The position numbers were made by a program, and so were the translations under genes. From positions 1 to 64,000 of the forward strand of contig JBDRYB010000003.1 of assembly GCA_039803205.1 (NCBI GenBank): a stretch of DNA of 64,000 nt, written 5' to 3'. Positions 1 through 64,000 of the stretch are shown one piece after another; position 1 is the stretch's first letter, and the number at the start of each line of letters is the position of its first letter. The notes under the pieces are model-generated. The model was not told the origin of the DNA. It made no database searches and saw only the letters and a list, made by a program, of their open reading frames with translations. The DNA is from a candidate division WOR-3 bacterium. GTDB lineage: Bacteria > Hydrothermota > Hydrothermia > JBDRYB01.

Positions 1-123
1 ATAGAAGACCACGAGAAGCGCCTGAGGGTCTTGGAGAGAGCATACTGGGGAGCGGTTGGAGTGATAACCTTCCTTCAGATAACTCAGATAGTCCTCAATA
101 TAATAAAGTTCTGGTGGAGGTGA
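1..123 (+). CDS. Partial (5'-truncated) XhlA/holin-like small phage membrane protein
   Basis: Frame 1 reads IEDHEKRLRVLERAYWGAVGVITFLQITQIVLNIIKFWWR*: a coiled 'DHEKRLRVLE' segment then one C-terminal TM helix. It lies just upstream of tail-like genes. Confidence 0.55.
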   Translation: MEDHEKRLRVLERAYWGAVGVITFLQITQIVLNIIKFWWR

Positions 124-129
124 GATAGG

Positions 130-1233
130 ATGGCTAAAGCCCAGCTCTCCGGCAAAATGCTCCGCCTTAACGGCTCCTTGTCCCAGTATCTCCAGGGGAC
201 AACGAATATAACCCTCTCAGCTTTCTGGGTTAGGATAACCATAAGGGCTAATTGGAACAATGAGGTAACCGAGTGTTATCCTTTCTGGTGGTATTGCTCG
301 CCAAACATATACATCCAGCATTATGGCTACTTAGCTTATAACAGGCAGATAATAGCGGTTGGACAAGGCAGAAGCAACACCATTTACCCCTACTATACCG
401 GGGGCACATCAACCGCCTCTCACGGTGCTATGACCATAGACATGGTCTACGATGGCTCAGCTATAGCCTGGTATCTTAATGGCGTCCGGTCAACGATAGC
501 ATCTACCTCCGGAAACATCAATGCTCTCAACTCTGCCCTTTACATAGGGCGCGCCCCTGGCGGGTATTATTACAGGGGCGATATTGGGCATGTAATCATC
601 CATAACGCTGTGCCAGGTGCCTTCAGCGGTTTCCCGGATCACCTTTCCGGGATTGCGGCGCATCCCCTTTTGAAGGCTACCGAGTTCCTCAAATATATAG
701 GCCTCACTGAGAACGATGTCCTGTGCCTATACGATTACCGAGACCCAAATAATCCAGGCAAAAACTATGGGTTTGGAGGTTCAAACTACGATCTCACTCC
801 ATATAACAACCCATCCGTGATTGATACGGATTGTCAGTATGAGATAATAGATGAGATACCTTTAATAGCTACCGCATGGCTTGACTGCGAATATAGCCCG
901 GCGCAAAGGAACATAGGCAATTTCCTCTTTCACGCTCAAGCAACCGGAGGGGTTGAACCTTACAGCTACCAGTGGTATGTCTCTACGGATGAGGGGAATA
1001 CTTGGACGCCAACGGGTGATACAGCTGATTTGTATGTCTGGGATGCTCCGCCGGGTCTGTATTGGTTCAGGGTCAGAATAACCGACAACGACAATAACGA
1101 GGCTTACAGCCAGATAGTCAAAGTTCTTGTCTACACCTGTCCTTCCCAGATAATTGAGTATCCCCATGGGATAACCCTCAAGGGTCATATGGAGGTTCCC
1201 CGGCTCAGAGGTAAGCTGAGGTGTAGGCTATGA
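130..1233 (+). CDS. LamG/concanavalin-A-like domain protein with C-terminal Ig-like domain (putative phage tail/adhesin)
   Basis: LamG-like motifs 'MVYDGSAIAWYLNG', 'LYIGR..YYRGDIGHVIIHN'; Ig/PKD-like 'ATGGVEPYSYQWY...YWFRVRITD'. Confidence 0.65.
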   Translation: MAKAQLSGKMLRLNGSLSQYLQGTTNITLSAFWVRITIRANWNNEVTECYPFWWYCSPNIYIQHYGYLAYNRQIIAVGQGRSNTIYPYYTGGTSTASHGAMTIDMVYDGSAIAWYLNGVRSTIASTSGNINALNSALYIGRAPGGYYYRGDIGHVIIHNAVPGAFSGFPDHLSGIAAHPLLKATEFLKYIGLTENDVLCLYDYRDPNNPGKNYGFGGSNYDLTPYNNPSVIDTDCQYEIIDEIPLIATAWLDCEYSPAQRNIGNFLFHAQATGGVEPYSYQWYVSTDEGNTWTPTGDTADLYVWDAPPGLYWFRVRITDNDNNEAYSQIVKVLVYTCPSQIIEYPHGITLKGHMEVPRLRGKLRCRL

Positions 1234-4200
1234 ACCTTTACCTTTATCATGACCCTAATGATTCGCCTTGGGACTTAGCTCCATACATCCCACAGGACAG
1301 CCTCAGCCTTCTCCAAGCTGAAATAGAAGATAGCTCTGGATTACTCAGGGCAACCCTCGTTCTTGAACTGTTTGAGCCTGAGCCGATAACTCAAGCTCCC
1401 TCTGAAATTAGAGCCCTTCTCAGGAAACCCGGCATCCTCATAATCCAATCTTCGGGTGTTTATCTTTTTGCCCTCTATTATGATCCAATCAAGACCGAAT
1501 ACGATCCAACAACCAGGAGATACAGGCTCAACTTTGTTGGCCTCCTGGAAGCTTTGAGGTCTTATCTGAGCAGGGATAAATGGTGGAATGTTCTTGATGC
1601 TTCAACCTTAATGGCAAGTTTCAAGGAATTCCTTTCCCAATATCTCCCTTCAGATATAGTTAATGAGACTGTATACCACTCCCGTAGTATGTCTCCCATC
1701 CAAGAAGATCCAAAAGACCCAGCCTGGACTTACTTTGCTGGCTTTATCCAGCCCTCAAGCTGGCTTGTGGGGAAGCAAGTTGATTACAGCCCAAATGGTC
1801 CCTGGACAATAATAAATGTTCTGGGGGTTACTAAGTCTCTGGTTCAAGAGGAAACCATATTTGCTCTCTGCCTCGCCAAACCCGCTCCATGGTGGTCAAC
1901 CCAAGGGGATTATGTCCTGCCAATTGTTGTTAAAGCAACTTGGAACTGGGATTCGTGGGACTGGGATGTTGTGGATATGGTCTGGAAATATGACCCTGAT
2001 AACGAAGGAAATACATGGTGGTGGCCGGTTTGGTTCGGATTAAAAAGATGTCCGCCAGGAACAACCGGGGATAGCGCTCTTATCTACACCGTTGCAACCT
2101 CTAATGGTGAGAGGGTTGTTTGCGCTTGGGTTGAGAGTTCAGTAAGGAAACCCGGACTTGAGGGGGATTACATCCAGATAGACGACTCCTGGTTGAGGTG
2201 TGTTCTCCTTGATGGAGAACTGAATTTCCTTGACCAAAAGAGGATAACCCTCAAGTATATTGATGTCGGTGCCGCTTCTGATGCTCGTATCTCAGCCCAG
2301 ACAACCATACTTAGGGGTAATGGTTATAATAATAGCGGAACTCCGGCAGGGGTGGTCTTTGTCGGGATAAATGGTATTGTGCCGTTCAAGTGCACCGGCG
2401 AAGGCCCGACAGGTTATGGTGATAGCGGTCAGGATGGTTTATCCGGGGTATTCGCAGTAAGGTGGTCTGGTGATGCTTGGACTGATAATGAGCTTCAAAC
2501 CATTTGGCGCCGATATTTCGTTATGAGCGACCCGGATACAGACCATCCCATAAGGCTTCTGGATTTTGAGGTTATACCTTTCCCAAATTATCAAGGAGTA
2601 TATCTCGTCCACATCATCTACGGCAGGCGTTATGCTGAAGCCGGGAACCTTGCCTTGGACAACCTCGTTTATATGCTCTATGGCTATGATGCTGGCACTA
2701 ATACCGCTAATTTCGCAAAAGGAGATTGGTGGAAGCTGGAATATTCTCTCAGCGAGGATGTAAAGCTGACGCCTACATTCGCGGTTCCAGTTGGCTTTGA
2801 TTACGATAACTGGAAAGCCTCGTTTATAATTGGATACACCATCCTGAAGTATGGTGAAGGGGGGGTTGAGAAAGAGGACATCTTCTTTGTTGATATGATA
2901 ACCGGAACGCTCAGATATACAGGACCCTATTGGCCTCCATTTAATCCTTGGAGTGCTCCATATAGTGCAAGCATGAACCCGGATAATGCTGGGATTATGG
3001 AGCTGGACATCCCAATAACAGCCGGAGAAAATGAGAGGAGAGACCCTCGTGAAGCTCCGGTAACCCTCTGGGATGATGCTGAGTGTGAACAGAACCTCGC
3101 TTCCCAGCTTAGAACCCTTATAGCCTGCAGGATGAGACCCTTTGCAATCAGATACGAGGGCTCTCTGGAAGGAACCCAGCGGGTCAAGTTTCACATCCTT
3201 CACCAAAGCTTCTCAGAATGGGAGGCCTTTGCGATTGCCGGGGAATTTGATGTAGGAACTGGTGATGCTGATATTTATACCCTTGATGGGAGAGATCTAA
3301 GAGGTGAGCTTGTTCCAAAGATCGGTGGCGGTCAATTTAATGAATCTGATGTCTGGCGCTCAGTTGTCCCTTATCATAGCATCTGGAGCAATACCGGGGA
3401 CATAAGGTCAAGTGGTTATGACCACCAGGGGAATTTTGGAATGTTTAATTATCCTATCGGCGTCATGTCGGTTCCAGTTGTAAAGAAGGTCTGCGAAAAT
3501 GACCGGATTTACTCTGAACCAGGCAAGCTGGGATACCAGAACATGATGAACCCCTCTGAGCGCTACTGGTGGAATGTCTACAATGCGCACAGGCTATATC
3601 TCATAACAACCCTCAGCTACTGGAGCTTCATAGAGGAGGAGATTGATTACAGAAAGGAAACCAACCTCGCTTGGATGAACCAGAGCTGGGATGAGGAGGT
3701 TCACGGACTAAGCTATGTGGCTGGAAGGGTTCTGTGGAAGGGGAACCTCAGGAATAGGATATGCCTCGTCCTCATACCCCGCTGGCCGCTCAGAGGAGAT
3801 AATCAGACCATATCCGGGGATAATTACTGGGAGGACAATAAGACCGCGCTTTATCCTGATGTCTCATACATCAAAGAGAAAGGCTTTGAGCTCGGTTTGC
3901 AAGGGAGATACTGGGATGCTCTTTGCCTCGGACCAGAGGGAGGAGCGTTATTGACAAATATCTGGTGGGGGGATGAGGGGCAATTTGACCGAGAGCTCGT
4001 TGTTAAGCTTGAGAGCCTTCAGCCTCAGTGGTTCGGAACTGCCTATCACAGGGGAGGTCTCTATACCGATCTGTTTGTGTTCCTAAGGGAGAATGAAGCA
4101 GAGCTAGGAGGTCATAATGCCAGGGTTGGGATGAGGGAGCTGGCCCTCCCCATATACAACTGGCGCGGGATGATCCGAATAGGCATGCTGATAAACGAGG

Positions 4201-4394
4201 ACATCATGGAGGATTTGGAGATAAGGGATGACCCTGAGCTTGTGAGATATGGTTATTATGACTCAGCGGGGCAGTTCATCCCGGTTCCTCTCTACTGGCA
4301 GATAGCTGGTCTGAGGTGGGACTTAACGAGGAACACGGCGAGCTTTAGGCTATTGGAGACGAGGGATGATCGGAGGACAGGCCCCCAAAGCTGA
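1230..4394 (+). CDS. Large Trp/Asp/Gly-rich hypothetical protein, probable phage tail/structural protein
   Basis: 1054-aa ORF coupled by an ATGA overlap to the LamG gene. The function is inferred from context. Confidence 0.55.
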   Translation: MNLYLYHDPNDSPWDLAPYIPQDSLSLLQAEIEDSSGLLRATLVLELFEPEPITQAPSEIRALLRKPGILIIQSSGVYLFALYYDPIKTEYDPTTRRYRLNFVGLLEALRSYLSRDKWWNVLDASTLMASFKEFLSQYLPSDIVNETVYHSRSMSPIQEDPKDPAWTYFAGFIQPSSWLVGKQVDYSPNGPWTIINVLGVTKSLVQEETIFALCLAKPAPWWSTQGDYVLPIVVKATWNWDSWDWDVVDMVWKYDPDNEGNTWWWPVWFGLKRCPPGTTGDSALIYTVATSNGERVVCAWVESSVRKPGLEGDYIQIDDSWLRCVLLDGELNFLDQKRITLKYIDVGAASDARISAQTTILRGNGYNNSGTPAGVVFVGINGIVPFKCTGEGPTGYGDSGQDGLSGVFAVRWSGDAWTDNELQTIWRRYFVMSDPDTDHPIRLLDFEVIPFPNYQGVYLVHIIYGRRYAEAGNLALDNLVYMLYGYDAGTNTANFAKGDWWKLEYSLSEDVKLTPTFAVPVGFDYDNWKASFIIGYTILKYGEGGVEKEDIFFVDMITGTLRYTGPYWPPFNPWSAPYSASMNPDNAGIMELDIPITAGENERRDPREAPVTLWDDAECEQNLASQLRTLIACRMRPFAIRYEGSLEGTQRVKFHILHQSFSEWEAFAIAGEFDVGTGDADIYTLDGRDLRGELVPKIGGGQFNESDVWRSVVPYHSIWSNTGDIRSSGYDHQGNFGMFNYPIGVMSVPVVKKVCENDRIYSEPGKLGYQNMMNPSERYWWNVYNAHRLYLITTLSYWSFIEEEIDYRKETNLAWMNQSWDEEVHGLSYVAGRVLWKGNLRNRICLVLIPRWPLRGDNQTISGDNYWEDNKTALYPDVSYIKEKGFELGLQGRYWDALCLGPEGGALLTNIWWGDEGQFDRELVVKLESLQPQWFGTAYHRGGLYTDLFVFLRENEAELGGHNARVGMRELALPIYNWRGMIRIGMLINEDIMEDLEIRDDPELVRYGYYDSAGQFIPVPLYWQIAGLRWDLTRNTASFRLLETRDDRRTGPQS

Positions 4395-4953
4395 GAATTG
4401 GGAACAGGGGATCGGGGTCGGGGACATCATTTTGATCCGGAACACGGGCCTCCTCCCTTGGCTGATCCGCTTCTGGACTCGTCGCGGGGCGCCAGCTGGA
4501 CACGAGGGCTACAACCACGCGGCGATCTGCGTTGGAAGGAGCGATGAAGCCCTCTGGCTATCGGCTGAGCCATGCGGGGTAGGGATCAGGAACACCACTG
4601 AGCTCTTGAAAGGAGCAGAGGGTTTTGCCGTCCTTCATTTTACTGGCCCAATTCGGATCGGCTTCTCGGCGGCCCAGAGGGCAATGGCCACCCTGCGGAG
4701 CGGATATGACTTCGTTGGCGTCCTAGGTTTTGTCATCTCCAGGATCACGGGTCTCAGGGTTGATTTCAGAGGGAAATGGTTCTGTTCAGAAATATGCCAC
4801 TCAGCTTGGCAGGAGGCCCTGGTTGAAAATGGGCTACTGAGGAGCTTCCGGGACAGCTCAGATACTTCCCCGAACGACCTCCTGGCATGGGCTCTGCACC
4901 AGGGGTGTTTTGAGAAGATCCGAGTTGATAGGGAATGGGTTCCCGGATCATAA
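4366..4953 (+). CDS. Permuted papain-like NlpC/P60 (YiiX/YebB-like) amidase
   Basis: 'GDIILIR', 'YNHAAI' (His), 'GYDF' and 'WFCSEI' (Cys) occur in the permuted order. Confidence 0.8.
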   Translation: MIGGQAPKAENWEQGIGVGDIILIRNTGLLPWLIRFWTRRGAPAGHEGYNHAAICVGRSDEALWLSAEPCGVGIRNTTELLKGAEGFAVLHFTGPIRIGFSAAQRAMATLRSGYDFVGVLGFVISRITGLRVDFRGKWFCSEICHSAWQEALVENGLLRSFRDSSDTSPNDLLAWALHQGCFEKIRVDREWVPGS

Positions 4954-4963
4954 TTTTCTCCCT

Positions 4964-5128
4964 ATGGGAGGCCAGCGCCTCCGGCTCAGAAGGGTGAGCG
5001 GATGGACAACGACCGGCGTGCCCGTGATCATAGGCGTTGTTTCGGTTGTTGCGTTTCCAGTAGCCATAGCGGCCTGCGTAGGCCTTCTCAACCTTCAAAT
5101 GCCTCAGATCGCACAGAGAAAGGGCTAA
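4964..5128 (+). CDS. Small single-TM membrane protein (54 aa)
   Basis: MGGQRLRLRRVSGWTTTGVPVIIGVVSVVAFPVAIAACVGLLNLQ...; fills the intergenic gap; CATAAT 9 nt before the ATG, as for other leaderless genes here. Confidence 0.4.
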   Translation: MGGQRLRLRRVSGWTTTGVPVIIGVVSVVAFPVAIAACVGLLNLQMPQIAQRKG

Positions 5129-5562
5129 TCCTGCTCTATTCCCCATTCCTTAATGAGCTCGCGGTTTATCTCGGAAGCGAGCTTGCCATCAGGCTGAGGC
5201 TGGGTTTTCTTTGTGATGAGGCGCCTCGGCCCCTTGACGAACTCCCTCGTGGACATCACCCTTGCGCCCAGGGCTCCAGCCGTTCCCCTTATCTCCCTGT
5301 CCTCGGTGACCACGACCACATCCCGAGGGTTCTGGCACCTCCTGAGCCAGCGCTTTATGTATTCATCAGCGCTTTCGCCCTTGGTGAAGACCGCGCCGGG
5401 GAGGCTGTGGTGAACCCCTTCCCTTCCATCAAAGACGACTATGACCCTGTGAGGTGCATAGACCTTGGAGAAGGAGACCAGATATTCCCTTGCCTTTTCC
5501 ATCTCCATTTCCCTGAAACGGGTCGTGAGTATCAGATTGTAGCCGTCAACTATGTATATCAT
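5125..5562 (-). CDS. NYN-domain (YacP/Rae1-like) ribonuclease
   Basis: PIN/NYN motifs 'IVDGYNL', 'VVFDG', 'SADEYI', 'VVTEDREI'. Confidence 0.85.
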   Translation of the reverse strand: MIYIVDGYNLILTTRFREMEMEKAREYLVSFSKVYAPHRVIVVFDGREGVHHSLPGAVFTKGESADEYIKRWLRRCQNPRDVVVVTEDREIRGTAGALGARVMSTREFVKGPRRLITKKTQPQPDGKLASEINRELIKEWGIEQD

Positions 5563-5581
5563 GAAGCCTCAAGATCATAAA

Positions 5582-6733
5582 CTATATTTCCGGCCTCCCA
5601 TAAGCAACGAATATCGGCGCGTCGCCTTCCTCCCACCCGGCAAACTCCTCTGGTTTCGGGTTCAGTATTACCCTGCCTCCCCTCTTGACTCCTATGAGTA
5701 TCGCTGGTGGTTTCTCATCAAGGAACATCCTCGCGGTCTCAGAGAATGATTTACCCTCAAAGAACCTCTTCCAGGACTCTGGTTTCATCTCCTCAACCAT
5801 GTAGATCTCGCAATCCTCGCCGCCGGTGTGCCCGACCGTGAGCAGGTCAAGATAGACCTCGGACATTCCGGGGCTTATTGATGTCTGCGCGAGAAGCCCC
5901 ATCTGATAGTCAGTGAAGCATATCACCTCATCAGCGCCAGCATCCTTGATGTGGCCAGTTTTCCTGTGGTTGGATGCCTCAACTATTATGTATGGGCGGG
6001 TTCCCTCCTCGTTGGCAAGAGCCCTCAAGCCGAGAGTCACCAGCGCGTTCATGCCATCGGAGTCCGGCCTGTTCTCGTCCGATAGTATTATCACCCTCGC
6101 GGCCCTGTGGGCCCGGATTGACTTGAGAAAGCCCTTATCAAAAGCATCCCCAGCAACGAATGTGACGCGCTTGTAATCCTCCTGCTGGTGATAGAGCTCC
6201 GGGTTCACATGCCCATCATGTATAACCATGATCTCAGGCGGCTCTCGCCCAGCATCGCGGTGATAAGCGTTCAGCTCTTTCACGAGCCTGTCTCCCTTCA
6301 GGCTCCAGTTAACAATGAGATACTCTCCCTCTTTCAAAGCATGCCTCCTTTGCATCCTTTTGGCCGTCAGGAAAGCGGCCAGCTCCCCTGTTAGATACGC
6401 CACGACCGAGACCCCTCCTATCATTATGAGGACAGCGGCGGTCCTGCCTGGGCCAGTGTTTGGGCCCCTGTCCTCAAAGCCTGAGAGCAGGTATGTGGCT
6501 ATTGACCAGAATGATTCTAAGACTGAGGAGAAAAACTGATTGAATCTGAACTCCAAAAGGTGCATCGCGACCGCGCCGGACACCCAGACAAAACAGAGGA
6601 AGAAAAATGCCCTCAGGATGCCCATGTAGTCCTTGGATGCCCAGGATCTCCTGGCCATGCTGAGATAGACCAGGAAGAGGAAACCCAGAGCTAACAGGCT
6701 AAAGAGAATAGTTTCTACTATATCAAGGATCAC
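5582..6733 (-). CDS. Ion channel (pore domain plus RCK/TrkA-like domains)
   Basis: TM helices around a pore loop 'SFWSIATYLLSGFEDRGPNTGPGR'; RCK-like 'VAGDAFD', 'AGADEVIC', 'LIGVKRGGRVILNP'. GTG start chosen 6 nt after TATAAT. Confidence 0.8.
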   Translation of the reverse strand: MILDIVETILFSLLALGFLFLVYLSMARRSWASKDYMGILRAFFFLCFVWVSGAVAMHLLEFRFNQFFSSVLESFWSIATYLLSGFEDRGPNTGPGRTAAVLIMIGGVSVVAYLTGELAAFLTAKRMQRRHALKEGEYLIVNWSLKGDRLVKELNAYHRDAGREPPEIMVIHDGHVNPELYHQQEDYKRVTFVAGDAFDKGFLKSIRAHRAARVIILSDENRPDSDGMNALVTLGLRALANEEGTRPYIIVEASNHRKTGHIKDAGADEVICFTDYQMGLLAQTSISPGMSEVYLDLLTVGHTGGEDCEIYMVEEMKPESWKRFFEGKSFSETARMFLDEKPPAILIGVKRGGRVILNPKPEEFAGWEEGDAPIFVAYGRPEI

Positions 6734-6780
6734 GGGCAAATTATAAGGCCTTACGCGCAGGCAGAGCTACTTGATACGGA

Positions 6781-7461
6781 TCAATCCGCCAGCAGGCCCT
6801 TCTTGAAGCTCCCCATCGCGCCAAAGGAGCCAAGCATAAGAGAGGCATACCATCTAATATCATGAAGGGGATCGCTTATAATGCCGAGCCTAAGCGCATC
6901 AATGAACATGGGGATGAAGGCGGCTATCCCTATTATCACGGGCACAAGCTGGAAAAGATACATGAGCAGGTCCTTGAACGAGAATACCCCCATCTCCCTA
7001 CCCATGTAAATGAAAAGGGTTGGCGCTGACAAAAGCATCCCCAGAATTCCCTCGCCGGCTACGAGCAGGGCAACCCTGTCTAGCTCAGCGCCAAAAAGAG
7101 GGTCAATCCACGGAGCTATTACCACGAGCAAGAGGCGGATAGCATTATATACCGTAATTCCCTCGCTATCGCCGAACCAATCTATCCAGAATATCCACCA
7201 GACCATCCCCGCGTAGAAGAACATCCAGATTATGAAGTGCGGGATGAAGGCTAGGAAGCAGATCAGTGTGCTCCATCCTCCTTCCAGGGAATAGAACCTC
7301 CGTAGCACGGTTATGAGGGTCTGGCTCACGGGTGAGAAGAAGAACAGGTAGACCGAAACCCCTAATGTAAAAAGGATATAGGCTATCATCAGGCCGGTGA
7401 ATATGTTCCCTGCTACTTTGCCGAGATCAAATTCCAGGAACTCCCTTAGCTTCCGGATCAT
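6781..7461 (-). CDS. Multi-pass membrane hypothetical protein
   Basis: 226-aa hydrophobic ORF; TAAAAT 7 nt before the ATG. Confidence 0.7.
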   Translation of the reverse strand: MIRKLREFLEFDLGKVAGNIFTGLMIAYILFTLGVSVYLFFFSPVSQTLITVLRRFYSLEGGWSTLICFLAFIPHFIIWMFFYAGMVWWIFWIDWFGDSEGITVYNAIRLLLVVIAPWIDPLFGAELDRVALLVAGEGILGMLLSAPTLFIYMGREMGVFSFKDLLMYLFQLVPVIIGIAAFIPMFIDALRLGIISDPLHDIRWYASLMLGSFGAMGSFKKGLLAD

Positions 7462-7477
7462 CCTGAAGATTTTAACC

Positions 7478-8341
7478 CTAAGCTTTGGGACTGAACCTCT
7501 TTCTTATGAAGAAGGCCGCGAGGTTCAGTATGAAGGTGAGAATTACGAGAACGAGAGCCGTTCCGTAAGCGAGGGGCCGAACCCCTTCTATGTTCTGGTG
7601 CTGGGTTGCTAGAATGTAAAGGTGATATGGGAGAGCCATGAATTGACTGGTTGGGCTCGTCGGAAGGTGCGGAGTGTAGAAGACAACGCCCGTGAAGAGT
7701 ATGGGGGCTGTTTCGCCCATGGCCCTTGACATGGAGAGGATCATGCCGGTCAGTATCCCTGGCAATGCGGCTGGTAGAACAGCCTTCCAGATGGTTTGCC
7801 ATTTCGTCGCGCCCAAGGCTAAGGAACCCTCCCTATATGAGTGCGGGACCTGTCTCAGCGCCTCCTCTGATGTGGTTATGAGCCAAGGCAGGTTCATCAG
7901 ACCGAGGGTGAGGCCTGAGGCCAAGAGTGAGGTCCCCATCCTGGACAATTGAACAAAAAGCGCCACCCCGAATATGCCGTAAACTATGGAGGGAATGCCA
8001 CCGAGGTTCCTGGTGGTGCTCCTTATTAGCCTAGTGAACCAGTTATCCGAAGCGTATTCGGCCAGATATATCCCAGCGCCAAGCCCTATAGGGAAAGAGG
8101 CAATTGTTGATATTACTGCAAGGTAGAATGTGCCTACTATTGCCGGGAATATCCCCCCTTCGGTCATGTTGTTCATGGGTGGTTTCGTGAGGAAATCCCA
8201 GCTCAGAACCCCAGCCCCCTTGAGGGTTATGAAGGAGAATATGTAGCCGAGGACGAGGGCTATAAGTGTAGCAGAGAGGATTACCACCCCTGTTCCAGCT
8301 CTATCGGCTAGTTTTTTAAGCAACAAGCCTGACTTGGTCAT
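7478..8341 (-). CDS. pstA: Phosphate ABC transporter permease PstA
   Basis: 'GGIFPAIVGT', 'IPSIVYGIFG', 'EGSLALGATKWQT', 'SRAMGETAP'. True start MTKSG at 8341 overlaps the pstC stop. Confidence 0.93.
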   Translation of the reverse strand: MTKSGLLLKKLADRAGTGVVILSATLIALVLGYIFSFITLKGAGVLSWDFLTKPPMNNMTEGGIFPAIVGTFYLAVISTIASFPIGLGAGIYLAEYASDNWFTRLIRSTTRNLGGIPSIVYGIFGVALFVQLSRMGTSLLASGLTLGLMNLPWLITTSEEALRQVPHSYREGSLALGATKWQTIWKAVLPAALPGILTGMILSMSRAMGETAPILFTGVVFYTPHLPTSPTSQFMALPYHLYILATQHQNIEGVRPLAYGTALVLVILTFILNLAAFFIRKRFSPKA

Positions 8342-9225
8342 GCGGACTCCTTTACCCTCTTGACGAATGGCTCTGCTATCAGGTTGACCAGGAGTGTTAT
8401 GAGGAACAGGTAAAATCCCAGAGCAAAAAGGACATAGTAATGTTCCGTGTTCCAGGGAACCTCCCCGAGCTCTATGGCTATTGTGGCCGTGAGGGGTCTT
8501 ACGGGATCGAGAAACGAGTGGGGCATTGCCGGAGCGTTCCCAGCGGCCATGAGGACCGCCATAGTCTCCCCTATCGCCCTTCCGAAACCGAGCATTATCG
8601 CCGCGACTATGCCGGGCCTCGCGGCTATCGCGACGACTCCCCATATTGTTTGCCACCTGGTAGCGCCCAGAGCTCTAGCGGCCTCCCTGTATGTCCTCGG
8701 GACCGCCTTGAGGGCATCATCCGATATTGAGATTATCGTTGGGAGTATCATTATGGCGAGAATGACGGAGGCGTTCAGCGCGTTAAGGCCAGAACTCTGG
8801 CCTGTTAGCCTGGCCACGAGGGGCCCGGTTATCACCAGGCCGAGAAAACCATATATCACCGATGGGACCGCGGCCAGAAGCTCAACTATTGGCTTGAAGA
8901 AGGCCCTCTGGCGCTCTGTCGCGACCTCTGAGAGATAGACAGCGACCAAAAGACCCCAGGGAACCGCTATTGCCATCGCGCCAACCGTGACCATCGCCGA
9001 GGAAATAAGAAGCGGCAGTGAGCCGTAGCTCGCGGCCGTATAGCCAGCGGGATTCCAGTTTGTTCCGAAGAGCAATTGCGCCGGGGGAACGGTCTTAAGA
9101 GCGAGGATGGTGTTTTTCCCAAGAAGAAGCACTATGCCAAGCACCACCATTACCGAGATCACCGCGGCAAACAGGAAAACTACCCTGGCTATCCTATCGG
9201 TTAGCTTCTTCAATCCGAAAATCAT
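8338..9225 (-). CDS. pstC: Phosphate ABC transporter permease PstC
   Basis: 'ELLAAVPSVIYG', 'EAARALGATRWQT', 'GRAIGETMAV.M..GN'. Confidence 0.93.
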   Translation of the reverse strand: MIFGLKKLTDRIARVVFLFAAVISVMVVLGIVLLLGKNTILALKTVPPAQLLFGTNWNPAGYTAASYGSLPLLISSAMVTVGAMAIAVPWGLLVAVYLSEVATERQRAFFKPIVELLAAVPSVIYGFLGLVITGPLVARLTGQSSGLNALNASVILAIMILPTIISISDDALKAVPRTYREAARALGATRWQTIWGVVAIAARPGIVAAIMLGFGRAIGETMAVLMAAGNAPAMPHSFLDPVRPLTATIAIELGEVPWNTEHYYVLFALGFYLFLITLLVNLIAEPFVKRVKESA

Positions 9226-9237
9226 AAGGGGGGATTC

Positions 9238-9254
9238 GTTAAGAAAGTGTTAAG
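9238..9254 (-). promoter_or_regulatory. Pho-box-like direct repeat upstream of pstC
   Basis: Minus strand CTTAAC-ACTTT-CTTAAC: 11-bp periodic repeat 12 nt upstream of the pstC ATG. Confidence 0.6.
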
Positions 9255-9334
9255 ATCAGGCGCAGAGGGGGCAAGATTTGCATTCGCTCATCTGGTTGGA
9301 TTATAATTTAAGGGATTAGGAACAAAAATGACCC

Positions 9335-9841
9335 ATGAGAAAGATTGTTTTTGCGCTCCTTGTTTTGCTTGGCTGGGCCACACCCTCCCGCGCGGCGGAC
9401 ACGGTTGAGGTTTGTTGCATCTCCATGCCAGATTACATGCGCGATGCCCTTTGCGCAGGCATAGTAATTGGGCTTTGTTGTGTAGGAACCTTGTGCCTTC
9501 TGGATTTGGCATCGACGGGTGGGAGTGCTTCGTGCCCAAAAAGCGATTCGTCGTGGCTGGGCCGCACATACAAAGAGGTTCTGAGGCTATTTGGCCAACC
9601 ATCCGCTGTCTATTCGGATGGAAGGAACGGCGCAGTGATCTCATACATGTATACCAGAACACCATCCAATTCCTACACCCAAATACCTGGGCCCCCCTAT
9701 GACTACGAGGATTGGGCAAGCGTGTGCGTCCTTGCCAGAACCAGCAGGGCGCCTTACGGGAGACACTCCTGTCATGCTTACCGGCTCTTTTGGGTTAACG
9801 AGAACGGCACGATCTACAAATACAAGAAGAAGGGCGTATAA
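9335..9841 (+). CDS. Secreted/membrane hypothetical protein
   Basis: Signal peptide MRKIVFALLVLLGWA; BamE/SmpA-like 'GRTYKEVLRLFGQPS' segment. Confidence 0.6.
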   Translation: MRKIVFALLVLLGWATPSRAADTVEVCCISMPDYMRDALCAGIVIGLCCVGTLCLLDLASTGGSASCPKSDSSWLGRTYKEVLRLFGQPSAVYSDGRNGAVISYMYTRTPSNSYTQIPGPPYDYEDWASVCVLARTSRAPYGRHSCHAYRLFWVNENGTIYKYKKKGV

Positions 9842-9965
9842 CTGAGCCCGTTTGATTCCCCGCTCAAAAACCCTGATCGTGTTCAATTTTAAGCTTAGTG
9901 GGCGGGAAGCCGCGGGCTAAACGCACCTTGCGATTAATGTATGAGGTGAGTTATAATATAATATC

Positions 9966-11681
9966 TTGATAACCCTTGGAATTCACGACGGACACACAGC
10001 CACGGTCGCGCTTGTGGTTGATGGGAGGTTGGTCTCTGCGGTCTCAGAGGAACGCCTCAACCGGATCAAGGAGTGGGGAGGATTCCCATACAGGGCAATA
10101 GAAGAAGTCCTCAGGATAGCGGGTGTTTCCCCGAAAGATGTCAGGTTGGTGGGGATCGCGACCCTTTTCCCACCAATAACATCAGCGGAATACGAAATGG
10201 CCCACCCTGCGAAGAGGCTTTTTTGGGCGGCGACCAAATTCGTTCCAAGGCCCCTTCTCTACAACGGAGCTTGGCTATCCGGGGCCAGGGTTATATCGGG
10301 CCCCATAATCACCAGGAGGAGGCGCGCGGTGGCTGAGGCCATCTCGGAAACCGGCATATCCGCTCCCCTGCTCTTCTACGAGCACCACACTGCCCACGGC
10401 CTCGGCGCTCACATCCTCTCAGGCATGCCAGAAAGCCTGGTTTTGACCGCTGATGGCTCTGGAGACATGCTCTCCGCGACGGTCTCGGTTGCCAGGGGAA
10501 AAACCCTGAAGAGGCTGTCGGAGATCTCCAACTACAACTCCTTGGGAGAGTTTTACACGAGGATAACCCAATATCTCGGAATGAAGCCCCTTTCCCACGA
10601 ATACAAGGTAATGGGCCTCGCTCCCTACGCGCCCGAGGAAATGGGGAAGGCGGCCTACCAGAGGATAAAAGGCTATTTCGCTGTTCTGCCGGAAAGATTG
10701 AGCTTCATAAACACCTCAGGCGCCTGGAAAAGGGATTACCTGAAGAGGTTTCGGAATGATCTCGCTGGGATGAGGTTTGACGCTGTCGCTTTCGCGGCGC
10801 AGAAGCTCCTTGAGGATATCGTTGTTTCATGGGTCAGCTCAGCAATAGAAAAGACGAAAATGCGCGCCCTCAGCCTCTCAGGCGGGGTTTTCATGAATGT
10901 GAAGCTGAACAACCTCATCCTCCAGGCCGATGGCGTTGAAGAGGTCTTCATAATGCCTTCTGCGGGGGACGAAAGCCTCGCTCTGGCTGTCGCTATGATG
11001 GCGTATCTTGAAACCATGTCTGGGCCACATGAGCCTCTGGGAGACCTCTATCTCGGGCCAGAGTTTGGGGATTCCGATATAGAAAAGGCCCTCTCCGGCC
11101 TGGGCCAAGGATTTACGGTCTCTTACGAGGGCGATGCCATTCACGAGCGCCTTGGAAGGCTACTTGCCCAGGGAAGGATCATGGCGAGGTTCTGGGGAAG
11201 GATGGAGTTCGGGGCAAGAGCCCTTGGTAACCGAAGCATCCTCGCTGATCCGAGGAGGCGCGAGACAGTTGACAGGATAAACAGGGCGATAAAGATGAGG
11301 GATTTCTGGATGCCTTTCGCGCCCACGGTTCTCTATGAGCGGAGGCATGATTACCTCGTAAATCCGAAGGATCATCCTGCCAAATACATGATGGTCGCAT
11401 TTCCAACAACCCCTCTGGCAAAGAGGGACCTTCCGGCGGCACTCCATCCGGCGGACGGAACAGCGAGGCCCCAGATCCTCAGGAAGGAGGATAACCCCAC
11501 ATATTACAGGGTGATAAAGGCTTTTGAGGCTGAAACCGGCGTGGGCGCTGTCCTTAACACATCCTTCAACCTACACGGCGACCCTATAGTCTGCACCCCC
11601 CAGGACGCGGTTGATACGCTTCTGAGATCAGACCTTGATGGCCTGGCAATCGGCGGATGGCTGGTCCTCAGGAAGAGATGA
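9966..11681 (+). CDS. Carbamoyltransferase (NodU/CmcH family)
   Basis: 'EERLNRIK', 'EHHTAH', 'EYKVMGLAPY', 'GGVFMNVKLN', 'EFGARALGNRSILADP', 'LNTSFNLHGDPIV'. Confidence 0.93.
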   Translation: MITLGIHDGHTATVALVVDGRLVSAVSEERLNRIKEWGGFPYRAIEEVLRIAGVSPKDVRLVGIATLFPPITSAEYEMAHPAKRLFWAATKFVPRPLLYNGAWLSGARVISGPIITRRRRAVAEAISETGISAPLLFYEHHTAHGLGAHILSGMPESLVLTADGSGDMLSATVSVARGKTLKRLSEISNYNSLGEFYTRITQYLGMKPLSHEYKVMGLAPYAPEEMGKAAYQRIKGYFAVLPERLSFINTSGAWKRDYLKRFRNDLAGMRFDAVAFAAQKLLEDIVVSWVSSAIEKTKMRALSLSGGVFMNVKLNNLILQADGVEEVFIMPSAGDESLALAVAMMAYLETMSGPHEPLGDLYLGPEFGDSDIEKALSGLGQGFTVSYEGDAIHERLGRLLAQGRIMARFWGRMEFGARALGNRSILADPRRRETVDRINRAIKMRDFWMPFAPTVLYERRHDYLVNPKDHPAKYMMVAFPTTPLAKRDLPAALHPADGTARPQILRKEDNPTYYRVIKAFEAETGVGAVLNTSFNLHGDPIVCTPQDAVDTLLRSDLDGLAIGGWLVLRKR

Positions 11682-11693
11682 ACGAGGATTGAA

Positions 11694-12599
11694 ATGTCCC
11701 CCCGTGAAACAAAGCCTTCACCTCCCAATCCTAATGAGGGGCGAGGAACTAGAAAGCCCCCTTGGCTGAGGGTTCGTTTGCCCGGCAAGGGGGAATTCTC
11801 GGGAACGAGCCGGGTTCTAAGGGAGCTGAGGCTGAACACGGTTTGCCAGGAGGCTCGTTGCCCGAACATATCCGATTGTTGGGGCCGCGGAACCGCTACA
11901 TTCATGATCCTCGGCAAAACATGCACGAGAAGGTGCGGGTTCTGTGCGACCGAAACAGGGAGGCCAAAACCGCCTGATCCGGATGAGCCCGAACGCGTTG
12001 CGGAGGCCGTCAAGAGGATGGGAATAAGGTTTGCTGTCATCACTTCAACCACGAGGGATGACCTTCCTGATGGGGGCGCAGGGCATTTCGCTGAGGTGAT
12101 ACGGGCGGTTAAACGCACAGGGGCCATGGTTGAGGTCCTCGTTCCTGATTTCGGAGGAGACGCTGAGGCTATAAAGACCGTTCTCGGAGCTGGGCCGGAT
12201 GTTTTCGCTCACAATACCGAAACAACAAGGAGATTGACCCCTTTGGTAAGGGATGGGCGTGCTGATTACGGGACATCGCTTGAGGTTCTGAGGATAGCGG
12301 CTCAGCACGGGTCTGCCCTCGTGAAATCGGGGTTCATGGTTGGCTTGGGGGAAACTGAGGATGAGATATATGAGACCCTCAGGGACATACGGGAGGCCGG
12401 GGCAGTTGCAATAACCATAGGCCAGTATCTCCAACCAACTATGGCTCACCTCCCTGTTGCCCGGTTCGTTGAACCGGAAAGGTTCGCGCTTTATGCCAGG
12501 TGGGCCAAAGGGCTTGGATACGAGCACATCGCCTCCGGCCCCCTTGTGAGGAGCAGTTATAGGGCGGAGGAGATAGCGCTGGGTTTTCCACGAATCTAG
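11694..12599 (+). CDS. lipA: Lipoyl synthase
   Basis: CX4CX5C (CQEARCPNISDC), CX3CX2C (CTRRCGFC) and C-terminal RSSY. Confidence 0.96.
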   Translation: MSPRETKPSPPNPNEGRGTRKPPWLRVRLPGKGEFSGTSRVLRELRLNTVCQEARCPNISDCWGRGTATFMILGKTCTRRCGFCATETGRPKPPDPDEPERVAEAVKRMGIRFAVITSTTRDDLPDGGAGHFAEVIRAVKRTGAMVEVLVPDFGGDAEAIKTVLGAGPDVFAHNTETTRRLTPLVRDGRADYGTSLEVLRIAAQHGSALVKSGFMVGLGETEDEIYETLRDIREAGAVAITIGQYLQPTMAHLPVARFVEPERFALYARWAKGLGYEHIASGPLVRSSYRAEEIALGFPRI

Positions 12600-12694
12600 G
12601 GTCGCGTTCGCCAACACTGTGCGTCAGGATCGCTCCCTGAGTCTTGAACCCCATAGAACGAACCCTTTACACTGTATTTCTTACGGGAGGAATC

Positions 12695-13390
12695 ATGAAA
12701 AAGCTCGCGTTCATTGTGGGATTGGTCCTTTTCGGTTGTGAGGGCTGGAACATGGGTGGTCCGGACAACCCGCCTGATCCGTATCCCCTGGTCGTCGGGA
12801 ACTCATGGCATTACATAGCCATATCCGGGGACATTACTGACTGGTTCATTGACTCCGTCGCGGCAAAAGAGCCGTTTGGTTCTCATCAGAACGCCTACAG
12901 GATAGTGGAGATAACATCGGGTAAGGGCGCGGCATTCTGGCTACCTGAGAGGATGAGGACAAGGGACATATTTGAGTGGCACGCCTTCTACGATGACGAT
13001 TACCTGGTTTTTGCTCTTGCTGATCCCTACGATACTATGGAAATAAGGCTTTTCAAGAGGGACCCTGATATCGGCGATAGGTGGGCTTCATACAGGGAGA
13101 TTACTGTATACGATGAGGACGGGGATATGATAGAGGACACACTGATCTTCAGCCTAATGATGGAAATTGTTTCCTACGAGGATGTGATGACGCCTGCGGG
13201 AGAATTCGCATCATTCAGGAGCCTCAGAAGCGAATGGGATAGCCTGTGGCTTTCGGGAACTGGCGAATGGGAGGTTAATACCTACTATTGGGATTACTTC
13301 TTCTGGGCCCCCGGGGTTGGCATGATCAAGTATTGCGATTATTGGGATGAGAACCAGGGGTATCACCTTGAATCATACAACCTGAGATAA
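12695..13390 (+). CDS. Acidic lipoprotein, hypothetical
   Basis: GGAGG RBS; lipobox-like MKKLAFIVGLVLFG-C; 'YPLVVGNSWHY', 'VMTPAGEF', 'WAPGVGMIK'. Confidence 0.75.
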   Translation: MKKLAFIVGLVLFGCEGWNMGGPDNPPDPYPLVVGNSWHYIAISGDITDWFIDSVAAKEPFGSHQNAYRIVEITSGKGAAFWLPERMRTRDIFEWHAFYDDDYLVFALADPYDTMEIRLFKRDPDIGDRWASYREITVYDEDGDMIEDTLIFSLMMEIVSYEDVMTPAGEFASFRSLRSEWDSLWLSGTGEWEVNTYYWDYFFWAPGVGMIKYCDYWDENQGYHLESYNLR

Positions 13391-13549
13391 AAGAGCGGTC
13401 TTGCCGGAGGGGTTTTAGGCCGGAGAGCGCGCTGTTCCAGCTAGGACCTATTATTACAAGGGTTCTCTCCCTTCAACCAACCCGCGTTCCCAGCTGGCAA
13501 ACGGAAAGAGAGCTCCTTTATAATCTCTCCCGGACAAGGAGGCGATAAT

Positions 13550-14353
13550 TTGGCTGATGAAGCAACTGCCACGAGAAAACTCAGGTGCACCCAGTGTGGA
13601 GCGCCCTTGGATGTTCCCAGGGGCGCGGACCACATAACCTGTCCGTTCTGCGGCTCTGCAATAGAGGTCAAGAGGGAGATATACCAGGGAGAGTTCTGGG
13701 CAAAGCCCGTCTTTGACAAGGCCGCCGCCACCGAGCGTTTCTTCCGGTGGACAGCTGAGAGGGACAAACCAGCGCCCTTCAACGAGAAAGTGGAATTGAG
13801 AAACATCGTCCCGGTCTGGGTCCCAACATGGCACATAAGGGAATGGAAGGCTGGGCCTGGAGGCGCCAGGGAAATAGCCTTCTCAATCCTGCCGGGCTTT
13901 GCTGACAGAAAGACATACGAGGCCCTTTCCCCGCAGAACCTCCCCCTCCAGGCCATAAAACCCTTGGAGGAACCCCTCCCCGGCGAATCAGCACAGCCGG
14001 ATATGTCCCCCCAGGACAAGATAACCTTCCTCAAGAGCCGGGGCCAGGATGTTCACGAGCTCAGTCTGGTTTATGTTCCCCTATACCGAGTTGAATACTC
14101 TTACAAGGGCAAGTCATACAGCCTGCTCATAGAGGGAATGACCGGCGGGGTTCACGCCATAGATTATCCGAAGAAGCCGGGCTGGCCATACTACCTCTAC
14201 ACCGTCGCTTTCGGAATATTCTTCTTCTTGCTGTCCTTGCCCTTGTTTTCTGAGGACACGGTGGATCTGGGACTCACCCTCCTGTGTCTGGGATCTGTTC
14301 TGAGCCTGCCCGTATCAGCCCTCATAGCATATTTTCTGGTGAAGAAGGTGTGA
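13550..14353 (+). CDS. Zinc-ribbon membrane protein (YdjG-like)
   Basis: N-terminal CxxC...CxxC; 'LVYVPLYRVEYSYKGKSY..IEGMTG'; two C-terminal TMs. Confidence 0.75.
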   Translation: MADEATATRKLRCTQCGAPLDVPRGADHITCPFCGSAIEVKREIYQGEFWAKPVFDKAAATERFFRWTAERDKPAPFNEKVELRNIVPVWVPTWHIREWKAGPGGAREIAFSILPGFADRKTYEALSPQNLPLQAIKPLEEPLPGESAQPDMSPQDKITFLKSRGQDVHELSLVYVPLYRVEYSYKGKSYSLLIEGMTGGVHAIDYPKKPGWPYYLYTVAFGIFFFLLSLPLFSEDTVDLGLTLLCLGSVLSLPVSALIAYFLVKKV

Positions 14354-14354
14354 G

Positions 14355-15296
14355 ATGGCCGAGACAGCAATAACACAAATAAAGGGCCTGAACTGCCCTA
14401 ACTGCGGGGATGCTCTTGAGCTTGTGGCTGGTCAGGTTATAGTTGATTGCAAGTCATGCGGAACCCTCTTTAGGGTTGAGGGGCTTCTCGGAACCCCTCG
14501 CTTCCTGGTAAAGAACGCTCTTGATGCGGCGAGGGCTCAGGCTTTAGTCAAGGAATGGCTAAATAGGTGGGGGATCCCCGGTTCCTTCAAGAGAGGCGTG
14601 AAGGTTGAGTCCGCCAGACAGGTCTATGTTCCCATGTGGTTCACTGAGGGCCAGGTCATAGGCTGGCGCCTTGGCTACACCGAATCCACTGATTCCAAAG
14701 GTAATAAAACCAGAACATATCACGAATACAAAGTCAATAGACGGCTCAGGTGGTCAGACCCAGCAACAGGGATAGGGGAGCTATCCGTGACAACCATAAA
14801 CCTGGAGGGCCTTCCCCTAAACCACTACTCGGAGGCGGAACGCCCTGAGGGCGAATACCTGGAAATAACCGAAGAGGAAGAGGCCTCGCGGAGAGAAGCC
14901 AAAGAAGGGCTCCTTGCGGCCGCCAGGAGCGGATACCGTTTGGACTATGTCACGGACGAGTTCCTTGAAGTGGTGGATCAGGACTTCTTCCTGGTCTATT
15001 ATCCCTTCTGGCAGGTTACATACTCCTACAAAAACCTGAAGTTCTCAGCGACCGTTGATGGCGCTAGGTCTCAGCTCAGATACGCGAGGGCTCCAAGGGC
15101 AACTGGGTTCCGGATATGGCCTGTTGTGCTAGGCTTGGCCCTTGTTGATCCTCTGATAATGGGCCTCGGAGTCCTCATAACCCAGCTTACCGAGGAGGGA
15201 AAGGTCCTCATAGTTGCTGTGGCACTCCTCTTCGTATTTAACCTTGGGCTAGGGAAAACCATGAAAGGAGGAGGAGAAATTGTCCTCAACAAGTAA
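14355..15296 (+). CDS. Zinc-ribbon membrane protein (YdjG-like)
   Basis: CPNC...CKSC; 'YVPMW', 'YYPFWQVTYSYK..VDG'; two C-terminal TMs. Confidence 0.75.
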   Translation: MAETAITQIKGLNCPNCGDALELVAGQVIVDCKSCGTLFRVEGLLGTPRFLVKNALDAARAQALVKEWLNRWGIPGSFKRGVKVESARQVYVPMWFTEGQVIGWRLGYTESTDSKGNKTRTYHEYKVNRRLRWSDPATGIGELSVTTINLEGLPLNHYSEAERPEGEYLEITEEEEASRREAKEGLLAAARSGYRLDYVTDEFLEVVDQDFFLVYYPFWQVTYSYKNLKFSATVDGARSQLRYARAPRATGFRIWPVVLGLALVDPLIMGLGVLITQLTEEGKVLIVAVALLFVFNLGLGKTMKGGGEIVLNK

Positions 15297-15834
15297 AGAG
15301 ATAAGGCTTGTGCCGCTCAGATGCCCTGATTGCGATAAGCTCCTTGACAAGAAAGGGGAGCACTTCGCTACATGCAACGCCTGCGGAAAGACATACCAGG
15401 TCACGAGGGCTGGCATCAAGCCAACTCGGATAAGGACTGCAAAGGGCCAGGGCAAAACCCTTAGGCCTTTTTGGGTTTTCAGGTGCGATGTCCAGATAAC
15501 CCACCGGGATGCGAGCGGCAGCGTGGGCAGTTTCTTTGAAAAGCTCCTCGGAGGAGGCTCGGGAAGCGGCGAGATCAGGGTCTTTATTCCGGCCTATCAT
15601 CTTGATTCCGAGGAGATGTTTGAGGTTGCCATGAGAATGACCGAGCGACAACCCAAGTATGAGGCTATGGATATGGGCAACGCAATAGGCATAGTAATAC
15701 CAGAGGATGAGGCCAAAAGGTATATCGTGCCCGTTGTCATGGGCCTGGAGGTGAGGCGAAAGGACACCCTCCACTCCATACGCTTCAATGTGAAGCTCAA
15801 GGAATCAAGCCTGGATTGGGTCTGGACCGAATAG
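15280..15834 (+). CDS. Zinc-ribbon protein
   Basis: CPDC...CNAC; 'RPFWVF'; overlaps the upstream gene. Confidence 0.7.
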   Translation: MSSTSKEIRLVPLRCPDCDKLLDKKGEHFATCNACGKTYQVTRAGIKPTRIRTAKGQGKTLRPFWVFRCDVQITHRDASGSVGSFFEKLLGGGSGSGEIRVFIPAYHLDSEEMFEVAMRMTERQPKYEAMDMGNAIGIVIPEDEAKRYIVPVVMGLEVRRKDTLHSIRFNVKLKESSLDWVWTE

Positions 15835-15874
15835 GGTGAGTCGTCGGTTTGGCTCAGCAGGGGGAGGCCGAGAT

Positions 15875-17407
15875 ATGAGATACCTGAAGGAAGCCATTGG
15901 GAAACCAGGGGTTTGGTTCCTCATCTTTCTCGGGCTCTGGGTCGCCGTGAACCTTTATACCCTTATGGGTTTTCCGCCGCAGATAAGCTCTTTTGATGAG
16001 GCCATGAACGCCTCACTCGCTATGGGAATCTGGAAATACGGGGCCATCAAGACCGACATATTTCCCGATTCATACCTCGGCCAATACGGATATGGGGTCA
16101 TATCAGCGTGGCTCTACTTTGGAATCCTTGCCGTATTTCTCAAGGTTTTCGGGATAAGCCTCTTCTGGGCAAGGATGGTCTCCCTGCTCTCAGGCGCAAC
16201 GGGGCTTATCCTGGTTTATCTTGCCGGCAGGGAGTTGAAGGACAGCTGGACGGGTTTCCTAGCGAGCGTGTTTCTGGGCACAGAGGCCCTAGTTATGGAT
16301 GTCTCGCACACCGGAAGAACGGATGCCATGATGATCACCATAGTCGCTTTATCACTCCTCTTTTTTATCATGGGGATGAAGCGCCAAAACAACTGGTTCA
16401 CAGGGACAGCGGGGTTCATCTCGGTTCTCTCCATTTGGGTTAGGCCGCTCTGCCTGTTTGTTGTTCCAGCATACGCACTTGCCCTATTGGCTATGCTGAG
16501 ATGGCGTTCGTTCCTCTGGTTTCTGCTTGGCTGTGCGGTAGGATGCGCTCTCCTCTTTTTCACGAATTACCTTCCCAATATCGGCTATCCCCTTCTCGGC
16601 GATCTGGATGTCGCAAACCAGTATTCTCCAGCTCTTCTTTTGATCCGCGGAAGGTTTTCCGATCTGTGGACTAACCTCTGCTCCAACATCCTCGGGGTCT
16701 TCAGCTTCTTCAAGACCGTCTCGGTTAGATACACCATATTCAAGCTCTCGGTGATCCTTGGCTTCTTAAGTATCCTCATAAACAGAAGGGATGCTAAGCC
16801 CTTTTACGCGCTAGTCATAACGGCAACCCTCGGCGCGTTTTTGATTTGGCCGAGGATGAACTGGCTCTATTTTCCCTCCATAATGCCCTTTTTCGTTCTC
16901 GGCGGGGTTCTGGGCCTGGGGAGATGGAGGCTCGCCAGGATGCTCCTTTTGGCCCTCCTGATGGTTCTCGGTTCCTGGTATCCTTTCGTGCTGAATCACA
17001 GGTATCGCGATGGAGAGGAGTATTTCGCTAAGGTATTGGATAGGATATCCAGCAGGGTCCCGGCCGGGTCAGTGGTCTTGGGGGATGGTTCTTGGCTTTG
17101 GTGGAACCTGGAGAGAAAGGGCTCAAGGCTCGTCATACCCGTGAGCGAGGATTTTCATAAGGGGAAAGAGAACCTCATGGGTTTCTGCTCAAAATACGGG
17201 GTGGACTACATATACCTCACTTACAGCTCTGATACCTGCGTTCTATTTTACATAGTGCTTACCCCGTATTCCTACTCTCGCCGATTGTTGTCCGAGGAGG
17301 AGAAGGGGTTCATAAATGGACTTGAGGTGGTGGATGTTATACACCTGAAAAAGGGGTTCGGCGGCATGCGTTTTGACAGCCTTGTCCTATACAGAGTGAA
17401 TAAATGA
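15875..17407 (+). CDS. GT-C glycosyltransferase (ArnT/PMT-like)
   Basis: First-loop 'FDE'; many TMs; 'FGISLFWARMVSLL'; 'GRTD'. Confidence 0.82.
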   Translation: MRYLKEAIGKPGVWFLIFLGLWVAVNLYTLMGFPPQISSFDEAMNASLAMGIWKYGAIKTDIFPDSYLGQYGYGVISAWLYFGILAVFLKVFGISLFWARMVSLLSGATGLILVYLAGRELKDSWTGFLASVFLGTEALVMDVSHTGRTDAMMITIVALSLLFFIMGMKRQNNWFTGTAGFISVLSIWVRPLCLFVVPAYALALLAMLRWRSFLWFLLGCAVGCALLFFTNYLPNIGYPLLGDLDVANQYSPALLLIRGRFSDLWTNLCSNILGVFSFFKTVSVRYTIFKLSVILGFLSILINRRDAKPFYALVITATLGAFLIWPRMNWLYFPSIMPFFVLGGVLGLGRWRLARMLLLALLMVLGSWYPFVLNHRYRDGEEYFAKVLDRISSRVPAGSVVLGDGSWLWWNLERKGSRLVIPVSEDFHKGKENLMGFCSKYGVDYIYLTYSSDTCVLFYIVLTPYSYSRRLLSEEEKGFINGLEVVDVIHLKKGFGGMRFDSLVLYRVNK

Positions 17408-18912
17408 GGGTTCCGAGGGGCCTATTTCGCAAACCGGGTTTCTGGTTTGTCGTTTATATCGTGTTCTGGCTCACGGCAAACCTCATAACGCTTACATGGT
17501 TCCCTGGATGGGACTTGAACCAGGATGAAGCCCTTCACGCCTCATGCGCTTGGGGGATCTGGGAATACGGCGCTGTTAGGTCAGGGTTCCTCCCAGGCTC
17601 ATACCTCGGCCAATACGGCTACGGCATGCTATCTAGCTGGATCTACTATGGGATCCTCGCTCTCTTTTTGAAGATTTTCGGGATAGGCATCTTCTGGGCA
17701 AGGCTTCCCTCCCTCCTATCAGGGGCGGCAATCCTACTCTGCACTTACCAGATGGGCAAGGAATTCGGTTCCCCGGCATCAGGGCTTCTGGCGTCCGTTT
17801 TCACGGGCTTTGAGGTATTTTTCCTTAGGGCATCCCATTATACCCGCTCGGATGCCATGCTCGCGGCATGGATATGCGTCTCCGTCCTTCTCTTCCTGGT
17901 GGCCATGAGGCGAAAGGCCTGGTGGATTTTCGCGACCCTGGGCTTCGTATCTGGGATATCGGTTCTGGTAAGACCCTTGGGCATATTTCTGGTCCCGGGC
18001 CTCGCAATGCTCATGATCCTCTCGAGAAGATGGGCCGGCCTCGCTTGGTTCAGTTTGGGCGCGGCTTTGGCTGGTTTCATCATGTTCTTCACAAATTTCT
18101 TGCCCTTCAGGGATTATCCCATCCTCTCTGATATAGATGAGCCAAACCGCTCCTCCCCGATCTTCCTTCTCCTCACCCGCCAATTCCACCTCATACCCAT
18201 CGTGATTGAGTCTAAGACACGGTTTCTCCTTCTGATATTCTTAGGATGGCATGAACCCATTTCAAGGTTCCTCATTCTTCGCGTGACCCTCCTCGCCGCG
18301 ACCCTGGGCGCTATGTTAAGGTTCCGGGACTATCCTCTTCTCTACGGTATCCCTCTAGCCCTCACGCTGAGCGCTATATTCTGCTGGCCCTTGCTCCGCG
18401 GCGGGTATCTGATATTCCTCGTTCCCTTGCTTGCTTTGGGGTTCTTCGTGGCGTTTCAAAGGGTCTCGTGGATAAGGTGGGGAATGCTGATATTCGGGGT
18501 CGTGGTGGGGTCTGTGGCCGCTTACAGGAGCACCGAGGAGTGCCGCGCGAACGCGCCCATTCGCAGGCTTGAGAGCATGGTTTTCCGCGAGATTCCCCCT
18601 GGTAAGACCCTCATGATCAATTGGTTCTGGTTCTGGTGGCCCCTTCACCACAGGAATCGGCTTGTCGCTATGGTGGATCAGGATTTCACATGGGGAGATC
18701 TGAGCTTCGCGGATCTGGTAAAACGCCATGCCCCTGATTACATAGCAGTGGTCTTCTGGAAGGATTTCCTGATATGGCCGAGGCAGATGAACCATGGGGA
18801 TACCCTCTATATTTCAGGGTTGGAAAAGATGGCGGGGTTTTACTTTCAGGGCGAGAACAGGTGGAGAGGGTTTGATAGCCTAATAATATACAAGGTTCCT
18901 GATGGTCTTTGA
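17404..18912 (+). CDS. GT-C glycosyltransferase (ArnT/PMT-like), tandem paralog
   Basis: 'QDE'; 'SYLGQYGYG' shared with the upstream paralog; 'WARLPSLL'; 'RSD'. Confidence 0.82.
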   Translation: MRVPRGLFRKPGFWFVVYIVFWLTANLITLTWFPGWDLNQDEALHASCAWGIWEYGAVRSGFLPGSYLGQYGYGMLSSWIYYGILALFLKIFGIGIFWARLPSLLSGAAILLCTYQMGKEFGSPASGLLASVFTGFEVFFLRASHYTRSDAMLAAWICVSVLLFLVAMRRKAWWIFATLGFVSGISVLVRPLGIFLVPGLAMLMILSRRWAGLAWFSLGAALAGFIMFFTNFLPFRDYPILSDIDEPNRSSPIFLLLTRQFHLIPIVIESKTRFLLLIFLGWHEPISRFLILRVTLLAATLGAMLRFRDYPLLYGIPLALTLSAIFCWPLLRGGYLIFLVPLLALGFFVAFQRVSWIRWGMLIFGVVVGSVAAYRSTEECRANAPIRRLESMVFREIPPGKTLMINWFWFWWPLHHRNRLVAMVDQDFTWGDLSFADLVKRHAPDYIAVVFWKDFLIWPRQMNHGDTLYISGLEKMAGFYFQGENRWRGFDSLIIYKVPDGL

Positions 18913-20821
18913 GAACCCGGAGGATTACAGAAAGCACTTCTCCAGACTCATAATGCTCGAGCGCTCGGAGGAAATGCGCGCCATGAGGGAGGAGATACTC
19001 CGGCTATCTGGCGAGGAAAGGCAGGCTACCGGAAGGTGCGTGCTTGACATGAGCCTGTCAGACAAGGGGCCGTGGCTCGGGGGCAGAAGGCTGGTCTACT
19101 TGTTCCGAGCGGACATGCCTGAGACCGAAATAGGGCCATCTGACATGGTCATGGTTTCTCGGGGCCGCCCGCTCACGGAGGGGATAGCCGGCGTGATCCT
19201 AAAGCGCACGGGAAACGGTTTCGTGGTTGTTCTGGATAGCCCAATATCCTGGAGTAAGGTAAGGGTTGACCTCCTCTCAAACGACATCACATACGAGAGG
19301 ATGCTTTTTGCCCTGAAGAACATGGAGGGAGGGCTCTTCCCTTTGGGGTTCATCTTGGGCAAATCTGAGCCGCTCATCCAAAAGGAGGCCATCCGTATTC
19401 CGGATCACCTCAATCCTTCCCAAGCAAAAGCCCTAATGCTTGCGATGGGATCAAGGCCCATCTTTCTGATCCACGGCCCTTTTGGCACGGGAAAGACCCT
19501 CACCCTCGTTGAAATAATAGCAAAAGCGCTTGAGAGGGGGGAGAGGGTTCTGGCTTGCGGGGACTCAAATGTTGCAACGGACAACCTCTTGGAAGGCCTG
19601 GTCAAAAAGGGCCTAGAACCTCTGAGAATAGGCCATCCCGCAAAGGTATCTCCCCACCTGGTTTCGCACAGCCTTGACGCGATGGTTGAGGCACATCCGG
19701 AATTTGGAAAGTGCCGAAAGCTCTGGGAGGCCATAGAGGAGCTCAAAGCAGAGCAGTCAAGGTATCCGAGGCCAGACCCAGGGTCCCGGCGTGGCTACAC
19801 CTACCGTGAGATAGAGCGCCTTGCCAAGCATCACAAATCCGGACGCGGAATACCCAGGGAGAGAATAAAGGGAATGGCAGAATGGGTCCTGATCGAGAAG
19901 AAAATAACCGAACTTAGGCAGGAGGCTACCGAGAGGGAGGGCAGGATAATCAACGAGATAATCTCATCCGCCAGGGTGATATGCTCAACCTGCTCTGGCG
20001 CTGGCTCTGAGTTTCTTGAGGGGGAGGATTTTGACCTCCTGGTCCTTGACGAGGCAACCCAGGCAACTGAGCCATCGGCTCTCGTGCCCCTCGTAAAAGC
20101 AAGGAGGGCTGTTCTCGCCGGGGATCACAGGCAGTTGCCTCCGACAGTCATATCCAGGGAGGCTGAGCTGGGCGGCCTTGGCCTCAGTTTTTTCGAGAGG
20201 ATGATAGAACTGCATCCGGAGGCTTCCACCCTCCTTGACATCCAATACAGAATGCATCCGGACATAATGGAATTCCCGGCGAAGGCCTTCTACGCCGGTA
20301 AGCTGAGATCCGCAAAAGGGCTTGAGAAAATGAGATTATCCGATCTCCTGGCCATCCCGGCAAGAAACCCGGTTCTCGGAGATAGACCTGTTTTTTTCGT
20401 GGACACCGGAGGAACCCACAGGGAAAGAAGGAGGAAGGGTTCCCCGTCAAGGGAGAACCCGGGCGAGGCCGAGATCGTCAAGGGACTGGTGAAGGAGCTG
20501 CTGGCCCTTGGCCTTGATCCCTCGGAGGTCGGGGTGATAGCGCCCTATGAGGACCAGGTGAAGCTTCTGAGAGGTCTCCTGCCCGATGGGGTTGAGGTAA
20601 AGACGGTTGATGGGTTCCAGGGAAGGGAGAAGGAGGTTATAATACTCTCTCTCGTCAGGTCAAACCCCAAGGGCAAGATAGGGTTTCTCAAGGACAGACG
20701 CCGCCTGAATGTGGCGATAACCCGCGCGAGGAGGAAGCTCATAGTAATAGGGGACGCGGGGACCCTGGCGAGGGATAAGGTCTACAGGGATTTCGTGGGG
20801 TGGGCGAGGAGGATTAGCTAG
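18902..20821 (+). CDS. IGHMBP2/Upf1-like SF1 helicase
   Basis: 'HGPFGTGKT', 'SNVATDNL', 'DEATQ', 'GDHRQLPP', 'QYRMH', 'TVDGFQGREKE', 'RRLNVAITRAR'. Confidence 0.93.
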   Translation: MVFENPEDYRKHFSRLIMLERSEEMRAMREEILRLSGEERQATGRCVLDMSLSDKGPWLGGRRLVYLFRADMPETEIGPSDMVMVSRGRPLTEGIAGVILKRTGNGFVVVLDSPISWSKVRVDLLSNDITYERMLFALKNMEGGLFPLGFILGKSEPLIQKEAIRIPDHLNPSQAKALMLAMGSRPIFLIHGPFGTGKTLTLVEIIAKALERGERVLACGDSNVATDNLLEGLVKKGLEPLRIGHPAKVSPHLVSHSLDAMVEAHPEFGKCRKLWEAIEELKAEQSRYPRPDPGSRRGYTYREIERLAKHHKSGRGIPRERIKGMAEWVLIEKKITELRQEATEREGRIINEIISSARVICSTCSGAGSEFLEGEDFDLLVLDEATQATEPSALVPLVKARRAVLAGDHRQLPPTVISREAELGGLGLSFFERMIELHPEASTLLDIQYRMHPDIMEFPAKAFYAGKLRSAKGLEKMRLSDLLAIPARNPVLGDRPVFFVDTGGTHRERRRKGSPSRENPGEAEIVKGLVKELLALGLDPSEVGVIAPYEDQVKLLRGLLPDGVEVKTVDGFQGREKEVIILSLVRSNPKGKIGFLKDRRRLNVAITRARRKLIVIGDAGTLARDKVYRDFVGWARRIS

Positions 20822-20872
20822 ATATAGAAACCTGAATCCATTTCCCCGCATGAAGAAAACGAGGTTCTGTTC

Positions 20873-21862
20873 CTATTCCACGAAAACCCTAAAAGCCTGA
20901 TCCGGTGTATCGCAATATCCGACCTCTTTGGGGTTTGCGGGATCGGAAATATCTATGATTCTCAAGCCGCTATACGTGGCCGCAACATACGCGTAGTTCC
21001 CTGAAACGAAGACGCCGTAGGGTTTGTCCGGAGTCTGGCAATGCCCGACTTCTTTGGGGTTAGTGGGGTCAGATACATCTATCACCCGAAGCGTGGAATC
21101 CAAAGTGGTCACATAAGCGTAATTCCCAGAGACGAAAACACCCGCAGCGTTGGTAATGGGACATAAGCCAGCAAATGAGGGATTTGTGGGATCGTGAATG
21201 TCTATTATTACCAGTCCATCATCGCGAGCGGCCAAATAAAGATAGCTCCCTGAGGCATAGACGCCCAGAATATTCCATCCTGACATACAACCATCTGTAA
21301 TCACTTGAGGGGATGTTGGGTTAGAGATGTCCACGATAGCGAAGCCGTAATCGAATTCGGTAATGTAAGCGTAGTTTCCTGATACGAAAATTTCCCAAGC
21401 ATAAGCAAAATCGCAACTCGCTACCTTTTGAGGAGATGATGGGTTGGATATATCTATGACCCTCATATTGTACCGGTAGGCGCTATCGTATGTCAATACA
21501 TACGCGTAGTTCCCGGAGACGAAGAGGCTGTTGGGATAGTCTATCGCACTACAACAGCCAACCTTTTCTGGAGATGAGGGGTTGGAGATGTCTATTACTG
21601 CGAGGCCGTTGGGATAATCAGCTATATAGGCGTATTTCCCGGATACGAAAACATCATTGACGGTGTCCTCTGGAGTATTGTAAGAGCCAACCTCTTTAGG
21701 AGCTGAGGGATCAGAGATATCTATGACGCGGAGCCCGGCGTCTACATCTGCCACATATGCATATGGACCTTCACCATGCTCTTCTTTTGCGCAGTTCACG
21801 AGACCCGCCATAGGGATAAGGGTTATCCCTATGAACAACTTTGTGAGCCCTTTCCTCATCAT
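20873..21862 (-). CDS. LVIVD-repeat protein (probable lipoprotein)
   Basis: About 7 repeats of 'VFVSGNYAYV...GLRVIDISDPxxPKEVG'. Confidence 0.9.
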   Translation of the reverse strand: MMRKGLTKLFIGITLIPMAGLVNCAKEEHGEGPYAYVADVDAGLRVIDISDPSAPKEVGSYNTPEDTVNDVFVSGKYAYIADYPNGLAVIDISNPSSPEKVGCCSAIDYPNSLFVSGNYAYVLTYDSAYRYNMRVIDISNPSSPQKVASCDFAYAWEIFVSGNYAYITEFDYGFAIVDISNPTSPQVITDGCMSGWNILGVYASGSYLYLAARDDGLVIIDIHDPTNPSFAGLCPITNAAGVFVSGNYAYVTTLDSTLRVIDVSDPTNPKEVGHCQTPDKPYGVFVSGNYAYVAATYSGLRIIDISDPANPKEVGYCDTPDQAFRVFVE

Positions 21863-21913
21863 TTCATTACCTCCTTAAATATCTCCAAGAAGCCGTTTTT
21901 ATCTACCGAGAAA

Positions 21914-22195
21914 TTATAGACCCGAACAATGAGCTTCTTCAACCCAGTGCGTTTGCTCACCTGACACATTTATCCTCATCCTCTTCTTGTAGGCCTTTAA
22001 GGGATTGTTTTCATCGTAAACGGCAAAGACCAGGAGCCTCTCTTCTGTCTCTCTCAGGTATGTTGGCTCCATGAGGCAAACGGTGCCTTCATCCCCATCA
22101 GCGAATATCCTGCTGAGCCCAGCCATTATCTCCTCTTCCATCTCAGCAAGTTTCCTCAGTTTCCTCCTCAGCCCTTCAAGATTAAGGCCCTCCAT
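21914..22195 (-). CDS. Small hypothetical protein
   Basis: 93-aa ORF filling the gap; no recognisable motif. Confidence 0.45.
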   Translation of the reverse strand: MEGLNLEGLRRKLRKLAEMEEEIMAGLSRIFADGDEGTVCLMEPTYLRETEERLLVFAVYDENNPLKAYKKRMRINVSGEQTHWVEEAHCSGL

Positions 22196-22282
22196 AAAAC
22201 TTGAACCAGCATGACCCGTAGCTTTAGACTATGCACATAACATAGAGCCGGATCTAAAAGTGATTATTGGAGGTTTAGCACT

Positions 22283-23899
22283 ATGAATGGGACAAAGATA
22301 GGTGTGGCCTTTGTCCTTTCGGTGGGTTTTGCCTGGGCTGGGTTTGTGGCTCAGTACCTTTCTGAAATGGACCAGGCCACCAGAGAGAATGCTGTGATAA
22401 TCTTGGACTGGGCAGGAGCCCACACAGATGAGATGCTTCACGCTGAGTATCTCTGGAACACTGGGAGATACGATGAGGCTATATCCGCGATAGAAGCGCT
22501 GGAGCTTGAGTATGGGGATATGTGTATCGGAGTATCCTGGCGAAAACCAATAGAAACAGAAGGCCCAAAGTGGGGAACGGATGTTAGGGTTACTCCTATC
22601 CCAAATAATGTCGTCGATATAGAGCTGGTTAAGGCCGCTGGCAACAACAACCTCTTTATAGCTGCCAGAGGCGACACAGCTGGACTTTACCAGTGGTGGT
22701 TGTATATCTCCACGAATGGAGGAGCGAGCTGGGCTATGGCGGATTCCTGGGCTAGCACTGCGCCATTTACAGATGTAGACATAGCGGAACTTGGGGATGG
22801 TTATATATACCTGGCCTATTCCAACATGCGCGTTGAGCCTAAAGTGGTAAAAATGGTGAGGTTCAATGAGACAACAGGGGCATTCGATAATTCGTATGAT
22901 TTTTTTGATGCGGCTTTCGCGAACGACACCATATCTGAGATAAAACTGGAGCCATATCGGGGTTCTGTTCAGCAGTTATATCTCCTCTTTCTTGACAAAA
23001 GCCATAATCTTTACTATTTCTGGGGCACTAACGGAGGAACAACCTGGTATGATGCCAGCCCAGGAGTTACGGATGCAAGGAGCGGAATTGACATGGATTT
23101 TGGTTCCATGAGCGGTTCTCAACACTACCTATGGATAAGCTGGATAAACACATCTGGATACCTTCGGGCTGCTGGTAGAGTATCTGGTTCCTGGAAGTTT
23201 TACACCCCTATCTATTCCGTGAATGTAGCTTTTGGCACCAAAATAGCACAGCACGGGGATACTGTGATAATTCTAGATTCAGACATATATGCGGGCTACC
23301 TTGAATACTTTATAACCTTTGATGACGGAAACACCTGGGGGTATGGGATCATATACGATTCTACTCAAGCTGGTGCCTTTGATGTAACCGGACGAGGAAA
23401 CCAAGGCTGGCATGTTTCGTTCTGCAATTACAACCAATCGGGCAACAGTATCATGAAATACAGAAAGAGGCCCTATTCCGGAAACTGGGGTAATGTAGTG
23501 AGCTTTGGAGACAGGAACGCGTTCTTCAGCTACCACAGCTCAATTGATTACATCGGAGCAGGTGCTTATGGTGTTGCCTACATAGACTATCTTCGTATTG
23601 TCTGGTTCGATAGATCCGATTGGACGGATATCGCCGAATCCTCGTTTAGGCCTCTGCCCATGGATTTCAGAGCCATTCCAGGAGCGGGAAGGACAACGCT
23701 TTCATTTGTTCTACCGGAGGCCGGCTTCGCAAGCTTGAAGATATATGATGCTCGCGGCGCGCTTGTGAACGATCTATCGGGAAACTATGCGGCTGGACCA
23801 AATAGGGTTGAGTTCGTGCCTGACAAAAGCGGAAGCTACTTCGTTTTGCTCTCAACTGGAAAGGAGAGCGTGAGAGCGGGTTTTGTGGTGGTGAAATAG
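22283..23899 (+). CDS. Secreted BNR/Asp-box propeller protein with T9SS/FlgD-like CTD
   Basis: Signal peptide; 'STNGGASW', 'TNGGTTW', 'FDDGNTW'; CTD 'LKIYDARGALV...SGSYFV...FVVVK'. Confidence 0.8.
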   Translation: MNGTKIGVAFVLSVGFAWAGFVAQYLSEMDQATRENAVIILDWAGAHTDEMLHAEYLWNTGRYDEAISAIEALELEYGDMCIGVSWRKPIETEGPKWGTDVRVTPIPNNVVDIELVKAAGNNNLFIAARGDTAGLYQWWLYISTNGGASWAMADSWASTAPFTDVDIAELGDGYIYLAYSNMRVEPKVVKMVRFNETTGAFDNSYDFFDAAFANDTISEIKLEPYRGSVQQLYLLFLDKSHNLYYFWGTNGGTTWYDASPGVTDARSGIDMDFGSMSGSQHYLWISWINTSGYLRAAGRVSGSWKFYTPIYSVNVAFGTKIAQHGDTVIILDSDIYAGYLEYFITFDDGNTWGYGIIYDSTQAGAFDVTGRGNQGWHVSFCNYNQSGNSIMKYRKRPYSGNWGNVVSFGDRNAFFSYHSSIDYIGAGAYGVAYIDYLRIVWFDRSDWTDIAESSFRPLPMDFRAIPGAGRTTLSFVLPEAGFASLKIYDARGALVNDLSGNYAAGPNRVEFVPDKSGSYFVLLSTGKESVRAGFVVVK

Positions 23900-23902
23900 A
23901 CT

Positions 23903-23950
23903 AGGAAACGGAGGAGCAAAGCGCGAGAACAGTAAAGACGCCCGTTTCCT
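23903..23950. terminator. Inverted repeat between convergent genes
   Basis: AGGAAACGG ... CCGTTTCCT followed by TTTC. Confidence 0.45.
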
Positions 23951-23954
23951 TTTC

Positions 23955-24389
23955 CTATTTATCCCCTGATTTCCTGCACTTGCCGCAAATTCCGTGGATA
24001 ACCACATCCATACCTAGTATCTCGTATCCCATCCTGTCAACGGCCTCTTTTAGGGCCTTCTCAGCCTCAGGAGCGTCTATTTCCTCTATTGCGCCGCAGT
24101 TGTCGCATATGAGGTGAAAGTGGCGCGGATGGCCAATCACATGCTCGTAAAGCCTTCCGCCCTTTCCAAACCTGTGTTCCTTTACCAAGCCAGCATCAAC
24201 CATGAGGGTGAGGGTCCGATACACGGTCGCGCGGGAGATGTTCTTCGCTCTCAGGAGGAACTGGAGCTCCTCCGCGCTGAAGTGCTCGTGCAGGGCAAAG
24301 ACCCTCCTGGCTATCTCCTTTCTCTGGCCGGTTATCCTGTGGGCGTTCCGCCTCAGGAAATCAAGAAAAGCCGCCAGCTCCTCTTTCAT
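23955..24389 (-). CDS. fur: Fur-family transcriptional regulator
   Basis: 'RITGQR', 'HFSAEEL', 'ISRATVYRTL', 'HFHLICDNCG', 'GICGKC'. Confidence 0.9.
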   Translation of the reverse strand: MKEELAAFLDFLRRNAHRITGQRKEIARRVFALHEHFSAEELQFLLRAKNISRATVYRTLTLMVDAGLVKEHRFGKGGRLYEHVIGHPRHFHLICDNCGAIEEIDAPEAEKALKEAVDRMGYEILGMDVVIHGICGKCRKSGDK

Positions 24390-24979
24390 CCCTCTGACCT
24401 CAGAAGCTCCAGGAGAACCTCCACCTGTCTTTCCAGCTCCTCCATGGAGCCCTTGTTCTCTATGACAAACCAAGCCCTCCGGGCCTTTTCCTCTTGGGGG
24501 ATCTGGGCAGAAAGCATCCTTCGGACATCCTCCTCGGAGTATCCTGTCCTCCGCGCGGTGCGACGAACCATTTCCTCGGGATCGGAGGTGACCACAACGA
24601 CCCTGTCAAATAGCCCCTCAACACCGTATTCAAAAACGAGCGCCCCATCAACGAAAACGATTTCCCCTGGGGCCTCGTCCATGGCCTTGCCAACCAGAAA
24701 GGCTATCCGAGGCCTCATTATCAGGTTCAGCTTTCTGAGCTTGGAGGGATCAGAGAATATCTCCCTGCCCAGGCGCTTCCTGTCTACCTCGCCGGAACCC
24801 GTGAAGAATTCGGGGCCGAACTCTGCCCTTATCCTGTCTTTTATATCGGGGGCCGTAATCACAGCGTGAGCTATCTTATCCGCGTCAACAATGGGGAATC
24901 CCTTCTTTCTAAGGATCTCCGCGACCGCGCTCTTTCCGGAGCCGGTGTTCCCCGTTATGGCTATCTTAAGCTTTGCCAA
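24386..24979 (-). CDS. coaE: Dephospho-CoA kinase
   Basis: 'IAITGNTGSGKS', 'DADKIAH', 'VDRKRLG..IF'. TTG start inferred. Confidence 0.92.
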   Translation of the reverse strand: MAKLKIAITGNTGSGKSAVAEILRKKGFPIVDADKIAHAVITAPDIKDRIRAEFGPEFFTGSGEVDRKRLGREIFSDPSKLRKLNLIMRPRIAFLVGKAMDEAPGEIVFVDGALVFEYGVEGLFDRVVVVTSDPEEMVRRTARRTGYSEEDVRRMLSAQIPQEEKARRAWFVIENKGSMEELERQVEVLLELLRSEG

Positions 24980-25817
24980 GGCGCTCTCTCCAGGCTTGGG
25001 ATTGGATCCCCAAAAATGGCTGAAGCGCGCACTCGCAGGGTTCACGCTCACCTGCCCCCGCTCTGGCGACGAATTCCTCAACCAGAAGCCCTATCTCTTT
25101 AGCCCTCTCCTTCATGGCGATCTCAACCTCGGAGCCAGAGGGCCTGGCACCCCTTATGCCTGAGGCCATGTTAGCAACAACAGCGAGGCCAACGAAGCAG
25201 ATCCCGAGCTCCTTGGCGAGGACCGCTTCCGAGGCCATCGTCATTCCGACAACATGCGCTCCAAGGGTTCCAAAAGCCCTTATCTCGGCCGGGCTCTCAA
25301 GCCTTGGACCGCGGGTCTGAATGTATGTTCCGCCGTCCCTAACCGGAAGGCCCATCTCCTTTATAACGGAAAGCAGGATCTTTCTGAGTGCGGGGCAAAA
25401 GGGCTCGGTAAAACTGATGTGAACCCCCACGCCTTTGTTAATGAGCGCTGAGATGGGATCGTCGCTTTCCGGGACCTCAGGGCCCCCAGGGCCGTCGTAG
25501 AATGTAGGGGGAGGATTGAGGTCAATTAGGTCATCAAGCACGAGGTAATCCCCTGGGCTCAGGCTGGGATCTATGCCACCAACAGACCCCACCGAGAGGA
25601 TCGCTTTGGCGCCTTTGGAATAAAGCCCCCAGATGTTCGCCCTGTGAGGGACGCGATGAGCCAACCAAGCATGTTCCTCCCCGTGCCTTCCGAGAAAAAG
25701 GACCTCCTGCCCCGCTATCTCTTTTTGAATTATTGGGCCCGAGGTATTCCCAAAAGGGGTTCTCTCGGGTGGACCTGATATGCCGCTTATGCCGCTTCCA
25801 GTTATCACGCCTATCAT
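24966..25817 (-). CDS. mtnP: MTAP-family purine nucleoside phosphorylase
   Basis: 'GRHG..H', 'RANIWGL', 'GPRLESPAE', 'VGMT', 'E..LAKELG'. Confidence 0.85.
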   Translation of the reverse strand: MIGVITGSGISGISGPPERTPFGNTSGPIIQKEIAGQEVLFLGRHGEEHAWLAHRVPHRANIWGLYSKGAKAILSVGSVGGIDPSLSPGDYLVLDDLIDLNPPPTFYDGPGGPEVPESDDPISALINKGVGVHISFTEPFCPALRKILLSVIKEMGLPVRDGGTYIQTRGPRLESPAEIRAFGTLGAHVVGMTMASEAVLAKELGICFVGLAVVANMASGIRGARPSGSEVEIAMKERAKEIGLLVEEFVARAGAGEREPCECALQPFLGIQSQAWRERLGKA

Positions 25818-26902
25818 TCTCCCTCCAGGTATTTTCTGATTATTCGGTAGAGCTTAGCCAAAGAGGAAACCGAAACCCACTCCTCGTCTCCGTGGATGCC
25901 CCATCCCTCAGGGTAAGTTATCACGGTCGGTATTCCCTTCTCAGAGAAGAATCTGCCGTCCGTAGCGCCGTGCTCGTGGCCGGGGACCGGGGGATGGCCG
26001 AGAACCTCCTCCATGCACCTCGCGAATCTCACGAGGTGCGGCTCGTCCAGAGGGGTGTTGAATGGTTCGCCGGTTGACTCTACCTCGTAGCTGAGGCCGT
26101 GCCTCTCAGCGAGGTCTTTCACGGTCTCATCAACCCTGGCAACGCTCCAGGCCTCGGTGAACCTTATATCAAATGATGCCTCTGCCTCATCCGGAACGAT
26201 GTTGACCTTTTTCCCGCCTTTGATGAGACCTATGTTCAGGGTCTGGTGCCAGTGGCCCTCGTCTCCACAAGGCTCAGGCGTAGCGAAAACCCTCTTTAAT
26301 TCCTCGTAAAACCCGATTATTCTGTCTATGGCGTTATCCCCCGCCCAAGGAGCGGAACCGTGAACCGCCTTACCCTTAGCGAAAACCCTTATGTGAAAAG
26401 CGCCCTTACCCCTCGTGACCAGACTGAAATTGGGGCCGCCGTCCGGTATCACGACGAAATCCCCTGACCACCCTTCATCTCTGACTAGGTAAGCAACCCC
26501 GTTCGCACTGCCTATCTCCTCGTCCGTGGTCAGCATGAGGGCCGCAGAGGGGCACTTCCCCTCTCTGTAAAGGTCGCGAAAAACGGCCAGCATGACCGCT
26601 GAAGGCCCCTTCATGTCAAGGGCTCCCCTAGCATAGAGCTTGTCCCCTTCAAGGCGAGGCCTGAACTGCTCAGGCTTCGCGTCAACAACATCAAGGTGCG
26701 CCAGAAAGAGGGTTTCAGGCCTCTTGCCCTCCACGAAGCTCACGACCATGGAAGGCCTTCCCTCCCTCTCATACCTGTGCCGGATGAGGCCTTGTGGCAA
26801 AAAACCATCAGCTATACCGATAACCTTCTTGAGGGCCTCGGGGTTCTGAGCGACTGAAGGGACCTCCACGAGCTTGAGGGTCAGATTGAGCAGGTCGTCC
26901 AT
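25814..26902 (-). CDS. M20 (DapE/ArgE-like) metallopeptidase
   Basis: 'AHLDVV', 'ARGALDMKG', 'DEEIG', 'HGDEE'. Confidence 0.9.
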   Translation of the reverse strand: MDDLLNLTLKLVEVPSVAQNPEALKKVIGIADGFLPQGLIRHRYEREGRPSMVVSFVEGKRPETLFLAHLDVVDAKPEQFRPRLEGDKLYARGALDMKGPSAVMLAVFRDLYREGKCPSAALMLTTDEEIGSANGVAYLVRDEGWSGDFVVIPDGGPNFSLVTRGKGAFHIRVFAKGKAVHGSAPWAGDNAIDRIIGFYEELKRVFATPEPCGDEGHWHQTLNIGLIKGGKKVNIVPDEAEASFDIRFTEAWSVARVDETVKDLAERHGLSYEVESTGEPFNTPLDEPHLVRFARCMEEVLGHPPVPGHEHGATDGRFFSEKGIPTVITYPEGWGIHGDEEWVSVSSLAKLYRIIRKYLEGE

Positions 26903-26971
26903 TCAGGGAAAATTATAAGGCATTAGCTCGGGAACAATCTAATCCGCGGGATATCGCTCGGGGGCCCTTGC

Positions 26972-27817
26972 TCATTCTATCCTCGCTTCTTCCACGAGCC
27001 TTATGAGGTTCTCATCCCCTGTTGACCTCGCTATCTCCAGGGCCAATGGCTTCTGGCCCCATCTGACGAGCCAATCCAGAGCAACCGGCAATTCCGGGCG
27101 ATATTTCTCGGCAATGGCCCTGCGGTCATCCGGGTTCGCCTCCTCAAGTAGCCTCGCGAGGCGCTTGCCGGATGGGGGGCTTCCCTGTTTGAGCCATGTA
27201 GCGTATGCCCCGGGGAAAGGGGTTTTCACCCCGATGTAGCCTGTCGGAAAATCCGCGACAAACTCTAGGTAGGCAATCACATCCGAGGAATCAGTCTCCG
27301 AGAGAAGCCTGGCGAGGGTATCGCCGCTGAGCGTGAGGACATCCCTGTTGTATTCGGCAAAGAGCCTCGCGGATTCAACCATCTCCTTTATCAGGGTATC
27401 CCGCCATCCAGGGGAGGCATCCATGACATCCTCCGGCCAGAAAAGGGTTCTGCCAGTATCATCGGTGAACCAGATGTATAGCCTCCCGAGGGTGAGAATA
27501 GGGTCCTTGTTCCAGCCCCTTGCCGGCAGTTCCACCTTTATTTGCACGAGATCGCCCGGGCCCGGCCTCTCCCTTCCCCCCCTTGCCTTGACCTTTGCCC
27601 AGCCATCTCCTACCTCCTTTACCGTTCCCACCGCTATCATCTCCGTCTTACCCCAGACCCTGTAGAAACCCACATCAATTCCGGGCTTAACTCCCCATTC
27701 CTTTCCCCGGTTTATCTCGCAGATGAGGCCCTGCGTGTCAACAACCTGGGCCATGATGTAGGCCTTCTCATATGGGGGCTGGGCTGAGAGTAGAGCGTGA
27801 AGAAGAAAGGAAATCAT
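26972..27817 (-). CDS. Secreted hypothetical protein
   Basis: Short signal peptide; 'INRGKEWGVKPG' resembles a FlgT-C-like beta domain. Confidence 0.65.
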   Translation of the reverse strand: MISFLLHALLSAQPPYEKAYIMAQVVDTQGLICEINRGKEWGVKPGIDVGFYRVWGKTEMIAVGTVKEVGDGWAKVKARGGRERPGPGDLVQIKVELPARGWNKDPILTLGRLYIWFTDDTGRTLFWPEDVMDASPGWRDTLIKEMVESARLFAEYNRDVLTLSGDTLARLLSETDSSDVIAYLEFVADFPTGYIGVKTPFPGAYATWLKQGSPPSGKRLARLLEEANPDDRRAIAEKYRPELPVALDWLVRWGQKPLALEIARSTGDENLIRLVEEARIE

Positions 27818-28269
27818 AGCTTTCCTAGGAGTTCCTCAGCGCTTTCCGCATCTTCGTATCTGTGATGAGCCTCGCAGAGTTCCAAGGCCTTTTCAAGCTC
27901 TGCCCTGGCTTCCTCGCGCCTGTCTAGTTCTTTAAGCAGAATCCCCAGATTGATGTAAGCCGCTATGAAGTCCGGACTTATTCTTATTGCCTCGCGAAAT
28001 TCTCTTTCGGCTTCGCAATATTTTTTCAATTCCATGAGCGAAACACCCAAGTTGACATGCGCTGGGGCATGATCAGGTTCTATGCTTATTGCTTTCCGAA
28101 ACTCCTCCTCAGCTCTCTGAAAATCCCTCTGAGCTAAAAAGCCCACTCCTAGCCTGTGGTGTATTTCGGCTCTTTTCCTCTTCACGATAAAAGACAGAAA
28201 ACGAACAATAAGGAAGATAGCAAATGTTGATATAATCAATATGAGCGAGATAATCATCCTCTCCATCAT
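27814..28269 (-). CDS. Membrane-anchored TPR protein
   Basis: N-terminal TM plus three TPRs ('AHVNLG', 'AYINLG'). Confidence 0.85.
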   Translation of the reverse strand: MMERMIISLILIISTFAIFLIVRFLSFIVKRKRAEIHHRLGVGFLAQRDFQRAEEEFRKAISIEPDHAPAHVNLGVSLMELKKYCEAEREFREAIRISPDFIAAYINLGILLKELDRREEARAELEKALELCEAHHRYEDAESAEELLGKL

Positions 28270-28294
28270 TCTCCCTCCCTTTTGAACACCTCAC

Positions 28295-29320
28295 TCATTG
28301 TCCCCCGCTCGTCCCCACCTTCGCCTCGCACTTCGTCTTTATCTTTATCATCTCGTCGCGCATCTTCCGGTTCTCCTTCGTGTCCTCCATCTCATCCAGA
28401 AGGTTGAGGACGAAGTTGGCGTATTCAAGGGCTTCCTCGTATTTCCCAACGCGATACTTTGCGTGAGCGCACCAGTATGTCGCTAGAAGCACATTGCGGG
28501 GCCTGTGTATCTGCTCGTTGAGGACCAGATAAACCAGCTCCGAGTATGTCTCCTCGGCCTCAGCCCACTTCCCGAGCCTGCGCTGGCATGTTCCCAGTAG
28601 CCAGCGGAATGTCCTGCTTTCCGGATACCTAGCGACGAGGTCCTTTGCCAGGGGATAAGCATCCTTTGCCCTTCCCTCGCCCAAATAGACCCAAACCAGG
28701 GAGAACTGCGCGAGGTCTCTGGTATAGTCCCCTTGACGCCAAGCCTTTTCAAGCTCCTCCATGCCCCTTTGCTTCCGGGTCTCTTTGTCCTTTATGAAGG
28801 GAAGCCAGGAGAGGGACTTTGGCAGTTCTGATATGGCGTAATCATACATGCCGAGGGGATAGTAAGCATCGTATATCGTGGAATCTGTCTGGAGGCACAA
28901 GGCGAGGTTGTCAACAGCGTCCCAGGCTATCGTAACAGCAGAGGCAGGGTTTGCCCTCCCTTTTCTGAAAGCCTTGAAGCCAATGGCCGCGCCCTTGTAG
29001 AAGTATCCCCAAGCGAGACGACGGGTATCCCCGGATGATTTCGCGGATTTTATTATCGCGTCAGCCTTCTTTTCACCTGTTTTCAGGAGGTCATAGAACT
29101 CCTTCTCCCTGGTGTTGACCTCGTAGTCAGCCATGTATAGGTCAAGGAGCGCGGCCTTTAGGATGTAGGGTATTGGCTCATCCGGATAATCAGAGATTAT
29201 CTCGTTCATGAGGGCCTCTGCCTGGGAGTAGCGCTCCCTCATCCCGTATTCCATAGCCTCCATCGTGCGGTCGTGGAGGGCCGGATCATCAGAGGACAGA
29301 AAAACCAAAGCTACCAGCAC
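28295..29320 (-). CDS. Secreted TPR-like protein
   Basis: Helical repeats; GTG start 6 nt after TATAAT gives a signal-peptide-like N-terminus. Confidence 0.75.
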   Translation of the reverse strand: MLVALVFLSSDDPALHDRTMEAMEYGMRERYSQAEALMNEIISDYPDEPIPYILKAALLDLYMADYEVNTREKEFYDLLKTGEKKADAIIKSAKSSGDTRRLAWGYFYKGAAIGFKAFRKGRANPASAVTIAWDAVDNLALCLQTDSTIYDAYYPLGMYDYAISELPKSLSWLPFIKDKETRKQRGMEELEKAWRQGDYTRDLAQFSLVWVYLGEGRAKDAYPLAKDLVARYPESRTFRWLLGTCQRRLGKWAEAEETYSELVYLVLNEQIHRPRNVLLATYWCAHAKYRVGKYEEALEYANFVLNLLDEMEDTKENRKMRDEMIKIKTKCEAKVGTSGGQ

Positions 29321-29327
29321 AGGAGAA

Positions 29328-30362
29328 TTATAAGTCCGCGGGAAATCCCCGTTCAACTAGCTGCGCGTAGAAATCCAGAATATCCTGCAGTGAATCCAAA
29401 TTCAGCTTCTCTGGCTTAACTCCGAGGGCCCTCTTTATGGCGAGGGCCATGTCTCTTGGATCACCCGCCCTGAATGGGATAACTCCCTTTGGCCTGGGAA
29501 CGGCATCCGAGGCCACAACCGGAACCCCCAGCTCAAGCGCCTCAGCCATGGAGAGTCCGAAGCTATCGGAGAATGTGGGCCTGAGGAATACCTGAGAGAG
29601 GGGAAGGCATGTGTAAAAGGGCTCCTCCGCGTTAAGCCTGATGACCACATCGTTTTCAAGCCCAAGCTCCCTCATTCTTTCCTTGAATAAACCGAAAAGT
29701 CGTTCCTCGCCTATTTGGGATAAATAGATTATCAACCCGGCTTTCGGGAGCTCCTCTCTCAGGAGCGATAGGGCTTCCAGGGTGGACAGCAGGCCGTATA
29801 GGTCTGTCCGGTTCCATGATTTGAACAACAGCGCGGAGGTGCATAGCACGGGATGGTGAGATGACACGAAATCTCTGATAATGGGATGGGGTATTCCCCA
29901 GTCAGGTGGGGAGATGTATGGCCCTATGATCTCAACATTCCTCGCTCCCATCTCGGATAAACCGCGTGCTATTTCCTCGTTGACCGCGATGAACCAGGCC
30001 TTGGCCATCATGTATCTGAACTCCGGTTTTCTAATCAAGGATACATTCGGCGGATTCCTCATGCTGTGGACAGTGAATATCACCCTTTTCCCTCTGAGGC
30101 CCATTAGCGAAAGCCTCATCCTCGTTCCCCAGCCATGGGAGTGATAGTGAATTATACCCTCTCTCGCCCTGAATACAAACCGGTTGATCCACCTCCCCCT
30201 CAGGGGGAAGATGCCCTCCCCAGTGTGGTTTCCCGTATCATCGTAGACGGAGACCCTGAACCCCTTTTCCTTGAGCCTCGGGAACAATCTGAAGATGTGG
30301 GTAGATATACCTCCCCACGGCCTCGGCCAAGGCCCAACGAGAGCTAGGGAAGGCTTATCCAT
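29328..30362 (-). CDS. GT4 glycosyltransferase
   Basis: 'GGISTH', 'FLRPTFSDSFGLSMAEALELGVPVVASD'. Confidence 0.88.
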   Translation of the reverse strand: MDKPSLALVGPWPRPWGGISTHIFRLFPRLKEKGFRVSVYDDTGNHTGEGIFPLRGRWINRFVFRAREGIIHYHSHGWGTRMRLSLMGLRGKRVIFTVHSMRNPPNVSLIRKPEFRYMMAKAWFIAVNEEIARGLSEMGARNVEIIGPYISPPDWGIPHPIIRDFVSSHHPVLCTSALLFKSWNRTDLYGLLSTLEALSLLREELPKAGLIIYLSQIGEERLFGLFKERMRELGLENDVVIRLNAEEPFYTCLPLSQVFLRPTFSDSFGLSMAEALELGVPVVASDAVPRPKGVIPFRAGDPRDMALAIKRALGVKPEKLNLDSLQDILDFYAQLVERGFPADL

Positions 30363-32434
30363 CTTTCTCCCGAAAGGGCCTCGGATGCGGCGAGGGTCAA
30401 GAGGGTTGAGGAAACAGCCTCCTCAAACGCGAGGGGGACTGGCTCACGGCCGCGAATCAGGTTCGCTATAAGCCTAATCTGTTCCTTGTGGCCCTTGTCC
30501 TGATCCGGGAGCCTTATCTCCTTTTGGTCTTCCTCATAGAGGATCAGGGAGACGAAATCCTCCAGCACAGCGGATGATCCCTGACCCATCACCTCTATCC
30601 TTTCTTTTGGCATTTTCCTGCTCCCGCGCCCCGAGTAGATCACCACCCCAAGCGAGCCGTCGGGCCACCCAACCGAAACCGTGAACTCGTCCTTGTTCCC
30701 AGTTGCTTCAAGAAGGGTGAAGTCCTTGCCGAACACGAACACGAGGTAATCCAAGAAATGACACCCCTCGCCTATAAGCCTTCCGCCCCCTATTTCCGGA
30801 TCGTAAAGCCAGTGATCCAGAGGCAAGGCTCCGGCGTTAACCCTATAAACGAGGGTGGAGGGCCTGTGGGTCCTGATGAAACTCCGGAGCTCGGCCGAAA
30901 GAGGCGAATACCTTCTGTTGAATCCAACCACAACGGGCAATCCGGCCCTTCTCTGGGTTTCAATTATCCTCTCAAGCTGATGCGCGTTTATCGCGAGAGG
31001 CTTCTCAACGAACACGGGTTTGCCCGCCTCAAGCGCTTTTATGGTGATCTCCGCGTGGCTATCGTGTCTGGTAGTTATGAAGACCAGATTAACCTCAGGA
31101 TCCTCCAGTGCCTCCTGAAGGGTTGAGGCGCTCGCCCCGTATATCCTTGATGTCTCAAGCGCTTTCTCCCCAGAGGAAGCGACCACATGCCTTATCTGAA
31201 AATCAGGGGAGCTGGCGAGGAGGGGGAGATGGGTCTCACGAGCAAACCTTCCTGGACCAACGAGGGCAACCCCTATTTTTCCGCGCGTTTTTGGGGCCGC
31301 GGCCTTTATTGGTGCGGGGATATTCTCCAGTTCATACGAGAAGAGTATGGCTATGGGCGGGTTTTCCTTCTCCAGCTCTGCATAGGCTTCCGCGGCAGAG
31401 GCGATCGGAAATATCCGTGGTTTAAGGTCTCTATATGGTAGCACAGAGCCTTCAGCAACGAGGCGAAGGAAGTGTTCCATGTTCCTCCTCTCGGTCCAGC
31501 GCACATACTTCAAAGGGTAATCTATTCCCTTTTCCTCGTATGTGGGGTCGTATCTCCCTGGCCCATATGAGGTTGCCATAACCAGCTCCAGCTCCTTCTC
31601 ATACATGATCCTCCTATCCCCGGAGACCTCTGTGTTCCCCACGAGCACGACCCTCGCGCCTGGCCTGGCCATCTCAAAACCCAAATTGACCACATCTGAG
31701 CCGCCCCCAGATGTGCAAATGAGGACAGCATCAGCGCCTTGTCCTCCCGTAATTGTAGGAACAGCCCCCGCGGCCTCCTCAGGCCCAAAAACCTCAAAAC
31801 CCAGCTCCCTCGCCAGGCTGATCCTCTTCGGATTCCTTTCAACTCCTGTGACACGAAGACCTGATGCCCGGCCTATCAACGCCGCGAGGCTACCTATGAG
31901 GCCCAGGCCCACGATCGCGACCGTTTCGCCCATGCCGAGGCCAGCCCGCCTTAGGGCGTGGATGGCTATGGCTCCCACGGATACGAAAGCGGCATCTTTT
32001 GGATCAGCCCCCTCTGGCACGGGAACGCAGAGGTTCACTGGAACCGCGACCGTCTCCGCGTGATGGGCGAACTTCGTCCCCCCGCAAGCGACCCTCATGC
32101 CTGGCATTATGCCTTCTACGCCCTGGCCTACGCCCACAACGATCCCCGAGAGGCTGTATCCAAGGGGTTTTGGCGACCGGGCTTTCTCGCTGAGCTTCTT
32201 GTAAGAGGATACTGCCTTGCCCCGAATTAGGCTTTCCGCGGCTTTGAGGATGAGGGATGGATCTTGCCGAATGCGGCCGACCAGGGTAGGGGAGTGCGCC
32301 GCGACCGTGCCCCTTTCGGTCCCTGAGCTCAAGAGAGAATACTCTGTCCTGACGAGAACCTCTCCCGGGCCCAGAAAAGGTTCAGGCACATCCACAACCT
32401 CAACCCCCCCTGATCTGACTATGACCTTTCGCAT
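30344..32434 (-). CDS. Bi-domain oxidoreductase (MDR dehydrogenase plus Gfo/Idh/MocA)
   Basis: 'SSGTE', 'GLGLIG', 'SYGPGRYD..YEEKG.DYP', 'VFVEKP', 'GFNRR', 'GEGCHFLD'. Confidence 0.9.
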   Translation of the reverse strand: MRKVIVRSGGVEVVDVPEPFLGPGEVLVRTEYSLLSSGTERGTVAAHSPTLVGRIRQDPSLILKAAESLIRGKAVSSYKKLSEKARSPKPLGYSLSGIVVGVGQGVEGIMPGMRVACGGTKFAHHAETVAVPVNLCVPVPEGADPKDAAFVSVGAIAIHALRRAGLGMGETVAIVGLGLIGSLAALIGRASGLRVTGVERNPKRISLARELGFEVFGPEEAAGAVPTITGGQGADAVLICTSGGGSDVVNLGFEMARPGARVVLVGNTEVSGDRRIMYEKELELVMATSYGPGRYDPTYEEKGIDYPLKYVRWTERRNMEHFLRLVAEGSVLPYRDLKPRIFPIASAAEAYAELEKENPPIAILFSYELENIPAPIKAAAPKTRGKIGVALVGPGRFARETHLPLLASSPDFQIRHVVASSGEKALETSRIYGASASTLQEALEDPEVNLVFITTRHDSHAEITIKALEAGKPVFVEKPLAINAHQLERIIETQRRAGLPVVVGFNRRYSPLSAELRSFIRTHRPSTLVYRVNAGALPLDHWLYDPEIGGGRLIGEGCHFLDYLVFVFGKDFTLLEATGNKDEFTVSVGWPDGSLGVVIYSGRGSRKMPKERIEVMGQGSSAVLEDFVSLILYEEDQKEIRLPDQDKGHKEQIRLIANLIRGREPVPLAFEEAVSSTLLTLAASEALSGERWISLP

Positions 32435-32437
32435 TCT

Positions 32438-33148
32438 TCAGAAATACGCGCCAGCGCCGAAATAAAGCCCCCAGAGGTTGGAGTGGGATGTCACGGTATC
32501 ATCTCCGAACCTTGCGACCAGGCCCTGGCCCATAAAACCAAGGTTCAGGTATATTGGTTTATAGTGGTAAGAGAGCCCAATCTCTCCCGCGAAGCGCGCT
32601 CCTTCGCCCTCATCCGTATCCGTAGTCTGTCCCCAAGGATGATTGACGATCGTCCTCCTCTCCCCAGTAAAATAACCAATAGCTCCCCAGAACTTCGGGG
32701 AGAGGGCCATGTGCCGGGGCGGCATCTGATACCCAGCGGAAAAACCCAAGGAGTTCCCGTAGTGCCTGAATGTCAAGTTGCCCCACCACTGCTGGGATTC
32801 CCATGTTTCGGAGTGATAGACGAAGAGAAGCCCCAAATAGAAGTCAGAGGGGTAGACCTTCCCTTCAAGCGCGAAATCCATTCTGTCAAGATCGGCCTCA
32901 ACCTCTTCCACATCTCCTGTGTTGTGCTTGTGGACCTCCATAGAGGAAAAGCTCCCCGTGAGAAACTCAGCCCCTACGCCGAACATTCCAGAACGAAAGG
33001 AGCCATCAAATCCCCAAAGGGGGCCGGAGACCACTGCCCTGTCGTTGTCCTCCTGGTAAAAGCTCCACTCCGAGGGAACGACCGCTCGGAAGCCCCCTGA
33101 ACCCGAAATCTGAAGAGGGTTCTGTGAGATGATTAAGATAACAAGCAT
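32438..33148 (-). CDS. Probable outer-membrane beta-barrel protein
   Basis: Alternating aromatic beta-strands; C-terminal 'GLYFGAGAYF'. Confidence 0.7.
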   Translation of the reverse strand: MLVILIISQNPLQISGSGGFRAVVPSEWSFYQEDNDRAVVSGPLWGFDGSFRSGMFGVGAEFLTGSFSSMEVHKHNTGDVEEVEADLDRMDFALEGKVYPSDFYLGLLFVYHSETWESQQWWGNLTFRHYGNSLGFSAGYQMPPRHMALSPKFWGAIGYFTGERRTIVNHPWGQTTDTDEGEGARFAGEIGLSYHYKPIYLNLGFMGQGLVARFGDDTVTSHSNLWGLYFGAGAYF

Positions 33149-33149
33149 C

Positions 33150-33959
33150 TCAACTCTCCTTTGTTATATCCGAGAGCGCGTGAGAGAGCTCTCTGAGCTC
33201 CCTAACGAGGCGCCTGAACCCGGCGAAATCCAAGGCCTGCGGACCGTCAGATAGCGCTTCATCAGGCCTCGGGTGAACCTCAACCATTACCCCGTCCGCG
33301 CCAGCCGCCAGCGCGGCCCTTGCCATTGGTATAACGAGGTTTCTGCGCCCTGTTCCGTGGCTCGGATCAACTATCACTGGGAGGAATGTTTTCTCCTTGA
33401 GCAAGGGCACAGCCGCCAGGTCCAAGAGATTCCTGGTTTCATTATCGAAACCCCTCACCCCTCGCTCGCAGAGGATTATCCTCTTCTCCCCAGAAAGCAT
33501 AACATATTCGGCTGACCAGAGAAACTCCTTCAAGCTTGCCATCATCCCTCTTTTGAGGAGAACGGGCTTGCCCGCCTTGCCCACATCCTCAAGGAGCCTG
33601 TAGTTGAACATGTTTCTAGAGCCGATCTGGAATATATCAATGACCGGGGCCAGGAGGGACATATCCTCACGGGACATGACCTCTGAGACGACCTGGAGCC
33701 CGAACCTTTGTTTTGCCTCCGCTATTATCGGCAGGGCATCCCCTCCAAGGCCCCTGAAAGAATACGGTGATGTCCTCGGCTTGAAGATCCCCGCGCGCAT
33801 TATCCTTATCCCTTCCTCGGAGATAAGCTGAGCTATCTCAATAAGGCTCTCACGGGACTCAACCGCGCACGGTCCGGCTATGACCGTGAAACCCTGGCCG
33901 AGGCTCCATCGGCCCTCGGATGAATGGCCTTTTCCGAGAACAAGCTCCGGTTCCTGCAA
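33150..33959 (-). CDS. aroF: DAHP synthase (type I-beta)
   Basis: 'IAGPCAVES', 'FKPRTSPYSF', 'LCERG', 'VDPSHGTG', 'EVHP.PDEALSDG'. Confidence 0.92.
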   Translation of the reverse strand: MQEPELVLGKGHSSEGRWSLGQGFTVIAGPCAVESRESLIEIAQLISEEGIRIMRAGIFKPRTSPYSFRGLGGDALPIIAEAKQRFGLQVVSEVMSREDMSLLAPVIDIFQIGSRNMFNYRLLEDVGKAGKPVLLKRGMMASLKEFLWSAEYVMLSGEKRIILCERGVRGFDNETRNLLDLAAVPLLKEKTFLPVIVDPSHGTGRRNLVIPMARAALAAGADGVMVEVHPRPDEALSDGPQALDFAGFRRLVRELRELSHALSDITKES

Positions 33960-33992
33960 GAGGAAAATTATAAGGCCGTGCTGGGCGCTAAT

Positions 33993-35114
33993 TCAGCTTC
34001 GCCCAAAGGCAGACCATTTGACCGTATCCCTGAAGCTCGGGGGGAAAAGACCTTTGAATCCAGCCAGCAAGGCTGTCTCTGGGGATATGTAGCGCTCCAG
34101 GATCGCCTCCTCGGCTACCCTCGCTCCGCGAAACAGCTCCTCTATCTGGGAATCGGTGAGGTTTTTTGCCAGGCGCTCAACGGTGTCCCTCATGTCCAGG
34201 TTGATGATGAGCTCACCTGCGCCAGTCTTCATGACCCTCGCGTCCCGGAGAAGGGATGAGTAGACGGTCAAGAATGTCTCTGCGAGGCTCCTGTCTCTCC
34301 CTATGAAAGAGATGACATCAGCGATCGCTTCCCTATCGCCCAAGAGCACCGCGGCCGCTGACTTCCTAAGGAGCTGAGATTGTGGTCCGAGGAAACGTTT
34401 GGCCATGCCTATACTCCCTTCTGATAACCTGTGTAGGACGGGAATTGGGATCTCTCCCCCAAATGGGTAGCGAGAGAAGTCCTCCAGGCTGAGGGTAAAG
34501 AACCTTACCCTCCTTGCTCTGGAGAGTATCGTCGGGAGAATGAGCTTCGGGGACGAGGAGACCATCAGGAATGTGGTCCTGCCTCCCCCTCCCTCTTCAA
34601 GGGTTCTCAGGAATGCGTTCTGGGCCTCAGGTTTCATTGGGTCCATGAGATCGCCGTCAAGAATTACTATGAACCTGTGCTTTGCTTCAAATGGCGGTTT
34701 TTTTGCCTCCTCGCCAATCGCCCTTACTTGGTCTATGGTTATTTTGCTCTGCCAGGAGAAGTCATCGGGCCTTATGTGCGGCCTCCCGTAGAACCGGAGG
34801 GTGTATTCCCTATCCTCCTCCCTTCTGTTCCTCTCCTTATCAAGGCGCTCCTCGTATTCCTTGGGCAGGAGCACCATGAAATCCGGATGCGAGAACGAGA
34901 ACACCCTCTTGCAGTTCGTGCATTCTCGGCAAGGCCTTATCTCCTCGCTCTCGCAGAGCGCCGCAGCAACTACTTCGTGGGCCAGGGTTGCTTTGCCTAC
35001 CCCCAAAGGGCCCTCAAGGAGATACAGCGGGGTGTATGCCTCCTTCTCTATCACATTCGCGAATACCCTCTTCGGATAATCATTACCCAGGGTCCGAAAG
35101 AGTATCTGGGCCAC
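33993..35114 (-). CDS. holB: DNA polymerase III delta' subunit
   Basis: 'GPLGVGK'; Zn module C..PCRECTNC; 'HPDF'; 'AQNAFLRTLEE'; 'LPTILSR'. Confidence 0.85.
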   Translation of the reverse strand: MAQILFRTLGNDYPKRVFANVIEKEAYTPLYLLEGPLGVGKATLAHEVVAAALCESEEIRPCRECTNCKRVFSFSHPDFMVLLPKEYEERLDKERNRREEDREYTLRFYGRPHIRPDDFSWQSKITIDQVRAIGEEAKKPPFEAKHRFIVILDGDLMDPMKPEAQNAFLRTLEEGGGGRTTFLMVSSSPKLILPTILSRARRVRFFTLSLEDFSRYPFGGEIPIPVLHRLSEGSIGMAKRFLGPQSQLLRKSAAAVLLGDREAIADVISFIGRDRSLAETFLTVYSSLLRDARVMKTGAGELIINLDMRDTVERLAKNLTDSQIEELFRGARVAEEAILERYISPETALLAGFKGLFPPSFRDTVKWSAFGRS

Positions 35115-35189
35115 CCCAAATTATGGCGCATGCGTGGATACCCGTTCAAGGAATCCTCCTTGCGCACCAGCCCTCTTCGGGATTAAACT

Positions 35190-36101
35190 TTGCGTGTGAA
35201 AGTCTCTCTTCTCGTTCCCGCGTTCAACGAGGAGGAATGCCTTCCCCTCCTCGCGGAGGAGCTCAGGGATTTCATCGAGAGCAAGGGCGTCGCTGGGCAG
35301 ATTGAGTGCATAATAGTTGATGATGGCTCTTCTGACAGGACATACCGTGTCGGGCTTGAGCTGGCGGAGAAATACCCATTTATAAAGGTTGTAAGGCACT
35401 CCGCTAACCTCGGAAAGACTCAAGCCATCATAACCGGCGCGAGACGCGCTGAGGGGGATGTCCTCGTGATATTTGACGCGGACCTTCAATACTCCGTTGA
35501 GGACGCGTGGAGGCTCGCGGAGAGGGTGGCTGAGGGCTGGGACATAGCGGTTGGTTGGAAACAGGGGGATTACCAGAAGAAATTCGTCTCCTGGGTCTAC
35601 AACAGGCTCTCGCGGTGGCTCTTCTCCCTTCCGATACACGACATGAATTCAATGAAGGCAGTAAGGGCCGAGGTATTTCCGCACCTGGGCCTCAGGAGGG
35701 ACTGGCACAGGTATATGGTTCCTCTGGCGGTTGAGAAGGGTTTTACCGTGACAGAGGAGAAGGTGACCCTGAGGCCGCGCGCGGCCGGAAAGAGCAAATA
35801 CACGGGGTTCTGGCGCATAATCGTGGGTTTCGCTGACCTCCTCGCGGTTAAGTTCCAACTGACCATAATGCGCAAGCCCCTTCTTTATCTGGGAACGGCC
35901 GGGTTCGTTTCCGGCCTCACAGGGGTCGCAGTGGGCATCGCGGCTATCCTGATAAGATACATCGCCGGAATAGGCTACAGGCCCGTCCTCTACCTGGTTA
36001 TCCTGCTCGTTATATCCGGCCTCCTCTTGATAAGCATGGGCCTCGTTGGCGAGCTGGTTGCCGGGATCCAGGACCAGCTTGAGGCAAGGAACAGACCGTG
36101 A
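35190..36101 (+). CDS. GT2 polyprenol-phosphate glycosyltransferase
   Basis: 'PAFNEE', 'VDDGSSD', 'DADLQ'; two C-terminal TMs. Confidence 0.9.
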   Translation: MRVKVSLLVPAFNEEECLPLLAEELRDFIESKGVAGQIECIIVDDGSSDRTYRVGLELAEKYPFIKVVRHSANLGKTQAIITGARRAEGDVLVIFDADLQYSVEDAWRLAERVAEGWDIAVGWKQGDYQKKFVSWVYNRLSRWLFSLPIHDMNSMKAVRAEVFPHLGLRRDWHRYMVPLAVEKGFTVTEEKVTLRPRAAGKSKYTGFWRIIVGFADLLAVKFQLTIMRKPLLYLGTAGFVSGLTGVAVGIAAILIRYIAGIGYRPVLYLVILLVISGLLLISMGLVGELVAGIQDQLEARNRP

Positions 36102-36129
36102 TCATCTGCTCTCCAGGCCCACGGACCAA

Positions 36130-37065
36130 ATGACCCTCCGCATCCTCCTCGCCCTTATCCTTCTTATCGTTCTTTTTGCCCTCGAGATCCTTCTCGGCCC
36201 CGGCGGGTTTCCGGATGGCCCTCTTTTTACCATCAGGCTCACGAGGGCACTTTTGGCCCTTTTTGTGGGAGCAAGCCTCTCGGTGTCGGGCTCGGCTTTG
36301 CAATCCCTTTTCCAGAACCCGCTTGCGGATCCGTATGTCCTTGGGACCGCTTCAGGCGCGGCTCTGGGATATGCTCTGGGGTTCTTCTTCGGCTTCAAAA
36401 ACCCCGGCGCCCTTTCTCTGCCAGCCGCGGGTGGCGCGGTTGGCTCGCTCTTCGTTGTCTATGCCCTCTCGTCTGTGCGTGGCAAACTATCGGGGACCAG
36501 AATGCTCCTTTCTGGGGTGATGGTTGGGTTTTTCGCGTCCGGTTTGGTTGCTGTTCTCATGATCCTGGCCAAGGCAGAGGCAATAAGGACCTTCTATGTG
36601 CTCTGGGGAAACCTCGGCGTTGTGATAACCCGCGGGGATGTTCCTTGGCTTGTGGCCATGGCCGCCGCGATCATCGCTGGGACGACCGCTCTTGTGATTC
36701 TCTCCAGAGAGCTGGATGCCCTGAGCCTCGGCGAGACAGAGGCTCTCTCTTTGGGGGTGAATGTCCAGGCTCTCAAAACGGCCGTCTTCATCACAACAGG
36801 CGTGATTGTCGGTATAGCGACATCCGTGGTTGGCGCGGTTGGCTTTGTTGGGCTTGTTGTCCCACATGCGGTGAGGAGGCTCCTTTCCCCCAGACACTCG
36901 GTCCTCCTCCCAGGCTCGGCTGTGGGCGGCGCGGCCCTGGTTCTCTCCTCCGATCTCCTCTTGCGGCTTCTTGGCTTTTATCAGCTTCCTGTTGGGGTGA
37001 TAACCAGCCTGGTCGGCGTTCCCTTCTTCCTATACATAATGAGGGCGAAGGCAGGAGAGAGCTGA
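36130..37065 (+). CDS. FecCD/BtuC-family ABC permease
   Basis: 'QNPLADPYVLG', 'LGETEALSLGV', 'GFVGLVVPH', 'LPVGVITSLVGVPFF'. Confidence 0.92.
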   Translation: MTLRILLALILLIVLFALEILLGPGGFPDGPLFTIRLTRALLALFVGASLSVSGSALQSLFQNPLADPYVLGTASGAALGYALGFFFGFKNPGALSLPAAGGAVGSLFVVYALSSVRGKLSGTRMLLSGVMVGFFASGLVAVLMILAKAEAIRTFYVLWGNLGVVITRGDVPWLVAMAAAIIAGTTALVILSRELDALSLGETEALSLGVNVQALKTAVFITTGVIVGIATSVVGAVGFVGLVVPHAVRRLLSPRHSVLLPGSAVGGAALVLSSDLLLRLLGFYQLPVGVITSLVGVPFFLYIMRAKAGES

Positions 37066-37150
37066 ACCTTGCCCTCGCGCTGTCAACGGCTCCATAATTT
37101 CGGAGTGATGGGGATCTTCCCTATAAATCCACGAATCTTCCGACCCTTAT

Positions 37151-37597
37151 ATGGATAATCAAACCGTTTTCATGTCCCTGGCTCTTGAGGAGGCCAGAAA
37201 GGCCCTCTCGGAGGGAGAGGTTCCAGTAGGTTGCGTTATCGTTATTCATGGCGAGGTCATTGCCCGCGCCCACAACAGAACAGAATCCCTCCGAGACCCG
37301 ACCGCTCACGCGGAGATGCTCGCATTGCGAGAAGCGGCTGAAAGGCTTGGGGATTGGCGGCTTGAGGGTGCCAGCGTCTATGTCACCCTTGAGCCGTGCG
37401 TTATGTGCGCGGGCGCGCTGGTTCTGGCAAGAGTAAAGGAGGTGGTTTACGCGGCAGAGGACGAAAGGTTCGGCGCCATGAGCCTCTACGGCTTGCCTTC
37501 GGATCCCAGGTTGAACCACAGGTTTAGGCTGATAAAGGGCCCCTTGGGGGATGAGGCGCTGGAGGTCCTCAGAGGGTTCTTCCTAACGAGGAGATGA
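37151..37597 (+). CDS. tadA: tRNA adenosine(34) deaminase
   Basis: 'EVPVG', 'DPTAHAE', 'TLEPCVMC'. Confidence 0.9.
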   Translation: MDNQTVFMSLALEEARKALSEGEVPVGCVIVIHGEVIARAHNRTESLRDPTAHAEMLALREAAERLGDWRLEGASVYVTLEPCVMCAGALVLARVKEVVYAAEDERFGAMSLYGLPSDPRLNHRFRLIKGPLGDEALEVLRGFFLTRR

Positions 37598-38882
37598 TCT
37601 CATCCAACTCCCTCTTCGCCCTCTCGGCTATGAACTCTCTTCTCGTTTTGCCCCTGAGGCCCTCCGGGACATCCCTGAAGAGGGCTATGTGCAGGTTCGT
37701 GGGCTGGTAATTCTCGGTGGGTGCGGCGGTTATCGCCCTGAAGAGCGTTCCTATTCCAGTATGGGCTGGGAATTCCAGAGCCTCCTCCCCTTTGGCGAGC
37801 CTCGCCGCGTTCAGGCCCGCCAGAAGCCCCCCTGCCGCGGCCTCCATGTATCCCTCTGTTCCAGAGAGCTGGCCGGCTACGAATATACCTGGTTTCGCTA
37901 TAAGCTCCAGGGTTGGTTTAAGTAGCGCTGGCGCGTTCAGGTAAGTGTTCCTGTGAACCGCGCCATATCTCAGGAATTCAGCCCTCTCAAGGCCCGGTAT
38001 CATCCTGAAAACCCTCTCCTGCTCAGGTATTCTCAGCTGGGTCTGGAATCCGACCAAAGAGAAGGCCGTGCGTTCAGCGTTCTCCGGCCTCAACTGCACG
38101 GCCGCGTATGGCTCCTTTCCTGTTGCGGGGTCCTTAAGGCCTGATGGCCTCATGGGGCCGTATATAAGGGTCTCTGGCCCTCGAGCGGCCATCACCTCTA
38201 TGGGAAGGCACCCTTCAAAGTATGGTATTCTCTCGTCAAAATGGGGCCTGTGGGTCTCGGCTGAGATGAGGGCCTCGTAAAACCTCGTGTATTCCTCTTT
38301 TGTCATGGGGGCATTGAGATATGCCTCCTGTTCCCAGCCGTGCCTGTCTGCCCAGAACATCCTGGAGAACTCCAGGCTCTCTCCGGAAACGATGGGGCTC
38401 AGCGCGTCGTAAAAATAGAGGAATTCCTGGCCTATGAGCTTGCTCATGGATTTGGCGAGCGCGTCAGATGTCAGCGGTCCTGTTGCTATTATCGCTATGG
38501 GTTCAGGCACATCCCGAACCTCCTCCCTCCTTATCTCAACATTCGGGTGATCCTCAAGCGCTTTGGTTATGTAGCTGGCAAAAGCCTTCCTATCAACGAC
38601 CAAGGCCTTCCCTCCCGGAATCGCGGATCGCTCCGCGGCCTCCATTATCAAAGAACCTAGCCGTTTCAACTCCTCTTTCAATATCCCTTGAGCCGAGAGG
38701 ATGTCCTTTGATTTAAGGGAATTGGAGCAGACAAGCTCCCCGAGGAGACCCGAGGAATGCGCGGGGGTCATCCTTCTGGGCCTCATCTCGTAAAGGATGG
38801 CCCTGATGCCTTGATTGGCGATTGTCCAAGCGGCCTCTGAGCCGGCAAGGCCTCCTCCGATGACCTTTACCCTTAGAGCCAT
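37569..38882 (-). CDS. trmFO: tRNA m5U54 methyltransferase TrmFO
   Basis: 'GGGLAGSEAA', 'EMRP', 'ELVCSNS', 'FEGCLPIE', 'HRNTY', 'AGQLSGTEGY'. Confidence 0.95.
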   Translation of the reverse strand: MALRVKVIGGGLAGSEAAWTIANQGIRAILYEMRPRRMTPAHSSGLLGELVCSNSLKSKDILSAQGILKEELKRLGSLIMEAAERSAIPGGKALVVDRKAFASYITKALEDHPNVEIRREEVRDVPEPIAIIATGPLTSDALAKSMSKLIGQEFLYFYDALSPIVSGESLEFSRMFWADRHGWEQEAYLNAPMTKEEYTRFYEALISAETHRPHFDERIPYFEGCLPIEVMAARGPETLIYGPMRPSGLKDPATGKEPYAAVQLRPENAERTAFSLVGFQTQLRIPEQERVFRMIPGLERAEFLRYGAVHRNTYLNAPALLKPTLELIAKPGIFVAGQLSGTEGYMEAAAGGLLAGLNAARLAKGEEALEFPAHTGIGTLFRAITAAPTENYQPTNLHIALFRDVPEGLRGKTRREFIAERAKRELDEIISSLGRTL

Positions 38883-38904
38883 TGTCCCTCAGTCTATGGC
38901 CGCG

Positions 38905-39159
38905 TTACTTTGATCCCCTCCAGAATTCCCTGAGCTTTCCGAAGGCCCCCTCAAGCCCCTCCGGCGCCGGTTTTTTCCCCGCGAAGATCTCCAAGATGCT
39001 TATGTCGTCAAGCTCAAGCAGGAGCTCAAATCCTACAAGCTCATCCTCGCTCATTTCCGGAGACACCCGCTCTGCAAATGGTCTCAGTAGTTCCTCGGCC
39101 TCAAGCTTTGAGCGCCTTGAAGCCCTGTATAGGATGCGGCGTTGACGCTCGCTGAGCAA
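38905..39159 (-). CDS. sdhE: SdhE/Sdh5-like flavinylation (assembly) factor
   Basis: 84 aa; 'RRILYRASRRSKLEAEELL..F', 'EL..FELLLELDD'. Confidence 0.7.
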   Translation of the reverse strand: MLSERQRRILYRASRRSKLEAEELLRPFAERVSPEMSEDELVGFELLLELDDISILEIFAGKKPAPEGLEGAFGKLREFWRGSK

Positions 39160-39165
39160 AGGTCC

Positions 39166-40773
39166 CTATTTGCCCCCCTTGCCCTTGCTACCCTTGGGTT
39201 TATCAGGCTCTTTTGGCTTCTTCCACGCCTTTGCGACCTCAAACACATTCAGATAGACCTTACCATCCGCAACCGCGTTGAAAGCGATGTATTTGCCATC
39301 GTGAGACAAGAGCATCCTGTCAAAAACGAAGTCATATTCCCCCTCAAGGGGTTTGCCGTCAACAACCACGAACTCCCTGTCGTTCTCTGGGTTCTGTGCT
39401 GTAAAGGAGAAATGCCTCCCCTCAGGGGATATGTTCAGGCTCTGTGGGAATATGTTATCGTAGCGCTCGGATTCCTTGTCGTTGCAAACCCCGAATACCT
39501 TGCCGGCCTCATAAGCGCCCTCGTTCCACTCGCCCCCCTCGGAAGCCAGAAAAGCAAACCCTATTGTATCCCCGAAGATAAGGGTCGTGGTGTTGATGTC
39601 CTCGTAGTCCTTGCTCACATTTCCCTTGTTGGGTATAACCGTGTATTTGCCGCCGGAATAGTAACCAGATGGGTCCCAGCGCCCGCCGGTTGAAACCACA
39701 TAGGCGTAGAGATCGCCCTTCTTTGAAACAACCGGATTGCTGATGTAGTTGTATGGTCCTATCCTCCTCTTGTTCTGGATGATGTAATAATCCCCTCCAA
39801 TGTAATTCTCCTCCTCCCAGTGCCCTCCCTCGCCAGCCACATACGCGACGGTTCCTGTTTTTGTCACCACGAGCCCCTTGACGAAGTCATGTTTCTTGCC
39901 TTCAGATTCGCCCGTGACGAGGAAATAGGTTCCGCCCACATAGTAGTTGTTCTGGTCCCATGCGCCGCCCGTGCCAGCGAGATAGAATATTGTGCCATCG
40001 GGGCCAAAGGAGATCTCCATCACCACAGGATACCTTTTCTTTGCTGGCTTGCCGTCAACAACCACAACACGCTCCCCGCCCATGTATTCGTTTCCAATCC
40101 ACTTTCCCTTTGAGCCCGCTATGTAGGCGAGGTGTTTTCCATCCGGAGAATATGTGAGACCGAAAAGCCAGTCGTATTTCTTATCCTCCTTCGCGCCCCT
40201 AACCACGAACATCTTGCCGCCCCTATAAGAACCATCCATGTTCCATTTCCCACCCTTGGAAGCCACATAGCTGATCTCAGAGCCGTCTGGAGAGAGCGTT
40301 AGGTTGTAGACATGGTCATACTCCTTGCCGGCCTTCCCGTCGTAGAAGACCGAGTATTTCCCGCCGTAGTAGTATCCCTCGTCGTTCCAGCTCCCGCCCT
40401 TGCCTATCTTGAAAGCGTAGTGCTCGCCATCCTCGGAGAGCACATACTCTCCTACATATTCATACGGGCCATAGGCCTTTGAGCCGAGCACGAAGAACAT
40501 CTTGTTGCTGTCATCCATGGCCACATAGGCAAGGTTCCCATCCGGGGCAAACCTCAGGTCCCATATGCTCGCGTAGGTTGCCTTTTCCTCGCCGTTCACT
40601 ATGAGCCTCATTTTGCCATCGTAGTAGGAGTATACCGAAACGGCAATCTGAGTCAGATCATCGGATTGCACCACTTCCGATATCTCCCCATCCGGGGCCT
40701 CCATCAGCGCGGTCTGGCCCAGCTTGTCCATGGGGAAGGCCGCGAACAGAGTGATAGCTATGAAGTTGTTCAT
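39166..40773 (-). CDS. Secreted repeat (TolB/PD40-like propeller) protein
   Basis: Repeats 'SPDGKHLAY.A..GG.W...Y.GG...VV.DG'; Lys-rich tail. Confidence 0.75.
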   Translation of the reverse strand: MNNFIAITLFAAFPMDKLGQTALMEAPDGEISEVVQSDDLTQIAVSVYSYYDGKMRLIVNGEEKATYASIWDLRFAPDGNLAYVAMDDSNKMFFVLGSKAYGPYEYVGEYVLSEDGEHYAFKIGKGGSWNDEGYYYGGKYSVFYDGKAGKEYDHVYNLTLSPDGSEISYVASKGGKWNMDGSYRGGKMFVVRGAKEDKKYDWLFGLTYSPDGKHLAYIAGSKGKWIGNEYMGGERVVVVDGKPAKKRYPVVMEISFGPDGTIFYLAGTGGAWDQNNYYVGGTYFLVTGESEGKKHDFVKGLVVTKTGTVAYVAGEGGHWEEENYIGGDYYIIQNKRRIGPYNYISNPVVSKKGDLYAYVVSTGGRWDPSGYYSGGKYTVIPNKGNVSKDYEDINTTTLIFGDTIGFAFLASEGGEWNEGAYEAGKVFGVCNDKESERYDNIFPQSLNISPEGRHFSFTAQNPENDREFVVVDGKPLEGEYDFVFDRMLLSHDGKYIAFNAVADGKVYLNVFEVAKAWKKPKEPDKPKGSKGKGGK

Positions 40774-40940
40774 GATTCCTCCGAACTCTTTGATATTATA
40801 AACCTCCCCTTTGGATGCCTACCACCATTCGCGCTCAGAGACAAATGTGGATTAGCTGGGGACTTGGCCCAATTTGAGGGGTCCCGGAAGGAGGAGATGT
40901 GGACACTATGCTATGGCGCACTATTGCCCTTGGAGGAGAC

Positions 40941-42041
40941 ATGCTTAATTTATTCGGCAAAAAGAGAAAAAAGAAGGGCCTGGGTTGGCTGAAGATCTTC
41001 TCCTTCCGGCTCACCGAGAGGGACAAGGACAACCCCTCTGAGCTCATAGATGGATACGAGGGCTTTATATTCGCGTGCGTGAACATCATCGCTTCCCGGG
41101 TCGCGGGCGCGAGGATGAGGCTCTTCGTGAGGGAGGGCGATTCCGAGAGGGAGATAGATGAGCATCCCCTCTTGGAGCTTCTGAGGGAGCCTAACCCCTA
41201 CATGACCCAATACTCTTTCCTATACCTGACCCAGGCCTGGATGGAGCTTGCGGGCAACGCTTATTGGGTAAGGGTCGGTCAGGAGCTCTGGCCACTTCCT
41301 CCCCAGTGGGTCAGGGTCGTTCCCGGCCCGTGGCCGAGGGTCATAGACGGATACATCTACAGCCCTCCCTGGGTCTCCGAGCCAATGGCGTTCTCAGACG
41401 GGGAGGTGATTCACTTCAAGCGCCCGAACCCGCAGGACCCATTTTATTACGGCGCTTCAACCCTCAGAGCGGCTTTCGGCGAGACCGAGTTCTGGCGGCT
41501 TGCTGGAGAATACAGGGCAAAACGCCTTGAGAACGGAGGGGTTCCCCCAGCCGCTATGATAATATCCGAGGAGGCCAACCCTGGGGACATAGACAGGATA
41601 AGGGCGGAGTTTGAGCGCCTTCACAGGGGAACGGCTAACGCAGGGAGGCCGGCCATTCTCCCGCCCGGAACGGATGTTAGGCTCCTGGAGGTCCCGGCTA
41701 TAGACAAGGAGTTCGCGGAGGCCCTCAGGCTCACGAGGGAAAACATCCTCGCCATATTCGGCGTTCCGGGTTCAAAGCTGGGACTGGTTCAGGATGTCAA
41801 TAGGGCGAACGCGGAGGCAAACGACCTCACATTCCTCAACGAGGTCATAAGGCCCCGCCTCCGGTTCCTTGAGGACATACTGAACTCTGAGATAACATAT
41901 CTCTTTGGGGATTCGCTCCTCTTGCGCTTTGATGACCCCCTCCCCAGGGACTGGGAGTTCACGCTCAGAAAGGTTGAGACCCTGGTCACCCTTGGGGTTA
42001 TGAGCGTAGACGAGGCGAGGAGGGAAATGGAGCTGGAGTAG
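40941..42041 (+). CDS. Phage portal protein (HK97-like), orphan
   Basis: 'ACVNIIASRVA', 'HPLLELLREPNPYMT', 'GNAYW', 'EVIHFK..NP...YYG.S', 'NGGVP', 'IFGVP..LG', 'NRANAE', 'GVMSVDEAR'; GGAGG RBS. Confidence 0.92.
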   Translation: MLNLFGKKRKKKGLGWLKIFSFRLTERDKDNPSELIDGYEGFIFACVNIIASRVAGARMRLFVREGDSEREIDEHPLLELLREPNPYMTQYSFLYLTQAWMELAGNAYWVRVGQELWPLPPQWVRVVPGPWPRVIDGYIYSPPWVSEPMAFSDGEVIHFKRPNPQDPFYYGASTLRAAFGETEFWRLAGEYRAKRLENGGVPPAAMIISEEANPGDIDRIRAEFERLHRGTANAGRPAILPPGTDVRLLEVPAIDKEFAEALRLTRENILAIFGVPGSKLGLVQDVNRANAEANDLTFLNEVIRPRLRFLEDILNSEITYLFGDSLLLRFDDPLPRDWEFTLRKVETLVTLGVMSVDEARREMELE

Positions 42042-42102
42042 GAATTAAAAGCGCGAATCGTGTTAACTTTGTGTCAGATCTGCTTGTATTGTATATCAAG
42101 CT

Positions 42103-43632
42103 ATGTTTGGTATTGGAATCGTATTGTTCTCTGCTCTTTTCGCTAAGACATACGGAGGGACTTACTCGGAGGAAGGCTATTCTGTGATCCAGACCCAAGA
42201 AGGAGACTATATCTCGGTGGGATATGTTGTGGATGGCTATGTTGACTTTTCGGTCATCAGGTTTTCCTCCGATGGTTCTCTCTCTGATGCAAAGAGGTTC
42301 GGCGGGAGCGGTTGGGATGAGGCCTATTCCGTAGCCGCGACTCAAGACGGCGGGTTTGTTGTGGCAGGAGAAACTGGTAGTTTCGGGGTCAGTGGCTTTG
42401 ATTTTCTCGTTATGAGAATGGCTTCTGATGGCTCACTCATTTGGTCCAAGACTTACGGGGCCGCATACATGGAGCACCCATACTCAATAATCCAGAACTC
42501 AGACGGGGGTTATACCGTTGTGGGAGAGACGAACAGCATCGGCGCAGGTTTTTCCGATTTTCTGGTTCTCAGATTGGGATCCGACGGTTCAGTTCTCTGG
42601 GCAAGAACCTTCGGGGGCGAAAACGAAGAGGAGGCTTGGTCTGCAATTGAGACCCCGGATGGAAGGCTTGTTGTCGCGGGATGGACGGATAGCTATGGGG
42701 CTGGCAACGATGATCTGCTAATCCTCAAGCTGAACCCTGACGGCTCCCCCATTTGGACCAAGACCCTGGGTGGCATTGGAGATGAGCGCGCCTTTTCCGT
42801 AGCCCAAGCTCATGATGGCGGATATGTTGTTGCTGGATGGACAGGGAGCTTTGGCGCCGGCGGAACAGATTTCCTGGTCGTAAAGCTCGGCCAGGATGGT
42901 TCGCTCATTTGGGCAAAGACCTTTGGCGGAAACAGAAATGACTGGGCCCAATCCATAGTTGCCACATCCGACGGGGGTTATCTTGTTTCTGGGACGACAT
43001 TCTCCTTTGGGGCTGACTCATCGGATGCCCTGATGATCAAGCTTGGGCCGGATGGCTCACTCATCTGGGCCAGGAGGTTCGGGGGCCAGAGCTATGACTA
43101 TGCTTATTCCTCAACCCAGGCGCGGGACGGGGACTATGTTGTCGTTGGGACAACCTGGAGCTTTGGCGCTGGGGCATGGGATTTTCTCGTTATCAAGATC
43201 GGCCAAAACGGCGAGTATGCGAACTGCGTTCAGGCCTGCTATCCGGTTTCTACCAATGTGAACCCCACGACATCCTCTCCGCTGATGGGCTTCATCTGCA
43301 ATTTGGATGCCTCAAGCCCAACTCTGACACCAACCCCGCTCAATTTGATCGCATACGATATTTGCCCCACCCTGGCCTCTCAGGACACGAAAGGCTCTTC
43401 CGGAGGACCATGTTGCTTCGCTTTTTCGGAAGGCGCGGTGTTTTTCGCTCAGGAGCCGGGGAACCTCAGGCTGTATTCCACGGACGGAAGGCTTATATGC
43501 TGTAGGCACCTAGAAACTGGCTACAACAGGATAACCCTTAAGCCCGGCGTCTATATCTGGAGAGCGAGTTCAGAACCTACATCATCCAATTCAAGGGCAT
43601 GCACGGGAAGAATTGCCATCCCCTCTCGGTAA
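42103..43632 (+). CDS. Secreted 'W(A/S)KTFGG' repeat beta-propeller protein with CTD
   Basis: About 7 repeats '(W)xKTFGG...A.S..QT.DGG.VVAG.T.SFGAG..D..V.KL'; Cys/Pro/Thr linker; CTD 'YSTDGRL...PGVYIW'. Confidence 0.85.
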   Translation: MFGIGIVLFSALFAKTYGGTYSEEGYSVIQTQEGDYISVGYVVDGYVDFSVIRFSSDGSLSDAKRFGGSGWDEAYSVAATQDGGFVVAGETGSFGVSGFDFLVMRMASDGSLIWSKTYGAAYMEHPYSIIQNSDGGYTVVGETNSIGAGFSDFLVLRLGSDGSVLWARTFGGENEEEAWSAIETPDGRLVVAGWTDSYGAGNDDLLILKLNPDGSPIWTKTLGGIGDERAFSVAQAHDGGYVVAGWTGSFGAGGTDFLVVKLGQDGSLIWAKTFGGNRNDWAQSIVATSDGGYLVSGTTFSFGADSSDALMIKLGPDGSLIWARRFGGQSYDYAYSSTQARDGDYVVVGTTWSFGAGAWDFLVIKIGQNGEYANCVQACYPVSTNVNPTTSSPLMGFICNLDASSPTLTPTPLNLIAYDICPTLASQDTKGSSGGPCCFAFSEGAVFFAQEPGNLRLYSTDGRLICCRHLETGYNRITLKPGVYIWRASSEPTSSNSRACTGRIAIPSR

Positions 43633-43693
43633 AAACCGGACACGCCCGTGTGTTCTTGAATTTAACCTGCGTTAAAATTTAACATATTCCCGC

Positions 43694-46465
43694 TTGATAG
43701 AGGCCCTCGGGCCGCTTGAGGAGTTATCCCATCTGGACTCCCGTTGGCCATCCGGGTTCAAGAGCGTTATCCTGGCTCGGATCGCCCGGGAGCGTGGGGG
43801 TGTTTTTTATTCTCCAAAGGAGGACCCAACAGATGTCAAGGAAGAGCTCTCCTCCTTCGGGGTTGCCGCGGTGGGCACTCAAGAGGATTGGAGGGAGGCC
43901 ATTTCCCCTGGCAAGCCTCTCGTGTTCATCGGGCCCACGAGAGACATCCCCCGCACCTTAGAGAAGCTCGATTCCATGAGGTTCACCCGCATAGCGCCGG
44001 GCGCGCGGGTCTCGCCCGAGGACCTGATGCGCGCCCTCTCAGAAGGAGGCCTTGAGAGGGTTGATTTCGTTGAACTACCAGGAGAGTTCTCCAGGCGCGG
44101 CGGGATAATTGACCTTTTCCTTCACTCCCTGGCTTCCCCTGTCAGAATAGAGTTCGTAGGAAACAGGGTTGAGTCCATCCGAGAGTTCTCCGTCGTCACT
44201 CAGAGGTCAACCGGCGCGGCAGACGAGATCTGGGTTCCTGATCCCCGCGGCGCTCCGCTCGGCATCGGAGAATTGGTGCAATTGGGAGAGGAGCGCTCAA
44301 ACCCCTTGCCCTTTGATGTTCAGGCAACTCCGGAATTCAGAGGGGATGTGGCTTTGTTCTACAGCTCAGCAAAAGAACTCGCAGAAAGGGGCTACGAGAT
44401 CAATTTCTTCACCCTTGAGGAGTGGCGTTTCAGGAGGCTGAATGAGGTGGTCCCGTGCAGGTGGATTAAGGGAGAACTCAGGCACGGGTTCATCATCCCC
44501 CACCTCTCTCTCGTCGGAATGAGCTCGGGAGAGATAGTGCAAGTTGAACGCGCGGCTAGGCTTCCCGGCCCGAGGATAGAGAGCATAGAGGCGCTTGAGG
44601 AGGGTGACTATGTGGTTCACATTGATTACGGCATAGGGAGATACGCTGGGCTTGAGAGGGTTGAGATAGGAGGGGGGCTTTACGAGTGCGTGGTCGTTGA
44701 ATACGCTGATGGAAGGCTACTCGTTCCCTCACATGACCTCTCCCGGCTCTCCAGGTATGTTGGGCCAGAGGGTTTTAATCCCCCGCTATCCCAAATATCA
44801 AAACCAACCATGTGGCTCCGGCGGCGCAACCGGGCCGCGGCGGACGCGGCAAGGATAGCGAGAGAATTGGTCTTCACAGCCGCTATAAGGAAATCAAGGA
44901 GAGGCCACGCCTTTGGGCCGGACACCCCGGAGCAACGAGAGCTTGAAATGGCATTCCCATTTCCCGAGACCCCGGATCAGGAAAAGGCGATAGAGGATGT
45001 GAAGAGGGACATGGAATCCCCGAAGGTGATGGAGAGATTGGTCGCGGGCGAGGTCGGTTTCGGAAAGACGGAGGTCGCCCTCAGGGCATCTTTCAAGGCG
45101 GTAATGGATGGGAAGCAGGTTGCCATACTCGTTCCAACTACCCTGCTTGCCCTCCAGCACACCAGGACATTCCAGGAAAGGCTATCCAGGTTCCCAGTGA
45201 GGGTTGAGATGGTCTCGCGGCTGGTCTCCGGGAGGAAAATAAAAGATATCCTACAAGACCTCAAGTCCGGCAAGGTTGATATTGTCATAGGGACGCACAG
45301 GCTCCTTGCGAAGGATGTGGCTTTCAAGGACCTCGGCCTCCTGGTCATTGATGAGGAGCACAGGTTCGGCGTCAGGCAAAAGGAACGCCTGAAACGCCTG
45401 AAGATAACGGTTGATACCCTCCTCATGACAGCGACCCCTATCCCCAGAACGCTTTCCATGGCCCTCGGCAAGATAATGGACATGTCCGTAATTGAGACGC
45501 CGCCCATAGGGCGCCAGGAAACAGAGACATGGGTGGGCGAGTTCTCAGAGCGGGTGGTAAAGAACGCGATAAACCGGGAGCTAAACAGGAACGGTCAGGT
45601 CTTTTACATAAGAAACAGGATAGAAGGCCTCTCCGAGAGGGAAAGGAGCCTCAGGAGGATGTTCCCCGAAGCGAAGATAAGGGCTATTCACGGAAGGCTC
45701 AGGGGAAGAGAAATAGAGCGGGCTTTCCTGGATTTCTACGAGGGCAAGATAGATATACTCCTCTCAACAGCCATAGTTGAGTCCGGAATAGATTTCCCGA
45801 GGGCAAACACCCTTATCGTTGAGCAGGCTGAGCTCTTCGGCCTCTCAGAGCTTCACCAGCTCAGGGGGCGCGTTGGAAGGGGGAGCGTAAAGGCTTATGC
45901 GTTCTTCTTCACTGGAAAGGACATAGATAAAAAGCCGAAGGCAAAGCGCAGGCTCTCGGCTCTTGCCAGATACCACCACATCGGCTCAGGGATGAAGATA
46001 GCCCTGGCTGACCTCTCTATAAGAGGGGGAGGGGACCTCCTCGGCCTGGCTCAACACGGCCACGCGAGGGGTGTGGGATACACCCTTTATTTCAGCCTTA
46101 TAGATGAGGCCATAGAGAGCTTGACTTACGGTGGAACCAGGAGAGAGACCCTTCTTGAGATACACGCCCCCGCGCTCATTCCAGAGGCATACCTGGATGA
46201 TCCGACCCTCAGAATGGCTTATTACACGAGGCTTTCAGAGGCTAGAGCCATCTACGAGATAGACGAGACCGAGGACGAGATGAGGGACAGGTTCGGGCCT
46301 CTGCCGCCCGAGTTGGAAAACCTACTCAACGCTCACAGGGTGAGGTTATGGGCGGGAGAGCGCGGATACGAGAGGGTGATCTTCTCTCCGGATATTGTGC
46401 AGCTCAGACGCGAGGGAGAGGAGGAAACATTGCCGACTGAGGGGATACTGGGAGAGCTTATCTAG
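43694..46465 (+). CDS. mfd: Transcription-repair coupling factor
   Basis: 'RGGIID', CarD-like 'GDYVVHIDYGIG', 'ETPDQ', 'GEVGFGKTE', 'DEEHRFG', 'QLRGRVGR', TRCF domain. Confidence 0.93.
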   Translation: MIEALGPLEELSHLDSRWPSGFKSVILARIARERGGVFYSPKEDPTDVKEELSSFGVAAVGTQEDWREAISPGKPLVFIGPTRDIPRTLEKLDSMRFTRIAPGARVSPEDLMRALSEGGLERVDFVELPGEFSRRGGIIDLFLHSLASPVRIEFVGNRVESIREFSVVTQRSTGAADEIWVPDPRGAPLGIGELVQLGEERSNPLPFDVQATPEFRGDVALFYSSAKELAERGYEINFFTLEEWRFRRLNEVVPCRWIKGELRHGFIIPHLSLVGMSSGEIVQVERAARLPGPRIESIEALEEGDYVVHIDYGIGRYAGLERVEIGGGLYECVVVEYADGRLLVPSHDLSRLSRYVGPEGFNPPLSQISKPTMWLRRRNRAAADAARIARELVFTAAIRKSRRGHAFGPDTPEQRELEMAFPFPETPDQEKAIEDVKRDMESPKVMERLVAGEVGFGKTEVALRASFKAVMDGKQVAILVPTTLLALQHTRTFQERLSRFPVRVEMVSRLVSGRKIKDILQDLKSGKVDIVIGTHRLLAKDVAFKDLGLLVIDEEHRFGVRQKERLKRLKITVDTLLMTATPIPRTLSMALGKIMDMSVIETPPIGRQETETWVGEFSERVVKNAINRELNRNGQVFYIRNRIEGLSERERSLRRMFPEAKIRAIHGRLRGREIERAFLDFYEGKIDILLSTAIVESGIDFPRANTLIVEQAELFGLSELHQLRGRVGRGSVKAYAFFFTGKDIDKKPKAKRRLSALARYHHIGSGMKIALADLSIRGGGDLLGLAQHGHARGVGYTLYFSLIDEAIESLTYGGTRRETLLEIHAPALIPEAYLDDPTLRMAYYTRLSEARAIYEIDETEDEMRDRFGPLPPELENLLNAHRVRLWAGERGYERVIFSPDIVQLRREGEEETLPTEGILGELI

Positions 46466-47448
46466 ATCTTAACCAGCCTCCTCGTCCTCTGGCCGACCCT
46501 CATGATGTAGACCCCTGGTCTCAGTCCCCTCAGATCGTTGGTTCCCTCTCGGATTTTAACCACGGGAGCGCCTGATATGTCATAAAGCACGGCTTCGCTG
46601 ATCCCGTTTGGAAAACTAACCGTGAGAAAGTCCTCAACGGGATTCGGGGATACAACGAGCCTCTTCGGAGATGAAGGCGCCTCGCCCTCTCCGATTGGCT
46701 TACACGGTGGTGATGAGAGCCAGGCAAAGACATTCAATAGGAGCTCGTCGTTGTTGGGGCCATAGGAGAGGTATGTGTTATCCCACAGGTTTATGTCCGA
46801 AATCAGAATTACGCCCCCCTGACCATCCACGCATCGCCCAGCCATGGCTCCGTATCCGCCCATCCAGCCGATTATCTCTGAGGGAGCTGAGGCACCAACC
46901 GCCCCCGGAGCCGCCGTGCAGACCCCTTCTGGTGTTATCCCTGCGAATATCTGAGCGTAGGTCGGGTTAGAGGTGAAAGATGAATAACACTGCTGTGGGT
47001 CGCCGAGGCCGACGCTCATTCCAAGCCTGCTGACGACCTGCGCGAGGTTTCCGTTCGGGCATCCGGTGTTCTCGGACTGGATGAGAACAGAACCTCCCCT
47101 GGCAACGAAAGCGGCAAGGCTATCCGCCTCTGAGGCCGTATACGCGGAATACCAGTTTGAAGCCAGGTTTATCACCACTATCCTGTAGGGGCTCAGGTCC
47201 ATATTGTCAACCCCCGAGGAGGTGGTGCTCAGAGCGTAGCCGTTGGATGTCAATATGCTGGCCAGGGTTGAGTATTGACTGGTCAGGTCATAACAGTAGC
47301 CGGGGCAGAAAACCCCGTGGGTGTAGTCCCAGAGGACAGAGACATCCTTTGGGCTAGGGGGCGCGGGTGAAACGGGGTTTTCATGGTTGGAACCTGCACC
47401 CTCAAGGCCCGTGGTAGGATCAAATAGGCATATCAGCAGAATAAGCAT
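46462..47448 (-). CDS. Secreted protein (DUF4350/GATase-like fold) with T9SS type-A-like CTD
   Basis: 'VLWDYTHG', 'FVARGGSVLI'; CTD 'SPNPV...LYDISG...LRPGVYIMRV...RLVKI'. Confidence 0.75.
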   Translation of the reverse strand: MLILLICLFDPTTGLEGAGSNHENPVSPAPPSPKDVSVLWDYTHGVFCPGYCYDLTSQYSTLASILTSNGYALSTTSSGVDNMDLSPYRIVVINLASNWYSAYTASEADSLAAFVARGGSVLIQSENTGCPNGNLAQVVSRLGMSVGLGDPQQCYSSFTSNPTYAQIFAGITPEGVCTAAPGAVGASAPSEIIGWMGGYGAMAGRCVDGQGGVILISDINLWDNTYLSYGPNNDELLLNVFAWLSSPPCKPIGEGEAPSSPKRLVVSPNPVEDFLTVSFPNGISEAVLYDISGAPVVKIREGTNDLRGLRPGVYIMRVGQRTRRLVKI

Positions 47449-47611
47449 AAAAACCTCCTGTGCCTTCATATTATAAAAGCACCAGTTGATCCCGCGCAAT
47501 AGGATCGCCCCCCGGTTTATGATCTCAAAGAAAGCATAAATGAGCCCTCATGGAAGAGCTCAACGAGACCGAGATAATGAAGAGGAACCCGAAGGACACT
47601 GAAACCAGGGA

Positions 47612-49051
47612 TCAGAACCTTCCTATGAGCCAGAGCTTTATCCCCTCAAACTCCGGCTCGGTCCTGCATATCCCCCCTGAGCAGATTACTCCGGCCGGCT
47701 GAGACCCATAGAAAACCATAGCGTCAAGGCGCTCGTTCAGGTGAACCGAGAGCTCAACCGATTGCCAGACCCCGAGCCTCTCTCCTCCGGTCTCCCTTCG
47801 CTCTGTCCTCCCGAACCAGAGAGAGCCCCAAGGTCCCCAGCCCACTCCCAGCTTGAGCTTCCCATCAAAGTAATCCAGGGTGTCAATGAGCTCAACCGTG
47901 TCAGCGTAATATGGGTAGATGTCTCGCCTAATCCTGTGATCGTAGGAGAGGGTAAGAGAGCCCTTGCCCATGAAATAGAGCACTGCCTCAGCCCCAGGGG
48001 TCATCTCGGCCCTCTTCGTGACCAGGGCCTCAAGGGAATCGTTGTATATCTCTCGGAGAACCCCGTTTACCAGGATGTGATCCAGCTTCGCTGTGGCGCG
48101 GAACAGCCCAGTGCGCCTGTAGCTGGCCAAAAAATAGTTCTCCTCAACCCGCTGGGAACCGATAGACCTCTCAGAAAGGCTCCTGTGGCCCGTCAGGGTC
48201 AGGCCCTCTATTGGGTTTGCGTTCAGGGTAATCCCATGGCCTGCCTCATCTATGCTGTCGGTGAGGTATACCCCATAGTGGTTTATGGGCGGAGGGTTAT
48301 TGAACCCATTCCCCAGGAGGTTGTAGTCCTTTGACTCAAGTAGGATGTTGAACCTGGGGAGGCCAAGGGATACCGCCGCGTAGTAGCTTGTGGTTGTGCT
48401 ATCCGGAGTGCTGTCCCCAGCATAATAATATGGCACATAGAAACCCTCTCGTCTGACCAATTCCCCATAGACGCTGACCAGCGAGGATGCCAGCTCTGCC
48501 GAGCCCGATATGAACTCCTGCTTGTATGTGCTGTCATACTGGGGCCAGTTGACGCGGGCGTATACGCCCGTTAGGTTTAGGTGAGGCAATCCCACAAAGG
48601 AAAGCCTGCCTGCCCTCAGGGTGTGTTCCTGATCTTTCTTGAAATCGTAATAATATATCTCTCTCTTTGTCCCCGATAGGAACTCACCCTCAAATGGGCC
48701 AAGCCTCGCCCTCACATCCCCTCCCTCAAGCCACCTGTCAAGCATCAGCTGATCGTCTCTGACGCTTGCGAGGACGAGGCCTCTGCCAAAAGAGGCATAG
48801 TAGCTCCCGCCCCTCGCGCTTATAGCATCAGAATTGTAGGCCGCATATCTCTGAGTCAGGTCCTCATACCTGGGGAAATTCGGCCTATTCGGCTGGAGAT
48901 AGAGGAACTTTCCGCCCACCTCCCAGCTCTCTAGGTAAAGCGCCGCGTCAAAGATGCTCTGAAGCCTTTCGTCATCCGAACTCCTCCACTTCCAGTATTG
49001 GATGTCCGTAGAACCAGTAAAAAATACCTGGGCGAGAATGAGGGTGACCAT
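47612..49051 (-). CDS. DUF6029-like outer-membrane protein
   Basis: 'YYASFGRGLVL'; C-terminal 'GVICSGGICRTEPEFEG.KL....RF'. Confidence 0.75.
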   Translation of the reverse strand: MVTLILAQVFFTGSTDIQYWKWRSSDDERLQSIFDAALYLESWEVGGKFLYLQPNRPNFPRYEDLTQRYAAYNSDAISARGGSYYASFGRGLVLASVRDDQLMLDRWLEGGDVRARLGPFEGEFLSGTKREIYYYDFKKDQEHTLRAGRLSFVGLPHLNLTGVYARVNWPQYDSTYKQEFISGSAELASSLVSVYGELVRREGFYVPYYYAGDSTPDSTTTSYYAAVSLGLPRFNILLESKDYNLLGNGFNNPPPINHYGVYLTDSIDEAGHGITLNANPIEGLTLTGHRSLSERSIGSQRVEENYFLASYRRTGLFRATAKLDHILVNGVLREIYNDSLEALVTKRAEMTPGAEAVLYFMGKGSLTLSYDHRIRRDIYPYYADTVELIDTLDYFDGKLKLGVGWGPWGSLWFGRTERRETGGERLGVWQSVELSVHLNERLDAMVFYGSQPAGVICSGGICRTEPEFEGIKLWLIGRF

Positions 49052-49069
49052 GAGGCTCTCCTTTTCGTT

Positions 49070-49528
49070 CTACTGGCCCAGAAGCTCCTGAACCTTGTTC
49101 TTTATCTCCTCCTCTTGACCAGATGTGAAACCAACTCGCTGATACACTATTTCCATGTTCTTATCCACTATGACCGTCACCGGCACAGCCATTGCCTTGT
49201 ATTTCAAGGAGACCTTCTTGTCGGGGTCAAGGAGGACAGGGAACTTCCAGCCCCTGCCGTCTTTGGTGCTCTTGACCTCTGAGAGCTTTCTGGGGGAGTC
49301 CTGGCTTATCCCCAAAACCATAAGGCCCTTGTCCCTGTTGGCCTTGTATAGCTCGTTTGAGTAGTCCAATAGGTCCTTGCAGTTCGTGCACCATGTTGCC
49401 CAGAAAACCATGAGAACCGGCCCGGACTTAACCAGCTCCGAGAGAGTAAATGAGTTTCCGTCTGTATCCTCAAGGGTGAAGTCCGGCGCGGTCGCCGTCA
49501 TCAGGATTCCCATGAGAAGCCCTGTCAT
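49070..49528 (-). CDS. TlpA/redoxin-family thiol-disulfide oxidoreductase
   Basis: 'APDFTL', 'FWATWCTNC'. Confidence 0.9.
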   Translation of the reverse strand: MTGLLMGILMTATAPDFTLEDTDGNSFTLSELVKSGPVLMVFWATWCTNCKDLLDYSNELYKANRDKGLMVLGISQDSPRKLSEVKSTKDGRGWKFPVLLDPDKKVSLKYKAMAVPVTVIVDKNMEIVYQRVGFTSGQEEEIKNKVQELLGQ

Positions 49529-49538
49529 GTCAATCCTC

Positions 49539-50498
49539 CTATTTTATAAGCTTTGCAGTTTTCGTTCCAAACCCCGTCCTCGCGACGAGGATGTGGACCC
49601 CTTTGCCCAGGCCAGAGAGAGAAAACCCATGTTCTCCGGCCGAAAGTCTTCCGGAGACGAGCTCTCGCTCGGCCCTTCCAGCGGGATCATACGCGTCTAT
49701 TTTGACCCAGGTCTCTGATGGGATGTTCAGATACAGCGTTCCGGATGAGAGCCAGATGTCAAATCCTGGGGCTTTTGGGGTATCCTCATGGGCCCCTGAG
49801 CCGTAAACAACCTTTATCTGTTTTGATTGGTGGACCAGGTGAGTCTGGTAGCTCTGAACGAATATCGTCGCGTCAAGGGACTCTGGGTTCCATCCGGATA
49901 TGTTGAAGGTCCAAACGAACCGCTGGGTATCCCCTGCCTGTGAGACGAGGAGGCTGTCGCCTGTTGGCTTTGATATGATGTCCCTCATTATGAACCTGTT
50001 GTAGCGGCCATCCCCAAAGACATGCCGCTCAGTTATCACGCAGAAAACCCTGGGATCGGGCGCGGTGGGAGGGAGGGTTGTCTCAATCTTTATGAGGCAC
50101 TCAACGATCCCGGAGGTGGATGTGCATGTGGCACCAGCATCTATGATTATCGGCGAGACGACCCACTTCCAGTTGTTGACCCTGTTCTTGTAGCGGTTAT
50201 AGTCCCCGGTGGTGTCATCCGTGGAGCCCAGTTCGCGATCAACCCCCGTGAACCACACATCAGGCACCCCTGATACCCCATAAAAATTGAAGCGGTATGT
50301 GGCATCCGAGCCGGAAAGCCCTTGCATGTATTGTATGACGCTCACGGTATCCGAGAAATCCCTGGCTAGCCACTCGCAAGCCGCATTGGAAAACGGACAG
50401 TGAGGACATGTTGTGCTACTGAATGCCTCCACCAGAACGCTCCTCTGCGCGGCCCAAAGCAGTCCAACCAACCCCAAAAGCAAAAAGATCCTCTTCAT
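49539..50498 (-). CDS. Omp28-related thioredoxin-like protein with CTD
   Basis: 'VLVEAFSSTTCPHC', 'FYGVSGVP', 'FIMRD', 'IFVQ'; CTD 'YDPAGR...GKGVHIL...KLIK'. Confidence 0.8.
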   Translation of the reverse strand: MKRIFLLLGLVGLLWAAQRSVLVEAFSSTTCPHCPFSNAACEWLARDFSDTVSVIQYMQGLSGSDATYRFNFYGVSGVPDVWFTGVDRELGSTDDTTGDYNRYKNRVNNWKWVVSPIIIDAGATCTSTSGIVECLIKIETTLPPTAPDPRVFCVITERHVFGDGRYNRFIMRDIISKPTGDSLLVSQAGDTQRFVWTFNISGWNPESLDATIFVQSYQTHLVHQSKQIKVVYGSGAHEDTPKAPGFDIWLSSGTLYLNIPSETWVKIDAYDPAGRAERELVSGRLSAGEHGFSLSGLGKGVHILVARTGFGTKTAKLIK

Positions 50499-50587
50499 AG
50501 CTTGTAGATTATAGATCAAAAAAGGGGGTGCTTTCAACCCGGGGTAGCCCGAGAACCCACATTTTCCCATGCTGGATATGAGAGGGA

Positions 50588-51052
50588 CTATCTTCTGTGA
50601 AACAGCCCCTCCTCAGCGTGGCAGGACAGGCACTTCCCCCCTTTTCCCTTAAGATAAAGCCCATGATCAACCCTGGCCTGGGGGGTCATTGAGGGGGAGA
50701 GAAGCTCCCTGTGGCACCTGCGACACCCTTCATCCCTCACCGATAGGATTGCCCTCGCTTTTCTCTCTTCCTGAGGGGAATACCTGTGCACCATGTGTTT
50801 GAGAATGTTTGTCCCAGCCTCAAGCGCAGAATAGCCGTGGCAATCCGTGCAGATCGGGATTATTCCCTCTGATTGGGAGCCGTGAACTGATGACCTGAAA
50901 GATCCTGCTGGCTCGCGCATCTCGTGACAGATGGTGCAAAGCCCTTCCTCTGATCTCTGGAAATAGGCCACGCCAGAAAAAACAGCCGCTCCAAGGATCA
51001 GACCCAATCCTGTGAACGGGAGCCACCTCAGAGCATCTTCGCCTTTTGCCAC
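50588..51052 (-). CDS. NapC/NirT-family tetraheme cytochrome c
   Basis: N-terminal TM; four CxxCH motifs (CTICH-EM, CTDCH, CRRCH, CLSCH). Start uncertain (GTG overlapping the mazG end). Confidence 0.8.
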   Translation of the reverse strand: MAKGEDALRWLPFTGLGLILGAAVFSGVAYFQRSEEGLCTICHEMREPAGSFRSSVHGSQSEGIIPICTDCHGYSALEAGTNILKHMVHRYSPQEERKARAILSVRDEGCRRCHRELLSPSMTPQARVDHGLYLKGKGGKCLSCHAEEGLFHRR

Positions 51053-51756
51053 AGCTCTTCCATCTCCTCCAGGCTCATCTCCTCGAGAGCAAAGCCTTTG
51101 GCCGCCGCGAGCTCCCTCATCTTCCTGAACCTCGCGAGGAATCGCGCGTTCGCATCGCGGAGGCATTCCTCAGCCGAATAGCCCAATTTCCTGGCGAGCA
51201 TTGCCCCAGCAAACAGAATATCGCCGATCTCGTGCGCAACATCCGCATCAGCCGCGATAGCCTCGCGCAACTCCCTTATCTCCTCATCCAGCTTCCCGAG
51301 CACACCTTGGGCGCTTTCCCAGTCAAAACCGAGCCTCGCGGCCTTCCTGCCTATCTCGTCAGCGAGCATTAAGGCTGGCTGGCGCGTGTTGATCCCTTCT
51401 GGGAATTCCTCGCTTTTGCTCTTTTCCCACCTCTCAAGCACCTTTCCCATATCAGGGCTTTCCCCACCGAAAACATGCGGATGCCGGCCTTTCAGCTTCT
51501 CATATGCCCCTTCCAGAACCTCCTCAAGCTTGAAAATCCCCCTCTCCTCAGCTATTGCAACGAGCATGAGGATGACGATTATGGCGTCACCGAGCTCCTC
51601 AGAAAGCCCCTTACCGCTTTCAATTGCCTCAAGGACCTCGTAAGCCTCTGCCACAAGGGCTGTTCTCATGGATTCAAGGGTCTGCTCCCTGTCCCAAGGA
51701 CAACCATCCGGTTCCCTGAGGCGTTTTATCAGGGCATATAGGTCGCCCAGCTCCAT
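51028..51756 (-). CDS. mazG: Nucleoside triphosphate pyrophosphohydrolase MazG
   Basis: 'GCPWDREQT', 'EELGD', 'RHPHVF', 'GFDW', 'EIGDILF'. Confidence 0.93.
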   Translation of the reverse strand: MELGDLYALIKRLREPDGCPWDREQTLESMRTALVAEAYEVLEAIESGKGLSEELGDAIIVILMLVAIAEERGIFKLEEVLEGAYEKLKGRHPHVFGGESPDMGKVLERWEKSKSEEFPEGINTRQPALMLADEIGRKAARLGFDWESAQGVLGKLDEEIRELREAIAADADVAHEIGDILFAGAMLARKLGYSAEECLRDANARFLARFRKMRELAAAKGFALEEMSLEEMEELWQKAKML

Positions 51757-51758
51757 AT

Positions 51759-53240
51759 CTAGAATATTATGGCCTTATCTCCTATGAAGTGCTCCCCGAA
51801 ACCTATGTGCCAGAAATATACGCCCGGCGAGATCAGCCCTGGGATGAACACGGAGTTCTTGCCCTCTCCGAATTCAGAAGTGAGGGAATAGACGAGCCTG
51901 CCGGAGGCATCGTATATCCTTATGGCCGTCTGACCGCTGGCCGGAAGGGTAAAGTGAATGGTCCTGCCGCTCATGTATCCGGCCAGTCCCTTCTGGCCCT
52001 CGGCTTCTTCAACCCCCACTACATCCACGGTGTAGAGAAAGCTGAGCTGAGGGGTCGTATTATACCAGTTTATGCAGACAGGCATCAGAACGAGGGTATC
52101 GTAATCAAGGGTTGGAACAGTGAAGGCCGCATATCCCTTATCGTCAGCCTCATGTTCATACACATCCGAAGGAACAGTTGGCCCTGACCTGTAGCCTATC
52201 ACGAGGACCTTCCATGTATAGTCATCCTCCCCGTCAAAGTAAAAGAAGAGGCTATCCGCAGAACCCCATGAATCAAAGACGATGCAGTCGCATCCCCCTG
52301 GCCCCCTTATCGGCAGTATTCCCTCGTTCCCTGAAGCGGGATAGGTATGGTGAGCTCTCAGGGTAAATATGGAGGCCCACAGGTTGGCCTCTGACCAGTG
52401 CCACTGATCCCAGTGGCCCCCCGTGAACCACCTCCAGGCCGCGTATTCTGTTAGGGCGTTCTCAAGGCTATCCCCGTAATCCCTCCTGAGAACGCCATCT
52501 ATGTCCCTCATGGTATGATTGCCCCAGTGAAGCCCGAGGGTATCCCAGATGGTTCTTATGATGTCCCTGTTGTTCTCCCAGAACATAAGGAAAAGGGGCC
52601 AGACCACGCCAGCGTATTCGTAGAGGTCGCTGGGGTTTGTCATGTGGGTTATTTCGTAATTGGGCCTTCTCAGGGGCCCTACGCCATTTATATAGCCTAT
52701 GTAGGTGTTGTCATCCGGATACACCATCTCCTCGGCCCACACCGCGCAGTTCTCAAAGAACCAAGTTCCATCCGAAACAGTGTATGAGAACTGGCAAGCG
52801 TGCATGAACTCGTGGCAGACCGTGCTCTTCATGTATCCGCCCAGGTTATCATCAACGGCTATGTAGGAATAAAAGTCCTCCTGATACGGGTCAGGGCCCT
52901 CTCCCTCTGGAGCGCAGTAGCCGAGAACACCTCCTGTAAGCCCGATTATGTGTATGTCATACCGGTTATCACCTCCGGCTCCGTTGTCAGGAGGGGGCGC
53001 ATCAAAGCCCAAAGAGTCAACCTCAATCTCCCAAGAATACTCAGCTATCTCCGCTATCTGCCTCGCGTAGTCCTCTGATACAGCATATGCGCCAGTTGTG
53101 TCGTAGTGGATCCTGAAGTGCGTCGTGTCGTATGTGGTCTGGTTTGCTGGGCGGGGCATCCTGATCCCGTGCTCAAGGATATGTGGCGTGCCACATATCC
53201 AATTTCCAAATAAACATAGTCCAAAAACCATGCCTGACAT
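51759..53240 (-). CDS. Secreted HExxH metalloprotease (MXAN_6640-like) with CTD
   Basis: 'HFRIHYDTTG', 'CHEFMHACQ', 'WFFENCAVWAEE'; CTD 'IYDASGRLV...PGVYF..KAIIF'. Confidence 0.82.
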   Translation of the reverse strand: MSGMVFGLCLFGNWICGTPHILEHGIRMPRPANQTTYDTTHFRIHYDTTGAYAVSEDYARQIAEIAEYSWEIEVDSLGFDAPPPDNGAGGDNRYDIHIIGLTGGVLGYCAPEGEGPDPYQEDFYSYIAVDDNLGGYMKSTVCHEFMHACQFSYTVSDGTWFFENCAVWAEEMVYPDDNTYIGYINGVGPLRRPNYEITHMTNPSDLYEYAGVVWPLFLMFWENNRDIIRTIWDTLGLHWGNHTMRDIDGVLRRDYGDSLENALTEYAAWRWFTGGHWDQWHWSEANLWASIFTLRAHHTYPASGNEGILPIRGPGGCDCIVFDSWGSADSLFFYFDGEDDYTWKVLVIGYRSGPTVPSDVYEHEADDKGYAAFTVPTLDYDTLVLMPVCINWYNTTPQLSFLYTVDVVGVEEAEGQKGLAGYMSGRTIHFTLPASGQTAIRIYDASGRLVYSLTSEFGEGKNSVFIPGLISPGVYFWHIGFGEHFIGDKAIIF

Positions 53241-53270
53241 CAAAGGCTCCTTTTAGAGCTGTAGCCCTCT

Positions 53271-54776
53271 TTATCTTATTACGGCCTTGCCCTGACGACT
53301 CTGACCAGCAAAGGAGAACTCCCAGAAATAGACGCCCCTGGCAATGGACCCTGGAAGAGAAAGCCTATTCTCGCCAGAGGGGAATTCTCCCACGAGATCA
53401 AAGGCCTTTCTGCCCGTGGCATCGTAGAGCCTCAGGGAAACCTCGCCTCCCCTCGGAAGGTTAAAGAGGAAGTCGCGGCCCGCGGAGGCCACTCTCAGGA
53501 ACTTATCAGGGACGCTCTCGTCCGCAGCAACGACATCAACCGTGTATTCAAAGTAAAGGTCTTGGGTATATGAACCATCAATCCAGTTGCAGACCACGGG
53601 AACCAAAATGAGGCTATCGTAATCCGCTGTGGGTATCTTGCTCGTGCCATAGCCGGTAATGTCGTCAACGGGTATTCTCATTGTATCGGATGGGTTCGCG
53701 GCCCCGGTCCTGTAGCCTATGACGAAGAGCTCCCAGTCATACCCATCAGAACCGTCAAAGTAGAAGTAAAGGGTGTCGTTGGGGTTGTAGTTGTAGAAAA
53801 CCACATAGTCGCACCCGCCAGCGCCTCTCGGGTAGAATATCCCTTGGTTGCCGGAGGCGGGATAGGAACCATGATACTTCACAACCGTAGCGGGTGGATA
53901 GAGGTTCGCCTCTGACCAGTGCCAATTATCCGCTCTCCCTCCGACGAACCATCTCCAAAGAGCGTAGTTCTCAAGGGCTGTCTTGAGATCGGTGCCGTAA
54001 TAGGTGGAAAGGACATAGTCTATATCCGAATAGGAATGCGCGCCGACATTCACCCCGTATCTGTGCCAAATCATCTCTATGATAGCTGTATCTTTCACCC
54101 AGAGCATCAGAAACAGGGCCCACACAACGCCGCCGTATTCGTAGAGATCGGTTGGATTGGTCATGTGGTTTATTTCGTAGTTGGGCCTCTTGAGGGGGCT
54201 TACCCCGTTCAGATAGCCCACATATTCGTTATCATTCGGGTAGCACATCTCCTCCCCCCACATGGCGCAGTTCTCCATGAACCATATGTTGGCCTGAGTT
54301 CCGAGTGAACGCTCGTATGCCATCTCGCAAGCGTGCATGAACTCGTGGACAACGGTTGCTCTGAGGACCGAAGCGTTCAGATTCTTGCCTATAACTATGT
54401 AGCTCGTGTAGCTCTGGGGGTAGTTGCCGCCAGGGCTTTCCGGAGCAGTGTATCCGAGGACGCCGCCTGTCAGATACTGGACATACATGTCATACAGGCT
54501 ATCCCCGCCCATAGACCCATCTGAAGGAGGCTTCTCAAAACCGAGCTGGGTCACATAGACACTCCACCCGTGCTCCGCATACATTGCTATGCTGTCCGCG
54601 TATGACTTCGGAACCGCGTGGGTCCCTGTTGTGTCATAGTGTATCTTGAAGTGGGTCGTGGTTATGTAGGTCTGGCAGGTTGGCCGGGCCTTCGGGCCCT
54701 TCTCATCAAACTCCTCTGCTATCTGAGCGGTGCCGCATATTCCCGGCACGCCAACGAGGGATAGTGCTATAAACAT
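53271..54776 (-). CDS. Secreted HExxH metalloprotease (MXAN_6640-like) with CTD, tandem paralog
   Basis: 'HFKIHYDTTG', 'VHEFMHACE', 'WFMENCAMWGEE'; CTD 'LYDATGR...RGVYF..GKAVIR'. Confidence 0.82.
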   Translation of the reverse strand: MFIALSLVGVPGICGTAQIAEEFDEKGPKARPTCQTYITTTHFKIHYDTTGTHAVPKSYADSIAMYAEHGWSVYVTQLGFEKPPSDGSMGGDSLYDMYVQYLTGGVLGYTAPESPGGNYPQSYTSYIVIGKNLNASVLRATVVHEFMHACEMAYERSLGTQANIWFMENCAMWGEEMCYPNDNEYVGYLNGVSPLKRPNYEINHMTNPTDLYEYGGVVWALFLMLWVKDTAIIEMIWHRYGVNVGAHSYSDIDYVLSTYYGTDLKTALENYALWRWFVGGRADNWHWSEANLYPPATVVKYHGSYPASGNQGIFYPRGAGGCDYVVFYNYNPNDTLYFYFDGSDGYDWELFVIGYRTGAANPSDTMRIPVDDITGYGTSKIPTADYDSLILVPVVCNWIDGSYTQDLYFEYTVDVVAADESVPDKFLRVASAGRDFLFNLPRGGEVSLRLYDATGRKAFDLVGEFPSGENRLSLPGSIARGVYFWEFSFAGQSRQGKAVIR

Positions 54777-54802
54777 GATCTACCTCCATTTCTGTTTTCC
54801 AA

Positions 54803-54832
54803 ATTATAAAACATCTGGGTTCGGTTTTGCAA
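54803..54832 (-). promoter_or_regulatory. Sigma70-like promoter of the protease pair
   Basis: Minus strand TTGCAA-N18-TATAAT, then a GGAGG RBS. Confidence 0.55.
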
Positions 54833-54861
54833 CATGCAGGAGAGGTGGTTCGTGCTTGTCG

Positions 54862-56091
54862 CTAGACCCTTCTCCTCACCCTAATCCTCAGCCCCTTCAC
54901 CTCCTCAACGACGATGGTGTCGCCTTTGGATATGTCATCCGCGGCCTCCGCGAGCCACCTCTCTCCGTGGACGAAGACCTGGCCCTTCCCGCCGGCCCTT
55001 ATGTCCTCAAGCGCCTCGCCCTCCTCGCCTATGAGGCCCTCCTTTCCCGTAGTGGGGCGCCACAGCTGGGCACGGATGGCCTTTCCAATGACGAAGATAA
55101 ACAGGAGAAGGGTGAGGATGACGACAACGGAGATGGAAACCCAGCTTATCCTTAAATATGGGACATTTATGTCAAAAAGCATGATAGAGCCGAAGAGAAG
55201 GGAGAGAACCCCTCCGGTGCCGAGTATGCCGTGGGAGGTTATCTTCACCTCCGCGAGCATGAGGCCAACCCCGAGGATGATGAGAAGGACGCCCGCGTAG
55301 TTCACGGGAAGGAGTTGAAAGGAGTAAAAAGCGAGGATCAGCGAAACCGCGCCCGTAACCCCTGGGAATATGCCGCCCGGGTGAGCGAGCTCAAACAGCA
55401 GGCCGTAAAGCCCTATCATCAGGAGGATATACGCTATATTTGGGTTAGCCAGTAGGGCAAGGAGGCTGTCCCTGAAACTCATTTCCCTCTTTATCACTCG
55501 TGCGCTTGCAAGCTCAAGCGTTTTCCCTCTCACGGGTCTGCCATCAAGGGCTATGAGCAACTCTTCCGGGCTGCTGGCGACCAGGTCAGCTATCCCAGCG
55601 GCAACAGCGCTGTCAGCGGAGAGGCTTTTGGAGTGTCTGACGAACCTCTCTGCCCACTCAGCCGGCCTCCCCGTCTTCGCGTAGAGGGAGGCGAGGTAAG
55701 CAACGGCGTCGTTGGTGATTTTCTCAAGCATGACCGAATCAGCCTTCTCCCCCATGGACACAGGATGAGCGGCTCCAATGTTTGTTCCCGGAGCCATGGC
55801 CAAGAAGTCAGCGGCCCCAGCGATAAAAACACCGGCTGACGCGCACCTTCCGCCAGAAGGGTAAACGAAAACGCATATGGGAACCTCAGATGCTATCTCC
55901 TCCTTCACTATGGTTCTCATGGATTCATCAAGGCCCCCAGGGGTGTCCATGTTTATTAGGATGAGGTCAACATGCTCCGAGTTCGCCTTTCTAATTTCCC
56001 TGGCGAGGTATTCCGTAACAGGCGGCGAAATTGCCCCGGAAACCGTGAGCTGGACCACAGTAGCTGAGAGAAGTGCCGAGCAAAGGGTCAT
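54862..56091 (-). CDS. nfeD: NfeD-family membrane-bound serine protease
   Basis: 'MDTPGGL', 'ASAG', 'MAPGTNIGAAHPV'; TM region; OB-fold 'VHGERWLA'. Confidence 0.93.
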   Translation of the reverse strand: MTLCSALLSATVVQLTVSGAISPPVTEYLAREIRKANSEHVDLILINMDTPGGLDESMRTIVKEEIASEVPICVFVYPSGGRCASAGVFIAGAADFLAMAPGTNIGAAHPVSMGEKADSVMLEKITNDAVAYLASLYAKTGRPAEWAERFVRHSKSLSADSAVAAGIADLVASSPEELLIALDGRPVRGKTLELASARVIKREMSFRDSLLALLANPNIAYILLMIGLYGLLFELAHPGGIFPGVTGAVSLILAFYSFQLLPVNYAGVLLIILGVGLMLAEVKITSHGILGTGGVLSLLFGSIMLFDINVPYLRISWVSISVVVILTLLLFIFVIGKAIRAQLWRPTTGKEGLIGEEGEALEDIRAGGKGQVFVHGERWLAEAADDISKGDTIVVEEVKGLRIRVRRRV

Positions 56092-56224
56092 GATTATATT
56101 ATAATCCACCCTTGGCGCGAGATTCACTACCTTGAAACGCTAACTCCCTAACCAGCTGGTTCTACTCCTCCCAGCAAAATTTCCAACCCGGAGGACGAAA
56201 CCGCCAAGGATCAAGGTTTTACGG

Positions 56225-57811
56225 CTATTCTCCGAAGGCTCTCTTTCTAAGTCTTCTGTAGTATTGCCTGTATTCATCAATGTAACGGTCATAAGGAAAT
56301 TCAGGCAAGAGATCGTCCACTGCTAGCTCCCGGGCCTTTGCCAGAAGCGATTCTTTTTCATCCTGCTCATGGGACGATTCGGATCTGACAACCAAGTTTT
56401 CCAGCTCGGAAAGGTCTGTCCAGACATCGCCCTCAAGCTGGTAAAAATCGTGCTTGTGCACAATGAGAACATTTCTATCAAGGACCCTCCTGGCAAAGGA
56501 TACTGCCTGATAAAGCAGTTCCCGGTTCTTCCTGTCATATCTCTTTCTAGGCCAGAGGAGGTAGAAGAGATGATCCGCAGCTATCCTGTGTTTTGAGGAC
56601 AGCAGGAGATAAATAAGAAACAAGGCTGATTTTCTGCTTCGCCATTCCAGAGGTTTTATTTCTTTCCCCTCCACATATATTCTTAGCTTTCCAATGAGAT
56701 AAGCCCTGATGCCCTTGTCTTTGTAGCTCTCTGATATTCCCGTCACCATAGGTTCCACCCTCAAGATGAACTCTCCGAGAATGGGGTCCTTTTTGGAATT
56801 AGGATATAGGGGGATGAGGTGGCCTATGAGTTTCAAAGATTTGGTAAAGACAGGGCTATCAGTTTCCCAGGCCAAATAGGCGGCAGTAAGGCCCGAGAAA
56901 AAGGCTTCTGTGTTCTGATAAGCCTTAATATAATTGTTCGTGGCCTCCAAAAGACCTTCTGCGGTTTCCAGATCACTTTCCTTAAGAAGTGCTTCGGCCT
57001 CTTGGGCCGCGGCTTGTTCAGCCCAGGCTCCCTTTCTTGCGAGTTTTATTGCTTTCCTTATGAGCGCTTTGGGCGGCGGCTCAAGTCCTGTAAGCCGAGA
57101 GATCTCAAGGGCCTTGGCCAGAGGGACAATTGCATAGACCGAACCAAAACTCAGATGCCCCTCAGCGGATTTCATAAAATAAACTATACTCTCGCGAAGC
57201 TCTCCTGCTATTCTCAAACAGATGGCTTTAATTTCCTCCAGGACGCAATAAAAGATGCCCTTCTTTTCACTTCTCATAAGCGCATCGGTCATCCTAATGG
57301 CTTTATGTGGGTTTCCGAAAAATAACTCATATATTATCAGATAATATTGAGCGGTTACGAGACGAATATCTCTGAGTTTCCCTTTGGATTTGATGCGGGA
57401 CACCTCACTAAAACAATCGCGGTATTTGCCTTTCATAAAAAGGATGTGGCAAAAAGCAAGAGAAATTGCGTCTTGTGAATCTTCATCACCCAGCTCTTGG
57501 GCGATATCTAGCGCTCTAAGATAATACCTTTCAGATAATTCCAGTTCTCCCAAATCTACATACGCGTTGCCCATCAACCTCAAAAGGTAAAGAGTTGAAG
57601 CAGGATCATCACTGAGACGACTGAGAAGCTGTTGACCCTTCTTGATGGTCTGAGTAAACATATTTTTGTTGATACATATCCCCACATTAGCCAAGGCAAA
57701 TGCTAAGGGATCATCCCTTTTGAGCCGCTCTAAATAGGCAACAAGCTTGTAGCTCATGCCTTCTAGCATGAACATCATGACAGCCTTCTTGGCCTTCTCG
57801 GCTCTGGTCAT
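56225..57811 (-). CDS. TPR plus SARP/BTAD-like transcriptional regulator
   Basis: N-terminal TPRs; C-terminal 'LIGKLRIYVEG...WRSRKS..LIYLLL...LWP' winged-helix and 'VWTDLSE' BTAD-start motifs; AT-rich. Confidence 0.75.
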   Translation of the reverse strand: MTRAEKAKKAVMMFMLEGMSYKLVAYLERLKRDDPLAFALANVGICINKNMFTQTIKKGQQLLSRLSDDPASTLYLLRLMGNAYVDLGELELSERYYLRALDIAQELGDEDSQDAISLAFCHILFMKGKYRDCFSEVSRIKSKGKLRDIRLVTAQYYLIIYELFFGNPHKAIRMTDALMRSEKKGIFYCVLEEIKAICLRIAGELRESIVYFMKSAEGHLSFGSVYAIVPLAKALEISRLTGLEPPPKALIRKAIKLARKGAWAEQAAAQEAEALLKESDLETAEGLLEATNNYIKAYQNTEAFFSGLTAAYLAWETDSPVFTKSLKLIGHLIPLYPNSKKDPILGEFILRVEPMVTGISESYKDKGIRAYLIGKLRIYVEGKEIKPLEWRSRKSALFLIYLLLSSKHRIAADHLFYLLWPRKRYDRKNRELLYQAVSFARRVLDRNVLIVHKHDFYQLEGDVWTDLSELENLVVRSESSHEQDEKESLLAKARELAVDDLLPEFPYDRYIDEYRQYYRRLRKRAFGE

Positions 57812-58025
57812 GGGAATAGTTTAGAGATAGAGAACGATCAGAATCAAGTCGGAGAAGCTCCTTCGTCCGCACTCAACATTAGATTTGCAGAGCATTCACA
57901 AGGAACGCACCGGTTCTGTTTCAGCTCTGTTTCAGTTGATTCCGTAAATATAGGCCCGTATGCACGGAGGCATAGAATAATGCAGATAACCTTGTTGGCA
58001 GCTCCTCAGACATGGAACGGTTGAT

Positions 58026-58187
58026 ATGGCTCCAAACAAACATGTATGCCTCCACTGCCCCAAACGGAGCAATGGTAGGCTTGTTCACCCCTGCAATCTC
58101 GCGGCAAGCGAGAACGGGATAAGCTTTGACTCTGGCGTCTATCTCTGGCACGCAGGGCCATATAAAGGAAAGGCAGTAGTGAGATGA
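58026..58187 (+). pseudogene. Orphan C-terminal module of the repeat-protein family (53-aa ORF or gene remnant)
   Basis: Translates to MAPNKHVCLHCPKRSNGRLVHPCNLAASENGISFDSGVYLWHAGPYKGKAVVR*, matching the CTD of three neighbours, with no passenger domain or signal peptide. It is not in the ORF track. Confidence 0.8.
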
Positions 58188-58192
58188 AAACT

Positions 58193-58264
58193 ATAGACCG
58201 GCTCCGGAACCTGCTCACCTCCTATTATGCCGGAGCCGGCCTATTTTTCTTTGAAAACGAAAAC
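58193..58264 (+). promoter_or_regulatory. Conserved intergenic stem-loop plus TTGAAAACGAAAAC motif (copy 1)
   Basis: CCGGCTCCGG(58198-58207)/CCGGAGCCGG(58230-58239); 22-nt loop with CACCTCC; pyrimidine tract; motif at 58251-58264. Confidence 0.7.
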
Positions 58265-58281
58265 AACCTGGAGATTTTATC

Positions 58282-59820
58282 ATGAACAACTTGCTGTTAG
58301 CTGTCATGGTTTCGCAGAACCTCTTCGCGAAGACCTATGGAGGGACGGGTAAGGAGTATGCCTATTCGGTAGCCAGGACCTCGGATGGCGGATATATAGT
58401 CGCTGGGGGCACGGCCAGCTACGGTGCTGGACAGGATGACTTCCTGGTCATCAAGATCTCGCCCACAGGAACCCCTGAATGGACAAGGACCTTCGGGGGA
58501 ACAAATATGGATGCCGCCTATTCCATAATCCAGACAACCGATGGGGGATATATGGTTGCTGGGGAAACCCGCAGTTTCGTGGCGGGAACCGCTGCTAACA
58601 TTGATTTTCTTGCGCTGAAGATCTCATCCACCGGAAACCCTGAGTGGGCAAGGACCTTTGGAGGAGCAAATGAGGATTTCTGTCGATCCATAATCCAGAC
58701 ATCAGATGGGGGATACGCACTTGTAGGGTTCACCAGAAGCTATGGTGTTGGGCTGGATGACTTTTTGATCATCAAAATCTCGTCTGCTGGGGCCCTTGAA
58801 TGGGCAAAGACATTCGGCGGAACGAATTATGATAATGCCTTCTCCATAGTACAGACCATAGACGGTGGTTATGTCGTTTCGGGTAGCACCATGAGCTTCG
58901 GGGCCGGCTACTGGGACCTTCTCTTGCTAAAGCTGTCGCCCACGGGAACCCTTGAGTGGGCGAGAACCTACGGGGGAGAAAATAATGACTTTACTACCTT
59001 ACCCGTGATACATACCGCTGACAGTGGTTTCATGTTCACGGGGCACACGGAGAGCTTTGGGGCCGGTGAAGCGGATCTGCTTGTCATGGAACTTTCGTCC
59101 ACCGGGGCTCCGGAGTGGACAAGAACCTTCGGAGGAACCGACTTGGATTGCGCTCGCTCTATAACCAGAACCGGGGATGGAGGGTTCGCGCTCGCAGGAT
59201 GGACATTGAGTTTTGGGGCTGGTTCTTGTGATTTCTTCATGATAAAGATTTCGTCCGCAGGAAGCCTTGAATGGGCAAGGACTTTCGGAGGGGAAGGTTG
59301 GGACGATCCCTTCTCTATGATCCAGACTCAGGATGGCGCCTACACGGTTGCAGGATGGACAACGGGCAGTTTTGATGGAAGTGACCCTGGCGATTTCCTT
59401 GTGATCAGGCTTGACCAGAACGGCAATTACCTGGATTGCATTCAGAGCTGTTCTCCTACCACAGGGCCAGCTTCCATTTCAATATCATCCCCTGGCGCGG
59501 ACCTTATTCCCTGTAATCCTTCTATAACCAACCCGAATCCAAGCGTCACGACTCCCGGACTTCAGGTATATGATGTCTGTCCACCCAGTTCTATTGAGGA
59601 GCCAGACAAAGTCCAAACATGGCCCCAGATCATTTGCGTATCTGATATAAGAGGGGTTATTTTCCATGCTTCCGGGGAAATGGAGATAAAGATCTACTCA
59701 TCCGATGGAAGGCTGTTCTGCTCCGAACAACTGCAGAGGGGACAGACCTCCATTCCTCTTGGCCAAGGAGTCTATCTCTGGCAAGCAGGACCCTATAAAG
59801 GAAAGGCTGTTGTAAGATGA
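58282..59820 (+). CDS. Secreted 'W(A/T)RTFGG' repeat beta-propeller protein with CTD
   Basis: About 7 repeats; Cys/Pro/Ser/Thr linker; ends GVYLWQAGPYKGKAVVR. Confidence 0.88.
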   Translation: MNNLLLAVMVSQNLFAKTYGGTGKEYAYSVARTSDGGYIVAGGTASYGAGQDDFLVIKISPTGTPEWTRTFGGTNMDAAYSIIQTTDGGYMVAGETRSFVAGTAANIDFLALKISSTGNPEWARTFGGANEDFCRSIIQTSDGGYALVGFTRSYGVGLDDFLIIKISSAGALEWAKTFGGTNYDNAFSIVQTIDGGYVVSGSTMSFGAGYWDLLLLKLSPTGTLEWARTYGGENNDFTTLPVIHTADSGFMFTGHTESFGAGEADLLVMELSSTGAPEWTRTFGGTDLDCARSITRTGDGGFALAGWTLSFGAGSCDFFMIKISSAGSLEWARTFGGEGWDDPFSMIQTQDGAYTVAGWTTGSFDGSDPGDFLVIRLDQNGNYLDCIQSCSPTTGPASISISSPGADLIPCNPSITNPNPSVTTPGLQVYDVCPPSSIEEPDKVQTWPQIICVSDIRGVIFHASGEMEIKIYSSDGRLFCSEQLQRGQTSIPLGQGVYLWQAGPYKGKAVVR

Positions 59821-59872
59821 GATTCTCTACACCAGACCAAGAGGCGAGTAGCTTCCGGGATATGCTTTACAA

Positions 59873-61162
59873 TCATTCCCCTGGATTCAGGACGATCGTC
59901 CTCGTATCCACTATATTTCCATGAGATGAGAGGGCCAGGAAGCAAACGCCCTTACCTATGCCATCAAGGCTAATGGAGTGCCTTCCGGGTTCAAGAGACC
60001 AGGTTCTCAGTTCCCTGCCAATAGGATCATAAGCTGTCAGTTGGCCTGCCTTGGTAAGCCTGATTTCAACGGAAACAGTAGAGAGCATAACGATGCTGTT
60101 CTCCTTTGGCCCTGAACTCTCTCCAATCTCAAGGGGAGGGCATCCTCTGTGCGCGTAGTAGAGATCGCCAGACCTGTAATATGCTATCCTGGGGCAGTCA
60201 TCTGAGCCCACCTGAAGGCTCCTGTCTGTCATCCAGTAACCTGCCCATGTATTGGGGTCAGCAACCTCTATCGTCCAAGATGATCCATTCCACACAGCAT
60301 ATTTTAGCCTCTGGTTGGTCACATCGTAGTAGGCTATGTGCGGCCTGTCCTGGGAATCCAGGGCCAAAGAGGTATAACGCCCGACATCGCCCGCGGTGTC
60401 AACCGTCTGTATCTGCCAGGATGAGCCGTTCCAGTAGGCGTATTTGAGGTCCCGCTTGGCCGCTGATGAATCGTAGTAGGATATGTGGGGCCTGTCCTGG
60501 GAGTCAATAGCGATGGATGTCCAGAGGCCAACGGATCCAGCTGTGTCAACCTTCTGGGTCTGCCAGGATGAGCCATTCCAATAGGCGTATTTTAGATCAC
60601 GAGCACTGGCCCCGAAGCTGTAATAGGCTATGTGAGGCCTGTCTTGGGAATCCAGAGCCAAAGAGGTGCAAATCCCCAGTATATCTACCTGCTGTAGCAC
60701 CCATGCCGAGCCGTTCCAGTAGGCATACTGAATTATGCTGTAGCCATTATCAGAATAGGCTATGCACGGTCTATCCAGAGAATTAAGGGCCAGAGATGTC
60801 CAGAGCGTATTCCCTACGGTATCAACAGTCTGTCTCTGCCACGAGGAACCGTTCCAGTAAGCATACTTGAGATCCGAGTTCACGCCGTCTATCCAGTAGC
60901 TGTATGAGATGCACGGCCTATCCTGGGAATCCAGGTCCACAGAGACATAGCCACCAGAGGCGCTCCCTATGGTGTCAACCCTCTGCGTCTGCCACCCTGA
61001 GCCGGCCCATCTCGCGTATTTCACGCCATATGTTGTGAAATCGCAGTAGGCTATGTGCGGCCAGTCCTGAGAGTCCAGAGCCAGGGCCGCGTAGTAGCCA
61101 ACATCTCCAGGCGCGTCCACCTGGAGCCAGCTCCACTGAGCTAAAAAGAGCCATACCATCAT
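59873..61162 (-). CDS. Secreted repeat beta-propeller protein with CTD-like tail
   Basis: Repeats 'WQTQ.VDT.G.VG..TSLALDSQDRPHIAYY....LKYAYWNGSS'; tail 'YDPIGR...GKGVCFL'; GGAGG RBS. Confidence 0.85.
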   Translation of the reverse strand: MMVWLFLAQWSWLQVDAPGDVGYYAALALDSQDWPHIAYCDFTTYGVKYARWAGSGWQTQRVDTIGSASGGYVSVDLDSQDRPCISYSYWIDGVNSDLKYAYWNGSSWQRQTVDTVGNTLWTSLALNSLDRPCIAYSDNGYSIIQYAYWNGSAWVLQQVDILGICTSLALDSQDRPHIAYYSFGASARDLKYAYWNGSSWQTQKVDTAGSVGLWTSIAIDSQDRPHISYYDSSAAKRDLKYAYWNGSSWQIQTVDTAGDVGRYTSLALDSQDRPHIAYYDVTNQRLKYAVWNGSSWTIEVADPNTWAGYWMTDRSLQVGSDDCPRIAYYRSGDLYYAHRGCPPLEIGESSGPKENSIVMLSTVSVEIRLTKAGQLTAYDPIGRELRTWSLEPGRHSISLDGIGKGVCFLALSSHGNIVDTRTIVLNPGE

Positions 61163-61184
61163 CTTAAAAACCTCCTCGTTTAAG

Positions 61185-61250
61185 GTTTTTGTTTTCAAGG
61201 GAAACACGGGCTGACCGGAGGTCGTTCTGAAGAACGAGCCGTTCCGGCCG
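61185..61250 (-). promoter_or_regulatory. Conserved intergenic element (copy 3, divergent stem)
   Basis: Minus strand GGCCGGA...GACCTCCGGTC stem containing ACCTCC, then CCTTGAAAACAAAAAC (61185-61198) before the RBS. Confidence 0.55.
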
Positions 61251-61354
61251 ATACCCCTGTATTTTCTCGCACAGGGTCGCGGCAAACACGATCATTCCCA
61301 GCATAATCCCAGTATGAATTATCACGAATGGGTTTGCGAGCCTTTCCCTTATAT

Positions 61355-61436
61355 TCATCTCACAACCGCCTTTCCTTTATATGGCCCTGCCTGCCATAGA
61401 TAGACGCCAGGATCAAGGGGGATGCGGGTTTGGCCC
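61355..61436 (-). repeat. 82-nt 3'-end repeat shared with 62976-63057 (shorter homologs at ~58134-58187 and ~59767-59820)
   Basis: Manual alignment gives 75/82 identity, with all 7 differences at synonymous positions. Confidence 0.85.
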
Positions 61437-62881
61437 GCGATTAGATGTGTTGAAGAGGACAGGCGGCCATCCGGAGAATATATTTTCAATTCGGCCTCAG
61501 CTGTCGCATTGAAAATGAGAGCATGGGAAACTGGAAAACAGATCACTTCTGCGTCAAACCCGGCAGTCTCATCAACGCTTTCATAGACAGGGGCACAGAT
61601 ATTGACTGATAGTGGTGTAATTGGTGGCGTCACAGAAATACCGGGGGTTCCGGTGGAGTGAGTCCATGGGGATGGGGACACGGAAAGATTTGAGGTAGCA
61701 AAAGTGGGAGTGACGAGACCCGGAGATTGATCAAGCACACACCCAGAATAGGTTCCGTCTGCGGCTGTTCTAAGCAGAAACCCATCCCTTTGGTTAAAGT
61801 CAAAGGTGGTGCCAGCGATCGCAAGACTGCCATCCGGGAGCTGGAGGACAGAAAAAGCCCTCTCCCAACCTAAGGCATTGAATGTCTTTGTCCAAAACAA
61901 ACTCCCGTCGGCTGAGCTGAACTTCATGATCTGAGCCTCGTCCCCAAACGGAGGTAGAATTTTCGTTTTGCCCACGACCACGAACCCTTCATCTGCCGTT
62001 TGGATTATGGAGTTGCCAATTTCCTGTACGCCTGTCGTTGTTTTTGCCCAGGAAAGGTTTCCAAGAGAGTTTGTCCTGATAACCATAAGTCTTGGTATAT
62101 CCGCGAGATCAGGATCCGTCGCACCGGTTATGGCAAATCCACCATCCGAGGTTGGGACTACGGATAGGCCCACATCAAATATTGAATGATTTCCGTCAAC
62201 CATACCGTAGAAGGCTTTTGCTCTTCCTACGGATCCATCGGGGTTCAATACCAGTAACAGGGTGGCATTCTCTAAGGTAAAATCAATGTATTCCCCGGTA
62301 AAAACATAGCCGTCATCGTATGTCTGGGTCATGAATACATCCTGGGCCCGTGTATTGTATGACTTAGCCCAGCTTTCGTTTCCGGCCGCGGTAAGCTTGA
62401 GAAGCAGTATATTGGAATTATCAGACCCTCCTACTGCGTATCCCCCGACCCCTGGGGTCTCAATTACGGACCTGGCTTCTTCCCAACCCGAGGTTCCAAA
62501 GGTCTTCGCCCATGAAATATTTCCATCCTGATCCAGCCTCAGTACGAGCATATCTCTTGAACCAGCGCCGAAACTCTCTGTGTAACCAGCTATAACAAAG
62601 CCTCCGTCATCTGTGCATATCACAGACCAAGCGCCGTCATTATTTGCTCCTCCGTATGCCTTGGCCCATTGGATATTTTTGCCATCCGAGGTTAACACAA
62701 CGAGTAAAGCATCCGTGCCTCCGGCACCATAACTATTCGTTGTTCCCGCCAACGCAAAACCTCCACTGCCAGGCATCCGTGCCACGGAGTAGATGTATTC
62801 ATCACCCGTTGTCCAACCATAAGTTTTAGCAAATAGCGTCAAGGCCACAAGCACATCCATCATTATAAAGAGCCCTGTCAT
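61355..62881 (-). CDS. Secreted 'WAKTFG' repeat beta-propeller protein with CTD
   Basis: Same repeat family; ends GQTRIPLDPGVYLWQAGPYKGKAVVR. Confidence 0.88.
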   Translation of the reverse strand: MTGLFIMMDVLVALTLFAKTYGWTTGDEYIYSVARMPGSGGFALAGTTNSYGAGGTDALLVVLTSDGKNIQWAKAYGGANNDGAWSVICTDDGGFVIAGYTESFGAGSRDMLVLRLDQDGNISWAKTFGTSGWEEARSVIETPGVGGYAVGGSDNSNILLLKLTAAGNESWAKSYNTRAQDVFMTQTYDDGYVFTGEYIDFTLENATLLLVLNPDGSVGRAKAFYGMVDGNHSIFDVGLSVVPTSDGGFAITGATDPDLADIPRLMVIRTNSLGNLSWAKTTTGVQEIGNSIIQTADEGFVVVGKTKILPPFGDEAQIMKFSSADGSLFWTKTFNALGWERAFSVLQLPDGSLAIAGTTFDFNQRDGFLLRTAADGTYSGCVLDQSPGLVTPTFATSNLSVSPSPWTHSTGTPGISVTPPITPLSVNICAPVYESVDETAGFDAEVICFPVSHALIFNATAEAELKIYSPDGRLSSSTHLIAGQTRIPLDPGVYLWQAGPYKGKAVVR

Positions 62882-62898
62882 GTTAAAGCCTCCGTATG

Positions 62899-62967
62899 GT
62901 TTTTGTTTTCAAAGCAAATGCAGGCCGGCCGGGTTTTAACGGGAGGTGCAGAGATCCCCGGCCGGCC
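62899..62967 (-). promoter_or_regulatory. Conserved intergenic stem-loop plus TTGAAAACAAAAAC motif (copy 2)
   Basis: Perfect 11-bp stem GGCCGGCCGGG/CCCGGCCGGCC (62923-62933, 62957-62967); 23-nt loop with CACCTCC on the minus strand; motif at 62899-62912. Confidence 0.7.
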
Positions 62968-62975
62968 CTTTGTTT

Positions 62976-64000
62976 TCATCTTACCACTGCCTTTCCTTTA
63001 TATGGCCCCGCTTGCCACAGATAGACGCCGGGATCAAGGGGGATGCGGGTTTGGCCCTTCTTGAGCTCCCCGGAGTAAGCGAGACGGCCATCGGCTCCGT
63101 ATATCCTTAAATCAATATCTTCCCATAGGCTAAAAAGAAGGCCTCCGGAAACAAGAGAACAGGTTATCCTGTCTTTCAACACTGCGGCCTCGTTTTCTCG
63201 TGCGTCAAGGGGGGCACAGAGATCTGTCACAATGAGTGTGGGCGCAGTTATTACTGGGCTTGCAGCTCCCATGGACGGGATATAATTCACTCCCACAGAA
63301 CGGGAAGAAGTGTTCGGAGACCAGGCATTGATAGAGGGCGAACAAGAGCTCACACATCCAGGATAATCCCCATTACCGTCCACCTTTAGGAGGAGAAATC
63401 CTTGATCAACATACCCCATAATAGCAAGATCCCCATCCTGGGTTGGAATTATGCAATTAGCGCCATCATCGCTTGATGTCCCAAAGGTTCTGGCTCCCAA
63501 AAGGTTTCCAGAAGCATCCAGCTTGACAACGAAGAAATCCTCACCACCTATACCAAAACTCTTCGTACCTCCAGCGATCACGAGATCGCCATCCTGAGTC
63601 TGCATTATAGATCTCCCGTCATCGTCGTTCACGCCACCTATGGTTTTGGCCCAAGAAAGAGAACCATCCGAAGCTAGTTTGAGCACGAAGAGATCATGCC
63701 CTCCAACACCGGAGCTCTGTGTATGTCCTGTGATTACAAAGCCGCCGTCAAAGGTCTGGATTATAGCTGTGGGACAACCTGGCTCTTCATCGCTTGAACC
63801 CCCAAAGGTCCTAGCCCATATGGGAGAACCATTTGAGTTCAACCTGAGTATAAGTAAATCACTGCCGCCCACGGTAAAACTTCTTGTCCATCCTGCGACC
63901 GCAAAACCGCCATCTGTTGTTTGAACTATGGAGTGGGCTATGTCTTGATTTGTTCCCCCATAGGTCCAGGCCCACATAAAGTTCCCATTCGCATCCGTCT
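62976..64000 (-). CDS. Secreted 'WARTFGG' repeat protein with CTD (5' end beyond window)
   Basis: The frame stays open to the window edge; ends GQTRIPLDPGVYLWQAGPYKGKAVVR. Confidence 0.88.
   Translation of the reverse strand, partial: TDANGNFMWAWTYGGTNQDIAHSIVQTTDGGFAVAGWTRSFTVGGSDLLILRLNSNGSPIWARTFGGSSDEEPGCPTAIIQTFDGGFVITGHTQSSGVGGHDLFVLKLASDGSLSWAKTIGGVNDDDGRSIMQTQDGDLVIAGGTKSFGIGGEDFFVVKLDASGNLLGARTFGTSSDDGANCIIPTQDGDLAIMGYVDQGFLLLKVDGNGDYPGCVSSCSPSINAWSPNTSSRSVGVNYIPSMGAASPVITAPTLIVTDLCAPLDARENEAAVLKDRITCSLVSGGLLFSLWEDIDLRIYGADGRLAYSGELKKGQTRIPLDPGVYLWQAGPYKGKAVVR

Follow-up and report, generated by a model that had tools for sequence, protein, structure and literature searches.

A locus of predicted type IX-secreted repeat proteins in a WOR-3 bacterium, with shared gene tails probably homogenised by ordinary recombination

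The stretch of DNA analysed here (the window, 64 kb from a candidate division WOR-3 bacterium) carries, beside a regulator gene, an array for predicted type IX-secreted repeat proteins, laid out as two rows of genes that converge. The locus is one of about 20 similar regulator–cargo units in the genome and is not unique. The regulator (56225..57811, - strand; 528 aa) consists of a TPR superhelix (approximately residues 1–357) followed by a SARP-like winged helix and a truncated BTAD. On the + strand, the direct repeat TCTGTTTCAG occurs twice with an 11-bp period (57914..57935), forming a predicted activator box, and a -10-like element (57945..57951) lies 8–9 bp past it. The first gene (57980..58187, +) is decayed: it has an early stop and has lost its passenger, and the CTD with a tail copy (58134-58187) is kept. 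Its promoter and start resemble those of the gene at 68347 of the same contig, C3 (80% over 126 nt). The first-pass annotation had regarded this tail-bearing fragment as an orphan, but it is the 3' end of the decayed gene. It is followed on the + strand by a GC hairpin (58196..58241; folding z -3.7) with CACCTCC (58216-58222) in its 22-nt loop, by an A-rich leader with a ribosome-binding site, common to other modules (58242..58281), and by the gene for a 512-aa DUF5122/delta-60-type repeat protein with a Pro/Ser/Thr stalk and a T9SS-like CTD (58282..59820). The protein is a predicted propeller, a label given because of its repeat-family matches. The tail copy of its gene (59767-59820, +) has no hairpin.

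The - strand carries the remaining genes. A BNR_4 repeat protein (59873..61159), whose tail differs from that of the array, serves as a synteny anchor (81% identity in the relatives G002 and L120). Next to it, a 64-aa ORF with a hydrophobic stretch (61164..61358; 59% identity in G002) overlaps a degenerate hairpin and leader (61181-61218). The 508-aa repeat protein E (61355..62881; tail 61355-61436) has a module leader with a ribosome-binding site (62882..62922) and a GC hairpin (62923..62967) with GCACCTCCCG in its 23-nt loop (motif at 62942-62948). The 3' part of the gene for the 504-aa repeat protein D (62976..64000; tail 62976-63057) reaches the end of the window, and its start lies near C3 64490. 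The array extends further, to the genes at C3 64585-66138 and 66206-68371, both with tail and hairpin, and to an FG-GAP gene at C3 68347-69960.

The four ends of the form GVYLW(Q/H)AGPYKGKAVVR*, two on each strand, were located where the first-pass annotation had placed them. The two + tails are 87% identical over 54 nt, and the - tail regions (61346-61436 and 62967-63057) are 89% identical over 91 nt. A genome search with the motif showed that the exact tail is the end of six ORFs in the 2.3-Mb genome; the recurrence is not due to chance, because all six fall in the array locus. The imperfect inverted repeats of about 130 nt suggested around the 58.2-63.0 kb block are present (58072-58202 and 62961-63091, 71% over 131 nt; 75.8% in a gapped alignment of 161 nt), and their longest exact run is 23 nt. 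Hairpins directly follow the tails in both inverted-repeat modules (near 58196, +, and 62967, -), as had been described for the outermost copies, but the copy at 62976 is not outermost, since the array continues past the window. The shared module of about 180 nt comprises the last approximately 27 codons (the secretion signal), the 45-nt hairpin, and the 40-nt leader, and is the longest high-identity stretch between neighbouring array genes. An assembly artefact was ruled out, because the copies differ by 7–29% and the same kind of structure occurs independently in G002 and L120.

The array genes are predicted to encode T9SS cargo, which would be secreted and displayed on the cell surface. The type A signal of this system is described as a PxGxY and a KxxxK motif within the final 22 residues, and the tail PGVYLWQAGPYKGKAVVR carries the PxGxY..KxxxK pattern of that description (PMC5445135). 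Genome-wide, 64 matches to the family PF18962 were counted, none of them on the array genes' own tails. SprA was found in 31/31 genomes (three of the genus and 28 others of the class), and PorV-like genes and C25 peptidases are present in the genome carrying the window (G000). The N-termini of the array proteins have a hydrophobic stretch of only about 12–16 residues with few or no charges. No paper dealing with T9SS in WOR-3 emerged from our literature search, and two WOR-3 papers contained no match for 'secretion' or 'propeller'.

The regulator is one of 20 full-length TPR-SARP-like paralogues in the genome. Its predicted structure (pLDDT 93) places the beginning of the DNA-binding part near residue 365, behind the TPR helices, and the model superposes on AfsR (8hvr_I) with an rmsd of 3.2 over 172 columns and on Rap proteins with a TMt of 0.66. 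The proposal of a TPR-SARP/BTAD regulator beside the array agrees with the TPR part and the SARP-like fold. The BTAD is truncated: Pfam BTAD gave no match in the window regulator, and about 62 residues present in paralogue C2, which has a full BTAD (Pfam match, 1e-12), are missing. No relatives of the regulator appeared in scans of genome contigs, a collection from which near genomes are possibly absent.

An exact repeat of at least 7 nt at a period of 11 was found upstream of 17/20 regulators, compared with 4.9% of 1204 control upstream regions, and repeats at periods of 9, 10, 12, and 13 occurred in at most 1/20 regulators. A near-copy of the window box is located at C3 ~70006 (-), before the second operon, and a similar box, TGTTTCAG, accompanies a regulator of G002 whose DNA-binding domain is 76% identical. 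Among the paralogues, the helix covaries only weakly with the box (Mantel r 0.19, p 0.047; one of three tests); the box showed no significant covariation with the whole DNA-binding domain (p=0.12) or the TPR (p=0.64). Judged from these sequences, the regulator beside the array very probably has a box of its own, as the idea of a dedicated regulator implied, although about 20 similar units share this arrangement. The neighbouring activator is likely to bind there and switch the array on. The box of the C16 paralogue (TCTTTCAG) is nearly identical to the window box, and this paralogue could also serve the array promoters.

The hairpin has a GC stem and an anti-Shine-Dalgarno-like loop, is restricted to the genus, and follows 26/27 CTD genes. 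Rfam gave no match on 57800-64000, with four chance-level results only (E 1.3-4.1), and no paper on such an anti-SD hairpin was found in the literature search. Pairing of the loop with the first ribosome-binding site of its own operon was at the margin of significance (p=0.05, 16 arrays), and no preference for the ribosome-binding site of the next gene was observed (mean rank 0.63). The hairpin may act as a leaky terminator or 3' stabiliser, and the loop may have a further role.

The silent sites of the tails are homogenised within arrays. At four-fold-degenerate sites in the last 27 codons (37 gap-free of 50 genes), identity was 0.59 within the same array (185/313) versus 0.39 for others (1953/5034; permutation p=0.0003). 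No homogenisation was detected in the upstream CTD (0.33 versus 0.31, p=0.26) or in the passengers (0.29 versus 0.30, p=0.65). The comparison of CTD and passenger phylogenies suggested by the first-pass annotation gave incongruent trees: in AU tests on FastTree topologies, tail and passenger trees reject each other (p 1e-39 and 1e-26), a result weakened by saturation of the passengers and by the star-like shape of their tree. The tail tree unites all five C3 genes, including the one on the + strand, at 0.92. The tail segment is more similar between paralogues of one genome than between orthologues, which is the pattern of concerted evolution. The orthologous passengers D and L120 m3473 are 58% identical with tails only 79% identical, and paralogous tails reach 98% for two in L120 and 86–92% for the four minus-strand tails of G000. 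A 30-nt insertion is common to the two convergent tails of G002 and missing in both G000 counterparts, and two unrelated G002 passengers have 180 nt of CTD in common at 90–100%. The shared tracts range from about 60 to 180 nt, and their upstream ends lie in the CTD without a fixed site.

Fixed gene order across relatives, which had been named as a sign of plain tandem duplication, was not found: content and order differ among close relatives (A,B,C,D,E,BNR in G000; ...F,D,G,H,A,BNR in L120; H,BNR in G002). In the slot before the BNR gene, each of these three genomes has a different passenger. In G002 the E slot is occupied by a non-orthologous passenger (32.5%), and in L120 also by a non-orthologous one; synteny with G002 (59475-61476, 74.7%) ends inside the CTD of E. 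Of the four full-length slots that could be compared, three are stable, with passengers 82–89% identical. The incongruent trees and the swapped content and order bear out the view of tail, hairpin, and leader as a hub of gene conversion and cargo exchange, and recombination at the tail over evolutionary time is well supported. The suggested inversion of the 58.2-63.0 kb block is not, because the convergent layout (+ gene, BNR gene, - gene) is the same in G002.

As the first-pass annotation had stated, the window holds no recombinase, at least among the five families searched. RecA is present in 3/3 genomes of the genus. In these genomes, which are 86–98% complete, MutS_I was found in 0/3 versus 28/28 other genomes of the class and MutL in 0/3 versus 25/28; NucS was also found in 0/3, and the link to repair loss represents a single event in one genus. 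Tyrosine recombinases number only two each in G001 and G002, and the two conserved ones of G000 score as XerD and XerC; five further G000 matches all lie off contig C3 and have no numerical counterpart in G001 or G002. An integron was ruled out because the two conserved enzymes, which the IntI test covered, scored 111 and 115 bits on TIGR02249 (cut-off 265) and attC cores (RYYYAAC...GTTRRRY) were found in 0/6 modules on both strands. A shufflon or other invertible locus was ruled out by the lack of an adjacent invertase in the window, inverted arms of only 71–76% identity, and the same layout in G002, and a diversity-generating retroelement by the absence of reverse transcriptase (0/3 genomes). 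IS110 was likewise found in 0/3 genomes, and a resolvase in G000 and not in the other two. With no dedicated recombinase in the families searched and no attC cores, the idea of a specialised shuffling system is not upheld.

We consider it probable that the tails are homogenised and the passengers swapped by ordinary RecA-mediated recombination, made easier by the absence of MutS/MutL, with the neighbouring activator switching the array on. Conversion inside the module would keep the tails alike, because the module is the longest high-identity stretch between neighbours, and a crossover there would remove a whole passenger, duplicate it, change its place in the order, or exchange it for another. 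Loss of MutS/MutL may ease such exchange. Selection also contributes to the likeness of the tails, because the homogenised tract and the 22-residue T9SS signal cover the same stretch. Such a match between the shared tract and the PxGxY..KxxxK signal of the final 22 residues (PMC5445135) would be expected if old tandem duplication had been followed by purifying selection on signal and terminator without exchange, and the age of the paralogues C and E (45%) and the three stable slots agree with it; against it stand the array-wise homogenisation of silent sites, the genome-specific tails across orthologues, the derived insertion common to two G002 tails, and the swapped slots, and we regard it as largely refuted and very improbable.

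Insertion sequences or MITE-like repeats, with the module as a passive passenger or target, might instead have moved or deleted cargo genes. A multicopy repeat occupies the site of the destroyed second regulator (C3 70050-70320), an IS-like end adjoins several leaders or tails, and about ten CTDs scattered through G002 have a common repeat behind them. For 33/53 CTD ORFs of relatives, the corresponding position in G000 lacks a short-type CTD gene. Such movement, which we judge less probable still, leaves the array-specific silent homogenisation and the breakpoints inside the CTD unexplained, and no transposase of the families searched is in the window. The least probable is a dedicated integron- or shufflon-like system with the hairpin as its site and an enzyme encoded elsewhere: the conserved hairpin after CTD genes, the stacked hairpins and orphan CTDs resembling excision scars, and the module copies in both orientations fit it, but the recombinase and attC results above, the variable tracts without a fixed end, and the convergent layout kept in G002 do not.

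Ordinary recombination at the module, the explanation we prefer, could be taken further, to a combinatorial surface repertoire that works without a recombinase. In such a scheme, about 20 orthogonal sensor–activator circuits with private boxes would each control an exchangeable row of T9SS cassettes, the module would be selected as a recombination socket, mismatch-repair loss would speed swapping enough to diversify the population, the sensor and DNA-binding halves of regulators would be re-paired, and the anti-SD loop RNA would tune cargo translation. We find this extended scheme rather unlikely. Conversion and unequal crossover are themselves ordinary processes; beyond them, the analysis documents for WOR-3 the presence of T9SS genes, regulation of a SARP-like kind, and a new family of RNA hairpins, and the twenty paralogous activators with distinct boxes form a natural set for the SARP recognition code.

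Integrons and shufflons consist of rows of gene and hairpin units with inverted copies. The WOR-3 array shares this row of units and the inverted copies, but it differs in having no integrase or invertase common to the three genomes, no attC cores, and no fixed crossover. Intrinsic terminators have a GC stem with a T-run, and small RNAs of the cuckoo/CcsR type have a C-rich anti-SD loop mirroring the 16S 3' end. The WOR-3 hairpin combines a GC stem and T-run with a C-rich loop; unlike these RNAs, it is a single stem with a 17–30-nt loop, found only after cargo genes and without an Rfam match.

SARP activators (AfsR, ActII-ORF4, and DnrI) are described as a winged helix followed by BTAD, with heptamer direct repeats of 11-bp period over the -35 region as targets (PMC10972967). 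The repeats over -35, here in the 17/20 paralogues, are alike; a winged helix with a full BTAD behind it is seen in paralogue C2, and the window regulator resembles this order in part. In contrast to the SARPs so described, the SARP unit of the window regulator is not N-terminal but C-terminal, behind a TPR domain of about 355 residues and Rap-like size; the BTAD is about 62 residues shorter, and the twenty paralogues have mostly different boxes, with predicted secreted proteins as targets.

For homA/homB and babA/babB of H. pylori, concerted evolution of a 3' segment by intragenomic conversion has been described, as have exchange from one locus to another and remnants where a locus is empty (PMC2795765). 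All three features recur here. As far as that account goes, hom/bab are two or three dispersed outer-membrane paralogues, whereas the WOR-3 genes form tandem operons that swap non-homologous passengers, and their module is partly non-coding.

The KLIKK proteases of Tannerella forsythia are clustered T9SS cargo with differing passengers and a nearly identical CTD; their common motifs disturb assembly, and rearrangement breaks one locus in one strain (PMC4404884, PMC7014623). The passages of these papers on which we draw offer no mechanism for the CTD similarity. The WOR-3 locus likewise has clustered predicted T9SS cargo genes with near-identical CTDs behind different passengers. It differs from the KLIKK cluster so described in that the cargo is repeat or propeller proteins, not proteases, encoded by about 50 genes; the tails are array- and genome-specific, and each unit has the hairpin and a predicted private activator. 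Exchange at the shared module would provide a testable mechanism for the KLIKK puzzle, namely, why different T9SS cargos have a nearly identical CTD.

The array is real and continues beyond the window, which is contig C3 1–64000 of the genome G000 (2.3 Mb, completeness 96%). The first-pass annotation had correctly placed the four copies of the tail (the last 27 codons, ending in GVYLW(Q/H)AGPYKGKAVVR), the inverted repeat of 131 nt (71%), and the two hairpins. The exact tail motif terminates six ORFs genome-wide, all six at this locus. Promoter 1 lies between the window regulator (56225–57811, minus strand) and a plus-strand operon consisting of a decayed gene and the 58282 gene, which converges on an operon running from promoter 2 through A (68347, FG-GAP), B (66206), C (64585), D (62976), E (61355), and the BNR gene (59873–61159). 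Past gene A, the promoter is followed by a multicopy repeat and the broken end of a second regulator (70266–70457). The repeat (C3 70050–70320, locus L013), also present at many contig ends, stands in place of most of this regulator, which is intact in G001, another genome of the genus, beside an M42 peptidase. Promoter 1 with the start of the decayed gene matches promoter 2 with the start of gene A (80% over 126 nt); both operons thus carry the same box, and the fragment formerly called an orphan, which does contain a tail copy, is a decayed gene that has lost its passenger (the part before the C-terminal domain, CTD). The stop of gene E is overlapped by a small ORF (61164–61358, minus strand; 64 aa) containing a hydrophobic stretch, a candidate small membrane peptide that is single-copy in G000. 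The G002 version is 59% identical and differs at many third positions.

The cassette proposal called for discordant histories of tail and passenger, and the two trees indeed rejected each other, the passenger tree being poorly resolved. In the tail tree, tails clustered by array, both strands together. Tails could be compared without gaps in 37 of the 50 genes, giving 29 same-array pairs among 666. Over their last 27 codons, identity at four-fold-degenerate sites was 0.59 within arrays and 0.39 between arrays (p=0.0003), while the upstream CTD and passengers displayed no such difference. The D passenger orthologues are 58% identical and their tails 79% alike; by comparison, identity is 98% between two paralogue tails of locus L120 and 86–92% among the four minus-strand G000 tails. 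Unrelated passengers in G002, the third genome of the genus, have 60–180 nt of tail in common, up to 90–100% over 180 nt. Both convergent G002 tails contain a 30-nt insertion that G000 lacks, although the two may have acquired it independently through a repeat entering the same site. The in-frame insertion in these tails (L030, G002 C132) begins with GTAG and has hairpin-forming potential, resembling a REP element.

Relatives also differ in which cargo genes they carry and in how these are arranged: the order is A, B, C, D, E, BNR in G000; F, D, G, H, A, BNR at L120; and H, BNR in G002, with the H passengers of L120 and G002 sharing 64% identity. Synteny with G002 covers 59475–61476 (74.7%) and stops within the CTD of gene E, whose slot in G002 holds a passenger only 32.5% identical, compared to 81% for the BNR neighbour. 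The fetched G001 and G002 regions yielded 53 CTD ORFs: 9 occupied a G000 slot, 11 were unplaceable, and for the other 33 the corresponding place in G000 lacked a short-type CTD gene. Three of the four full-length slot comparisons were stable (82–89%) and one was swapped, which counts against fast universal shuffling. About ten near-identical dispersed CTDs were found in G002, mostly at contig ends (L011, L015, L052, and L072–L079), each followed by a common ~140-nt repeat that also occurs at least 12 times in G000. In G001 (C146 1480–1830; L010/L089), an orphan CTD has nfeD, a neighbour of the window locus, on one side and, on the other, a gene that in G000 is adjacent to the C5 regulator; rearrangement breakpoints and regulator–cargo loci may coincide. 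About 11 G000 sites, including C1 239451, C16 37576, and C21 10924, have an IS-like end immediately behind the leaders or tails of cargo genes.

Inversion of the block between the outer tail copies of the window, also raised in the first-pass annotation, is possible but unsupported: the longest exact run shared by the arms is 23 bases, and G002 has the same convergent arrangement inside the block. Integron, shufflon, or DGR identity was rejected on the features tested. No attC cores were found in the modules (tail, hairpin, and leader), and reverse transcriptase (RT) and IS110 were absent from all three genomes of the genus. A resolvase occurs in G000 only and a Y1 transposase in two of the three genomes, neither in the window. 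Tyrosine recombinases number two in G001, two in G002, and seven matches in G000, where the conserved pair scores as XerD and XerC and the remaining five, unclassified, are all outside contig C3. For the families searched, the window's lack of a recombinase was borne out. RecA is encoded by all three genomes. MutS_I (0/3 versus 28/28 other genomes of the class), MutL (0/3 versus 25/28), and NucS (0/3) were not found in the genus, counts that refer to three genomes 86–98% complete and to one lineage. On general principles, loss of mismatch repair would permit exchange between modules that are 75–95% identical.

The hairpin is conserved, so the recombining module is longer than the tail. In G000, 27 of 532 CACCTCC sites lie in the loop of a strong hairpin, compared to 0–4 for five shuffled 7-mers. 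Each of the 27 is sense-oriented and no more than 90 nt from an ORF end, and 26 come after CTD-type tails, which are not all of one type; at the lone exception (C4 122180–122700, minus strand), a regulator-driven operon opens with a short non-CTD gene and then the hairpin. Stem pairing held in 443 of 468 cells in 39 of 41 registrable copies (loops of 17–30 nt), with double-sided changes at most positions, a fraction that is partly circular since the copies were picked as hairpins. A covariance model, applied to up to 150 candidates in each genome, gave strong matches in the three genus genomes only; across 57800–64000 Rfam gave no match, and literature searches yielded no paper on the loop hairpin. 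The loop mirrors the 3' end of the G000 16S rRNA, and its pairing with cognate ribosome-binding sites was borderline (p=0.05). At the C3 array and the C1 239–249 kb array, about 13 nt of it, interrupted by a single bulge, match the ribosome-binding region of the first gene, which is not general. We read the hairpin as a leaky terminator or 3' stabilizer, with a probable additional role for the loop. Two or three stacked hairpins in G001 (L016, L031, L032, and L061), with no gene or a CTD remnant between them, look like deletion scars.

The model of the window regulator has TPR helices to about residue 357 and then a winged-helix unit; structural matches are weak, with TMt 0.66 for Rap-type TPR proteins and, for AfsR, an rmsd of 3.2 over 172 columns (E 1.4e-3). 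The regulator's organism-named close homologues are labelled candidate division WOR-3. The family comprises 20 full-length paralogues in G000, with 16 matches in G001 and 5 in G002; only weak TPR-type matches occur elsewhere in the class (7/28 genomes). Among the matches listed, most G000 paralogues are divergent from an adjacent cargo operon. A repeat with a period of 11, exact over 7 nt or more, lies immediately before a -10-like element at 17 of the 20 paralogues (4.9% of 1204 control regions; neighbouring periods, at most 1/20), which is the SARP pattern of PMC10972967. Two orthologue pairs keep the box across genomes. The window regulator, with its own predicted box (57914–57935), is likely dedicated to the array as proposed, short of certainty because the box of a C16 paralogue differs by one base. 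Two cargo promoters on G000 C38 (~616 and ~6133), a contig with no regulator match, carry the C16 regulator's box, which suggests that this regulator could act on them in trans. The regulator at L014 (G002 C38 12839–14518) has a similar box and shares 76% identity with the window regulator in the DNA-binding domain versus 16–44% in the TPR segments; the regulators thus look mosaic too.

The array genes belong to DUF5122/delta-60-type, BNR_4, and FG-GAP repeat families, and about 50 genes have the short CTD in common. The array CTD ends with the T9SS-signal motifs PxGxY and KxxxK (PMC5445135); PF18962 matched none of the array genes but 64 sites elsewhere in the genome. SprA was present in all 31 genomes searched, and G000 encodes PorV-like and C25 peptidase genes. 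From these sequence features, the cargo is probably secreted. At 51759–54776 (minus strand), the window also has a tandem pair of HExxH metalloprotease-like genes of the MXAN_6640 family, both with T9SS-like tails. Literature searches found no paper linking WOR-3 with T9SS, and the main text of the WOR-3 papers examined contained no match for "secretion", "propeller", or "sorting".

In its workings, the array tail parallels the 3'-segment conversion of the Helicobacter pylori hom/bab genes (PMC2795765). In appearance, the array resembles the KLIKK CTD clusters (PMC4404884 and PMC7014623).
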